Assembly (NCBI GenBank): GCA_051362555.1
Contig: CM120640.1
Span: forward strand, 2,790,001-2,854,000
Direction of reading: 5' to 3'
Length of the DNA: 64,000 nt
DNA from: Lingula anatina
Lineage: Eukaryota > Animalia > Brachiopoda
The notes below the pieces were generated by a model. It was not told the origin of the DNA and made no database searches. It saw only the letters and a program-made list of their open reading frames with translations. The position numbers and the translations under genes were made by a program. The stretch's first letter is position 1, and every line of letters begins with the position of its first letter. Shown piece by piece: positions 1 through 64,000 of this stretch.

Positions 1-3000
1 CACATGCCGATAGGTGTTTCCACGTCATTTTGGAGAAAGAGAAATCCCAGGGTCTCACTCAGCCTGGATCAGGAGTATTCTGTGGTTGTTTATGTGTTGG
101 CGCGCACCTTGATAAAATCGTTGTAACGTGTTGTATACCTTCGGTCTGACACTTGATGTTATTGACAACCGAAATGGCAACAAGTCTGACACATTTCAAG
201 GTTATCCGTCTTAAGTTATAAGATTATCCTTATTAAATAAGATATGATAAAATATCGTGCAAAATGTTTGCGAATGGGCCTTGCTAATCTCTTCGTTGAC
301 TCACCTTAATTACCAATACTGCCACATATCTCTTACGGGAAAAGAAGCTATCTAAAAAAAAATGGATAGATGAAAAGATTTTGAAAATCAAACACTTCGA
401 CTTATATATAATTTGTTAGCTTTTGTATAGGAAAGTTCATCTAAGTCTGTTCAAGACTGGCACGTCGCTTAGCCTTCTGGAAGTGTTAGTGGTAGAAAGG
501 GGCGATACTCCGAAATTTGCGGAGTACTTACTCCTTATGTAAAGTTATCGAAATGAAAATGAAAATGAAAATGCAATAATCACTGATCCCTGCAGAAAAT
601 TGTGAAAACAACAGATGTTTAACATTCATTCCATAATATTTTGGGATTAAGAAAGTTAAATAAAGGAAACTGCAACGCTGAATGATGGAGGGGAGGGACC
701 GCGAGCAGGACCCTGGATGTTCTTATTTGCTAACAGAATTGTTCAAATGACTCAGGAACGGCTGTGTAAGTTTATTAATAGGCCAAAATCCAAAGCCGTG
801 TCACAATTCAAACCAGGTTTTGGAAGATTAAAGAGTGGGCATAAAGCGCTGTGTTTACTAACACGAATTTCAGATAGAAATGACGCAAACCAAGTAGAAA
901 GACATCCCCCTCCGGTCCCGCTTGAAATAGCTCAGCCTTTTATTTACAATTTGCATGTAGAGAGTAAACAACGTAGTGTCCGTCACAAACGTGTTGCAGC
1001 ACAACGTGTGTCCGTTACGTAAACTTACACGCACTTGATGACATTAACAACGTTCAATCAATAGCGGGAACCACAAGCAAATTTACTCGTATGTTTACAG
1101 GCCGGTCATGGTCAAATACGTGTCACAGGGGTGTAAATATGATTAAGATGATTAGCTTTCACCCTTAGGTCCACGGATGAAAAGTGTCACCAGGCGAAGA
1201 TTGTTCAACACATTGTCACTTTAATTACCTGCAAACTCATTTTGACTAGATCAATAGATATTTGGGTAAACTTTATATAAAAAAGGACAAGAATAGGCCA
1301 AAAGTCCTGGGCATTCGCTTAACATTGTGATAATCCCCACTCCATTGTTCAATTAATCGTTCAATAATATGCACACAGCTAAAGGGTATTAGTATTGGAA
1401 ATAGATTCATAATGTTGATGAATATCAATGATGTTTAGAGGGAAAACTTTCCAGCGCCCATTGACAAGGTGGGCATTCTTCCTTGTTTTTAGATAGTTGG
1501 CGAAAGAATTTCACAGTGTCAACACTGCCATAACGTTACACGATTTCCGTGCGTCTTGTGTACATTTTCCTCAATGTAGTCATTGAGGAGAGCGGATATT
1601 TGAGCACTGATCGGAGACTTACTGTGTTTTTCTATTTCTTCAGATACAGATTAGTAAAGAACTTCACCACATTTAAACTGCAACGGCTTAGTGTGGGCAG
1701 TAGAGAAAGAACAAGGAAGACTGCACAGAAGAAAGTCTTGCCGCAGCCCGAGGGTGAATGCCGGACCTACAGGGTAGCCCGTGTAAAGGAACCCGATCAC
1801 CATGAGTGAGGTGAGCTACGGGGCACGGTTTGCCCACCCAAGTCATTCCCAGTCACGGTTTTTCGTATTAAAGTAATGTAACCTACAGTCTCCGGAGCGG
1901 GATTGCATGTTGTTGTCATTTTATTTGATTGATATTCTTCGTTTGTTCAAAATATATACCCAAGCATAGCCACCGTGAATGGCGTTGATCACGAAAGCCC
2001 ACGCATTTTCACGTAGGCGTTGAAGTTGGTGATTGTCTGTCATAAGATATAGTGCTTGTATTCATACTCCCAGGCCAGTGCCAAGAGAAAGACCCATGTT
2101 CCAAATAATCTATTGTCTGCACACTATATATCTTTCTATATTCTTAATATTGTGCATGTTTCAAATGAAAAAAATAGCAAAAAGGGAACTTTAAATAGCA
2201 AAAGTAGTAGCCAGGAGCGATCTCGTTTAGTTGGTTACGAAATCTTTATTTCATATAGCACGCTATATTTGGGGAGGTCGAAATGATGTTTACGTAAGGT
2301 ACTAAAATAAAAAAAAAATACAAGATGAAAAAATGCAACCGCCGCTCACCATGAATAAACAATAGCAAAGTTTAAACCAAGAATCACAGACAAGAGCCCA
2401 ATTTTTTGGGGAAGAGAAACAGCGATAATTTAGTGACAACATTTATGCTTTTGTTTCCAGCTGTAGTTTGCTACTCTGTATTATCAGATATTCTTTATTA
2501 AATCACTCATTATTTCCATCTGCCTGTCCTTAACTCGGTCTCCACCGCCATCATCACACACGGTTTTATTTCCCCCTTCTCTCTGTTATCAGTAAGGTGC
2601 TGCCAGTCCTAACCCGTGCTTTCCACAGTAGCGCCTTTCCCCCCAATTAGAACATTCTGAAGAAAAATGCATTCCATCGTTTGACATTTAGTATATTTCA
2701 TCAATGGCATGCTCCCAGGGTATCCGAGAAGATGATCTTTTTCAAGTGAAAGGATAATCACATGCCTGTATCTTATCATTCTTTTCATAAGACTGCGTGA
2801 AATCGGTTTTATTGCAACACGAGAAGCGCCCAAACAGCGGGAAAGCGACGTCCCAGCGGTATGTTGAAGAGCGCTGCAACAACTTTTGGCCCGCAGATTT
2901 TAAGTATTTGTGAAGTTTGATCCTAATAGAATCACGAGGGACTGGCAAACACTCACCTGGGCGGAGAGCTCACACGTGTGAAAAAAAATCCACTTTAAAA

Positions 3001-6000
3001 TTTATTTACTTTTTACTCCCCGTGTTTACTCGAGAACCGACGTAAAGACACCGCACCATATCGCCCCATTGAGCGCGAAGAATACCCGTACAAATTCAAC
3101 ATTAATCCACTCTTCAGAGAGCAGTATCATTAAACGATAAATATTTTGAGGAAAACCTGAACCCCCGGGTTAGATTTCGTCCGGGTAAATACTACAATTG
3201 AGTTTCCTGGTGATCCGGGCCACCTGTGACGGCCTTAGCCTCCCTTAGGTAAACCCCACGGGGCACTAACGGAACAAACCTGTGCCTCTGACAATCGTTA
3301 AGTCTCGGTTCGTGTTGTGTAAGGCTTGTTTTGGTTACATTTGAAATTGGGACACCGTCACAGCTCTAACGATTGAATGAAGTTTTTTTAGCTGACATAA
3401 AATCATTGACTGTTGAGTGTATAGGTCTGCTTTAAATACACGCTTGTTCACGACTGACAGGACTTAAAACGTCCAGAGATGTGCCTTTGCTGTTAAAACA
3501 ATTACCAAAACTGCAGATAGAATCACATAAGCAGGTAAGCCGAAAGTGGGAGGTGTGTAGTGTTTAACACAGATTCAGGATAAGAGGTAGCGTACAGAAT
3601 ATCGTGGGTTATTATAGTTTATTTTAGAAGTTTATAGTTGATCTTTCTTTGCTTTCACTGGGGAATGTAGAGTAGGAGTCCGCAATGATTTTAACACTCA
3701 AATTCGGGTGTTTTTGTAAGAGTGTTTCTTTTTTGCCACCTGCTGATTAAAACACTGAAATTGAAATAATGAGAAGGTGGAAACGATCAAACTGTCTGGA
3801 ACCTGGTGTAAAACAAAATAGCAGATTTATTTTCCTCTGCGTGTGATGTAATTTCAGACGTTCCAGGTGGCTTTGTGACAAAGTGAGCCTTTGCATGTCC
3901 GAAAATAATTTACCCGTAGCGTAGCGAGTCTTCCAGTGATGTGACTTTTGCGTAGGATGCGTGTTGCTTGAGTGGCAGCATTATTGTTAGTTTGTAACCT
4001 AACGGATTTTGAGTACTTTCTCATTTATCATTCATTGTTTTCGGTCAGGGTCTGCAGTAGCTACTGTTATTTAACAAGATCTGGGATGTTCCCCATTTGT
4101 CTGTCTGGTTGTGACAGTAGAACGTAACGGATTTGTGACACTATTACATTTGTCAATAATGTATCACTCAGTGAATCTTAATAAATTACATTTCATCTAA
4201 CGGCTACTTTTGAGGCATTGTCTAATTTGAATAAGCATAGGCCCCTTTCTTTTCTGGTCTTTAAATTCAATCTGGCAACGTTCAGTTTAGTTTGGTATTT
4301 GGAAGTAATCGCCAAAAAAAAAGATATTTCACTGCGCGTGCTTTTTTTTCTTTCTTTTTTCTTTTTTTTTTTTTTTTGCCTTTTACCATTTTTTCATTCA
4401 CGTTTTTTATCGAACCCAAAATCTAGCTTTCTTTAATAACTATTGAACTTTGTCAGGCGGCCCATGCCTGGCAGTTCCGGGTGGTTATAAATAGCGGGTC
4501 GGACCATCGCTGTTTGTTTTAGTTCAGGTACGGCAGGTGAGAGCTTCAGGGTTGACATTTGGCAAGCTGGTCTTCACGATATCTCTGGTGACAGTCTAAT
4601 GACACGGTGCTCTAGGGTGACAGCCAGACAGTGTCATTTAGTCATCAAGGCGGTATAAGGCGTACGTGTACTTTCACCTTGTTCAGAGTTAAATACAGTA
4701 CATGGTGTTGCGGAGGCAGCAGGCAGGGACTAACAACGGTAATGGTTGATGGTTATTAAACAATGGTTGGTGGAGCGTTGGGGAATCCCTACTTTTTCTC
4801 GTGCATGTAAATAGCTAGACTGGATGGCATATTAGGTCGTCTTCAGTTCTTCAGATATTTATTTATTTATTTATTTTGGAAAGAATTGAGGTTTAAGGTA
4901 TAAGCACAGTAAAATGTTAAAACATACTGAAGCTATTCCGGGAAAACTGGGGCCTCTCCACGCTCTTCTTAGATAAGATAATCAAGTCTTTTTTTAAATA
5001 TTTCCAAAGTCGTTCAGAAAGATCTGAAAAAGAGGGATTTGCATTCTTCAGAGCATATGTGGTGGCAGTGTATCAAGAAATGAAGGCCTCCCGGGGTCCC
5101 TTCTCAGTGTTACCGGTGCCTGCTAGGATATCGAAAAATCAGAACGGAAAAATATCACTTTCACGTGGAATGGTCTAAGCCTCGCCCTTAAGTACCTGCG
5201 GTAAACAATCCCCGCCCCCGTGACACGGTGAAAAGGATTTTTGATAAGAACTAATACAAATAAATGACGGTGATCTTTTGATAATGTGAAGAATCAAGCA
5301 AGTATAAAAATAACCATTGGAAGTTCAAATTAAATAATAAAATGTTCCGCGGATTTTGCTAAGAGGATTTTCTCACTTTATTTCATGTCTCGGTTTACCC
5401 AATTTAACTACGAGTATAGGTTGCTGTCCAAATACTTCAAGAGAGGGTGGATAAAATGGAATTGCAGATGAACACTTGATAAATCTCGTGAAGTGGTATC
5501 GTGACCCCGGGGGTGGTGGGGATGGTGGTAACCTCCTTGGCAGGCTGCCATCTGTTTAGCTTTCACTGTGCCTGTCAAAATGTAGGCTATGCAATCAGCT
5601 TTTTTGGTTTCCTAATGCCTCTGAATATAGTTTAAAGAATCTTGCACATATGTGTGTTTGAGGTGTTTTAATGTGAAGTATCTTCTGTTTCGCGGTTAAC
5701 TGCACGAGGAATGAGAGGCACGGTGTGATCGTTAAGCCAAAGGTGTGACGTCCACAGAAGAAAGGGCGCGACACGCCTGATTAGAAAATCAATGATAGAT
5801 ACAGCTTGCATGGAATAAAAGGCGCCGAATGGCTAACTAATTAAACTAACCCTACTCTCCGTACCGGCTGAACTAATCGGTCAGTTTAGCCTAAAGAATA
5901 CTGTAGAATCTCATTGATCGGGTCGATCCTCTGGCATATTTGTGGCCGCGGGACTTGTACTATAAGTTTTGATATCCGCAAAGCACTGCCCTTCCCGCTT

Positions 6001-9000
6001 TGACTCTGTGGTGTTGGACTGACTTGTTTTGCCAACAGATCTTTTTCAAAATCAATTCGGTTTTCAAAAGTGATTTGGTTTCATAGTCATGACAAAAAGT
6101 TGTGTAATGACGCTCCAACCCACCGGCTATTCATTGGCATGCTTTGCTGCTGATGTGCCAGAGAGTGCGTTTACTCCAATATTTCAACTGCTCATTGAAA
6201 ATGTATTTCCACTTCTACAGTGAATAATTCATTATCTATGCAAAATAATACCGTGAAACTCGTGCGGCGTCTCTTGCCCATTGTGCTTAGGAGGTCATCG
6301 GGTATGTAATGCTGTTCAGCTGATCACAATACAACGGGGCCTATTTCTATTTACTCGCATTCCTTTACAACTTTGTATTTAATGTGTTTGTCCGTGCTGA
6401 TTTGCGGTAAACATTGAGACAATACATTCAGACAGGGATATGAAAACACTCGGATTCATAGGTGATGACCCGAACCCAGGGCAAAAATTCCAAACAAAAA
6501 ATATTAGAATAGCTTAATGTTTTGCAACAACGATGTCAAAAATTACAATATGAAACAACACTGTGTCTCTCCGCCCTTCTTGCCGCACGTGGTGCTGTAT
6601 TATGATTAAATAGAGGGTGAGGCGCCAGAAATTCTCCTCTTTTGTTTGTGAAAACAAATGTTTACGTTCATACATGTTTAATTATTATCAGGTCATGTAC
6701 CCTCTTATTCAAACCAATGGCATCGCCAAGCCAAAAAAGTTTTCTTTTCTTTCTTTTCTTTCCCACGATACGTGACTCTAATGAATTAATCAAATTGTCA
6801 ATTCTTATTTAGTTTAACGCTCAAGACGAAGAAAAGAATTGCTCTTAAATATTAACACTGTAAGGTGACGGGGCAAGGTTGATCCAGGTCGCTCGATTTC
6901 AGCTCGAATTAGTTCAGAAAACCCGAAATCAACAATGAACGCTGCTATTACAGAAACTCCCAGGTCTACAGTAGTCTAATAAATTTAAGGGGACCCCTTT
7001 TTATATATAGAATATATAAATCATTCACCAAGCGACGGTAACCGGGGCAGAAAGAGATGAATAATTCTTTTAAAGGATCGCCAGGCCTCCGTGCACATGA
7101 GGTGATTGTCTAAGATCTAGAGAGGGCATAATTTCAAATTAATTCACCATTCTCTGGTAATTTACATGCTGCTACATTGGTTGAGTCTGTTGCAAGGTAA
7201 ATTTAGATCTGTGTTGTTTTATCCGCCTGTCTATTGCTGGTACAGGAAGCATTAGTTAGGTCCTAGGACAGGCATAGAGGAAGAGGTAACAACCAGGTAG
7301 GTAAACGCCTCCGTGAGAGAGAGGCATGAATGAGATGTCATAGTATTTCACAGGGGAGCACAGCCCAATGGCATATTAGATAGAACACCTTCCTTAAATC
7401 GCCTGTGGTCGGAGATTTTCACTGAAAAAAATTATAAGCAAGGTTTTTACAAACAAAATTAAACCGATACAATGGAGGGGAGATTAAAGGAACTTATGCA
7501 GCCTACTGGTTTATACTGTCAAATTAACTACTAGCTTTTCGCAGGGGGACTGTCACCACAAAGGAAAACGCTCTCCAGATAGATGGATGGGGTGCAATAT
7601 TGTCCTTTAAGGCCACGCGCCAAACAAAACAGCTGCGCCGGTGTATTTCCAGTGACTAATGAGCACTGTTTTAACATTTTAGAAATCTCACTTTGTTTTG
7701 TTTTGAAATGTAGATCCGCGTTTCTATGTTAGTTGATAGGTGAGTCGCTCAGCTTTTCTTTAATTCGGTAATTTAAAAAACGCACGACTTCAACCAAAAA
7801 GGCAATAGTTGGCATTGTTCCTTCGACGAGAGCAGAATGGACAGATACGCCTCTTTTGTCTTTGCGACAATGACGAATGTCGTACTTTATCTGACAAGCG
7901 ACATGGGACTGAAAAAAGGGTGTTTTTTTGGTGTCGGATGTCCATGTTTTAACACAAGTTACATAGCTCAGATGTCTGAAAGGCTCATCAGCAGTTTTAA
8001 ATCGCAGGAGTTTGGCGTCATTTGCGTACGCGGTATACTGATTCAGTGGGAAAGTAATTTAGAGCGTGAGAATCTCCAATGTACTTAAACTGCATATTTT
8101 TTATTTAATATCTTTTTTCATTGAATCACAAGGGTTCACGATAAGGTTATTGTTCGCACTCGTGTGGCATTGTATCAATGTATCCAACATGTGACAAGAT
8201 AATAGACTGTATCATTATGACCAATACACCTATCCAAAGTTGTTGTCAGGGCTGATGATCATAGTTCATCAACGTCTATAGACGTCACACGGTGTAGGGC
8301 AGTGGAATATCTAATATCAATATTGCATGACAAAGATGATTGATAAACCAACACATTATTTAACATATAAAAGATAAGGATAGAGTAGAACGTTCACAGA
8401 AAAGACGATATTTCTTGGAGTCCCTTGGTCTAGGGGATGCGTTAAATTCGATATTTTATGACAACAGGATGTTGAATTGGACTTAATCAAGGTATTATCC
8501 AGCAATTAGTGTATCTTAAAGAAGAATCGCATCGAGGCAGTAGAAAGATTTTCGTCCCTTACTTAACGTTATCTTGCGTTTCAACCGTTGCAAGATGTGC
8601 GGCTGTCCGACATAAGGTCCTCGGTGGTCGTTTTAAGTTAAATATTCACCAGTAGTGACCATGACTTGATTTATGACCACTGGACAACAAGACAGAACAT
8701 TGACCTGTCAAAATTGGGGGGACATAACTAGTAGGTAGACTTAATTGCTGGTCGGAAACTCTTGTGACAAATGACGACGCGTGAATACGTTCGCTTCCTC
8801 TCTTTCGTCGAGAATCGAGATTAGTTAGCGGAGTTTACTTGGCATTGTCAGACCCAAGTAAATTGTAGACTGACTTGAAGGAAGTAAAAAGCCCGGGAGA
8901 ATACTGGTGGTTATATTAGATAGACCGCAGGAATCACGCCGGTGTCAAGTGATACGTGTATTAGTGATCAAGGATAAAAGTTTGTTATTGAGGTATGATG

Positions 9001-9373
9001 ATTTTTTTTAAATTCCTTTTAATTTTAGTAAAACCAACTGGGAAATGTTGACTTTTTACTGAAATTATAAGGTGTCGGTGGCATGATTTAAAACTTGTCT
9101 ACTTCAAGAGGACATACGTTCATGCCCGAAAGGGGAAAAAATGAAATTACTTATATCGTAAATAGTAAATACATATATGTCATATCATTTGTGGCTGCAT
9201 TGTCAGGAATGTTAAAGAGTACTTTAAAAGAGATGGATGGGAACAGCTCTGGGTAAATAAACACCTGTGTATTGTCGACCACTCTGTCACAGCTGCGTCA
9301 AAGCGACAGAATTACATTTTTGTTGACAACTTGACAACTTGACGTTTTTGTGTTGAAGAAATTTTAGTTTCGG

Positions 9374-9476
9374 TATTTATAGCGTTCTTTCATTTTTGGA
9401 TCTGTCGGGCACTTGCGAAATACTTGGATGATGAACGTCAAGATATTACTAGTTTAAACTGATCTGGTAGGTGAGA
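9374..9476 (+). promoter_or_regulatory. Candidate TATA-like box and non-coding first exon of the RASSF gene
   Basis: TATTTATA at ~9374 followed ~95 nt later by a donor-like TAG|GTGAGA (9470/9471). In-frame stops would make the exon UTR-only. Position-based inference only. Confidence 0.25.
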
Positions 9477-11966
9477 ACGTTGTTAGTACTACACCTGTTT
9501 TGTAACTGATATTTTCATAGTTTTATTGGTGTATTTGACATATTTTAGTGATGCAACAGCAAACTGTTTTGTTTTTTAGAGGTTCGAATATCCCTTTCAT
9601 TATTCAGGTGACATGTTTTGTAAAGGAGCATTTGGTTAGGGAAATATACCGGAGAAGTTCATAATTTCAAACATACGATTAAATCAGGTGGTGCAAATTA
9701 TCAGTTAAGCGTCGGGGCAATAAAACTAGCACGGTACGGGTCCCGTGACCGTGGTTTATTAGGCATATCACCCAGCGTATCACTGATAAAACAGCACGAT
9801 ATGTCGCCTTGCTGTCTGTACTATCTAGTCGTGATCTGTGCCCATACAACCTGAAGGTGATGTTTCTATTATTGTGTTATTAGGGCGGATCCAGGGGTGG
9901 TGTTAGATGGGGAGCGGTAGCTGTTTGATCTATTGTTTTTCTCAAGGTGTGGTTTGTGGGCCATAAGACCTGTAAGTGTTCTGAGAAAAGGTAAAGCGAC
10001 ATTTGTTTAAAAAATGTTTACCGCGTCGTCATATTGAAATTCTTAATGCTTTGGACAGAGCGAAAGGTAGATAATGGGAATGAAAAAAATTGCCTTAATT
10101 CACCATATTTACAAGTTATTTGTTGCTATTATCAGCGTAGCGTGTCCGCATGTCCCATCCCGTGCCTGGAGCGAGGGTGTCTTTGATAATAAGGATGGTG
10201 CTGCGACATAAACAACGCTAAAATGAATACAATCTTGTCAAAGTGCGGGTACACTAGAATTGGGTTGGGTAGGAAGCAGAAAGAGCAGTTAATTACCACT
10301 ACCAAAACTCATAAACCACATTTAAAATGTTATTTGTGAAGGAGTTATTTTCCGCTAAATATCAAGTTACGATCGAAGAGGATTGGAAAAAGAAGTATTG
10401 GTTACCGCCTCACATTATTGTGGCATACGCAGAGGCTATTGTTGTTTCAATTGGCAAAATTGCAGAACTTAACGTTTTTCTTAACCTTTCCTACGTGCGT
10501 GTCTTGTATTTTTTCATCATTCCCTAAAAGTCATTTTCCCATTTAAAGTTCATAGTGAATAGCAAATAAATACCTGATTCGTATTCTACGTGAAATTGGT
10601 TGGAGTGGGAAATTTAAACGATGCATACCAGTCTTGACATCAAATGCCAGTCGAAAAGAATGAATGATGTATCGTTTGACATGAGCTGAGCGAGAATAGT
10701 AAAAAAATAACTCGCATTTTATTTCAGTTACTCATAACAGTCAATAACACACCGAGATGTAAGAAATAACCTGTGTGATTCAAAGAACACGTTGTTGTTA
10801 TGAGTGTTATAATTCTGCAAGAGCAGTGAACTTTATACATTGATGTGTCAGTAATTCATATCGCTGATAAAATATTGAAAATACGCTGCCCACATACATA
10901 TTTCTGGCATGTTTCTATTACTGTGTCCACATTTCTTGAATTATTGTGTTAGTGAAACGGGGGCTGTGAAGTACGCAGAGTGTATCGGAGTGCGGGTCAG
11001 CAATGTCGCCAGGACCCCTAAAAATACTTCTAAAACATACACAGAGCGTTTACACAGCTTAAATTTTCGTTTTGCTCTGACATTCACTGAATGTTTATGG
11101 GAGCGTGAAAGTTTGAATGGCAATGTTGAAACTACGGGACCTCATCAATTGCACAACTCCTAACAGAAATAACACTTTCAGATTTTTGGGGTTTAATAGA
11201 AGCAGGGTGTACACTTATGCTTTTCTTTCAACTAATAATACCCCTTTCTTTGGAGCCACAAGTCTCAATATTTTTGTTACAGTTGTTTGAACAATATAAT
11301 GTAAAAGACGACAGTTCCGAATCAAGTTCCGTTTGTTATTTTAAGCTATGAGAAAAGGTGTTGAAACTATACCTTTCAAAGGAGGGTTTTATGTTGCAGT
11401 TCATGTAACTTAAAAGGTTTACGGTCCATTCGGCCTTTCACCTGATAGAGAACTAGGTAAAGTGACGACATACAAGGGGGAAGGTAAAATGAAACCGTTT
11501 TCCATACCCCAAGCACGCACGCTTCGCGGCCGTTACAGTTCTTCAAACAAATCAAAGAATGACGGGAATAAATTACACTTCCACGCCTCACAAGGTGTGC
11601 TGTGATTCACGATGTGCACACACTATGACCTAACTTCTGTATAATACTTTGTTTTTCTTCAACACCCCCTTTGAACGCTGAACAGATCTTTCTCTTGGCA
11701 TTCTCTCAAGGTGGTCAATCAGTGAAAGCTTGAAATACTTTGTCAGCCAATCACTGGTGAGAAATGTGTGTCACATGATCTCCGGGCACCTCGAGTGTTC
11801 TGTTGCCTACACACATTCATAAATCACAGTGGTTGTGCTTGGGTTGAGTTGCCTTTACTCTTGGTGCTATGTGGAACTAGATTGGAACTTGTTCTGACTT
11901 GACTTTGAGTAATGTTGTGTTTTGTTTTACTACAACGACTGCCATTGATTCTTTCAGAGTGATAAT

Positions 11967-13334
11967 ATGGATGGAATCCCACCAGGTGCTCCAGAGATCC
12001 CCGTACTGGTTGGTGGGTGTGAAAAATGGGTGACAGGACTCACCAAGAGAACCACGTGCGATGATGTGATCTACGCTCTCTTACAGACTGAAAGGAATAC
12101 TAACTCCTCCATTGACACCCAATCTTATGTGGTCTTCGAACGATGGAGAGACATGGAAAGGCCCCTTCAGGGTCGGACCAAAATATTGAAGGTTTGGAGA
12201 GCGTGGGGCAATGAGCAAGAGAATGTGACGTTTACTATGAGGAAAATCAACTGTGTTAAAGATTCGAGGGAAGTCATAAAATCTCGAAGGCATCGTAAAC
12301 CGGCCCGTGACAGATCGGAAAAATACGATCGCAGGGACAGCTCTAGTTCTAGAGAGCGAAATAGTGGTAGTCGGTCCACGTCCAAGGAGAAGGGACAGAG
12401 AGTCGACAGACACAAAAACGCAGCTATAACGACTGCATCTCCCTCTCGACTACAGACTCTAGAACAATTGGTACAGAAAGTTATATCCCAGGAAAAAGTG
12501 ATACAGGATCAAATGGCTCGGCTCCGTGACACAGACAAAGAAATCGAGGAACACGAAACCCTTCAGCACATCCACCGGGTGCAAGAGAACGGAGAAAACT
12601 ACGTGCAGGATGCGTACCTCAAAAACATAGCCGAGGACAGCTTGGAGGAGGTGTTCCAGGGAGTCACTCCAGAAAACATGGAGACTTACGTGAAACTCCT
12701 GGAACAATTAGTACAGTTGGACGACATGATTAACCAGGAGCAGACGAGAATTGAGAACCTCTCGTATCAAATATTGGATGAAAGTACCACGGAGGCTCCA
12801 TCTTCAGAGAGCGACGAAAGCCGGTGGGTCCATGACAGGATGAGGCAGGGGAAGGGACAGTCGACTTCCGAGGTCCTACAGGAGGCCAACATCCTCCGTA
12901 CTGCCTTGAAGAGAAGTATTTCTCTGAACTCGTCGCAGAGAACGGAAATTGAACGGGTGAATACTACGGTAAATGACGTTGAAATGCAATTAAGGCTTAA
13001 ACGAGAATACCTCACAAGTTTAATGGAAGAAATAGAGGCGGAGGAAAACCTCGCTGGGGAAAATTTTGACGAGGCGTTTGTATCTCAGGACTATCCACCA
13101 AACGGTGGTGTTTACGCTGGCGAGGTCGGTGACGAATTTGACATCTCCGGCGGCGAGGAAGTCATTAGTGATAATTACTATTCAACGACACACATCCCAT
13201 ATGTCACTGTTCATACTTGGGAAAACGTGTCAAAATACAAAAACGAAGACAATGACTCAAATTCAGACACGGGACTGAGTTCTCTCCACAGCGATGAGGC
13301 TACTCCGACGCCTATCCTAGAAACCCTGGTCTGA
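11967..13334 (+). CDS. RASSF10: N-terminal Ras-association domain protein, RASSF9/RASSF10 (Meru-like) group
   Basis: 455-aa ORF. N-terminal RA domain (IPVLVGGCEKWVTGLTKRTTCDDVIYALL...ERWRDMERPLQGRTKILKVWRAWG), central coiled-coil-like segments, and C-terminal DSNSDTGLSSLHSD...ETLV resembling RASSF9/10 termini. An acceptor (tttcag, ending 11957) 9 nt before the ATG implies a 5'UTR exon upstream. RASSF9 versus RASSF10 cannot be resolved. Confidence 0.92.
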   Translation: MDGIPPGAPEIPVLVGGCEKWVTGLTKRTTCDDVIYALLQTERNTNSSIDTQSYVVFERWRDMERPLQGRTKILKVWRAWGNEQENVTFTMRKINCVKDSREVIKSRRHRKPARDRSEKYDRRDSSSSRERNSGSRSTSKEKGQRVDRHKNAAITTASPSRLQTLEQLVQKVISQEKVIQDQMARLRDTDKEIEEHETLQHIHRVQENGENYVQDAYLKNIAEDSLEEVFQGVTPENMETYVKLLEQLVQLDDMINQEQTRIENLSYQILDESTTEAPSSESDESRWVHDRMRQGKGQSTSEVLQEANILRTALKRSISLNSSQRTEIERVNTTVNDVEMQLRLKREYLTSLMEEIEAEENLAGENFDEAFVSQDYPPNGGVYAGEVGDEFDISGGEEVISDNYYSTTHIPYVTVHTWENVSKYKNEDNDSNSDTGLSSLHSDEATPTPILETLV

Positions 13335-16300
13335 CTCAGTGATTTGGTCAATCAAAATATCTTAAACATCTGGACAAACATCGTGAAACGTTTAAGACCA
13401 CCGGGACGCATTGCCGTGAATTACAAATACTATCATGTTTAATGGATCAAAATAACATGATCTATGTGTTTTCCAAATTGAAGTATCCTAGCAGTCGTCT
13501 GTCAAAATAGACCCTCGGTGTTAAACTGAGTTTATATCAACATGCTCGGTTTCCTCAGAGCAGATGCTAAATCTTAGGCACTGGACAGTGTATAAACTTT
13601 GCAACCGAACTATGCAGTCAATATTGCAGGGACATTTCCATCTCCATTTGTAAAGAGTCGAAAATTTCTTGCTAAATTTAACTTCAGCAGTTTGAAAACA
13701 TGACAACAAAGCGACAGTATCACAATGCGATTTATACAGCTGATTTGTAAAGTATGGTAAATATTCGTATGAATACAGTCTTTATTTATGTAACCGTTTC
13801 TGGTGTGGTATTCTCTCTCACTCTTTTTTTTTTTCAAACCCCGGTATTGGTACTTGTAAGTCAGACCATTGAAAAGAGGCGTGAGGTATGTGCAACCGCA
13901 CCGCGCAGCTGGCAAATCTCTGACGGGTTAAAACAACTATGGGAGTTGTGTTTTTGTAGTAACACACTGAGGCTAATCGTCCGCAATATCGTTTCTTTTG
14001 TTTGTGCACAATGTAAGTGTGCTGAGGGCGGGGACTCCAGTCTTAGGGAAGGCTATTAAGATAAATAATAATTACGCTACCGGATTGCAATCAAAGCTGA
14101 CACACGTGGCCCCGAAACTGACACCGCTTCAGAAAAGTGTGAATAATTACAATCCCCCTTTCTTCAGGTGTTAATGTTGCTGCGTCAGGTGCTCAACAAT
14201 CAAGAATCCAATTAAGAACAAAAAAGCAGGAGGCCAATCAACACGTTCACCAGGCTTAAAGTTGTTAGGGCAAATTCCTGCATTTTAATGGGCTTAATTA
14301 ACTCGTGATTAGGTTGTCATTAATTACCTGACACCATCGGATACGGGGTAACACGTGCTGGTGCAAAGAGAGCTGGGAATAGCCGTGTTGATCCGACACC
14401 TCAGCTTGGATTACATCTTATTTCTAAACAACTTCATGTGGGCCTCTACTTTGAGGGAAATAATAACAGTTTTTAATCCTGACACGGTGTTGACACGCGG
14501 CATTCATGTATGTCATTTAACACGCACATTTGGTGTTTGTGAAACCTAATTACCCATAATGTTGGCTAATAATGTTTGCCAATGGTAGCTTTCTGTACAA
14601 AATGGATATATGACTTGGCATTATCGACAACATTTGGCAGGTTGTAAGGGAATACGCTAGTATCATCAAATTTCGATAAAAATTTCCACACGAATCAGAC
14701 GGTCTTACTTACAGTCCGTTAAGCAATTTTGAGTGGTAAAAGCGTTCCGTAGGCTGTACCTACTTTCTAAATCACTTAAACTTTTTACTGCTTTTACATT
14801 AAAGTAAAGTGCATCCTCCTCTTCACTGAAGAAATCCTGAGACTTTTTTCAGGTCATTTGAGACGACGACTTTCTTTTTTTTTTCTTTGTTTAAGTTTAG
14901 TATGACTGGTGTCGATGAGTCAACTTGACAACAAGAAAATAATCAATTGAAAATTTCCAGTAGCCAGGGAATACTCTGCTTTTGCTAATTATATGCCAAC
15001 AATCATTAAAAGATTTATAAATAACGAGAAACTGGTGTATTAAGTAACCGAAATTTAAAACAAAGTTTACGTCAAATATTCCATAACAGCCATTACTAAT
15101 GGAACAATTTCAGAGTCAACACAGGGGAGAAACGGGGTAAAGTTGACGATAGTTCAGGTCAGAAGTCCGCCATTATTTCACATACGCAAGCCGAAGTGTA
15201 TTTATAATCTGCATAAGAAAGTGACATATTTTCTTAACCCACGTGGTGAGCGTGTGCGAAAGCGTGCTCATTACAATCGAATGTTCAAATACGCTCAATT
15301 ATACAATACCAATTGAATCGTTTTAATAGCCACATCGCAATTGTCACCTTTGCCGGCGCTCGTTATGTACAAATTAGAGCCCAGGGCAGTCCTGCCTGAA
15401 TCAATATTTTGAACAATCTTAATTGTCGCGCCAAGGGCAGCATTTTTTAAAATGAAAGTTAATAATTATTTGATGGCAATCAATTTTTCTGCTCTTTAAA
15501 AAAAGCGTCAATTAAAATGGATTCCAGGACGAATATTTGAAGTTTTTTAGTTATATTGAGTAACAGTCTTCAATCTAACCATAAAACATGAAGCACCCAT
15601 AACTGTCAGTTGTATCGACAGCGGTAAAAAAGATTTTTTCTTTCTGTCACGACCTGGTCCGCCATCCTTGCCGTAACATGGTGTCATTCGGATGTTAACA
15701 CAAAGAATTTTCGCCGAAAGGCTATGTTTTAAAATGTAGTGCTTTGTTGAAAACTTTCAAGCCGGGTTCACGCCAAAGTGGCACAATTAATCACAACCTC
15801 ACGCTCTCGCCCCGTAGCAGATTTTAATTCGGGAATGAGAAGCAACAACTATATCACTGTCAACTTCTCACCACTTCTGTCTTGTAAAACAACTTTCCTT
15901 GTTTTTTCCCTTTCTGAAACACGGGTATGCCATTAATCAATTCACATGGCAAGATGGAACCGGAGAAACAAGCGCGTATAAAACATGAAGCCGGGGTTGG
16001 GGTTGGGTGGGGTTGGGGTGGTACAGAGGCACGTGCTGGGATGGCAAGGAACACTGTACCCATGTCTTGGAGGTCGTGGGCGGGGTTGGGGTAGGGGTGG
16101 GGGGTGTAGGGTGGAGGAGAAATCTGTTGAATTCAGCCAATATATGGCGTAATTGCGTGTCGAAATAACTCCTACGCCACAAGTGTGATACTTTCCCTAT
16201 TGATTCCACACACTTTTTCTTTATTAGATGGAATAAACAGCAACCGGCATCCCAGTGGATGGGGTGGTCGCGGTCTGTGCAATAAACAAGAGCTCTATAA

Positions 16301-18280
16301 ACATGAGTTTTTAGTATATCTTATTGTCAAATCGGGATGTTCCTGAAGAAACTACGTACATCATACATGGCCACACAAGGTGCTCTGCTGCAGCTGTGGC
16401 ACAGTGCGGCTAGAACTGTCTCAGCTCCCGCGGTCTGATTTATCGGCCCCACACTTGGATGCGCTTGAGAAGAACTCGTGTCGGTTTATTGTACCATGAA
16501 CCGCACATATGCAACAGTCGTTGGATAGTCGCTATTTTAAATTTCTTTGGTGTATTTGGTGGTTTGCGCTGTCCATGTATTTGATTTATAGGTCTGCCTC
16601 TTTGGCGCGAAACTGCAGTCCTGTTACAATAGATATGAAAAATATAAGATTGATGCATACCAGCTTTCAGAATTTTATTTTATATTATTTATCTGTTTAT
16701 TGGGCAAATTTGTGAAATGAAGTAAGATATAATGTAATATGGAAGTCAAGCTGTGCTTAAAATTGACCCGCCAGTGGAAACATAAAACGCTCTAAAATCA
16801 CTTAACGCGGGAAAGAATATCTCCGCACGTATGATGCTGGATGATTAATTTCAGCAATATTCCACGTATTTCAATGAATATCTAAGATGTTCAACTATCC
16901 CCAGGACATGTTAAACCAAGGCCGTAACCTAGGGTGCTAATTATAATTCCCGTGACACGAGGGCTAACGTGGGGGTATATTTCATTCTTCGTTCAGTTAT
17001 GGTCTTGGTTTTCTTGTCTATTGTGCCCAGCCCTGATCTGTAAACAAACACGAACAGCTCTGGTCCCTAACCATAGCCATAGAGTTGCAACATCACAGTT
17101 GGGTGGTTCGTAATGAACTCCCATAGAGTGCCTTTCGATACACAGCCCCCCTCTTGCGGCGCAGTAAAACAAGCCCACATTGTACGAAGCCCAATCAAGT
17201 GTGAAGTTTGATTTCTCCTCTATTTACCTTCTTTGGTTTATTTTACATGGCGCGCTGGACAACGTGGAAGGCCCAAATGCAACGTTATCCCAGCTTGTGA
17301 GTATTGCGTAATTGCACAACCCCTAGTGGAGTCCCATCAGACCCAGTGTCACCCAAAGAGAAAGAAGGAGCAACTTATTACCAAACTGATTGAATAGCAT
17401 TTCTCCTCTTCGGTGCATTTTACTTCATATTCACCCTTTCTTGTTTTACTTTCGCCAAAAGATCACGTCGTAATTGCAGGTGTTACAATAAGCAGATTAA
17501 AGGTGTAAAGGAAACAATTGTGTAAAGGATTATATTCCGTTATTCCAGTTTTGTGGTTTTTACGATAATTTTGCAACTATCTACAATATTTCTCAACACG
17601 CTTACCGCCTCTCTATGGAAAGACAGTTTGGTGCAGGGCTCAAGCATTTAGGAATACTTAGGGTTAAAGGGGGCGCTGCTTATTAACCTAATATCAGTCT
17701 ACCGTGTTAGACTTTTGTCTAATGCAAATTTGAAATCAGTATGTTCGAAAATCATTGAGTCAGTGTGACCTTCAGATACACAGGGTCTGTCGGTCATGTC
17801 GGTCATGTTGCGCGTAGCCTGCTTATTAGCTATATGACCTTACGTTCTGGCAAAGATATCAAAGATAGATAGGTAGAAAGATAGATAGATAGTTCAGAGA
17901 AACGACAACCAAGTAAAGCGATAAGCTTCCCGACACAGCCCTGACACCACTGTCTTCCGTTTCTCCCGCGGGTTTCTAGACTTTAAAATGTTTCACACGG
18001 TATTTCTCAATATTTTTCCATCACTGATCTTCTAAAAAGGTTAAATGAATGTATAAGTTTATTTCGATGGTAATATTTTAATATGTAAAGGCTAACGTAA
18101 GTTACTTTTATTTTTGTCTTTTGTTTTTTGTACATGGCACTGATGGAATTCGTTTCCTACGCTGATTCTGTTTAAATGATGTTTATGAAGTGGAACAGAT
18201 TGCGTTTGTTGAGATGATCAGCCGTGCGACAACTGATGCATTGTAAGCAGGCTTTCATAGTCCACTCCAGATCTGAGTTA

Positions 18281-18414
18281 CCCTCTACCAGGGCCGCAGA
18301 CTTTATAAATTATGTGTACTTTTCTCAAACGCGTGGAGAAAAGTACCACCGTTTATCTAGAGACATATCTGTGAATATCTAGTGAAAATATCAATCTGTG
18401 GTCCTGGTGGAGGG
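18281..18414. mobile_element. Small MITE-like element with ~20-bp imperfect TIRs and flanking TA
   Basis: taCCCTCTACCAGGGCCGCAGA (18279-18300) is inverted relative to TCTGTGGTCCTGGTGGAGGGta (18395-18416). Confidence 0.5.
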
Positions 18415-18804
18415 TAGATCTTAGTCTATGTAAAAAGCTAGGCCTAAATAGATTCCCTTATCTTTAAGTAAGTGTATTTCTGAAATATAAAAAAACCTAC
18501 AAATCAAGATAAGGAAACAATCACCACTCATATTGAGGAACTCCAGAAATCATATAGTGAGCAGCCACTAGTATTGGTATGGTAAGAACAAATTGGACAT
18601 TCATAGTCTAAGATCAGGTGAAGCTACATGCACAATGTCTGGCTGCCTCTTAAAAAGCAGCCCTAATGGAAACCGCAGTAGACGTTTATATTAAAGAGAA
18701 TAAAGGAACAAATTTGCTTCACAACCAGTATGCTTTTAATCTTTATTTATCGTTGAAAATAAGATAAATGAAATGAGCACTTCATCCCCAATACAGTGTC
18801 TGTG

Positions 18805-18869
18805 ATTATATTATATTATATTATATTATATTATATTATATTATATTATATTATATTATATTATATTAT
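18805..18869. repeat. (ATTAT)n microsatellite, ~13 copies
   Basis: Perfect pentamer run read directly. Confidence 0.95.
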
Positions 18870-19771
18870 CGTCTGAGTGTACCGAATTAGAACATAAAAG
18901 CAAATAGTAAACACGACAATGTAATTGACTTTAGACCATTGAAATGGGATGTGCAGAATTTGGAAGAAAATATCATAAATCAAAAATGAAAGGTGTTTGT
19001 CATACCATATGCCCCTATTGACCTACCATACGATTTGCCCGATACATTTTTATTTACGTTTGGCTGATCAAAAAGGAATTAAGTTTGGCCAATTTTTTAT
19101 ATATTATGCTTTAGTAATCTAATGGGGGGGGGGGGTGAAAGCCGTCCAATATGCACGTCGATATGATGGTGTTAGTTATCTTCTCTCCCGGTCAATCATT
19201 GGTTATCTGTTGACCTAATAAATAACCGATAAGCCTAATCTTAATAATGATACACCAAAACGTAAATCTAAATCTACTGTCCTCATTGTTCATTATAAGT
19301 AAACAACAGCACTGTTGTATGATAAATACACTAAATGGTACTTCTCTGAGTTTAACAGACACAGTTATAAACTGTATTCGAATTCAAGTTGACACAAAGT
19401 TTTAACATTTCAGACTATTGCCTATTTGTGGTTGGAAAGGAATAAACATGCCACGGTAAGTAACACCTTTTAAGGATATTAAAATATCTAAGGGCCACGG
19501 GCCCTATCTCCCGGTCACACGCCACTTTTTTCGGTATAAGTTTTTTCACTTTAAGTGCATAAACCCGAGAAGTGCCCTGTATTAAGCTATATACAGATAT
19601 ATCATATTTTCCATGTATTATTTCATATTTGCAAACGTCCATCAAAATAAGAATTCGACAAAATGATAATGATAAACTGTACTTCAAAATCAAATGTAAT
19701 ATTCTATACGTGATGCTATCCCTGTATTTCACATTATCAGTAATTTACAATTTCTGTGAAATATTTTAAGA

Positions 19772-22000
19772 TCAATTCACATTTTTCCTACCGCTCCCCC
19801 AGGACTGGGCGTGGTAAGTGATGGTGTAGGCATTAGGGTAGTGTTCTTTACAACGCTGAAGCTCGCTGTCGGTCATCTGGTTGAAGTCCTTGCAATGTGT
19901 CTTGGCACCGCCCCAATTAAAGGGGTTGAAGTAACATGGCGGGAAGACAACATAATCATCATGGTACTTTGTATAATTTTTCAGTGCGTCCATTACTACT
20001 TGTGGTCCTGTGACGAACTCCGGTCTCCCGGAAGTGTTGTTTTTAGGTAGATCAGCCAAAAGCTGAAACGGAAAAGTTTCTCCCATGAAATATGTCATTA
20101 TATTAACATCAATGTGACAAATAAAAAAAATCGAAGGCAATTCAATTACTCTATTAATGAATGTAAAACCAGTTGTATTAATCAGCAATGCTCCAACCGA
20201 TTTACGAACAAAAGCTACGTGCGATGGGGGTATAAGTTTAATCCCGAACCCTTTTTAATTTATCTCATTTACACAATAACTTAATATATTCTACTTTGAA
20301 CAGGAACAGGAACTTCACCACAACATATACTCTTGCTAAAAATGACGGGATATTCCCACAGAATATTGGTCCTGCCCTTTCAATCAGTTCAAATTTACAC
20401 ATGTTTTATTCAACTAGTGAAATAGTTTTTTTTTACGTACCTCTACAGAGGGGTGACAAAATTATTGCACAATTTTGCTTACAGTTGAACAACAGCTGTA
20501 TTTGCTAGTTCTTTTCAATTAGTATTTTATTGAAAACTTTTAATGTCAAGTTAATATCTTCACTACAGGTTTACAGAACAGTGATTTTCCCTTACAAAAC
20601 GCATGTTATTATGTCAGTATTTATATTCTGTAGGGTAATCACGTGATCTCAATATGGCAACAATCTCAGGTTTTTAATGTCTCTCAGGTTTTTAAATTAG
20701 GTAAGCGGCTGGTGATTAGGCAGGCCCTTCCACCCTGTTGATTCCATGCTGGTAAAGTCACTCTTGTATACAGCCCTGGTCCTGGGGTAGATGTTAGGCG
20801 TGATCTGCGTAGATGTTATGGGGAAATTTTCTTTTGAATTACATGCTTATTGCATATCATCCTATCATCCCGTCAAAGATTTTGTCAATCTGCTCAGAAT
20901 TGTTATGCAAAGAACACAAGAAATATTATTCTATGAATTTTGTATACTATTGTAACTTTTTACGATAATTGACTAATGCTGCAGTCAACTATAGAAAGGG
21001 TTTTGTGACAAGATAACAGTGGTCTTTTAAAATGATAATTATATCTTAAATTTTCGAAATATTTCGAAATATTCCATCATTTTTTTAGCAGGAGCGTTTG
21101 TTACCATTTCTGCAGAAATACACAAATATTCTAGGAAGAAAAGGTCAGTCAAATGGAACGTGTTAGTAGAGATCTCACCTGTTTCCAGAAGGGGTGTCCA
21201 GCTCGTGACATCATGAAGGAATTCTGTATGTATGGGTAATCTGGATACTTGTGTCCGTCTCGGCGTAGGTCCATTGATTCAAATATCAAATCTTTAACAA
21301 GGAGGTGCTCAAAAGACCTAAAACATTCGTAATCCAGATCCACATATATTCCCCCGTACTGGTAAAGGTAAAAATATCTGACGGCATCTGCTCTTTTGAT
21401 ATTTGCGTCATATGCGTCGTACGTCTTTAAAAACCATGGGTAGTGCGTTTTGATAAACATTCTGTTGTCTTTGTCTGTCCATAATTTATATTCCCAGTCA
21501 GGAAAACAAACTCTCCAAGACTTTTGCCATTTTGCGAAGCGTTTTGGTAAATCTTTGGTTTTCCAGGATTGATGAATAATTTTAGGAATCACTAAATTTC
21601 TAGTCTGCAATTTAATTAAGATTTCCCTATTTATATCTGGAGGACACGAGAGATTTAATCTTTTGATGTAGTAGAATGATTCATTAGTAATTTTCCCATT
21701 GGATTGTTTTTTTGCCGCTGTAGCCAGATATAGTTTGTTCGAAATGTTCCCAATCGGTTGAGCTGTTGTGTTGTGGTTACTCGTGATCCAATGTTGTCGA
21801 CTCTGACTTTTTTGAATGGATGGAGTCGAGACGGATATCGCAGCATTTTCTTCTCCCCTTGATTGATGTGGCGTCACATTTTCACTCTTGTGCGAAGTCC
21901 ATAATTTCAAAATGATTACTGCTAAAAGGAGGAAGATAAGGATTTTTCTCAAATGTCTTTTAAAATAGATTTTTACACAGCCTGATTGTAGTGCAGCCAT
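19772..22000 (-). CDS. Glycosyltransferase family 32 (DXD; SUR1/CSH1/OCH1-like), type II membrane protein, ~370 aa, copy A
   Basis: Exon 1A 22000..21179 (274 codons, donor CAG|GTGAGA, phase 0) joins exon 2 20062..19772 (acceptor TTTCAG|CTT, phase 0). N-terminal TM anchor; motifs IPKIIHQSWK, WEYKLWTD, RADAVRYFYLYQYGGIYVDLD, NSFMMSRAGHPFW in exon 1; VTGP, YFNP, HAQSW in exon 2. Confidence 0.9.
20803..20884. repeat. ~80-bp direct repeat, second copy at 22425..22506, flanking GT exon 1A
   Basis: Both sites share atctgc..atgttatggg..aatttcttttgaattacatgcttatt..tatcatcctatcatcc..aagattttg. Confidence 0.85.
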
Positions 22001-23098
22001 TTTTCAATACTTCTCTGAGCAAATTCAGGATGCCTCAGTGATCAGTCTGATTTAAACATCTTATTTTCATTTACGTGTAATGGATATGGGGTATTCAAAA
22101 AGTTCTTGGAAACCACTTGTTTATTGATAATAGTTTATTGAGACGTATAAAATCGAATTTACCGGTTCTACGTTCAAAGTAATTATATGTACTTCTTTTA
22201 GATATGCACTTTCAAAAAACAGATCTGATCTTTTTATTTCATTTTTTGTCTGCTGATTAACGCGATTGTTAAAGAACACCGTGAACTTTTTCAACACTGT
22301 ACGTTGTCAACAACACTCTAATCCAAGCCCACATAGTCTACCCTCATTGTTAATTGCCTTCAGCTCAAAACACTTCGACTAAAACATCCCTTATCACATA
22401 GTATATGTATTGCCTCAGTGAAAAATCTGCATAAATGTTATGGGACAAATTTCTTTTGAATTACATGCTTATTAAGTATCATCCTATCATCCTGCATAAG
22501 ATTTTGAAGTTGATTAACAATGCGACACAATGTTGTCCAGAGTCACTGGCGGTGACACAGAAGGGGTAATATCAGACACCTGCTTCCGATTTTTAAAATC
22601 TCAATTTTTTTTTATGTCAAACTAATAAGCATCATCTGAGTTAAAAACCCATGTCATATATTGGGGCCTCATTCATATAATTATCAAAAAACGGCCAGGG
22701 AGTTTAAGCAATGCACGTCTTTTATTTCCAGGTATATACATGATAAAGGCACTGATATCATACCATGTTTTCTCGCAAAAACGTTCACAGGCTTTTAATA
22801 CATTATGTTTCATATTTCAATGGTATGCCCTATCCTTCCATGAGGGTTGCCAGCAAAATCTCGCTTAAGTATGTCATCACCGGAGTTATTAATATTGATT
22901 GATATAGCCACCTTTAAAAGACGAATAATAACATTAAACAAGGCAGCAAAGCTGTCAAATGTACAGACAAAAAGCAGAAAATAATAATGCACAAAATAAG
23001 GCTACTTTCAATTCTGATGCAAAAATACATTATGCTTAACTGCAAAGTCAACATCAAATTCTAATTATGCGTAACAAGTAATACCAGTGTAAGTAAAA

Positions 23099-23649
23099 CA
23101 GGCCTACCCAACTACCAGACTCGGCACCTAAGGATCCAGAATTAACCGGTATATCAGACCCCACTTCCCGTTTTCAAGGTGTGTGTCAGATCGCATTTCG
23201 GAGTATCAGCCAGAACACCGATAGGATGAGCCCTGGCATGCTCGGCTGTCACCTTGATTGGATAGTAAACGATTGTCGTAAAATCGCTATATGATTTTAA
23301 AACCGGGTGCATTAATTTGAAAGCCACCTAGATGAACCTTAGACTGCCACATTAATCTAATACAATGCAAAAAAGCCCTATCAAAAGTGGTTAAATCATT
23401 CAAACCGAATGTCATAAAGTCCCTTTATATCCCCATAGAGACAACAAAATAGAGTACTCTAAAGTAAGAGTACAGTTTAAGGTTGTTCAGCCGAGCGTGG
23501 ATGAGCCCGCAGTCGTGCTACAAAATTTGTTCTTAGGTATGATACTCCGAAATGCGATCTGACACACACCTTGAAAACGAGTAGCGTGGTCCGATATACC
23601 GGTTAATTCTGGGCCCTTAGGTGCCGAGTCTGGTAGTTGGGAAGGCCTG
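23099..23649. mobile_element. Non-autonomous DNA transposon (MITE), 551 bp, ~110-bp TIRs, 5-bp TAAAA target-site duplication
   Basis: 23099..23207 (CAGGCCTACCCAACTACCAGACTCGGCACC...) is the near reverse complement of 23540..23649. TAAAA occurs at 23094-23098 and 23650-23654. Confidence 0.88.
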
Positions 23650-24331
23650 TAAAATAAGTAACAAGCATAAGGCTTCAGGCCCATGAGAGTTCAAGTTCAT
23701 ACTTTGAAAACGCCATAATGAGAATAATGAAAATTAAACCACTTGAAACTACATCTCCATAGAATAATTGAAAATAAAAAACAATGTCCACACTGTAATG
23801 TAATAAGTAAATCCCTTTGAAAAAAAGTGAATAATAACGCTGAGAGCAAAGTCAGCGGCTACATCTATGCTCTGCATTGAGTCTGATATCTTACGTAAAG
23901 ATCTCAATATAGTAAAAATTATTTTTTATGAAAATTCACTTCTCACTCGTTGTCAAAACTAAGGAAAGTGGAAGAGTTATTGTAGATGATTACGACAAAC
24001 ATCGCTTAGCTGTTTTTACTCCCACTTTCGTCCAAACCATAGACCTAAATGTGGTTTTATGAAAAATAACTTTTTAGAAGTAGTAGAAATAGGTCATCTT
24101 TTGACTGATAGTAACAAACAGTCCTCACAAACTTTTCACTTCCGTATACGACATGCGCAATGCATGCCCCAGAAGAAAACCACAAAGAGATATGTCCCTT
24201 TTCATTGTGTCTCCTTAAAAACGACGGTGTGACCTTGATCCAGTACGGCAGGCTGAATATGTACCAGTTCTTAGCTGAATGGCTCCCCCTATGGTGGCAT
24301 TATAAGTATGGTGTTTTCTTATATCAAATAG

Positions 24332-26748
24332 ATGCCAAGACTTCGAAGGATGGAGTCGTTGAGTGCATATTTTTCAGATGGCTGCAGGTAAAATTCAAAT
24401 GTAACTTGGACTAATAATACGAATTATTTGCCCAAAACTGAAAGCAAGGCGTAACTGATTTCTCACTGCAGTGGTGTGTGTGAATCACTGCTTTTTTGGT
24501 TTTAGAATGTTCGTCATGAAGTCCCTCATTACCAACAGTGTGTGTCCGGCAACACTGAATGACATGTTTCACAGGCTGTCGCTTACTCAGCTCCATCATT
24601 GGAAAGTTTGTTGTTATTTGGGTAGCTAGAGTCACCGCTCGCACTGTAACACCAGGGTGCATATCATCATCACCTTCACCATCAATGCCATCATACATTT
24701 ATATCACCTATATTGCCATGCTGTACATTAATGATCGTTGCAATATGATTTGTATCTTCAGAGCGCAACCTCTGTGGTTTTTTATGATGGTCGCAGTCTT
24801 ACCGGCCACCATAGGGAAATCATTCGACGGGTTGTTGCGGCGGACCACTGACGGGCGATACGAGGCCTACATGAAGCCACCGTACAAGTCTAACCATGCC
24901 TCGTTCATAGAAAGACTGTCCAGGGAAGACATGGTCATAGCTTGGTTCAGCGGTTCTAAGGAAGGCGAAAGTAACGTGAGTACAGAGAAACCTTAATACA
25001 ATATAAGATATTAAAGATAAGAGGAAAGTAAGATCACGCAAAATGCAACATTTTTTTATGTTTTTAGGTATCTCTTTGTATTGTATACGTCTTCACGCAC
25101 GCTAGTAAAAACTGTTAGGTGTTGCCAAGTGCTGTCACTGTCCCCTGTGAGGTTGATTCAATGGATTTGGAATTAGAACATGGACATTTATTGAAATTAC
25201 TTATTTTTTCTAGGTTGCCATAGTTTTTGCCCGTCTCCCTAACGGCACATTACAGTGGATGAATCCGCGCACCGTCTCACAAAGACCTGGTTATTCTAAC
25301 CAAAATCCCGTCCTGTTCGCAGACAACAACACGTTGTTCCTCTTCCACACTCAGCAGAAGGCATCATTCACAAGCACGTGCAACAGTGACGTAGGCAGCG
25401 AAGGTGAGATAGGCATGACTTATTTAATATTACATATTTAGTCCGTGAGTTGTATGTTTATGTTATAAACATATAACAATTAATTTACAAAACAATCAAT
25501 ATCGATATCAAAACCATTATTCGTGAAAAAAATAACTTCCAGTGGCAAAACCATGCTCCTTTTACCGTTTTCCAAAAAATGAATTGAGTTTATTGACATG
25601 AAGACAACCTCCAATCTTCTAAATACGTGTCAAATAAATAGATGTCAAAAATCAAATGATTTTATTCTCTTTCATTAGATTCCGCTCAGGTGTGGGCTCT
25701 AGTTTCTACAGACGGGAAAGGAGAAAAATTTACTAAACCAAAGCTAGTTCTTTCCAAAGCTGGGTCATTCGACCGCAATCGAATTATTCGATCCCTGGAG
25801 AACGAGTGGCTATTCCCAACGTACTTTGCAGGGGGCTCTTCTAAAGACCAACACTCGATTTTGATGGAGAACGCCAAACACGATCCTTATTCGTCATGGG
25901 TTGGGCATGCTTTTCCAAAATCTGACTACTTAGTGCAACCAAGCGTAGTCCGTCCCGTTCCAGGCAAGTTATTCGTGCCGTTCGTCTATTCTTTTTTTTC
26001 TTTAAAAAATTAGAATGGATTATCAGCACGTTTTGTGGAGCAGTTATTACTAATAGACGTTTGCATAAATGATAAACCCACCCAACCGCCGTCTTCTTTG
26101 ATCCACGAAATAAAGTATTCATTTCACTTGCAATAAGACATTTTATTAGGGCTCCACTTTATGCTATAAGGGGACGTTTGTTTCACAAGTATGCCATGTC
26201 TAGAGAAAGCATTTTATTCACCACTGTTCATTTATAAATTCAAGAATCAGTTAAGGCACTAATACTTTCAGTGCTTATTCGAAATGTCTTCAAATAAAAG
26301 TCCGATATTAAAATAAGAAAGACTAATTTTTTCAGGCAAGCCGAACCTTGTCGTTTTCTTCAGAGATCGGCGTGCAGGGAACATCTACAGGGCAACAAGC
26401 CCAGACGACGGTAAAACGTGGACCACACCCACCAAAACCACACTTCCTAATAACAATAGTGGGATAGAAGCAAACGTTTTGAAAAGCGGCCGAATCGCTC
26501 TGGTGTATAACCCAACCCACCACGCACGTGACCCGTTGGTAATCTCCCTGTCGGAGGACCAAGGTAAAAGTTGGAAGTATACGCGCACACTGGAGACCAG
26601 CAGCAGCGGGAAGAACGTTGTAGAATACAGTTACCCTTCTCTACTACAGGACACAATGGGCAGAATTCACGTGTCCTATACTTATAACAGAGAGACAGTT
26701 AAACATGTCATTATACCCAATGAGCAGTGGATAATGAAAACATATTAA
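24332..26748 (+). CDS. BNR/Asp-box repeat sialidase-fold (BNR_2-type) protein, ~385 aa, predicted secreted or membrane-anchored
   Basis: Exons 24332..24387, 24762..24975, 25214..25403, 25679..25963, 26336..26748 join in frame (phases 2,0,1,1; last intron GC-AG). Motifs HASFIE, WFSGSKEG, NPVLF, QPSVV, FFRDR, SPDDGKTW, LPNNNSG, SEDQGKSW, YSYPS, IHVSYTY. Hydrophobic N-terminal segment LWFFMMVAVLPATIG. AATAAA at 26790. The first exon and start codon (24332 or 24350) are the least certain parts. Confidence 0.87.
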
Positions 26749-26963
26749 GAAATTGATATATCAGACCTAAGTTGGATGTTTTATAAGCCAATAAAAAGAG
26801 GTTCTTTTCAATAGATTTTTATTCAAATTACTTATGCTAACGAATAGATAAAAGACTCTTTCACTAGATTCCACAAGTTAAATTTTGAGGCAATTTTGTA
26901 TAACATTTTTATTATTATATAACCAGAACAATATATTGTATATATTAAAATGGATCTAGAACC

Positions 26964-26966
<3 letters not shown>

Positions 26967-27006
<40 letters not shown>
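26967..27006. repeat. (AC)n microsatellite, ~20 copies
   Basis: Read directly. Confidence 0.95.
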
Positions 27007-27009
<3 letters not shown>

Positions 27010-27911
27010 GACTTAATAAAATAAATATTTTATAATTTAACAATGTGTTAATATTGTTAAAAAAGCAAACATGTAAATGGGTTTTCATATACCAGCAAAA
27101 TATATATCATGTATAAATTTTTCTAATAAAAATAAAGGAGCATTATCAAAAAGGCACATATGATAAATAGCCAAGATTTCGCAGGGTGAAGGGACTAACT
27201 TCATTAAGATTAAGCAGAAATAATATATATAACAATATATATATCGGTCATTTTGGCAATTATGATACAATGTTACATAATGGTTAACAACAAAATCAAC
27301 ACTAAATTTTAATAATGCACAATAGGTAACAGAATATTACTTCAGGCCCACGAGAGCTGGAAAATGATTGTACACAGACTGAAGTTTAAGTAGGACCTTT
27401 GTAGGATCTAATAAAAAATGGTTTCTGTTTTTATGAGGGACACCCTATACGATGCCACTGTGTGAACCTACAGACGCTTCCTTGAATGAGTCCAGAACGA
27501 GCAGCAACGACCAAACATTTGTTTGCGACCAAAACACCACATTCACAAAAATTACCAAGCTTAACCACGGGGTGTAAGACGAAAAAATTGCTACCCTTCA
27601 AATGTTTCAAATGAAGAGAATTGACTTGCGACCGCACACAGCAGTGACTTGTCCATAAGTATACACGTAGCATGCCAGCCTGCTCAGATTTGCTAAACAG
27701 GGAACACAGCTTAAACCAACCATTACTCTAGGAATTCTGTCCACTTCCTTACCTTCATAATTGCTTACTGGTGAATGTTATAGCCAGCTTAATGAAAGGT
27801 TTTGTGACAAGTATTATGCCTGTAATTGCCAAAATATTCCATCATTTATAGCAAGAGTGTATATGAGGATTTCCGCAGAAACATACCAAGGAGAAGAGCA
27901 AGGTTACTTAC

Positions 27912-28736
27912 CAGTATCCAGAAGGGGTGTCCAGCTCGTGAAATCATGAAGGAATTCTGTATGTATGGGTAATCTGGATACTTGTGTCCGTCCCGGTGTA
28001 GATCCATTGATTCAAATATCAAATCTTTAACAAGGAGATGCTCAAAAGGTCTGATACATTCGTAATCCAGATCCACATATATTCCCCCGTAATGGTAAAG
28101 GTAAAAATATCTGACGACATCTGCTCTTTTGATATTTGCGTTATATGTGTCGTACGTCTTTAAAAACCATGGGTAGTGTGTTTTGATAAACATTCTGTTG
28201 TCTTTGTCTGTCCATAATTTATATTCCCAGTCAGGAAAACAAACTCTCCAAGACTTTTGCCATTTTGCGAAGCGTTTTGGTAAATCTTTGGTTTTCCAGG
28301 ATTGATGAATAATTTTAGGAATCACTAAATTTCTAGTCTGCAATTTAATTAACGTTTCCTTATTTATATCTGGAGGACACGAGAGATTTAGTCTTTTGAT
28401 GTAGTAGAATGATTCATTAGTAATTTGCCCACTGGAATGTCTTTCTGCAGCTGTAGTCAGATATTGTTTGTTAGAAATGTTCCCAATCGGAAGTACTGTT
28501 GTGTTGTGGTTACTCATCATATGTTGCCGACTCTGACTTTTTTTAATGGATGAAGTCGAGACGGATATCGCAGCATTTTCTCCTTTTTCTCCCCTTGTTT
28601 GATGTGGCACTACGTTTTCACTTTGGCGCGAAATCCATACTTTCAGAATGCATATTATTAAAATGATGAACGTAAGGATATACTTGAACTTTCTTCTAAA
28701 AGAGATTTTCACACAGGCTGATTGTTGTGCGGCCAT
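27912..28736 (-). CDS. GT32 glycosyltransferase exon 1, copy B (intact, no private exon 2 found)
   Basis: 275 open codons paralogous to exon 1A, ending in a strong phase-0 donor CTG|GTAAGT at the homologous position. No second copy of exon 2 was seen. It is either an alternative first exon splicing to 20062 or a truncated duplicate reading through to the stop at 27846. Confidence 0.8.
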
Positions 28737-29540
28737 TTATCATTTCTCCTCTGAACAATTTCAAGATGTCTCAGTCAGTCGTTCATAAAATATTCCGTCA
28801 AACATTAATTCAAGCATCATGGGGGTAAAAGTATTAGCATATAATTAAATTGAATTACAAAGCGCTAACATAATGTACATAGTAACAATTCGCGCGCTTA
28901 ATCAATAACCTTCATGTATACAGGAACCCACATAGCACAAGCACACTGCTGTTGGGGCAGCTTTGGCATCAGTGGTTCAAACGTCATTTTATCCTTGGGC
29001 CCACAGTGGATCACCCAGACCCCATCCCTGCTAGGTACTAGAACGGGTGATATGAGCTTGTAATTTCTTTCGTTTCCGACCCGCATATGCAGATGCTGGA
29101 TCGAATACTTACTTTTTGCAGTAATTTTTTCGGGAAGGTACACATTCATAATGTATATTTGGTATTTTTATGTGTTGATGTTGAACTTAACATAAGTTAT
29201 TTGGTGCGTAACTTCAGAAACCAAGTCGCCCGCCGGAAGTAGTTCCAGTTGAACGCTATGTCAGCAGCTTTGACGTGCACGACATATAATTAACAGACTT
29301 AACGTCACAAGCCGTTGTTGTAACTGGCTGTCTTATGATCTTCAACAGAAACACAAAAATTAATAGGCCACAAGTTGTGCAAATTGTTGTTGTCCTCAAA
29401 ACACAACCACATCCCCAAATCGCTGTTCATTCTCAAGGCGTGGTTTGCGCACCTGAAAAATCACCCCGTTTTGTGGTTGCAAACTGATTTTTTAAAAGAT
29501 AGTTTAATTAGATAAAACAGTTTCTGGTGAAAATCTGAAA

Positions 29541-29775
29541 GAGGCCAACCCTCGATTTTGATGTAGAACGCCAAACACGATCCTTACTCGGCATTGGTTT
29601 GACGTGCTTTTCCAAAATCTGACTACACAGTCCAACCAAGTGTAGTCCGTCTAGCGACAGGCAACCGTGGTGCTCGTCTTTCCGCGTTTTTTTGATCAAA
29701 AAATTTTACTATAAGGACGATTGCACCGCCCACTGCTAACTCGAAGTCTTTGCAACCGCAACGCAATATTTGAGT
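29541..29775 (+). pseudogene. Decayed duplicate fragment of the BNR sialidase-fold gene (end of exon 4 plus start of following intron)
   Basis: ctcgattttgatgTAGaacgccaaacacgatcctta...gcttttccaaaatctgactac...caaccaagtgtagtccgt aligns to 25846-25963 with a GAG>TAG stop. Similarity continues into the intron (cgtggtgctcgtcttttc vs cgtgccgttcgtctattc). Confidence 0.85.
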
Positions 29776-30791
29776 GGCCGTAGAATAACAGCCTTGATGA
29801 GTCATTAAAATTAAAATCTAAAGAAAAGGCTTTATCCAACTTTTTTTTTATTTTCTCGACGGTTTTGGATGGTATATACCTTGGCAAATAATTGGTAAAA
29901 TGATATTCCAAGGAAATTTAATATATATTTAATACATACAGATTTCATGCACTTTGTGTGCTTTTAACGATAGATTTATACTTTTCTATTCTTACTTTAT
30001 ATAGTCAATATTCATAATATAATATACTCTAAACAAACATGGCAAATAGCTCTTTCATATACATCCACACACAACCAATATTACACGTATATACATACTG
30101 CTTGTGTAACTGTTAAAGCACTCAAACAGATGATTGCACAATTAATTCAAATTTTGTTGACTTCACTGAGATAATATTTCATAAGTTACACTAAAAATGT
30201 TTTAATATTGTAAAAAGAAAGAAAAGCATAAATAGGCAGTTTTCCATCTAACAGCAAAATATGCAGAATTTGCATAAATTTCCCTCTTACCAAACATAAA
30301 TGAGCATTATCCAAAATGCATACGATACGCAGGTGAGATTAAGTGCATTTTGGCAGAGTCAAGGGTTGAGGAGTTTAATAAGATTCCTTGAAGTGCAGAA
30401 AGGATTCACTGGGGGTTTATACACTGGTGTAATGGTAAGGTGAAACGTTGGCAGTTTAGATGTCTTTTCAGCTGGGGTGATATTGGTATTTCCCTACATA
30501 TAGTTATATGCAGTGCATATTCACACTGGTCTTGGGATTTGATGACTGCTGACTGCTGGTTCAAATAAATGGTTAATGGTTACCGAGTTATCAAACACTG
30601 TTACATAGTTCTGCTCAAAATATAGTTACAGAAGATGGTGTTAATAAAAAGAAGCTGCTCAGTCTGGTTTAGAATACAACCACTTTTTTCAAAATCAATA
30701 AATTGGTTGAGAAGACTGTCACTTTAATTCAGTCAGAGGATCCAACCCCAAAAATCACTGTGTGACTGCAAACTCTCTGGTCTCATCACAG

Positions 30792-33700
30792 TCACTGCTG
30801 AGGAGGGTGCATCAACTGGTGGACCTCCTGAAAAGACTGTGCGTCCAGTGCGTACGCTGAGCCAAGCGGCCCAGGCCCGTACATGTTGTGAGCTGGGATC
30901 ATGTGGGTCGAATGCACTGCTTGCGTGTGGGTTATATGTGGGTGCTCAGGGTGGGTTCTCTGCTGTTTGTCACCCACAGTGGGTGTGGGTTGCTGTTGCA
31001 TGCCCTGTAAAGTGGGATAGTGGTATATGGGGTGGGAGGAGTAGATGGCCGAGGGGGTGCCGGGGACTTGTACAGGGGTGGGATCTTGTTCATGGGGGTC
31101 TTGTGGGAGATGTTGTGACTGATGCTGCACCTGTTGTTGTTGCTGTTGTTGTTGATGTAGTTGGTGTTGTTTTAGTGCAGTATCGGCCAGCTGGGAGATA
31201 CTGTCCTGTACTTGTTGGAGACTTTCCTCAGCAAGTTGTTTGGAAGCCTGCTCAATATTATTCATTCCACCATCAATAACTTGTTTTGTGTGGACTCGCA
31301 TGTGCTTGTGCAGGGTTGACCCATGAGCAAAGGTCTTGTTACAGACTTTACATTTGACAGGCTTCTCACCTGTGTGGGTACGTGCATGTTCCATCATGGT
31401 TTTCTTTTGTGTAAATCCACGCCCACAGTAAGAACAGACGAAAGGCTTCTGACCATAATGAATTCGCAGATGCATGTTAAGATGACTCGTGGCCTTAAAT
31501 CCTTTGCCACATACATGACAGACCTTGTTACGCTCAGCAGTATGACTCTGAAGATGGCACTCGTAAGAACGCTTGTGGGCAAAAGCTTTAAAGCATTCTG
31601 AACACTCATAAGGCATTTGGTCTCCATGAGTTTTCTGGTGGTCACGCAGATAGTATTTATTGGCAAACTTTTTTCCACACTGCTCACAGAAATATTCCTC
31701 AATTTTTCCACCATGTACTTTTTCCTTGTGAACATTAACATACTGATGACTTGAAAAGTTCTTACCACACAAATCACAGGGGATTTGTCTTGGACCTTCT
31801 TTGTGGCGACGCTCATGGATAACCAGTGCTGTTTTACTACGGTACTGCTTGCCACAAAGCTCACACATGTATTTGACATTATAGTGCCGACTTTCCATGT
31901 GGAATTTTAAGTCTCTAGGGATTGCAAACTTATGATCACACTCGGTGCATTGTAAGCTTTTTGCAAAATGCTTCCTCATCAGATGTGTCCTCATGTGACG
32001 GCGGTACTCACTCTTGAAGCTACAGTGGATACAGACGATCATTCCCTCAACAATCTTGTAATGCGCCCTCCAGTCGCTGGCTGATTTGGCAACAATTACA
32101 CCATCATTTGAATCATTTGATTCTGTTTTATCCAAAGTCTCATCCAGTTCTCCTGTATCATCAAGTGCAGGTTTTTCTGCGTGCGACACCCCCTTTGAGT
32201 CGGCCTCACACTCTGCCTCATGCTCTTCATAGGCATTCTGGTCAACAAATTTAGCTTGGCAATAAGCACATGTGTAGTATTTCCAGCATCTCCGAGTTCT
32301 CTGACCACATGAGTGCCAGCGCAAATATTCCTTCTTCACGTACGCCTTCCCACACACTTTGCACGGATACCGCTTGACTTTGGGCTTACATTTGTGAATT
32401 TTAAGTGAATGCGGGCTGACATAGACTTTTCTACACTTATTACACTTAAAAGGTTGTTGCTGCATGCAGTGTCTTTGCAGGTGCTTTTTAAGTTCTCCTT
32501 TATCCATAGTAGACTTGTCACATAGAGGACAGAGCCACTTCTTTGGTAAATGATTTTCTATCATGTGGTTGCACCAGGTGGTTATTATTTTAGTTTCAAA
32601 CTCACAAAACTTGCACTTTTGGTTGACTTTAGTTTGTTTTTGTGTTGGTGGTGGGATGAAATTATCTCCTTCATCTTCTCCTGGTTCAGCAATGCCCTCA
32701 TCATTATCATCATCATCATCATCATCTAAAGCTTCATCCATTTCTTCTTCATTGTAAATGAAAGAAGTTTCTTTGGCTTTCTGTTTTCTTTGTGGTTCAA
32801 CAAAATCATCTTCTTCATAAACTTCTGGCTTTGGTTCAGCATATGATTTGTTTTTCTTGGCCCTTCGAAATCTAGGGACCCATCCAGGAACCCCTTCACA
32901 ATTTCTTGACTGCATTCCCTCTTCGGGGACTTCTTCTTCAGCTTTATTTTCATTCTTTTCTTCAACATTTCCATTTGATGAGCCAACCTTTTCATTTCTA
33001 TCTGAATCTTCAGCAATCAGAGCCTGTTTACTGAAGGCCAAGTCCTGTATCTTTCTAAGGGCCTGACTCTGCCTGTACTTGGTATCTAAGACATCATGGA
33101 ATTCTTTGATATTGTTCCATGTGCCATGGAGGAGACAGGCGCCTACGTCATCTGGAACTGTTTGTACTGAGGTCCCACTCTGGAAGACACAAAAATGTTC
33201 ATGTAAGTACACAGATACACATTGTAGCAAGAGATAAATAAATGTTCAAAATATAACTAGATATGCTTAACTGGAGCAAAGGATAAATCACATTTTAATA
33301 TACTCATGTACAGAGTAGTACGATGCACATTATACACAGCAGTGATCAGAGGAGAGGACTGCACTTGAAGATTACTTTATCTTTTCTGGCTTACAATGAC
33401 TCACAGTTCATAGCTTAATTTTGCAATGAGAATTCATTAGTTTTCCTTGTGACACTAAAATATGTTCTATTAGTGCAATAGTATAAACAGGAGAAGAGTT
33501 TGCAGCTAATACCACCGTACATACATTTACATGGGATACCTTTTTCATGTCTTCCAGTGGCTGTACATGTTATAGTGCCAGCGGTATAATGAGCAAAATT
33601 AGGCTTAAAACGGAGGTTTAGATGGCACCTCCCTAGTTACTGCCTTTATAAGTAAGTATGTCGCATGTTCGTGAATGAATACAGGTGTTATTCTTTGCTT

Positions 33701-33892
33701 ATGCCAACCCCCCAAGAAAGGTTTGCAAATACCGCAAATGAACGGCATACTTACGGGCTCGCCATTGCTCAACTCGTAATACCAGTCAAGTCCATATTCA
33801 CCTCCAAGATCAGAAATCAACTTGGCGAAGAGTGGCACCGTTTTTATCACATCAGAAGAAACCACGGCGGTTACTTCACTGAACACTGTCAT
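30792..33892 (-). CDS. Multi-zinc-finger protein (14 fingers: 11 C2H2, 3 C2HC), acidic region and Q/H/P-rich C-terminus, ~848 aa
   Basis: Large last exon 33179..30792 (acceptor TTCCAG|AGT, phase 0) with tandem fingers and linkers HYGQKPF and HTGEKPV. Probable upstream exons are 33892..33755 (ATG; donor CCC|GTAAGT, phase 0) and a 21-nt exon 33560..33540. The upstream exons are less certain. Confidence 0.9.
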
Positions 33893-35358
33893 TGCTAAGG
33901 TCTAATAAGACCATCGTTTGGGTAATCAACCGAATTTACGGTAATTTTCTTCGCCCCTTTGTGATCAAAGTACACTTTTTCCTTACCTCCAATCACTGAA
34001 GAGCGTAACTTGGCGAACCTTACATTGCAATAATTCATGCAAAGCAGATGATGAGTTTTTTCCCTGATTTTTCTTTTTAGGGACTTTTTACCTTTTAAAA
34101 ATATTACAGAGTACTAACAAAACTGTGTTATTGAAGTTGGTATAATTTTTAATTTAATTCAATTTATTTCTTTTTGGTGCATATTTTAAAATTTTATTAC
34201 TTTTTAAATTAATTAAAAAAATAATAAAAATAATAATAATACCGTACGTAAAGGAGCAAATATATCTTTGCACAATGGAAAAATGCACTAGTTAAATTAC
34301 TCATAAAGTATTCCAACTTAATAGTGAGATACTTGGTGTTTACTAATTTATCATGCAGCATATATTTACGATTATGTGTAACACAATAACATATGTAGTT
34401 AAATTTTACAAAAAAATATGCTAGGAGTTACCAAGTAGAGCAATTACTCCACTCCATATCTTAAATTATTTCATTATAAAGTTGGAAAAGGAGACTAAAT
34501 TATCTTTGTTGGCACTGTTAAACACTTTGTATAATTTACTCTCTGGTGACCTTGCATCAACTTTTAGGATTAATATTTTACTATGATCACTAAGGTTTGT
34601 TTTATGCAATGAAGAATAAAATGGCATCTATCTTCATTAACCTCTTGGGTACACAGGCAACAGTACACCTTTCAGTTTCCATTTTAATCTTCCCTGGTCA
34701 CTTTAAAATCAAAGAAATAAACATTTATTGTAAAGAAATACTCAATTACCTATTGATTGTAGTTTCACTTCTTTTCCATAAACCTTTCCCATTTATTCTG
34801 AACTCTATCCTTCAAAATTTACAGCAACACATATTATTCTGTTTAACACAAATTTTAACTTTTTTACCGAAAAAAAAAAACAATCACACAACAGACACAA
34901 TGTAGCAATATAAAGTTTTTTATTCGGTTACCTCTAAATCAAAGATGCATATATTATTCACATAAAATAGTAATTATTCATGACATACATCCCAGTGAGA
35001 CAGGCTCTTTATTAAGACAGGTACATAAGCTGTGCTTGTTAGTATTTAAAAGTTATGTGCCTTTATTTGATTTTATTTGTAATGTAAACCCAAATACTAT
35101 AAAACCCTTTTTTTAACAAAGTAAACCTTGTAAATTAATGTCCATTTAAATGCAGTTGCTTAACATTACAGTCAACTTGCAACTAGCAATTAATAATAAG
35201 TTATGTTATAAAGAATATATAGTGTAAATAAAATTTCTGGTTCATAAAACAAAGTAACAGAAATAGATATATGCATTAAAATGATAATTTCTCATTCAAA
35301 GTGTATCTTTATGTAAAACACTGAGCAACAGTCACATTAAGCTGGTCCCTTGTGTAAC

Positions 35359-38300
35359 CTAGGAAATGACACATGATGAGTTGTTTCTTTTCAGACCTGG
35401 TGGATGAACTGATGAATTCCTGGCAAAAAATAGCAGATAATATTTTGTTTTAAAAAAACTTATTATCAAAAAAATATAATTCAAAAGTGCTACTATCATA
35501 TCATCATCAATTTAAAATACAACTAAAAAATCAATTTTAAATCAACAAAAAATGGAAAATATTTTTTGGGCAAATTTTGCCTTAAAAGTCATGAATTCAG
35601 TGCAATTTTCAATATAATTATAAGGGAGAGAGGAGAGAGTAATCGAGTGAAACAACAAACCTGAGATTAGCACCATGACTCGTGTAATAAATTTCCGTTG
35701 AGCTCTCCTGTCCACTGCCACTACTAGATATCATCTGCTGCTGATCAGAGGTATCTGCTGAGGAACAAGGTTCACTCTCAGATGACAAATCTATCTCAGA
35801 AGTCACAAAAGCATCCATTTCAGCAGAAGTCATGAAAATATTTCCTTTGTCATATTCCTCTTCCTGGTCTTCATTATCATAGCTGTTTTCTTCTTCCAGT
35901 TGTTCTTTGATGACAGATAGTTCTTGGGGCTGCTAAAAAGATTTGTTCAACGATTCCAGTTATTTTTATATTTGATTTAAAAGAAATGTCCAAATTCTTT
36001 AATTGAAATAAAATCCGCAATTCTACAAAGAACAACTAGCTATTTATGTTAAACAGTGAATACACATACTAATCAGAAATATACTTTGAAAGTCATTAAT
36101 ATTGACAATATTATGTCTACAATATATAATCGAACTGTTCTACATGCCTGCTTTAGGTCTGTTTGATAGGAGTCATCCATATCAAAGGCATCAATATTAG
36201 GTGATGTGTTTTCACAACTCTCTGGACTACTGGGGACATCACAGCCATCGTTGCTACTGGTACTGCTGAGCAATTTCCTTCTCTTCCTCCTTGGAGTTAT
36301 ACAAGACATGTTCTGTTCTAGGAGCTGTCTGAGCTGGGCCTTCACAGGAACTGCAGCTCCCGAACCCTTTTTACTGCCGTTTCCATTTTCTTTTTTCTGA
36401 AAAAGAATGTGCAATGCATATCACTTTACGTCCTTATTTGGCAATTCCTATCTCTAAGTATAGAACTCACAGATCATCATCATACAATTAAAAATTTAAA
36501 CATTACAGAATCTATAATTTTCCAAATATCAGGAAGGAATTGATTCTTTGCTTTATTAACAGAAGAAAAATCTATACACTTTCAAATGAACTTTAAATCA
36601 TATAAGCTGAAGTACAAAGTAACTTTGTCTAAGAAAAAATGCAGGGAAAATCCTTTATTACATCATCTGATAATTTTCTCTTTTCCTGTTTCCTCATCCT
36701 CAGAAACCCTGTCCTTCTCATTGGTTGCTTGGCACTGCTCTCCTTTCTCAGGGTCTGTCTACACTCCTTGTTTACTCTGGAAAAAACAACAACACTGTCA
36801 GAAAATAGAATGTGCATATGAAAGTAATGTGAAAATCATAATCTTGATCTCAGCTGATATCAGAACATGCCTTTGTTGTTTTTTTAATTATTTGTATACT
36901 GGTTATCCCTGCACTTAAATTTCGTTTCAATATACATATACATTTCTAACAAACTGTGAAAAAAAAAACAAGGAAACAAGAGAAGATTTTCTTCTTATTT
37001 TGCAGAAAATATAAGGACATTATCATATCTTGGAATCTGAACCACCACTTCACATGTGAACAAATGCAAGTCCCAAATGGAGCAGCACTTGGCCAGACAA
37101 GCTGTACCAGTGGTACTTCGGGAGGCCCTATTATGTAAGTGCACTACATGCAGTTTTACTACCTTTTCTCTACCATTTACTTTGTAAATTAAATTAATTT
37201 ACTTCTTTGACACACTATCAAAACTTTTTTACCTACCCTATTGCCTCCTCTAAAGCTGTTATCCAGGAACTCACTGTCTTCTTGTCTTCAGAGAACAGCA
37301 ACACACTCTCATTCTTGCATGTCACCTGGTTAAAAGTATAAGCTAAATACTACACCTGCATAATTCTAAAGCCTGAGGAAAGGTATCACTATGATAGTAA
37401 TTAATTTTGTCAAAAATCATCATTTAGTTTTTCAATAATTCAGTTAGTTACTAGGCACATGTCTGTCTTCTAGACTCATATTGGTGAAATCCTGCAAGCT
37501 CTCTTAATGAAAAATGATACAAACACAAATTATAGCTCAAAGTATCTGTCCACAAACAGAGATGAAACGAGCTCATTGCTCAGACGAAAGGTAGCTTAGT
37601 TTTCACCTTAAACAAATCCCCCAGCATTCTCTCCACATGGCAGTGGTGGAGAGGGAACACACAGCAGCAGACATACTTGGAATTGAAAGGTTTGGCATAC
37701 AGTAACATGTCTGAAAACAGGAAGAACATACGCTCATGGGATGAGCAACCTGTTCTTGAAACCTGTGAAAAAGATAAAAAATTGTTCTGTTAGAATGCCA
37801 TTTATTCAAATATATATTTTAATTTATAATTTTAATTTTTATAATTTTTTAAATAATCTATTGTCATATTTATACAAGTATAAAATGAAAATTGGTATGA
37901 TCTGTCGATAAAATGTAATACAATGGAATTATTAAAAAACATTAAAATAATTACCAGCTTGCAATTACGAGAGAAGTAAAATGCTTTGGTTCATGGAAAA
38001 ATGGTTAGAAACAACTTCTTTTTGCCAAATTGTCTCAGGTAATTTTACTTTAAACTTTAAAGTTGAAATTTTTAGCCTGTTAGATAAAGAGGGTTCTTAG
38101 ACTACTATACCTTTTTTAACATGCCATCTTTGATGAATCTTCTTCCAGGAGCAACAATCCTGGGAGCTGTGTTCCCTGTCAAATTGTTCTGTATTGCCAG
38201 CATCTTCTGGAAGTTGTCGTGCTCCTTTATGTGTTCGTTGATGTGTGCTGCAACCCCAGCTATCATTATCGCTGCATCTGTGTGGATAAATCAGAAATTA

Positions 38301-41113
38301 AACACTTGAGAGAACACATTTTTTATTTCTAAAGGGACTGAAAAAAAAAAGCATACCAACATACTTTAAGTATGGATTACAATTTCTACAAGAGAGGAAA
38401 ATAAAACTAATACTGAACAAAGTAATAAACCAATGTTGTCTTCAACAGAGAAACGAGTGTCAGCAACCCCTCGAGTTGGTCACATCACATGAAAGGTAAG
38501 ACAGCTAGATGTCTGCTCAAGGACCTGTTCTCAGTTGTGGGAGAGATGAAATTTCCTCCACAGTTCAGTGGTAACGATCGCAAAGTTGCTTTATTACTTT
38601 GTAAGCCCAGTTTTAATAGTTTTTTTTTTTTGCACTTATTGTATATTACATTATCTGGGTTAAATAGAACATTCACTCTACAGACTTTAAAGATCCCATC
38701 TCTAATATTTACATTTCATAACTGACATCACCTGTACCTTTTAATGCTTTATAATCATCATCTTCAGGTGGGGTGTTCTCTAGAAGATCTTCCAGTAATA
38801 ACTTGTACCTGAAATACACACACACATCAGCATCACAAAGGAATCATTTACCATATACTTATGAGAGACAGGCCAAAAATGAAAATTGGTGTTTTAAAAC
38901 TATTTTACACATAAGTACTTATTAAAATGAAGTGGCTTGCAGAACATCTTTCTGCAATTCATTAATTGCACTGATTTTTCTAAGACAGGAAAAAAAAATT
39001 TTTTTGGCAATTATTTGAAGAGAAAATTTTATACCTTGGTATTCTTTGCACAGGTGTAATAAGTAAAGCATTGAACTTTAGACCCATTACTTCGGGCTCT
39101 TCCTCCTGAGCACGCCTGAATGCAGAAAACTCGGGCTTTTTCTGCTCCCATTCCTAACACAACAAAACAAAATGCAAATTAATAATGATCCTTCAACATC
39201 ACCTTAACTAAACATATAGTTAACAAAACATTATAATGAAAAAAGTTCACATGATATTTACAATAAAGTTCTTAACACCAAGTATTAATGGTGAGGGCGT
39301 CTCGATAGTCCGAAGGTTCATTGGTCCGAAATGTGGTAACATTTTCATCGATTTTTTAATCAAGGGTTCATTGGTCCGAAGGTTCTATAGTGAATATTAG
39401 GACCAATGAACCTTCGGACTATTGAACCTTCGGACTATTGCTATGGCCCCTTAATGGTGACAAATAAATTCAACTTTTAACATCATAATCTTTATAACCA
39501 CAGCTCCACTGTAAACTCCTTAAATCAGACATGAGCCTAGGTTAAAAAAAAAAAACCCTCTGACCATTTATCATGAGACCCAACACCTAACCTTGATGAA
39601 TCTCAGGAACCATCAGAATTGAATTAAAAAAAGCGGAATTCCACTTTTCTGTGGAAAAAGCTCATGTCTGTTAAATCTACACATAAACATGAACAGATAT
39701 CTCACCAGCAGAGTACCAAGAGCATGTTCATGGTTATTTGCATACATGGAATAAAGCTTTAGAAATGGCGCCAGGGACAGGAATGCGTCTCCTATTGATG
39801 TTGTCTCTAACTGTTCTAGGAGTTCTTTGTTGACTTCTATGATATTCCTGATGTTGCTGAATATTGTGGCTTGCACATGCTTTGGTACCAACTGACTTTC
39901 TGTCAAAGGGTCAGCAAAATACTGGAAATGATACAAAGAAACTTCTTTTATATTTCCCTTTAGCATGCAATGCACTATTTCTTGGATAAAAGAATTACTG
40001 AACACTTATAAAATTTAGAAAATGCTACTTGAGTTCAGTTAACTTCTTACCTCTCAGAAAACAATTTTATCAACAGTATTATGTACTAAGAATAAGTCAA
40101 TTAATTTTCTTCAATCAACAGTTAGTAATGGAATTATTTACCTCCATTACTTTATGTCTATCTAGAGCATCTTCATCAGTGAATGAGGCTTTCCAGGTGA
40201 ATAGCCTCTATAGAGGACATATCCCCTACAAACACACTCTAACCACCTTAGACAGGAATGAGACTGCCATTTAGTGAAAAATTCAGAGAATATGGTGTGG
40301 GATCCAAAGGCCACATAGACTTAAAGGTCAGAAATCTGCCAATACTCAATAGAAAAATAGAAAAAAAAAAAAAAGAAAAAAAAATCTCATCTCTGCTTGG
40401 AAAAGGCAGGTTCACTTATCACAGACGTACATCAAAATACTGGAGGTAGAAAACAATTTTAGTAATCGCTGCTGATTATTGTTTCAATCTTCTTACCTTT
40501 ACAATTAACTCCAGATGCTTCTGATACGTCCTTTCAGTGTCAAATATCTCCTTGATAATCTTTTTACGTCTCCTTTCTCTCCGTGCCAGATCTTTGCTGT
40601 CTTGATCCTCCTCATCTGAGGTATTACAAACCTTCTGATGGGCAGAACCTTCGTCATCTTCACATTCCTTTAATGCCTCTAGGACTACAACATAGAAATG
40701 TACATACAGTATTTTCCACTACATTTTAAAGATTATACTTTAAATTGTCCAATATACATGAAGATCAATATATATATATGTGATATATATTATGTATATT
40801 TATTTTATCATAAATATAGATAAATATAAATAATATAAAAATTAAATGGGTGACCTAGAGCTAAGTTTCAGAGGAGCATTTACTACTGTGATTGATATAC
40901 AGTACTACTTAAATAACTTATAGTGGATGGTATGTAACTAATAAAGCTTATTTTATGTTGTTTATGGAAATGAAATATTGTCAAGCATTTTTACTAGTAC
41001 TTAATTACTACGTTACTAAATTACTGTAATAAATACAAAACTAAATCTGCCATTTCATGTAGCAGTATGTAGTTGTTTACACTACCTCTAACACGACTCC
41101 TTGTTGACAGCAT
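35359..41113 (-). CDS. ARHGEF39: DH-PH Rho guanine nucleotide exchange factor, ARHGEF39-like, ~576 aa with C-terminal extension
   Basis: Phase-consistent exons 41113..41086, 40684..40497, 39921..39706, 39153..39035, 38808..38738, 38277..38111, 37762..37607, 37325..37237, 36776..36662, 36396..36148 (donor uncertain), 35932..35661, 35419..35359. DH motifs KEIFDTERTY, PFLKLYSMYANN, LLITPVQRIPRYKLLL. PH motifs GRRFIKDGMLKK, ERMFFLFSDMLLYAKP, VFPLHHCHVERMLG. Orthology is from recalled similarity, not a search. Confidence 0.85.
39295..39450. mobile_element. 156-bp miniature transposon with 10-bp TSD and inverted ~15-bp subterminal repeats (Mutator/MULE-like)
   Basis: TTAATGGTGA is exact at 39285-39294 and 39451-39460. 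Termini are GGG...CCC. GTCCGAAGGTTCATTG units on the left are mirrored by GAACCTTCGGACTATTG units on the right. Intronic in the RhoGEF. Confidence 0.85.
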
Positions 41114-41243
41114 GACAGAAACGGTTATAGCAATTTCAATACTGAAAAAAATACAATATTCTTAAATTAAGGAATGAAGAAATATTAGTTCTTTTGCAGA
41201 ATCCCCCCTCCCTGTGTCTCTCTCATTTTAAAGGCAACCAAAA

Positions 41244-44200
41244 CTAGAGGATCAGAGAGGCGATACCGCCTCCGAATATTGTACCACCAGCTGGAGCAAG
41301 CGCATTCGTATAGACCCCCACATACACAAAATAAGGGACACAGCCACCAGTCTTATGCTTGACAAGCTATAAAAATGCAATCAACAAGAATTTTCAAAAT
41401 ACGCAAAAAATATATATAACTTAAAATGGTACAATCAAAGTTAAGTTCATCGTAAGGTAGGTCAAAGGTCAATTTCAAGGTCACAGTAAATTGCCAGTAT
41501 ATGACTTCCTATTCAACTTCAATAGTAACTATGGACCTATCTCTGCCAGGTTTGGAGTTAAAAGAGAAAGAAATTAGCAGAGTTCAGTTCATGATTATAA
41601 GTAGGTCAAAGGTCAATTTCAAGGTCACACTTAGATTGCCAGTATATGACTTCCTATTCAACTTCAATAGTAACTATGGACCTATCTTGCTAGTTTTGGA
41701 AATAAAAGGGAACCAAAATTTGCAAAGTTCAATTCATGATAAAAAGTAGGTCAAAGGTCAATTTCAAGGTCACATTTAGATTGCCAGTATATGACTTCCT
41801 ATTCAAGTTCAAAAGTAACTATGGACCTATCTCTGCCAGTTTTGGAGATAAAAGGGAAGCAAAATTTGCAAAGTTCAATTCATGATAAAAAGTAGGTCAA
41901 AGGTCAATTTCAAGGTCACATTTAGATTGCCAGTATATGACTTCCTATTCAACTTCAACAGTAACTATGGACCTATCTCTGCCAGGTTTGGAGTTAAAAG
42001 AGAAAGAAATTAGCAGAGTTCAGTTCATGGTGAAAAGTAGGTCAAAGGTCAATTTTAAGGTCACATTTAGATTGCCAGTATATGACTTCCTATTCAACTT
42101 CAATAGTAACTATGAACCTATCTCTGCCAGTTTTGGAGATAAAAGGGAAGCAAAATTTGCAAAGTTCAGTTCATGGTGAAAAGTAGGTCAAAGGTCAATT
42201 TCAAGGTCACAGTAAGATTGCCAGTACATGACTTCCTATTCAACTTCAATAGTAACTATGGACTTATCTCTGCCAGTTTTGGAGATATAAGGGACTAAAT
42301 GTTATAATTTTGGAGTTACCATAATGTGCCATAAAGAAAAGGTCATTTTGGTAAAAATTCTTGAAATGGGAGGTGCTCTGAAGTTCCAGATGTTCAAATT
42401 TGATGAAATAATGTCATTTTCGACCACAAGTTGCCTGCTTTGCCAAGCCTTATGTTTTATTTTTCCGGAGTTCAAAATTTATTATCCATTACCGTACTGC
42501 ACATTTTGCTTTAACCACCAAAATGTACTTTTTGATACAGCGTAACTTTGGAGATAAAAGGGAAGCAAAATTTGCAAAGTTCAGTTCATGATGAAAAGAA
42601 GGTCAAAGGTCAATTTCAAGGTCACAGTAAGATTGCCAGTATATGACTTCCTATTCAAGTTCAATAGTAACTATGGATTTATTTCTGCCAGTTTTGGGGA
42701 TAAAAGGGAACCAAAATTTGCAAAGTTCAATTCATGATAAAAAGTAGGTCAAAGGTCAATTTCAAGGTCACATTTAGATTGCCAGTATATGACTTCCTAT
42801 TCAACTTCAACAGTAACTATGGACCTATCTCTGCCAAGTTTGGAGTTAAAAGAGAAAGAAATTAGCAGAGTTCAGTTCATGGTGAAAAGAAGGTCAAAGG
42901 TCAATTTTAAGGTCACATTTAGATTGCCAGTATATGACTTCCTATTCAACTTCAATAGTAACTATGGACCTATCTCTGCTAGTTTTGGAGATAAAAGGGA
43001 AGCAAAATTTCCAAAGTTCAGTTCATGGTGAAAAGTAGGTCAAAGGTCAATTTCAAGGTCACATTTAGATTGCCAGTATATGACTTCCTATTCAACTTCA
43101 ATAGTAACTATGGACCTATCTCTGCCAGTTTTGGAGATAAAAGGGAAGCAAAATTTGCAAAGTTCAATTTATGGTGAAAAGTAGGTCAAAGGTCAATTTC
43201 AAGGTCACAGTAAGATTGCCAGTATATGACTTCCTATTCAACTTCAATAGTAACTATGGACCTATCTCTGCCAGTTTTGGAGATATAAGGGACTAAATGT
43301 TATAATTTCGGAGTTACCTTAATGTGCCATAAATTTCCTACAGAAAAAATTAATTAAAATAAAGAAAAGGTCATTTTGGTAAAAATTCTTGAAATGGGAG
43401 GTGCTCTGAAGTTCCAGAAGTTCAAATTTGATGAAATAATGTCATTTTTGACCACAAGTTGTCTGCTTTGCCAAGCCTTATGTTTTATTTTTCCAGAGTT
43501 CAAAATTTATTATCCATTACCGTACTGCACATTTTGCTTTCACCACCAATATGTACTTTTTGATACAGCGTAACTCGAAAACCGTATGGAATACAAAAAA
43601 ACGGAGACCACCTCCAGTGTTGGGCTTTACATGCTCTACAAAATGCAAAAAAGAATGGGTCTCTAGCATTAACGGTTCCTGAATTAGAGACAGTTTTCAG
43701 TTTCGGTATCTTATGGCCGCTACTCCCGTGAAAATGCACCGATTGACCCCAAATTTACGGATATGAAAGATGACCTGAAGGGTAACATCTTCCAATAATA
43801 TTATTGGTTAAGTCTGTGTGGTGTCTGAATAACAGCGCAAATAAATTTTTTTTCGTAAAAAAATTCATTTTTTTGAAAATTTTTGCCCGTTTGACCTTGA
43901 AATAAAGGTCAAAGGTCAAATCCAAGGGCATATTTGAAATCTACACATATGACTTTTGGAAAGCCGTCTGTAGAAATTTTTCCCATAATTCCTTCCGTAG
44001 GGTAGATAATTAGCATTTAATTTTGCCATTTTTGGACAAGGGTGCATTGCAATGAGTGCCACACCTAGACCCCAATACCGACAAGGCCCAAATTTTACGT
44101 GGAACGAGTTGAGATTATAGGTGACCTAAATCCAAGAGATGGGTATGGGGGCCCTTACCGTCTAGGAGGAGAAGCGGTAACGGTAACATGGCGGCGGAGC

Positions 44201-44301
44201 CGGCGGAGCCGGCGGAGCCGCAGGAGCCGGCGGAGCCGGCGGAACGGACCGGACGGGACTAAAACCATGTGTACCGCCAGCGCTAACGCTGGTGGTACAA
44301 T
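41244..44301 (-). mobile_element. Non-autonomous Helentron/Helitron-type element (HINE/DINE-like), ~3.06 kb
   Basis: Perfect 14-bp subterminal inverted repeats ATTGTACCACCAGC (41278-41291) and GCTGGTGGTACAAT (44288-44301). Terminal palindrome at 44270-44299, adjacent (CGGCGGAGC)n/CGGA microsatellite at ~44190-44258, hairpin GAGGCG-ATAC-CGCCTC at 41257-41272, CTAG end at 41244-41247, and a central tandem array. No Rep/helicase ORF. Confidence 0.85.
41457..43290. repeat. ~145-bp tandem repeat array (~11 units in two blocks) inside the Helentron-type element
   Basis: Unit starts near 41457, 41601, 41746, 41892, 42037, 42183, then 42597, 42743, 42888, 43035, 43181. The ~250-bp spacer 42290-42545 is repeated at 43290-43575. 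Confidence 0.95.
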
Positions 44302-44622
44302 TAAGTTATATGGTGACTATGATCAATGTCTCTTCTTTTCAAATAAATTAGTTTTGTATTTTACTAAATAATTATTTAAATATCTTTTATTAAACCTTCA
44401 AGCTCTGGGAGATTACAGAAAGCTCTGTAAGATTACGGAAAAATTTCACTCAAGCAATGGCCTCCACTTTGGATGGCATGTACTACAGTATGTTTCATGC
44501 AAAAAATCAAGTTAAATTGGCATACTAAATAAATTGCCGAACTATTTATTAGAATTTCCGGGACACATTGCTCAAAGTTACCACAAGTTGGTTAAAAAAG
44601 ATATTGAAAATCAAGAGTTTTA

Positions 44623-44680
44623 TGGTGGTGGTGGTGGTGGTGGTGGTGGTGGTGGTGGTGGGGGGGGGGGGGGGGGGGGG
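44623..44680. repeat. (GGT)n microsatellite merging into poly-G
   Basis: Read directly. Confidence 0.95.
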
Positions 44681-45002
44681 CTTCGGGAGGGAAAACTGCA
44701 AAAGTGCCAAATCTTTGTAACTTGAATATCCATAACGTGATCAATATCAAACATTTTCACTTCAGTTAATAATGTAACAATCAGAAGGGCCTATGAAGCA
44801 GGTGTCACCTCAATGTTGACATGGCTACAATGAGTCACTACAGGCATGCATTGCTGTAAATCTCAAATTTATATTTAAATACAAATATGTCGAAATGAAA
44901 AGGGAAAGGGGTGAATTGGACCAATTATAAAAAATTACAAGATTGTACAAGGTTTTCTCTAACTGGATGTGCTTAAAATATTACTCTTCATAATTATCTT
45001 AC

Positions 45003-45150
45003 CTGTGATTAAAACAGCGGTGTCAAGAACAGCATAAAAAGTGAATGAAAAATCTCATTATCAATTAACACAGTGAATGTTTCAAATGGTTCAAAACAGG
45101 TGCTCTTTTACGAAGAAACTGACGTCCGCAATTCCCATTGGTCAATTTTG
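45003..45150 (-). promoter_or_regulatory. Candidate non-coding first exon and promoter of the RhoGEF gene
   Basis: Consensus minus-strand donor CAG|GTAAG at 45003/45002. TGACGTC (45120) and ATTGG (~45136) lie just upstream, in a local CpG-containing patch. The ATG-bearing exon has its own acceptor at 41141, so an upstream UTR exon is needed. Confidence 0.45.
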
Positions 45151-45589
45151 TAGGTCACATTAAAGGCAAGTACTAGGTCATTTTGTGCGACCTAAACCCC
45201 TGCAAGCTAATGGCTTGGAGGAGGGGTGCATTTTTTTTTGTTTACAAATATTGACTCATTGTGAAAAAAGAAGTTTTGCACTGATATGGTTTGATGAAAG
45301 GTTTTAATGAATGTTTACATTGCCTCAGTAAACACTAGCTGCCACTTATTTAGTGAGCCTTAGCAGTAATAAATAGGCCCAATTAGTCCATGGCTTCCGC
45401 GTCTCAGCTCGCCACGCGCTGAGCCCACCCAGAGCTTCAGAGTCATGAACGCGGTAAGTTGCCTTAAGTAATACTCTGATACAGACCATTTGAGCGACAT
45501 AGACTGTGAAACACCCGGGAAAATTACTTAAACATACACGAGGCTAGTATTAATGTTTACAATAAAATACTCTCTCTCGATCCCTCCTC

Positions 45590-45621
<32 letters not shown>

Positions 45622-46324
45622 CCTTTTACTTTGTTGCTACACTTGATCGACATTACACATATTTTTTAGTATTTGTTAAGATGCATTTACTTGAATTTTT
45701 TATAGTGTAAAATGTTTTTGAGATCAAAAGCCTCTGCATTGGAGGAACTTAGATAACAATCACATTTTCTTTTTTCATCTTGGCAAACTTCTGTTGCTTC
45801 CTGTAGATTTATTCTTGATAAATATGCTCAAGTTTCATTGTAGTCAGTTTGTGGTTTGGACCCATGGTGGCTGACGGAAGTGAGACCTAACAATGAAAAC
45901 AGCAAAGCGTGCCTTGGAGTTTGCTTTGAAACCTGAGTCTAACAGTGGCAGGGACATATGCAGTGACCCTACTAATAACAGCTGAGGCTACAAAGGATGA
46001 CCACCCCATAGAGAAAAAACTTGTGATCATGATGCAAGGTACTAGTGATTTCTGCAGAGATGAGATTTATTCATTTTTTGTTACTTTTTTTCCATGACAA
46101 TTGAATCTGTAGTTATTAAAGACAACTTTATATATATACATGTACATATGTGTGTACCTTATCTTTAAAAAATGACGAGCTTATATTTGGTAATTTTCAG
46201 TCTTATTTTTTGTTTGTTACTTAACTATTGTGATGGACATGCCCTAATGACACCACAGTATGTCACAATATTTCACCATTTGAAACTATTTAAATGGGTA
46301 TTGAAATTAATTTATAAATGAAAT

Positions 46325-47272
46325 ATATAACAGAATCAACAATTACAAAGATGGATAGGGAAACCCTTTGTAAGTTAATCAAAATAAAGAATATATCATT
46401 GTAGTTAATAGATAAACATGGAGAAGAAAGAGCAAATTTCCTTCCAAAAGTTCAATGGCTGGGAGGTAAGTGTTCCCTGTTCCAAGCCTCTGAAGCCTCA
46501 ATGGTACACCAGGATCTGTATGTCCTGGATACTGAATGATTGTAGTTTTGTCATGTCATCTTTTTCTTCTATTCACAAAACACACCACAATACATGTTAC
46601 CACAAATTTATAGAATTAAACACAGACCACATTGATTATATAATTTTAGGCCTAACACCAGAGGTTTTCAACCCGGAAAAGGCATTATGGAAGATAGACC
46701 AGAGAGTAGTTTAATGAGTGTTCTTGTGTTTTGACTGTAATGTAAAACAAGGGGTGCAGGCCTGAGCTCACCACCTGGCTTTCACTGTTAATTAAGATAA
46801 GGGAGCGTGCTACCGGGAATTGTTTTCGCTGATAACATTTAGTTTTGATTTTGCAGCAATTAGTGTTGGGTTTGCCACTACTATCTGAACACCCAAGCTG
46901 GCAAGAGGCACATTTGGTTTCATCTCCATTGATTGAAGCAGTAGTGGCATATCTCTCATAGTTGTAACATGTCAAAGGTTTCAAGGAAGAAGACAGTCTT
47001 GGGTGAGTATATATGTGCTTTGGGGAGCTTTTCAAAGTTATGAAAAAAATGTTATTGGTGTATTCTTGTCTCTCTAGATTTGAATTTCAGATGTTAATTA
47101 CCTTTTGTTGAATATTTTTCAGCATAACCTTCTTTCTAGTATCCTGACAGTCAGATGTAATGTAGTCAAAAGTTTAATTTATTGAAGCTAAATGTATATC
47201 TAACAGAATCAACAATTACAAAGATGAATAGGGAGACAATTTGTAAATTAATCAAAATGAAGAATATATCAT
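46325..47272. repeat. ~75-bp direct repeat pair (46325-46400 and 47197-47272)
   Basis: Both copies read taacagaatcaacaattacaaagatg.ataggga....tttgtaa.ttaatcaaaat.aagaatatatcat. Confidence 0.85.
46780..47045 (-). pseudogene. Possible decayed non-LTR retrotransposon ORF1 zinc-knuckle region
   Basis: Translation PLTCYNYERY...KCASCQ...CCKIKTKCYQ...ARS follows the spacing of a triple CCHC knuckle with several ligands mutated. Confidence 0.35.
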
Positions 47273-48436
47273 CGCCCATCATCATGCTTAGTTTTTATTT
47301 ATTTTACTAGTATACTTTAACAGTTCAGAGAAATGCATGTTGAAATTGTTTTGGAACACTTTCACAGCACAGATATGCTAAAAATGAAAAAAATTACAAA
47401 AACTATATGTTCACTTTTATGGTGGTTGTTGGCTTTGGGATGGCATATATTACTTATGTATATTTTTAAGTCAAGATGGTTTATATTGTTTTAGATATGC
47501 AAAACTGAATGAAATTCATTGTGTCTTGTTTGATAGTTTGGGGTTGCAATTATTATGTAGTAGAAAAGCACTAGGAGAGTGCAAACCTCTACACATTTGT
47601 TTTTATTATTATTATTATTATTATTTATAATTAACTAATAGATCACTACCTGAATTAAGAAAGTGTTAGTTAGCCCTTGAGAGACTTATCTTGAAAATTT
47701 TACCAAAATATGGCCACATTTTTTTGCTAGGGGAAAAAACAAAAACATTACTTCTTTGGTGTAGGTAATGCGTTGTGCTGGGAACTGCAGCATTGCGTTT
47801 TCCCAGAGCATACACTCTATGTCTCACCTAACACAATAGCATTGATTGAGGCAGACGGCCAGCTGGTACAAACTTGTTTTGTGTGCTTAATTTTGTTCAG
47901 AAAAGATTAATTAAATACACTGTTGGTAGACCTAAATGATTACTTTTTCACAGAATTTCCAAGATCATTTTGCCTTCTTTATATGAAGCCTATTCTTGAT
48001 TAAAACTACTAAAGAATGTGTGTCACAAATGGCAATGGTAATGGCAGGATTATGAAGAAAAAAAATTAATTATGCTGTATGATGACACAGCTGTGGAAAA
48101 TTATATCATGGTTCAAAGCTAAGATTAAGTCACTTGTCAATATTCAATGAAGTGGTGGTTTTTAATACTGTTGTTACAGCTGGTTTTTAATTTCATGAGG
48201 GTGTTGCATATTTAACATTTCAGATATCATTATAATTCATTTTTATGACTCGTTGAACACATTAAACTTAAAGAGTAATGTGGGTGTTAGAAATCCTATA
48301 TGGTATATATTTTCAGTTTATAAATTTAAAAATAATTCTTATCAGTTATATATATATGTTAAAATGTCTCATCTATTTTAACTTGATGGAAATAGGTGCA
48401 GTTGACTGATTAATTGATAGTCCTTATACCTGGTAA

Positions 48437-48570
48437 CACTGATGAGACTTTTCCGACTTTTGTTGGAATTCCGACTTTTTCAGTGTCATTTGTGTCATTC
48501 TTGTGAATCATGTACCCTGGACCCTCGGCCAATTTTCCTACTTTTTCAGTGAGGACTGGTCTCATCCCTG
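48437..48570. mobile_element. Possible tiny MITE with CCGACTTTT internal repeats
   Basis: CACTGATGAGA ... TCTCATCCCTG form imperfect 11-bp inverted ends, with repeated (CC)GACTTTT units inside. The TSD is only imperfect (TGGTAA/TAGTAA). Confidence 0.4.
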
Positions 48571-50806
48571 TAGTAAGATAACCTAAAAGTACATTTGAGG
48601 ATTCCCAGTAACGCACATAAACCACTATCCAACTACATCGTGCGAAGTCAAAAACCAAATTTAATCCTTCATTCAGCCAAAAATAGCTTTAAACTGCAAC
48701 TTCTTCAATTTTCAGGTTGGAAGTTGACCTATTTATCTGCCCCTCCAAATTGTCCGCTAAATGATGTAGCACATTGCATACGTATTCCAACGAGTTGCTG
48801 AAAAAGACCGAGGGTTATATAAAGCACAGAAAGAAAGCAGAAAATATCTGCTCAAATGCCATTTTTTCAGAAAATATAAAATCATATCCTTTGGTGTATC
48901 TCTAAGTTATACTATTTGAAGCTGTATGGTGCCGTTTGGTTGGGTTTTCTAGAAAAAAGTAAAAGTAAAGAGTATTTCACCAGTCTACCTTAAGCTTTCA
49001 AATAATTATGTTTAGTTCAATTTTTGTCAGTTAAAAACCTCCCCTGACTGATATGAGACAGTCTCTGAGAAGAATCATTTCTGCAAAGAAAAATGTCATA
49101 TTCTTTTGTGTGAAAGTTGACACAAGAGTTAAGCTCTCTACGGGCTCTGTGTGTCCAAAATTAATGCACATAAACATGTACTCAGTCATGTAAAGTTAAG
49201 TCAATACATTTCTGTTGTATCAGACTTTTTTAATGATTGAACAGACAAATATTGATATATGTCTTAAGTCAAAAATTCGGTCTACAAAAACTATGTTACA
49301 GTTCATTATATCAGACCATTTGAGTACCATGTTAGTTTACCCCTATGACATACAGCTAAAACAATACAAAATTATTTATTCAATTAAGCTGTAACAGACA
49401 AAACATGTGGCGTCAAGTCACTTATGTACAGATTTTTGAAAGAGTTAACTTGTAATGTAGGAAAAAAGTATGTGCAAGATTTGATCCATTGTTTTTATCA
49501 TTCTTTATAAAATTTTGTATGCATAAACTTGATGTTAGGACTATGCTGGCTATGATCAAGGATTTTAGGTTTTCAATTATCTCTTTGTTCATGCCATTTT
49601 TAGTCTAATGACGCACAGTGTTTGTGTATAATGTATCATTATTTTTAATCTCTTCCCATGTCATTATGTATGTCATGATTGATTTAATGTGTTAATATGT
49701 ATACAGTAAAAGACCAAACATCCGAATGCTGGCTATTTTTGTTACCTGTATGTTTTTTTCCTATGTTCTAATGACTCGGTGAGAATGGATCGCTGGTGGG
49801 GAAATAAGTTGGTACATGTTACTCGTTTTTTTTAGCCACCTAGATTGCAGCGTCTTATTTTGATTTGTGCTACAGTTTCTTTGTTGATTCTCTCTGATAC
49901 ACGGTAGTTATCCCTGAACATACCTTTACAGTTGTAATACATAAATACCAGTGTGGAGCAGAGTCCAGATCTTGTCATCTTGTGTTAAATGGTAAAATTG
50001 TGGTGTGCTGAAAGATGTAATGATGATTATCTTGTTTGCTGTATTTGTCACTGTTCTTGTTACAAGGTAACTTTCATACCATCTCTAGAATATCCAGGAT
50101 GGATTAGGATCATGTGTTAAAACATTAAGTCCCACATTGCCATGGTTCACTGATGCAGAAAATTAAGGAAGAGTTAAAAAACTAAAAGAGGGCAGAAATT
50201 ATCCTATCCCTATCATGATTGAACAGGTGGGTCAACATTCTTATTGGATATTCTTCTTCTCTTTGTATAACCTGTTAACAGGTCTGGTTGTGCTTTCACA
50301 TTTATTATTATTCATTTTTGAAAAAATCCCCCAGTGAATAACAGGAATCCAGAAAAGAACCAGAAAATATGTTGTAAATACACTGCTTTTTTGTAAATCC
50401 TATTTATTTCAGGCATTTCTCACTGTAACCAGAGTTCAGTGTTAAACCACAAACTCAGTATAAGGTTTTCATCATGGAAAAGTGAAGTCCTGAAATGCTA
50501 GACATTTTAGAAAAGGCTTGGTTTCTTATTAAGGAAAACCTTACTTTTAAATCCATTCCAAGTTTATATCCTTCCTCATTTTTTATTTTTTATTTTTTTT
50601 TTGTCATCATCAGTCATTCAAGGTCAGATTTTTTCATTCATTATGAGTTAAATTTTCTTACTTTATGGGCATATTGTATTTCCCAGCATTTATATATATA
50701 TATTGAGAACCAGAGCTTTGTAATATCTTATTCTAAGTATGCACATAAAAATGCTGTGATTGTAGTGGACAGTGTTTATTCCACCTCATTTGGACACATG
50801 TCCTAA

Positions 50807-51036
50807 GGCTCATTCACAATGAAACTATCATTCTACATAGATAGATTCAACTCTGTGGGGACTTGCTGAATGCAATCACACTAAAAGATAAAACTATCAT
50901 CAAGTAGGATACAGCTGATGATTATGAGAATACATTGGAAACAAGAGGATGCATGTTAACCTGATTGCATTCAGTGAGAGTCCTAACAGAGCTGGATTGA
51001 TGTTAGTAGAATGACAGTTTCATTGGGAATGTGCCC
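50807..51036. mobile_element. MITE with ~72-bp imperfect TIRs, TAA/TTA flanks (PIF/Harbinger-like)
   Basis: GGCTCATTCACAATGAAACTATCATTCTAC...CTGAATGCAATCA (50807-50878) is inverted relative to TGATTGCATTCAG...GTAGAATGACAGTTTCATTGGGAATGTGCCC (50962-51036). Confidence 0.75.
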
Positions 51037-51417
51037 TTAGGTTCAAGAGTGATGGTCAGCCTATATTGACATTGGGAATGGGTCCTTAGGTTCAAGAGTG
51101 ATGGTCAGCCTATATTGACATTGGGAATGGGCCCTTAAGGTTCAAGAGTGATGGTCAGCCTATATTGACATTGGGAATGGGCCCTTAGGTTCAAGAGTGA
51201 TGGGCTGCCTATATTGACATTGGGAATGGGCCCTTAGGTTCAAGAGTGATAGTCAGCCTATATTGACATTGGGAATGGGCCCTTAGGTTCAAGAGTAATG
51301 GTCAGCCTATATTGACATTGGGAATGGGCCCTTAGGTTCAAGAGTGATGGTCAGCCTATATTGACATTGGGAATGGGCCCTTAGGTTCAAGAGTGATGGT
51401 CAGCCTATATTGACATT
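51021..51417. repeat. 49-bp minisatellite, 8 copies
   Basis: Unit CATTGGGAATGGGCCCTTAGGTTCAAGAGTGATGGTCAGCCTATATTGA, head-to-tail with no spacers and few substitutions. Confidence 0.97.
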
Positions 51418-54400
51418 TACTTGATTGATTGCTTTGCTAGAGTGGACATCAGGAAACTAATTTAAGAAACCTTCTGTGAAGGCCCAAATGATTAACCTTG
51501 TGGGTGTGCTTCTCTTATAGCTAGATTAAAAACGTGCTGATGAAACTATATAGGAGAATGTAAAGGTATATGCTGAGCTGAGTGTTTTGTACAAGTAGAT
51601 GTTTGAAGACATCATTTGGTATTGAACCCTACAGCTATGGCTAAGAAGAACATAACTAGCTGATGATTTTGAGAGTATTTGGTCATTCTGTTCTCCTAAC
51701 TTCAGATTTTAACTAGCAACCTTGTCATATAAATGTAGCTATATTGTCCAGATTGACCTTCAGCAGATGTACCTTCCTTCAAGATATTGTTGCTTGTGAT
51801 TTTGTGGGTTTCCATATTTGAGGTATGGCATAATTTATAGGTTGGTTGCTCTTGTAAAAAAAAAAGGTTGAAGAACCAAGTGTGCAGTATAGATTGTGAA
51901 AATGATGTTTTTTTATGCATCCAGACAATTTTATTTGTTTAACTGATACATTTAATAAATTATTTTAAAATATTTGTGCCTTTAACAAGAAATTTGAAGT
52001 TAAATGTTTATGGTGCAAATAAGAAATATTCAATGAGATTTTTTACTCAGTTGTTACAAACAAATTCAACAATATATCTTAATGAGCAAAGCTTTATATT
52101 TTCTTTAAATGTGGCAATATAATTATAGAATATAGATTAATTTTTGGAAAAGACCTGTAACTTCAGTATATGTATTTGAATGAATGAAAATCCTTCAGTG
52201 TTAACAGAGGGACTCTACCCTTCTTGAGTCACTAGCATGTTCATGGTTATACTATCAAATCCACATGAGGCCATAACAAAGTTCTTTAAGTGTAAAATAT
52301 CTTTTTCATCTTCATTGTGGATTTTGTTTTGTGTTCCAAGATTTAGATGGGCTTTCAATTAGATTCTAACAGAGTTTGGATTGGTCTTTTATTTGATCCA
52401 GTCTAGTAAAAAGATAAAAGTCTGCATGGAGCCTTGGTACTGTTTGGAATTGGATAGTCTTTGAGATTAAATGGAGATTTATAGCCAAGTTTGACCATTT
52501 ATTGTACTTGATTGGACATTTTGCTCTGTACTTGCCATCCTATTGTTTCTATACAAGTTAAACAAGAAGAAGATTGGCCTGGTAGGTTAGACAAATGATG
52601 AGGGATCAGTCAGAGGCCAAAGTGGACCCATCAGAGTTCAGTAAGAGACAAAACCATTTTTACATCATGTACATTGTTATGTACAGTTGTTTGTTAGCTT
52701 ATAGCTTTTATTTTGATTAGTTATCTTGTTTACGTAATTGCATACTTCTTTGCCTCATATACATAATGGAGGTTTCAATTAGATAGATTTCAATTAGAGC
52801 TTTATGATACAAATAGCAGTGGTCAGTTGGCAAGCCTTCAGCTTTGTCACTGTAGAGGTGGATTGAAGGGGGGGGGGGTGTTGTGGAGGAGCAGGGGAAA
52901 GGTGCTTTTGAAAGATAAAAGGTAGTAATTATCGTCATTAAGCTAAGCAAGAACGTAAATTCAACGTCCTTGAACTAAGTTATCATTAATATTATTGAAC
53001 TTAAAGTATGTATATATGTATATCATGCTAACAATTTCATTTAGAATGGAAACAATCAAGAAAATGATATGGAATACTAAAAAAGTGTGTGTGTGTGTGT
53101 GGGAGGAGAACAAGCATAAATTTGCAGAAGAAGTCAGTGCCAGGAACTAGCAGTCTTGTTAATGTGATGTTACTGACAAATATTACTGTTGATTGACAGG
53201 TGTTTTGGTAACAAGTCACTGGATCAGACTTGACAACTGTCAGTGGCAGTCACATAAAAAAGCGTGCCAAACAATAACTAGATATATATATTTTTTTGAA
53301 TATGTCATTATCATTTATAAAGTTATCTGGCTTTTGCTCAGCCTTAAGGATGAATTTAAGAAAAATTGTGTGAAAAGATGAAGACACCTGCTTGCCGTGT
53401 CTTGTCTTGTCTTGCCCAGACAGTAATATCATTATAAATTTCATTGTCATGTGAACTTAACTGTCAGAGGAAAAAAAAAACTTTTCCTAATGGCATTGTT
53501 GTTAAACAGTGCTATCTTAACAGAAAGATCTGGAAGATAATGACACTGTCAGTTGTTATATAGATGTCAGCGGAAGATATATCTTAAATGCAGAAAACTA
53601 TTTTGAGTTTTGAAGGAAAGAATGCTTTGATCGATATAACAACATTTTGACAAATGCCCCCATTGTTACCTAATGGAGTTTTCTTAGATATATCTTAAGT
53701 TCCTGGGGTTGTCTTGTTTGTTATGGGATTTTTGCCAGAATATTGAGACTGTTAAAGACACTGACTGCGATTTTAAAAAATTATTAGGCTACTTGAAAAA
53801 CAAAAGAAGACTGGCTTTGACTTAATTGATATAAACAATGTATTTTAAGGTGAATTTTGAACAGGTACTTATATAACAGCTGAAGGATGTGCTTTTTTAT
53901 TAGTGTACATGTGCAGAATTGAGGGAACATACACTGTCTTTTGCACTTTAGGTAAGAAGGGGCTGCCCTGTTAGTTACATGTACACCATACATGACTGAG
54001 GTTTAGATATACCTAAACTGAAGAAAAATATGAGCTCTACAGACCTGCAGGAACAATAAACATGTTTCTGTGACATTTACAGAAAAAATGTCATGTTGCT
54101 AATGAAGTGAAGTTCTTTTTACCTTGTCAGGGCTTGGAGGGAGTTCTGTATAGAATATTGGCAAAAGATGGAGGTTTTTGACAGAATTGTCTCTCTGTAC
54201 TATGTATACAGGGACATTTTTGTAAAAGTAAAAGATTCGAGAGTAATTTATTGCTTGTAGATAATGCGCAGGGTATGCATTTTTAAAATAAAACTCTGTG
54301 TGGTTTTGAAGGAAACCAGTTGTGTTTTGTGAACCATAAAAAGCAGTTATATTTCACACCAAGCATATAATTTAGCAGTCATCTGCCTAGTTTGGCTGGA

Positions 54401-57400
54401 GATATGTATCAGGTTTGTTGGCCTTAGTGTATTTTACTTCTCGTTTTTCTACGTATGTAATTTACATACTGATACATTGTGATGTTTAACAGTTCTCCAT
54501 TGGCAAATATTCACCTTGATGGCATTGAACATGTCAAAGGGATATTTGAATTTAAGAATTGTTGGATATTTGTAGGATCTGACTTTTCTGAACAATTTAG
54601 GACAGGTAAGATTTAGCATATTTGTTAATATTCTACAATGTCATCTTAGTTTATTATCCTTAATAATGTGAACTTGTAAAAATTAAAATCTTGTCTTGAA
54701 AACAAATGTTAGTGTTATTTTTAAAACGTCAAATTTCATCATGTTGAAAAAAGGAGGCAATATGCATCTTTACCTGCTGCCAGTGGATTTTACAACAGTT
54801 AATTTATAGAAACTTTCAAATGAACCAGTGGCATAGGTAGCTGCAAACTGGAAGTTTCATGAAAAATATAAGTTTAAAAATATCAATAGGAAGCAAATAT
54901 GGTTGTTATCTTCATTTGCAGCCAAAATATTAGTATGAACTTTTTCAACTTCTGCAGTAATCCATTTTCATTTTGGTATGGGTGAAGGATTACAGGTAGA
55001 CTTAGAATTTATTTTATTTATTGTTTGCAAAGGGAGTTAAATAAGTTTTGTTGTGTAAAAAAAGTGGCTTCAATATTCCAACTGTAAGACTCTGGAGGAA
55101 AAAAGGAAAGTAGGCGATCAGTGACTGAGTCAAAAGATTTACAGTATTTTTTTCACTTAATTAGAATCTTTGTAGTTGTGGTCTTTTTACACACAAAAAA
55201 TGCCATCATAAATACATGTATGTCTCTTGTTTGTGACCCTACATCCTGTGGGGATGGCTTCATCTGTGAGATCTGAACTGTGGAGGAAGTCTTCACACTT
55301 GACTGTGAAAATACCTGTAATTACGACCAGCACCCCACTTACTTTTACCAGCATTTACTTCAAAATAACGCTAGCAGCTTATAATGGCAGAAATAATAGT
55401 TGGTTTTAGGGTTACATAAGGAATGCAAGTTTTGCCCTACCGGTTTGATTTTTATCAACTTTTAAAGTTCAATTGTAATTGAAATCTAATTGCTTTGGTC
55501 CTTTTAAGGGAGCTGTAGTTGGCAGTCATCTCACAGGTTTTCATTTTATCTTTCATGCAATCAGGCCATTAAAATCTCTGTGTCTGCCATATTTCCACTT
55601 TACCAATGTCTAAATGTCAGCATTTCTTTACAATAGAAAAGGAAGATCTGAGTCTCAATGTTAAGGAAGAACAAGAAATTAAATACTAGAAATGGTAATT
55701 TGATGATTTTAATACAATGTTTTGGATAATTGCTTTTTCAGCTCTTAAAATACAACTGTTTAAATGTTTACATTGTGTGACTGATATCCAGTTTGAGGAT
55801 TTAAATTTACAATGTGAGTAATTATACTAAATACTAAATTTAAAAAAATGATAAAGATGTACAAAAGTTAATGAGGTGATCAGATCAAAATTTATTGACT
55901 CTCTTGTGCTGTGTTCGTAGATACAAATGTACAGAGGAACTCCATTATTAAAAATGATTTATTCAGTGATTTCAGAGAATTAATTTATTCGAAAAAAAAA
56001 AATTTATTTTTACAAAGATTGAATTTTTACTCTGTGACACATTTTAGACCTTTTATTGCTATCAAAACTTGAGGGTAAATGGAATATTATATTACTTAAA
56101 GGCTTTTACTGTTGGTGATTTCCACTGGATTGTTTTGTACAAGATTAAAACCTACAGGTACACGTATACCATGTATACTTGTTTATGGCTGCCAGACTAT
56201 ACTTAGAGAACAAAAAAGATGTTTTATAGCTACATTAAGTGGAAAATGCATCTTGATTGATACTTTTTTTGAAGGAGATACCATTAGCTGTTCTGTAAAG
56301 GTGCGCAGTAAACTGTTTTGTTTGTTCTGTGTTATGATAAAATAAAGTTGTAAAATTACATAGAGACATCTATCTTTGTCAGCTGAGCTGAAGAGTCTTC
56401 TATCTACCCGTATCCCTTCCTCAATCTTAAATATCATCATTAGAGATTTTTAGTGTTGAGGTACAGCTGATTTTTGTTATTTGAGAAGAGCATGCAATTT
56501 ACGGACATAAAGCTTGATGATCGCCTTTCAGGGTTTGCTGTTTCTTCTTTATTGTTGTCATCCTTTTTTTATGTTTCTGCATGGTATATTGCTGTCTGCA
56601 CCTGGGAATGTAGAATCTGTTTGCATCTACTCCATATTCTTTATCTAAGGTACAATTTTTCCCCATTTTGAATAAATGAACAATGTTCACAGTTGTAAGT
56701 TGGCCCAAGGGGATGGTCTCGGTTTCACCACCTAACTTCTGTTCATCTCCACATAAAGGTTACTCCCTATGGTTAGATATACTCTTCCACAAAATGCAGA
56801 AGTTCATTAAAACGAAGTAGCTTTTCAGACAATTAAATGGCAGATGTTTAAACGCTTTGTGAAGCTGTCTGCTGACACCCTCTCCTGAGAGTCCCCATGA
56901 AAGACGCCCCACTTAGCTTAGGATAAACAAAGTGCTTTGGGACGGTAACAAGACCTGCAGCCATGAAAAAGATACCTTGTTCAATGCCACAATAACTTCT
57001 AGACAATTTAGCTGAGTGAATAACTCAGAAAGGACATCAAAGAGTCCATACATATGAGATTGTTTGGTTAATAGCCAAACTAGAGATTCTTAATGGTGCT
57101 TAGTTAGTTGCGTGCTTGCATAACACTTAGTGGTGGGTCAAAGCAAGAGGTCCCTAAAACTGTAAAAGACATGATAAATATCTAATTGAGCAATAACATC
57201 AAACGTTTCACAGGGACAGAAGTGAATGGCGGTGCCACTTACCTCGGCTAACTCGGGAAGGAAGAAGAGAAAAGGTAGGTTCAATACAACTCAACATTTT
57301 TACAGCCTGATGTTTATACCAAAATGTCATGTGCTTACACTTTTCTAGTTTTATTTCTAAAATTTGGTTATTGCAATGATGGGGGCTTGATTTTGCAATT

Positions 57401-59883
57401 TTATTGCTTATGTCTTCGTAAGAATGTCTTCTTTTTTTAAAAAAACAGAACAGTAATGCTGGTAGCAAAAATGATTCTTGTGTTTGTTATGTCATGGTAG
57501 TTTTGGCACATATTTCTTGGAAAATTTGCCTTGTGACTTCTTCTTAAATCATGATTTAGAATATATCTTAAGTGTCAATCACAATCATGAAGAATCTTTT
57601 GACTATTTTCTGGAAGGACCTTTGTCTAGTCATATGTCACCTTTGTCGTGATCATCAAATATTAAGAATAAGGAAACATCCTTTGCAAAACTTTGAGATC
57701 AAATATAACAATGAGAAAAGAATCTTCACCAAAAATAAAATAAGACTGTGATTACTTCTTGGAAATGTGTATGTATTATTTTTCTGGGAAGAAAAGATTT
57801 CTTTAGTGATCAGGTATCTTTGCCAGAAACTTCCAGCTCATTTATATGACACTTAATGGAGAAAAATTAGATTAGGCATTTCTTCACAGAGTGCTTAGGC
57901 ATAAGTACATGTACAAGTAGGCTGCTTGATACAGTGATGAAATCTTGTCAGATTTAAGTCATTAGAAGGAAAACAATCTTTCAGAATTAATTTGTAATTA
58001 CACGGATGGATCAACAGAGAAGAATATTCAGTAGAAGATGGATATGGAAACCTACATATGTCAACCAAGCTGCCCTGACATTTTTTGGTATGACTAGTGC
58101 AGCTATCTGAAATAATATGTTTACCAAAAAACTTTTTTGAACACAACAGCAGTGATGTTAATAGTCTAGAAGGTATTAATGTAAAGTGTTGAAATATAAT
58201 TTTGTTATACAGATAATATTCTTCATTTAAATGTATGTTTAAAGGGAGATGGAATGCTGCAAAAACAAATAAGAATATCAGAGAAATGCATATAATGTGC
58301 AATAAGATTGAATAAGCTCATATACATTTTAGTACCGCTATCATTCTGGATATAATAACTTGAGTAAACTAAAAACATAGGTTTTGAGACAGGTGGTTCT
58401 AGAAGAGAGATCAAAGCACCTTCACCTAAGTTATCTGAATTATTTGATATGACCTGAGATAATAATACTGCCTAAAGGACCAATGGATAAACATGCATGC
58501 TTCAAGATCTGGGAAAAGGTATAGCCATTTTGTATAGCCAGTTTGGGTGTCACATGGAGCTTGTTACTAAATGATAACACTTGTGCATGGGATTTTTAGC
58601 TAAAATAAAAAAAATCCTGTCTTCCTTGACCAAGTCCAATGATTTCTGACTTACTTTATATCAAATTCCAATATTAGATATACCTGATGCAAGCTTTGAA
58701 CAGGGCGTGCTTTTAATTTCTTTAATGACATGTATAATATGCTGAGTGCTTTTGAGAAATAATTTGAGGCTGTCATAGGATAAAAAAGTCTATTTTAGTA
58801 AAGGACAGTCCCCTGAATGAACATTATAAGGGGTATTCGATGGCTGTTGAACAGTAAACTCTCCCAGTATTATTATAGTATTATATACTATATATCAGGG
58901 AGGGGGAGGGGGGGGGCAGGGAGGCTATCAACTTAACCATAAAACACCTCTTGTCATTACTGTAGCAAGTTTGAATGTCATGGAAGCAGCAAAACTTTGT
59001 TCCTTCTCTTAAAAATATCTTGGCACGCTAGACCACAAAGTATCATGGTCAACACAAACCCAGCATGGTGACACTGAGTCTGCATCTTCGTCCAGGTCGC
59101 CATTGTTTTCACACTTCACCAGGCGAACTCTATTGTTTGGCAGTTGTCATTATTCTAGAAAGTTGTCACTGATACTTTCCCAAGGAATGGATCAGCATTA
59201 ATCAGGTGTTAATATCAGGAGTTAATGATCCAGTTAGAACATAACTCCTATTGATTCTTCTTAAATTAGTTGAGATAGAATCACAAGATGGCTGCTGTGC
59301 CATCATTTTTCTTGTGCCGTAGTGAATATGTGGAGAAGCAGGATCTGATTTTTATTGCACTTCTTTTTGCTGCTTGATAGAATTAGGCACTAAATAGGCC
59401 TAAAATGCTTAAATAAAAAATTGCCAGAGCTTGGTCAATGGTCCTGTCAGAGCGAAAGCAAGAACTATAGCAATGGCTACAGTTAGGGAGTACATGCATT
59501 AAGTTGGAACCTGGGTAGATTTGTGTCAAAAAGGTGAAACAGTTAATTGTTGCAACTGAAATATTTGAGGCGATATTGTAAAAAAAATTTTCTGAGATTT
59601 GTTTAAGGGAATTTTTTTTAGAAAATCAGAGAAATTGCCTGTCTCTCTCTTCCCCCCCCCCCTCTTTTTTTTTGCTTGAGAAATGGTTCCTTAAGGACTG
59701 ATTAGTCATATATTCTCCTTTAGATTTACTTCCTCAGTTGAGTAACTAAGGACATCCTGAATGTATCTATGGTTTTGTTTGTTTTTTCAAAGTTTCCGCA
59801 GCATCAAAGGGAGCTTTTGAATGGGCGGCTTCCAATTTGTAGGAAATTTGTACTTGTAACTGGAATATATGGCATCCAGCAGA

Positions 59884-59885
<2 letters not shown>

Positions 59886-59916
<31 letters not shown>
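59886..59916. repeat. (GA)n microsatellite
   Basis: Read directly. Confidence 0.9.
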
Positions 59917-59918
<2 letters not shown>

Positions 59919-62900
59919 TGAGTGAGAAAAGTAAAACGAGGGAGTTAAGGTTTAAATAGAATTCTTGTCATCTTATCAGTATATTTCACATGTTTCATTA
60001 TGTTCTAATTTTTAACCAAATTTTTTGACATGCAGAGAAATGATTGGATACACAAACACAGATACATGCAGACACACATTCACACACACACACATGCATA
60101 CAAACACACACATATACATGTACATGCATCTTATTGTTACTTCATGGTGTTAGTCCATCATGCACATTAAGGGAGATGGGATAGCTGGTACCTTTTGTGC
60201 TTACCATAGAAATGGTAATGAATGATCCAGAGAATTCAAACTTATACTTGCAAGAATTTTGACTTTTAAACCTCTGTTTATTGCAGCAAATTTAGGAATT
60301 AAAAATAATATTTGGAAATTTAAACAGTAAAAGGGTTGTACTGATATAGGCTAAATACAAATTAAAGCTTTTTAAAGGGCACTGATTATGTATTTAAAAC
60401 CCTGTTTGCTTGTAATCACTGCATGGTAACCAGATTAAACAGCAATCAGTTCCCTAACTAACCCAAAGTAGTGTCTGAAAATACAGATGCTCAAGACATT
60501 AAGTTGCATCAATAAGTTCTAAAACTGCTCTGGCTACCTCAAACTGCAGGGGTTTGAACATACACATTGCTTAAGTAGGTGATTTAATGGGTATTTAGCA
60601 TTCAATTACTTGATCAGTAACTAATGGGGTGCGGAATGTGACTTTTATTTGGTTTTAATTCACTTGTCAACTCCCATTACCTGTTCCACATGTTGCATCT
60701 AAATGCTGTACATGTTGAAGACTTGTATGTAGGAATGGGAAAAACAAACCGGCATTTTTGCACATAAATTGTGTATTTTAACTGTTAGAAAGTTGGAAAT
60801 ATTGAAAATTGGTACTAATGTAATAGGGTGAACTTAACTGAGATATAGATACTTCTTGGGAAGTGATTGAAAGATTCTTATTGCTGCAAATTAAGTTTTG
60901 AGCAATGGCAGGTTTATGATTTCCCCAACAGATGGCAGCAGTAGTGAGAGCAAGTCAACTGACCATAGCTCATGTTTTTTGACAGCATACTTGGACATAA
61001 GTTGTAAACCTAATGTCTTAATCAGCTGACATCTAACAGGATGGCCAGAAATTGAAAAGTATTTAAGATATATTGAGATCTTGCAGTGGGATTTATTTTA
61101 CAGTGGATTAAATTTTGAGAAAAAGTATGGGTGTTAAGTATCCAGCGTAATGTAGGGAGCTGTTTTCCAAGCTGCCAGTCGAGTATTGTTAAAAGAATCA
61201 GAAGAGGATTTTTATACCCTGTTGGCACAGTTGAAATCAAAGCAGTGGCAGTCTGCCAGGACAACTAGTCATACTTACATTTTAGGCCCAAAACAATCCT
61301 GCAACCTAATCTATAGCACGTCTATAATAGGTATAATGCAATGAAATTAGACGACATTGATACCTCTCTTTTGTCACACTAATTCACCAGATCTGAGAAT
61401 AATGGCTGCAACCTGCAGTTAGTGTTTAGAGTTGATGATGATTTGAACTTTCCCCTGTGCAGCTGGTTTCTGTGTTTTTTGTTGGACATGCCATTATGCT
61501 AGACCAGCTCTGCTCATTAATGGGAATAATTGTTTTGCTTTCCACTATGATAGGGAAATGTGACAGTAAGTGGGCTACACTTATGCATGTTTTGGGACCA
61601 GTAGGGAAGCAATAGAATGCTAAGATAAGGTTTACCAGAGAACCCTCCCTCTGTCTGGGTAAGGGCAGTGATTTCTATAGTTTCTGCCCTGTATAGAGTA
61701 TTGGCCCATATGATATTGTTTTCACTATTCCATTAGGAAATCTGTTGGGGAAAGGCTAATCATGCTCATTTGAGGATATACTTTTCAGAGGAAATGCTAC
61801 ATATTTTCAATAAGGAGAAAGTAATTATCTTCCATTGTTGCTGGCAGGGCTTTAACTTTATTGTGTTACGTTTAATTGATTGTGCATTTGAAGGCAGAAG
61901 AAATGGCTTTAGTAGCTTGCTCAGCAATAGATTGCTCATCGGGGCTTTCGGTGGAGAAGCTGTTGAGAAATAGAGTTTGAAACAAAATGTAATTATGAAT
62001 TTTCCAAGCATGAAATAAACCAACTCCTCCTGGAAAAGTGATAGATTGAGTCTGGCATCCACAGAAAAGTTGGATTTCAGATTTTACTCAGATAAGATGG
62101 AAAATTGGCTCTAGTTGAAGCAGCAGAAACATTGACAATTTTCCCACCACTAATAGCTTTCCAAGGCACTTAGAATGAAATATCAGTGAACTTAATGGGC
62201 AGAAAGACTAATTATTGGAAAGGCAACAAAGTCAATTAGGGTTAGCTATCATTTTACCTTCAATAAGTGCTGTTAGTTTCAGAATTAAACATACATTTAT
62301 TTCCAACATAACGATTTTCCTGACTGGATAAAACTAGGGGGGTCATCTCCAAGAAGTGGATAGGCCTCACATAAGGCCAAATATCCTGCTGCCATTTAGT
62401 TGTGGTGGGCAATTTCATTGGACTGTTTAGGATACAGTAAGTTTTAAAGATTATATATATGTAGACCTTTTATGCTATATTCTTTCAGCTGAAGAGTATT
62501 GGGAATTATGCAGAAAACAATTATTTGACTGAAAGGATATCACTTGAATTGTACATAAAGAAAGGAAAAAAGGACCATTCATAGAAGTAGATTTGTTAGA
62601 TTTAACTTTTATTAATTTTTTCTTTTGTACAAAAATGAAGTTCATTTAGCAGGTACAATACCCATACATGCTTTCTACTGCAAAGGTGCCTAATTAAACC
62701 ATATGTCTTTTTAAATTTCTTATGGAAAAAAAAACAGCTATTACAAGCTTAATTTTATCTGGATTGTATCTTTTTATTAGTAAAATATGTTGCCAATCAT
62801 GGAACTTCATTGGTATTTACATAATAACAGTATAGTGCTGCAAGGGCACTGGGTACAGCAATGCCTACTTAGTACTCACTTACTTCAAAGCATCTTAGGA

Positions 62901-64000
62901 AGGATGTCTGGGGCATTAAAAATAGCAATTAATTTTTGCACATTGTAAGCCCACTAGGTCACGTCAAAGTTTGGTGTAAGTCATTGAGCTGCTTCGTGAA
63001 AAAAAAAAAAAAAGCAATCCTGACAATTTGTTAAATGGAAATCTATAAACCTAATGATAATGTGTACACACACACAGAAAAGGATGCAACATTTATGAAT
63101 TCATTTCACAAAACAAATTTACCCGAGCATTTCAACCTTAGATTTTGTCTAATTTCCACTATATTTCAACTTTGTATGCATGAAGACTTGTATTTGTGCA
63201 CCAGGGTTTGAAAACCTTCATTTTTCTTATTAATATATTTTAACATATTTAAATAGAAATTTGGTTATAGATTTTAAAAATGCATTTGCTTTTGAGCATT
63301 TTACCTTTTTTTTTACTGACCATGAACTTCAGAATCAATTCCAAAGGACCCATCCATGCATGAAGACCCAAATCTGAACTTATGCACCTGATATTCCCCC
63401 CACTGACTTTTGCCAAAGTTTGATTATTTTGAAAATATTTGAAAATTAGCTGACACATTAGTGTCATGAAACATTGTTTGACAATCTCTGACAGCTAACT
63501 GTCAATTTTATTGAAATCTTCCTGGGTCATCTCTGTGCATCCCCGCATCATATCTCTCCCACGTCATTACTGTACTAGCACAAGTGTAATATTACCTACA
63601 TCAGTACCTCCCTCCCTCCATTTCCATTTTCTCTCATCTTTGGTTCTTGAATGATTTTTATAAAAAAGTGTCACTTTCAGGTCTCAGTAAGTAGTTTTAA
63701 AATGAATATTATAACTGTCAGTAAAATCTCTGTCCATTTGTGTTGCAAACTGGTGAATGTGTTTTATAATGACAGCTATGATGTAGGACCACTCAGCTTA
63801 CAGCATATTAAGTCCTTCTTAGATGAGTTGATGATTTATTCACCTTGATCCACTTTCAAGGTAACTCAGGTCTTAATTAAAAAGTTTTAAGAGGCCATAT
63901 ATGTAGAAAGTGTTAATCCAGGAACTTCAAACTCAGAATAATTATTATTTGTAGATGTGGTATTTTTCAGGTATTTTTCAGTGTTTCTCTTAATTTCTGT

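What the first reader, a model, noticed from the sequence alone, without database searches (positions are those of the whole stretch)
19772..28736. Two intact glycosyltransferase first exons but one last exon: candidate UGT1A-like variable/constant locus
Seen: exon 1A (22000-21179) and exon 1B (28736-27912) are both open, each with a start codon, TM anchor and DXD core, and both end in phase-0 donors at the homologous codon. The only C-terminal exon found is 20062-19772, outside the duplicated segment, which starts near 20885. Indels in the 1B stem preserve frame, while the co-duplicated BNR gene next to it has decayed. Known: UGT1A and clustered protocadherin loci splice alternative first exons to shared constant exons. 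Inference: 1B splices across ~7.85 kb to the shared exon, giving two GT32 isoforms with different tail/TM/stem and slightly different catalytic N-halves.
Basis: partly seen in the sequence, partly recalled or inferred. Interest (0 to 1): 0.8.

Follow-up and report, generated by a model that had tools for sequence, protein, structure and literature searches.

The report
Two front exons, one docking site
A brachiopod sugar-transferring enzyme gene has two intact copies of its large front exon but one back exon, and each copy is followed by a short sequence predicted to base-pair with one site before the back exon, so the gene likely makes two enzyme versions, although no RNA read joining the distant copy to the back exon was found.

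Summary
The anatomy is confirmed. Exons 1A (22000-21179) and 1B (28736-27912) are open, 83% identical in protein, and end in phase-0 donors at the same codon. The window holds one last exon (20062-19772), outside the duplicated block. The species is Lingula anatina (database match of a neighbouring gene).

New here: 42-49 nt after the 1B donor lies a 30-nt arm complementary (26/30, -42.6 kcal/mol) to a site about 260 nt before the last exon. The homologous arm after 1A pairs with the same site (-34.0). This matches the selector/docking layout of mite sDscam-beta. Human GCNT2 is the closest enzyme precedent.

The key step is unproven. In 8 shallowly read RNA runs no 27912->20062 join was seen. 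1B had one sure and one probable sense fragment, and none in six runs. The 1A join was not listed either, so power was low. Probable gene conversion weakens the selection argument, and the pairing could be a neutral leftover.

Verdict: a likely (0.5-0.6) two-cassette variable/constant locus; main rival a silent partial duplicate (0.3). New member of a known kind, interest 0.5.

The parts
21179..22000 (-). Exon 1A coding part: cytoplasmic tail, TM anchor, stem, N-terminal part of the GT32 catalytic domain with DLD (274 aa)
   Evidence: a few RNA reads in X8, X9 and X7
27912..28736 (-). Exon 1B coding part, paralogue of 1A (275 aa, 83% aa, 90% nt identical)
   Evidence: one 99+% read pair in X3 over the 1B-specific half, one probable pair in X1
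19772..20062 (-). Single last coding exon E2 (96 aa; TGP motif, C-terminal HxxxW)
   Evidence: depth 1.4-2.0 in X8/X9 falling to 0.01-0.02 in the next bin
27826..27869 (-). Predicted selector arm after the 1B donor (core 27862-27833), starting 42-49 nt into the intron
21057..21108 (-). Predicted selector arm after the 1A donor, homologous to the 1B arm, starting 70-76 nt into the intron
20317..20361 (-). Predicted docking site (core 20354-20325), about 255-262 nt before the E2 acceptor, outside the duplicated block
27906..27914 (-). 1B donor CTG|GTAAGT, best match (8 of 9) to the donor consensus among 639 GT sites on the minus strand of 19000-30000
   Evidence: consensus recalled
20883..27178 (.). 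Copy 1 of the tandem duplication (part of the GT intron, 1A, BNR gene)
27673..30340 (.). Copy 2 of the duplication (GT intron part, 1B, BNR relic), about 3.6 kb shorter than copy 1
24333..26748 (+). Intact BNR/sialidase-like gene (PF13088), antisense inside the would-be 1B-E2 intron; start approximate
   Evidence: (joints 24384-24759, 25401-25677)
29542..29705 (+). Relic of a BNR exon with two stop codons
29113..29334 (-). Candidate 1B promoter or non-coding first exon: CCGGAAGT motif at 29233, donor AAA|GTAAGT at 29112, one sense read pair at about 29228-29334
   Evidence: inferred, no join seen; motif names recalled

Best explanation
A tandem duplication copied the large front coding exon of a GT32-type glycosyltransferase gene and the first part of its intron but not the last exon, and both copies likely splice to that one last exon from separate starts, the distant copy likely helped by a predicted RNA pairing with a docking site in front of the last exon. 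Shown: two open paralogous exons, one last exon outside the duplicate, complementary arms after each donor matching one downstream site. Inferred steps: (1) the duplication took one arm of an existing intron stem and so made two arms competing for one site; (2) a transcript starting upstream of 1B pairs its arm (-42.6 kcal/mol, stronger than 1A's -34.0) with the docking site, looping out about 7.5 kb (the antisense BNR gene and exon 1A) and leaving about 300 nt between the 1B donor and the acceptor; (3) a transcript starting at 1A uses its own arm and the 1.1-kb intron; (4) the products are 370- and 371-aa type II membrane, probably Golgi, retaining glycosyltransferases that differ mostly in tail, TM and stem, so they would differ more in trafficking or expression site than in chemistry. 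1B would be the minor, restricted form.
For: E2 is a required half: 192 of 230 fetched proteins align across the join, best the Lingula paralogue XP_013420829; 5 of 34 columns conserved in at least 80% of 94 homologue segments lie in E2, including an invariant Gly. No 1B change hits a conserved column where 1A has the consensus residue; profile scores 294.3 (1B+E2), 293.8 (1A+E2), 220.8 (1B read-through). Simulated neutral survival of the frame: 0.0003-0.07 for the whole exon, 0.007-0.29 for the first 106 codons, by assumed indel rate; indels per substitution in the flanks were about 0.15 or more, which favours the low end; the co-duplicated BNR relic has two stops in 46 codons. The 1B donor is the best of 639 GT sites. 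The 1B arm matches 26/30 against 19-22 in 40 shuffles, is the best partner of the docking site among 904 windows (mean -19.2, sd 4.9) and the best DNA match to it in the whole window, 1A's arm second. Its distance from the donor, 42-49 nt, equals that reported for sDscam-beta selectors, 43 +/- 10 nt (PMC9258826 passages). One X3 read pair is 99+% like 1B where 1A is only 75-77% alike, on the sense strand if the library is stranded.
Against: No 27912->20062 join in 8 runs. 1B exon bins had zero depth in all 4 runs, while 1A and E2 had a few reads in X8 and X9; X4 had no reads and X7 none in the 1B-specific half. dN/dS is 0.72 overall (Fisher p 0.18 on rounded counts) and 0.44 in the catalytic part (p about 0.05). 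A 173-nt identical run and lower dS inside the exon (0.05-0.10) than in the flanks (0.18-0.32) suggest gene conversion, which can keep a silent copy open. The arm is not significantly better kept than the rest of the intron flank (26/30 vs 124/174, p 0.11), and neutral decay of a perfect ancestral stem reaches the observed energy in 19-74% of runs (80-99% if only the arm decays). 1A's arm ranks fourth, behind two chance sites at -34.8 and -34.6. 1B's upstream DNA has no detectable homology to 1A's, so its promoter is unproven. No database protein holding E2 was found (weak by the tool's own note).
Confidence: 0.5

Rival explanations
1. 1B is a silent or decaying partial duplicate. Only 1A-E2 is a working gene; 1B stays open through partial gene conversion from 1A and luck, its arm is a neutral leftover, and the few reads are background transcription or DNA.
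For: Zero 1B-specific reads in 6 of 8 runs; signs of conversion; pairing strength compatible with neutral decay; upstream homology lost; the co-duplicated BNR copy died.
Against: The unconverted first 106 codons (dS about 0.2) are open with two in-frame indels (simulated chance 0.007-0.29); TM segment, ATG, conserved residues and a strong donor that differs from 1A's are all kept; the 3 fragments at or before 1B all lie in sense orientation.
Confidence: 0.3
2. 1B does join E2, but 1A and 1B are internal cassettes fed by one upstream non-coding exon and chosen one at a time by the competing pairing, like 14-3-3zeta or Mhc.
For: A donor at 29112 and a read pair at about 29228-29334; AG sites just before both ATGs, with homology starting about 47 nt upstream; a downstream docking site is the known layout of such clusters (PMC6071210 passages).
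Against: No reads upstream of 1B in X7, which had glycosyltransferase reads, and only 0.06 depth there in X8, 0 in X9; by my bin arithmetic reads reach about 28765 and 22027, past the nearest candidate AG in each copy; joining 1B to any of three AGs before 1A gives a stop within 22 codons.
Confidence: 0.1
3. 1B is transcribed but not spliced to E2, and reads through to the stop at 27846, giving a 296-aa truncated, probably inactive protein or a non-coding RNA.
For: The frame runs 21 codons past the donor and ends in a mildly hydrophobic stretch.
Against: It lacks profile positions 138-223 of 224, including TGP and the C-terminal W; no depth in the intron bins just after the donor in any of 8 runs; the exact protein is not in the collection; the first AATAAA is about 1 kb downstream.
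Confidence: 0.07
4. The duplication is an assembly artefact, two haplotypes placed in tandem.
For: The species is heterozygous (1.6%, PMC4595640 passage); no DNA reads were laid.
Against: The copies differ by 10-37% with kilobase length differences and a dead BNR relic; the window has no N; RNA reads match each copy's own divergent half, in different runs.
Confidence: 0.03

Closest known systems
Vertebrate GCNT2 (IGnT) cluster (PMC1885805, passages read)
   Same: Glycosyltransferase with similar tandem variable exons that carry the N-terminal TM segment and splice to shared constant exons; two variable exons in chicken, frog and opossum.
   Different: Another GT family (GT14, recalled); separate promoters and joins are established there; the paper calls the layout vertebrate-specific and finds little gene conversion; the passages read mention no RNA pairing.
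Mite sDscam-beta 5' variable cassettes (PMC9258826, passages read)
   Same: Alternative front cassettes, a docking site in the intron before the constant region, complementary selectors 43 +/- 10 nt after each variable donor.
   Different: Many cassettes of an adhesion receptor, pairing tested by mutation, also trans-splicing. Here two cassettes of an enzyme, pairing only predicted, and an antisense gene lies between them.
One-arm duplication model of Ivanov and Pervouchine (PMC6071210, abstract and passages read)
   Same: Duplication of an exon with one arm of an intron stem makes two selectors for one docking site; here the duplicate's edge (about 20883) lies between arm and docking site.
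   Different: Proposed for internal mutually exclusive exons in fly and human, not for front exons holding most of an enzyme.
UGT1A and UGT2A clusters (PMC1885805)
   Same: Variable front exon with shared back exons in a sugar transferase; UGT2A has two variable exons.
   Different: There the variable half binds the acceptor and is diverse; here the catalytic parts differ at only 12 of 168 residues and most change is in tail, TM and stem.
GT32 / PF04488 enzymes: Lingula XP_013420829 'CSH1-like', yeast Och1 (PDB 9n3s)
   Same: PF04488; 53% identity to the paralogue over the catalytic domain; Och1 is the best PDB hit by sequence (E 4e-9) and for the paralogue's model (E 7e-10).
   Different: Donor and acceptor of the Lingula enzyme are unknown; the database name is automatic. 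The spliced product itself was not folded.

Membership tests
Variable-first-exon / constant-exon cluster (GCNT2, UGT1A type) | Tandem paralogous coding exons, each with start codon and a donor in the same phase | tested here: met
Variable-first-exon / constant-exon cluster (GCNT2, UGT1A type) | One shared set of downstream exons, no private copy | tested here: met
   within the 64-kb window only, genome not held
Variable-first-exon / constant-exon cluster (GCNT2, UGT1A type) | Each variable exon is spliced to the constant exon in mRNA | tested here: inconclusive
   no join listed for either copy; 1A join only inferred from a partial X7 read ending at about 27917 on 1B and the depth edge at 20062/20063
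Variable-first-exon / constant-exon cluster (GCNT2, UGT1A type) | Each variable exon has its own promoter | tested here: inconclusive
   motifs and one read pair upstream of 1B; no start-site data
Docking-site/selector competing pairing (sDscam-beta, 14-3-3zeta type) | One docking site complementary to a selector after each variable exon | tested here: met
   1A's arm is weaker and not beyond chance in the long scan
Docking-site/selector competing pairing (sDscam-beta, 14-3-3zeta type) | Conservation or compensatory change across species | not testable with these tools
   no orthologous DNA available; the three-way comparison inside the window cannot separate selection from neutral decay
Docking-site/selector competing pairing (sDscam-beta, 14-3-3zeta type) | Disrupting and restoring the pairing changes exon choice | not testable with these tools
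   needs a minigene
GT32 / PF04488 glycosyltransferase | PF04488 domain above cut-off with DXD motif | tested here: met
   75 and 77 bits against cut-off 23; D221 and D223 conserved
GT32 / PF04488 glycosyltransferase | Retaining sugar transfer activity | not testable with these tools
   needs an assay

The most novel reading that the evidence does not exclude
This is a young variable/constant enzyme locus caught near its birth: one duplication created both a second front exon and a second selector, and competing RNA pairing of the sDscam-beta type routes the distant exon over 7.8 kb, an antisense gene and the rival exon. That would extend docking-site control of front cassettes from arthropod adhesion receptors to a lophotrochozoan metabolic enzyme, and give a two-cassette test case for how GCNT2/UGT1A-like clusters start.
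Probability: 0.3. Interest if true: 0.7.

Novelty: new member of a known kind. Interest (0 to 1): 0.5.

Why it matters
Variable-first-exon glycosyltransferase clusters were described as vertebrate-specific (PMC1885805). If 1B joins E2, a brachiopod built the same design independently in another enzyme family. With only two cassettes and a visible duplication edge between selector and docking site, it is a small, directly testable example of the one-arm duplication model for how such loci arise. If 1B is silent, it is an ordinary partial duplicate.

Tried and rejected
Whole-genome search for a second last exon: no genome held. Indexed RNA holders: no RNA holder listed. One search hid 4 joint rows and 234 loose-end rows; a 1B join cannot be among them because 1B had zero depth there, a 1A join could be. 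Database gene models: neither the 1A search, the E2 search among longer proteins nor exact look-ups of the two read-through ORFs found this locus's proteins; one search also missed the Lingula paralogue, so these blanks are weak. Relic of E2 between the copies: none above shuffles. Homology of 1B's upstream DNA to 1A's or to the BNR promoter region: none in 6 segments. Recent horizontal transfer: first hits were microbial, but a Lingula paralogue and Macrostomum relatives exist and several relatives break off at the same point; not pursued, no tree built. Metagenome contigs gave 4 distant loci, not examined further. ESM Atlas only confirmed PF04488. My first BNR exon model was wrong and was corrected. 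The profile step failed and was rerun. Earlier-finding look-ups near this place, by sequence, and for docking site plus variable first exon found nothing. Literature searches (listings only) showed no paper on this locus or on variable first exons in Lingula; the library lacks most subscription papers. No supplements were opened; gene models in the Lingula genome papers' supplements may bear on the join.
Full report
Observation. On the minus strand 1A (22000-21179, 274 aa) and 1B (28736-27912, 275 aa) are open from ATG, 83% identical in protein and 90% in DNA, and end at the same codon before GT. Both hit PF04488 above cut-off and have an N-terminal hydrophobic segment. Their two indels are 6 and 3 nt. 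The last exon E2 (20062-19772) has one copy in the window by protein and DNA search. Homology blocks define a tandem duplication, 20883-27178 against 27673-30340, whose edge is 820 nt short of E2. The BNR gene in copy 1 is intact and spliced; copy 2 holds only a 164-nt relic with two stops. No genome was held, so nothing outside the window was searched.

Organism and family. A neighbouring RASSF protein is 100% identical to a Lingula anatina record. The best full-length relative of the glycosyltransferase is a Lingula paralogue, XP_013420829. 192 of 230 fetched proteins align across the 1A/E2 join, and 5 of 34 highly conserved columns lie in E2, so neither front exon makes a complete enzyme alone. 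The paralogue's model (pLDDT 82.6) matches Och1 best; Och1 is a type II membrane GT-A enzyme modelled as retaining (PMC12312940 passages). Of 106 fetched proteins with the HPFW-like motif, 8 stop soon after it and 7 of these continue V-S/C/R, as a frame running into a GT donor would; two pairs are cluster mates, V alone is common there (42 of 94 full-length proteins), and I did not see their DNA, so a conserved intron position is inferred.

Is 1B under selection? For: no 1B change hits a conserved column where 1A has the consensus residue, and 1B+E2 scores like 1A+E2 on a profile of 94 homologue segments (294.3 vs 293.8; read-through form 220.8). Neutral simulations leave the frame open with chance 0.0003-0.07 (whole exon) or 0.007-0.29 (first 106 codons), by assumed indel rate. 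The 1B donor is the best consensus match of 639 GT sites, though a strong ancestral donor could survive by chance. Against: dN/dS is 0.72 overall (p 0.18) and 0.44 in the catalytic part (p about 0.05, rounded counts); a 173-nt identical run (0 of 20000 uniform placements) and low dS inside the exon point to gene conversion, which can keep a silent copy open.

An inverted-repeat scan found arms at 27833-27862 and 20325-20354 (26 of 30), and a second pair joining 21082-21102 to the same site. The two upstream arms are homologous. Predicted duplexes are -42.6 kcal/mol for 1B and -34.0 for 1A; 0 of 1000 shuffles reached either. Among 904 windows the 1B arm is the best partner, while the 1A arm is fourth, behind two chance sites. 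The 26/30 match exceeds all 40 shuffled targets (19-22). The docking site has no better DNA match elsewhere in the window than these two arms; its genome-wide copy number is unknown, so a transposon origin is open. The arms start 42-49 and 70-76 nt after their donors and the site ends about 260 nt before the acceptor. In mite sDscam-beta, selectors lie 43 +/- 10 nt after variable donors and pair with a docking site before the constant region (PMC9258826 passages). Duplication of one arm of an intron stem is a proposed origin of such competition (PMC6071210 abstract and passages), and the duplicate's edge here falls between arm and site. The complementarity is real, but function is not shown: the arm is not significantly better kept than its flank (p 0.11), and neutral decay of a perfect stem often retains this energy (19-74%).

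RNA. Nine raw-read runs of the species were listed; 8 were laid, 6-30% of each. Read positions below are my arithmetic from mean-depth bins. On 27020-29750: X3 had a 99+% pair at about 28569-28765, where 1A is only 75-77% alike, and a pair at about 29228-29334. X1 had a pair at about 27934-28131 at 95-99%, where the window's 1A would score 93-94% and be dropped, so it is probably 1B. X7 had 9 reads, none in the 1B-specific half, one stopping at about 27917 as a spliced 1A read would. X4 had none. On 19736-29535: X2, X8, X9 and X5 had zero depth over 1B; X8 and X9 had about 400-670 bases each on 1A and on E2, with depth dropping at the acceptor. No glycosyltransferase join was listed in either call (threshold 3 reads). 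So 1B appears barely transcribed, 1A weakly, and the test lacked power. One or two fragments cannot exclude background.

Mechanism. I commit to two front exons with separate starts sharing E2, the far one likely aided by the pairing (0.5). A version with a shared non-coding first exon gets 0.1, so a 1B-E2 mRNA in some form is about 0.6. A silent duplicate gets 0.3, read-through 0.07 and artefact 0.03. On the artefact: Lingula is heterozygous (1.6%, PMC4595640 passage) and a HiFi chromosome-level assembly exists (PMC13121700 passages), but the window's source was not established; the divergence pattern argues against haplotypes. Catalytic parts differ at 12 of 168 residues, while tail and TM have dN 0.30, so the forms would likely differ in location or expression more than chemistry; this is inference.

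Known kinds and novelty. GCNT2 is the closest enzyme case: variable exons with a TM segment, own promoters, shared constant exons, described as vertebrate-specific (PMC1885805 passages). Membership is met for layout, inconclusive for joins and promoters. Searches (listings only) showed nothing on this locus. Unreviewed notes from this scan claim other variable-exon loci in the same genome; I did not test them and do not count them as support. Verdict: new member of a known kind, unproven at its key step, interest 0.5.

Noticed in passing
window 25964-26335 (+): The BNR gene appears to have a GC-AG intron (CAG|GCAAGT); using it gives an open frame through the last four exons. No read join for it was among the rows shown.
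   Followed up: partly
window 22936-23710: Repeat elements with very high RNA depth from other copies, including 111-nt inverted arms at 23098-23208 and 23540-23650; reads skipping the inner element suggest it is an insertion into another repeat. Present in copy 1 only.
   Followed up: no
window 20803-20884 and 22425-22506: An 82-nt repeat (85% identical), one copy abutting the left edge of the duplicated block.
   Followed up: no
window 41436-43575 and 51021-51417: Tandem repeat arrays with units of about 146 and 98 nt.
   Followed up: no
window 11949-13334 (+) and 30792-33245 (-): RASSF8-10-like gene and a long C2H2 zinc-finger ORF flank the locus.
   Followed up: partly
window 24138 and 29233: CGGAAGT-type motifs (ETS-like, name recalled) at the BNR 5' end and upstream of 1B; the first could mark a two-way promoter for BNR and 1A.
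   Followed up: no
window 28188, 28211, 28314: X7 reads carry three differences in the stretch where 1A and 1B are identical (two silent, one T to S), so the RNA donors are polymorphic relative to the window.
   Followed up: partly
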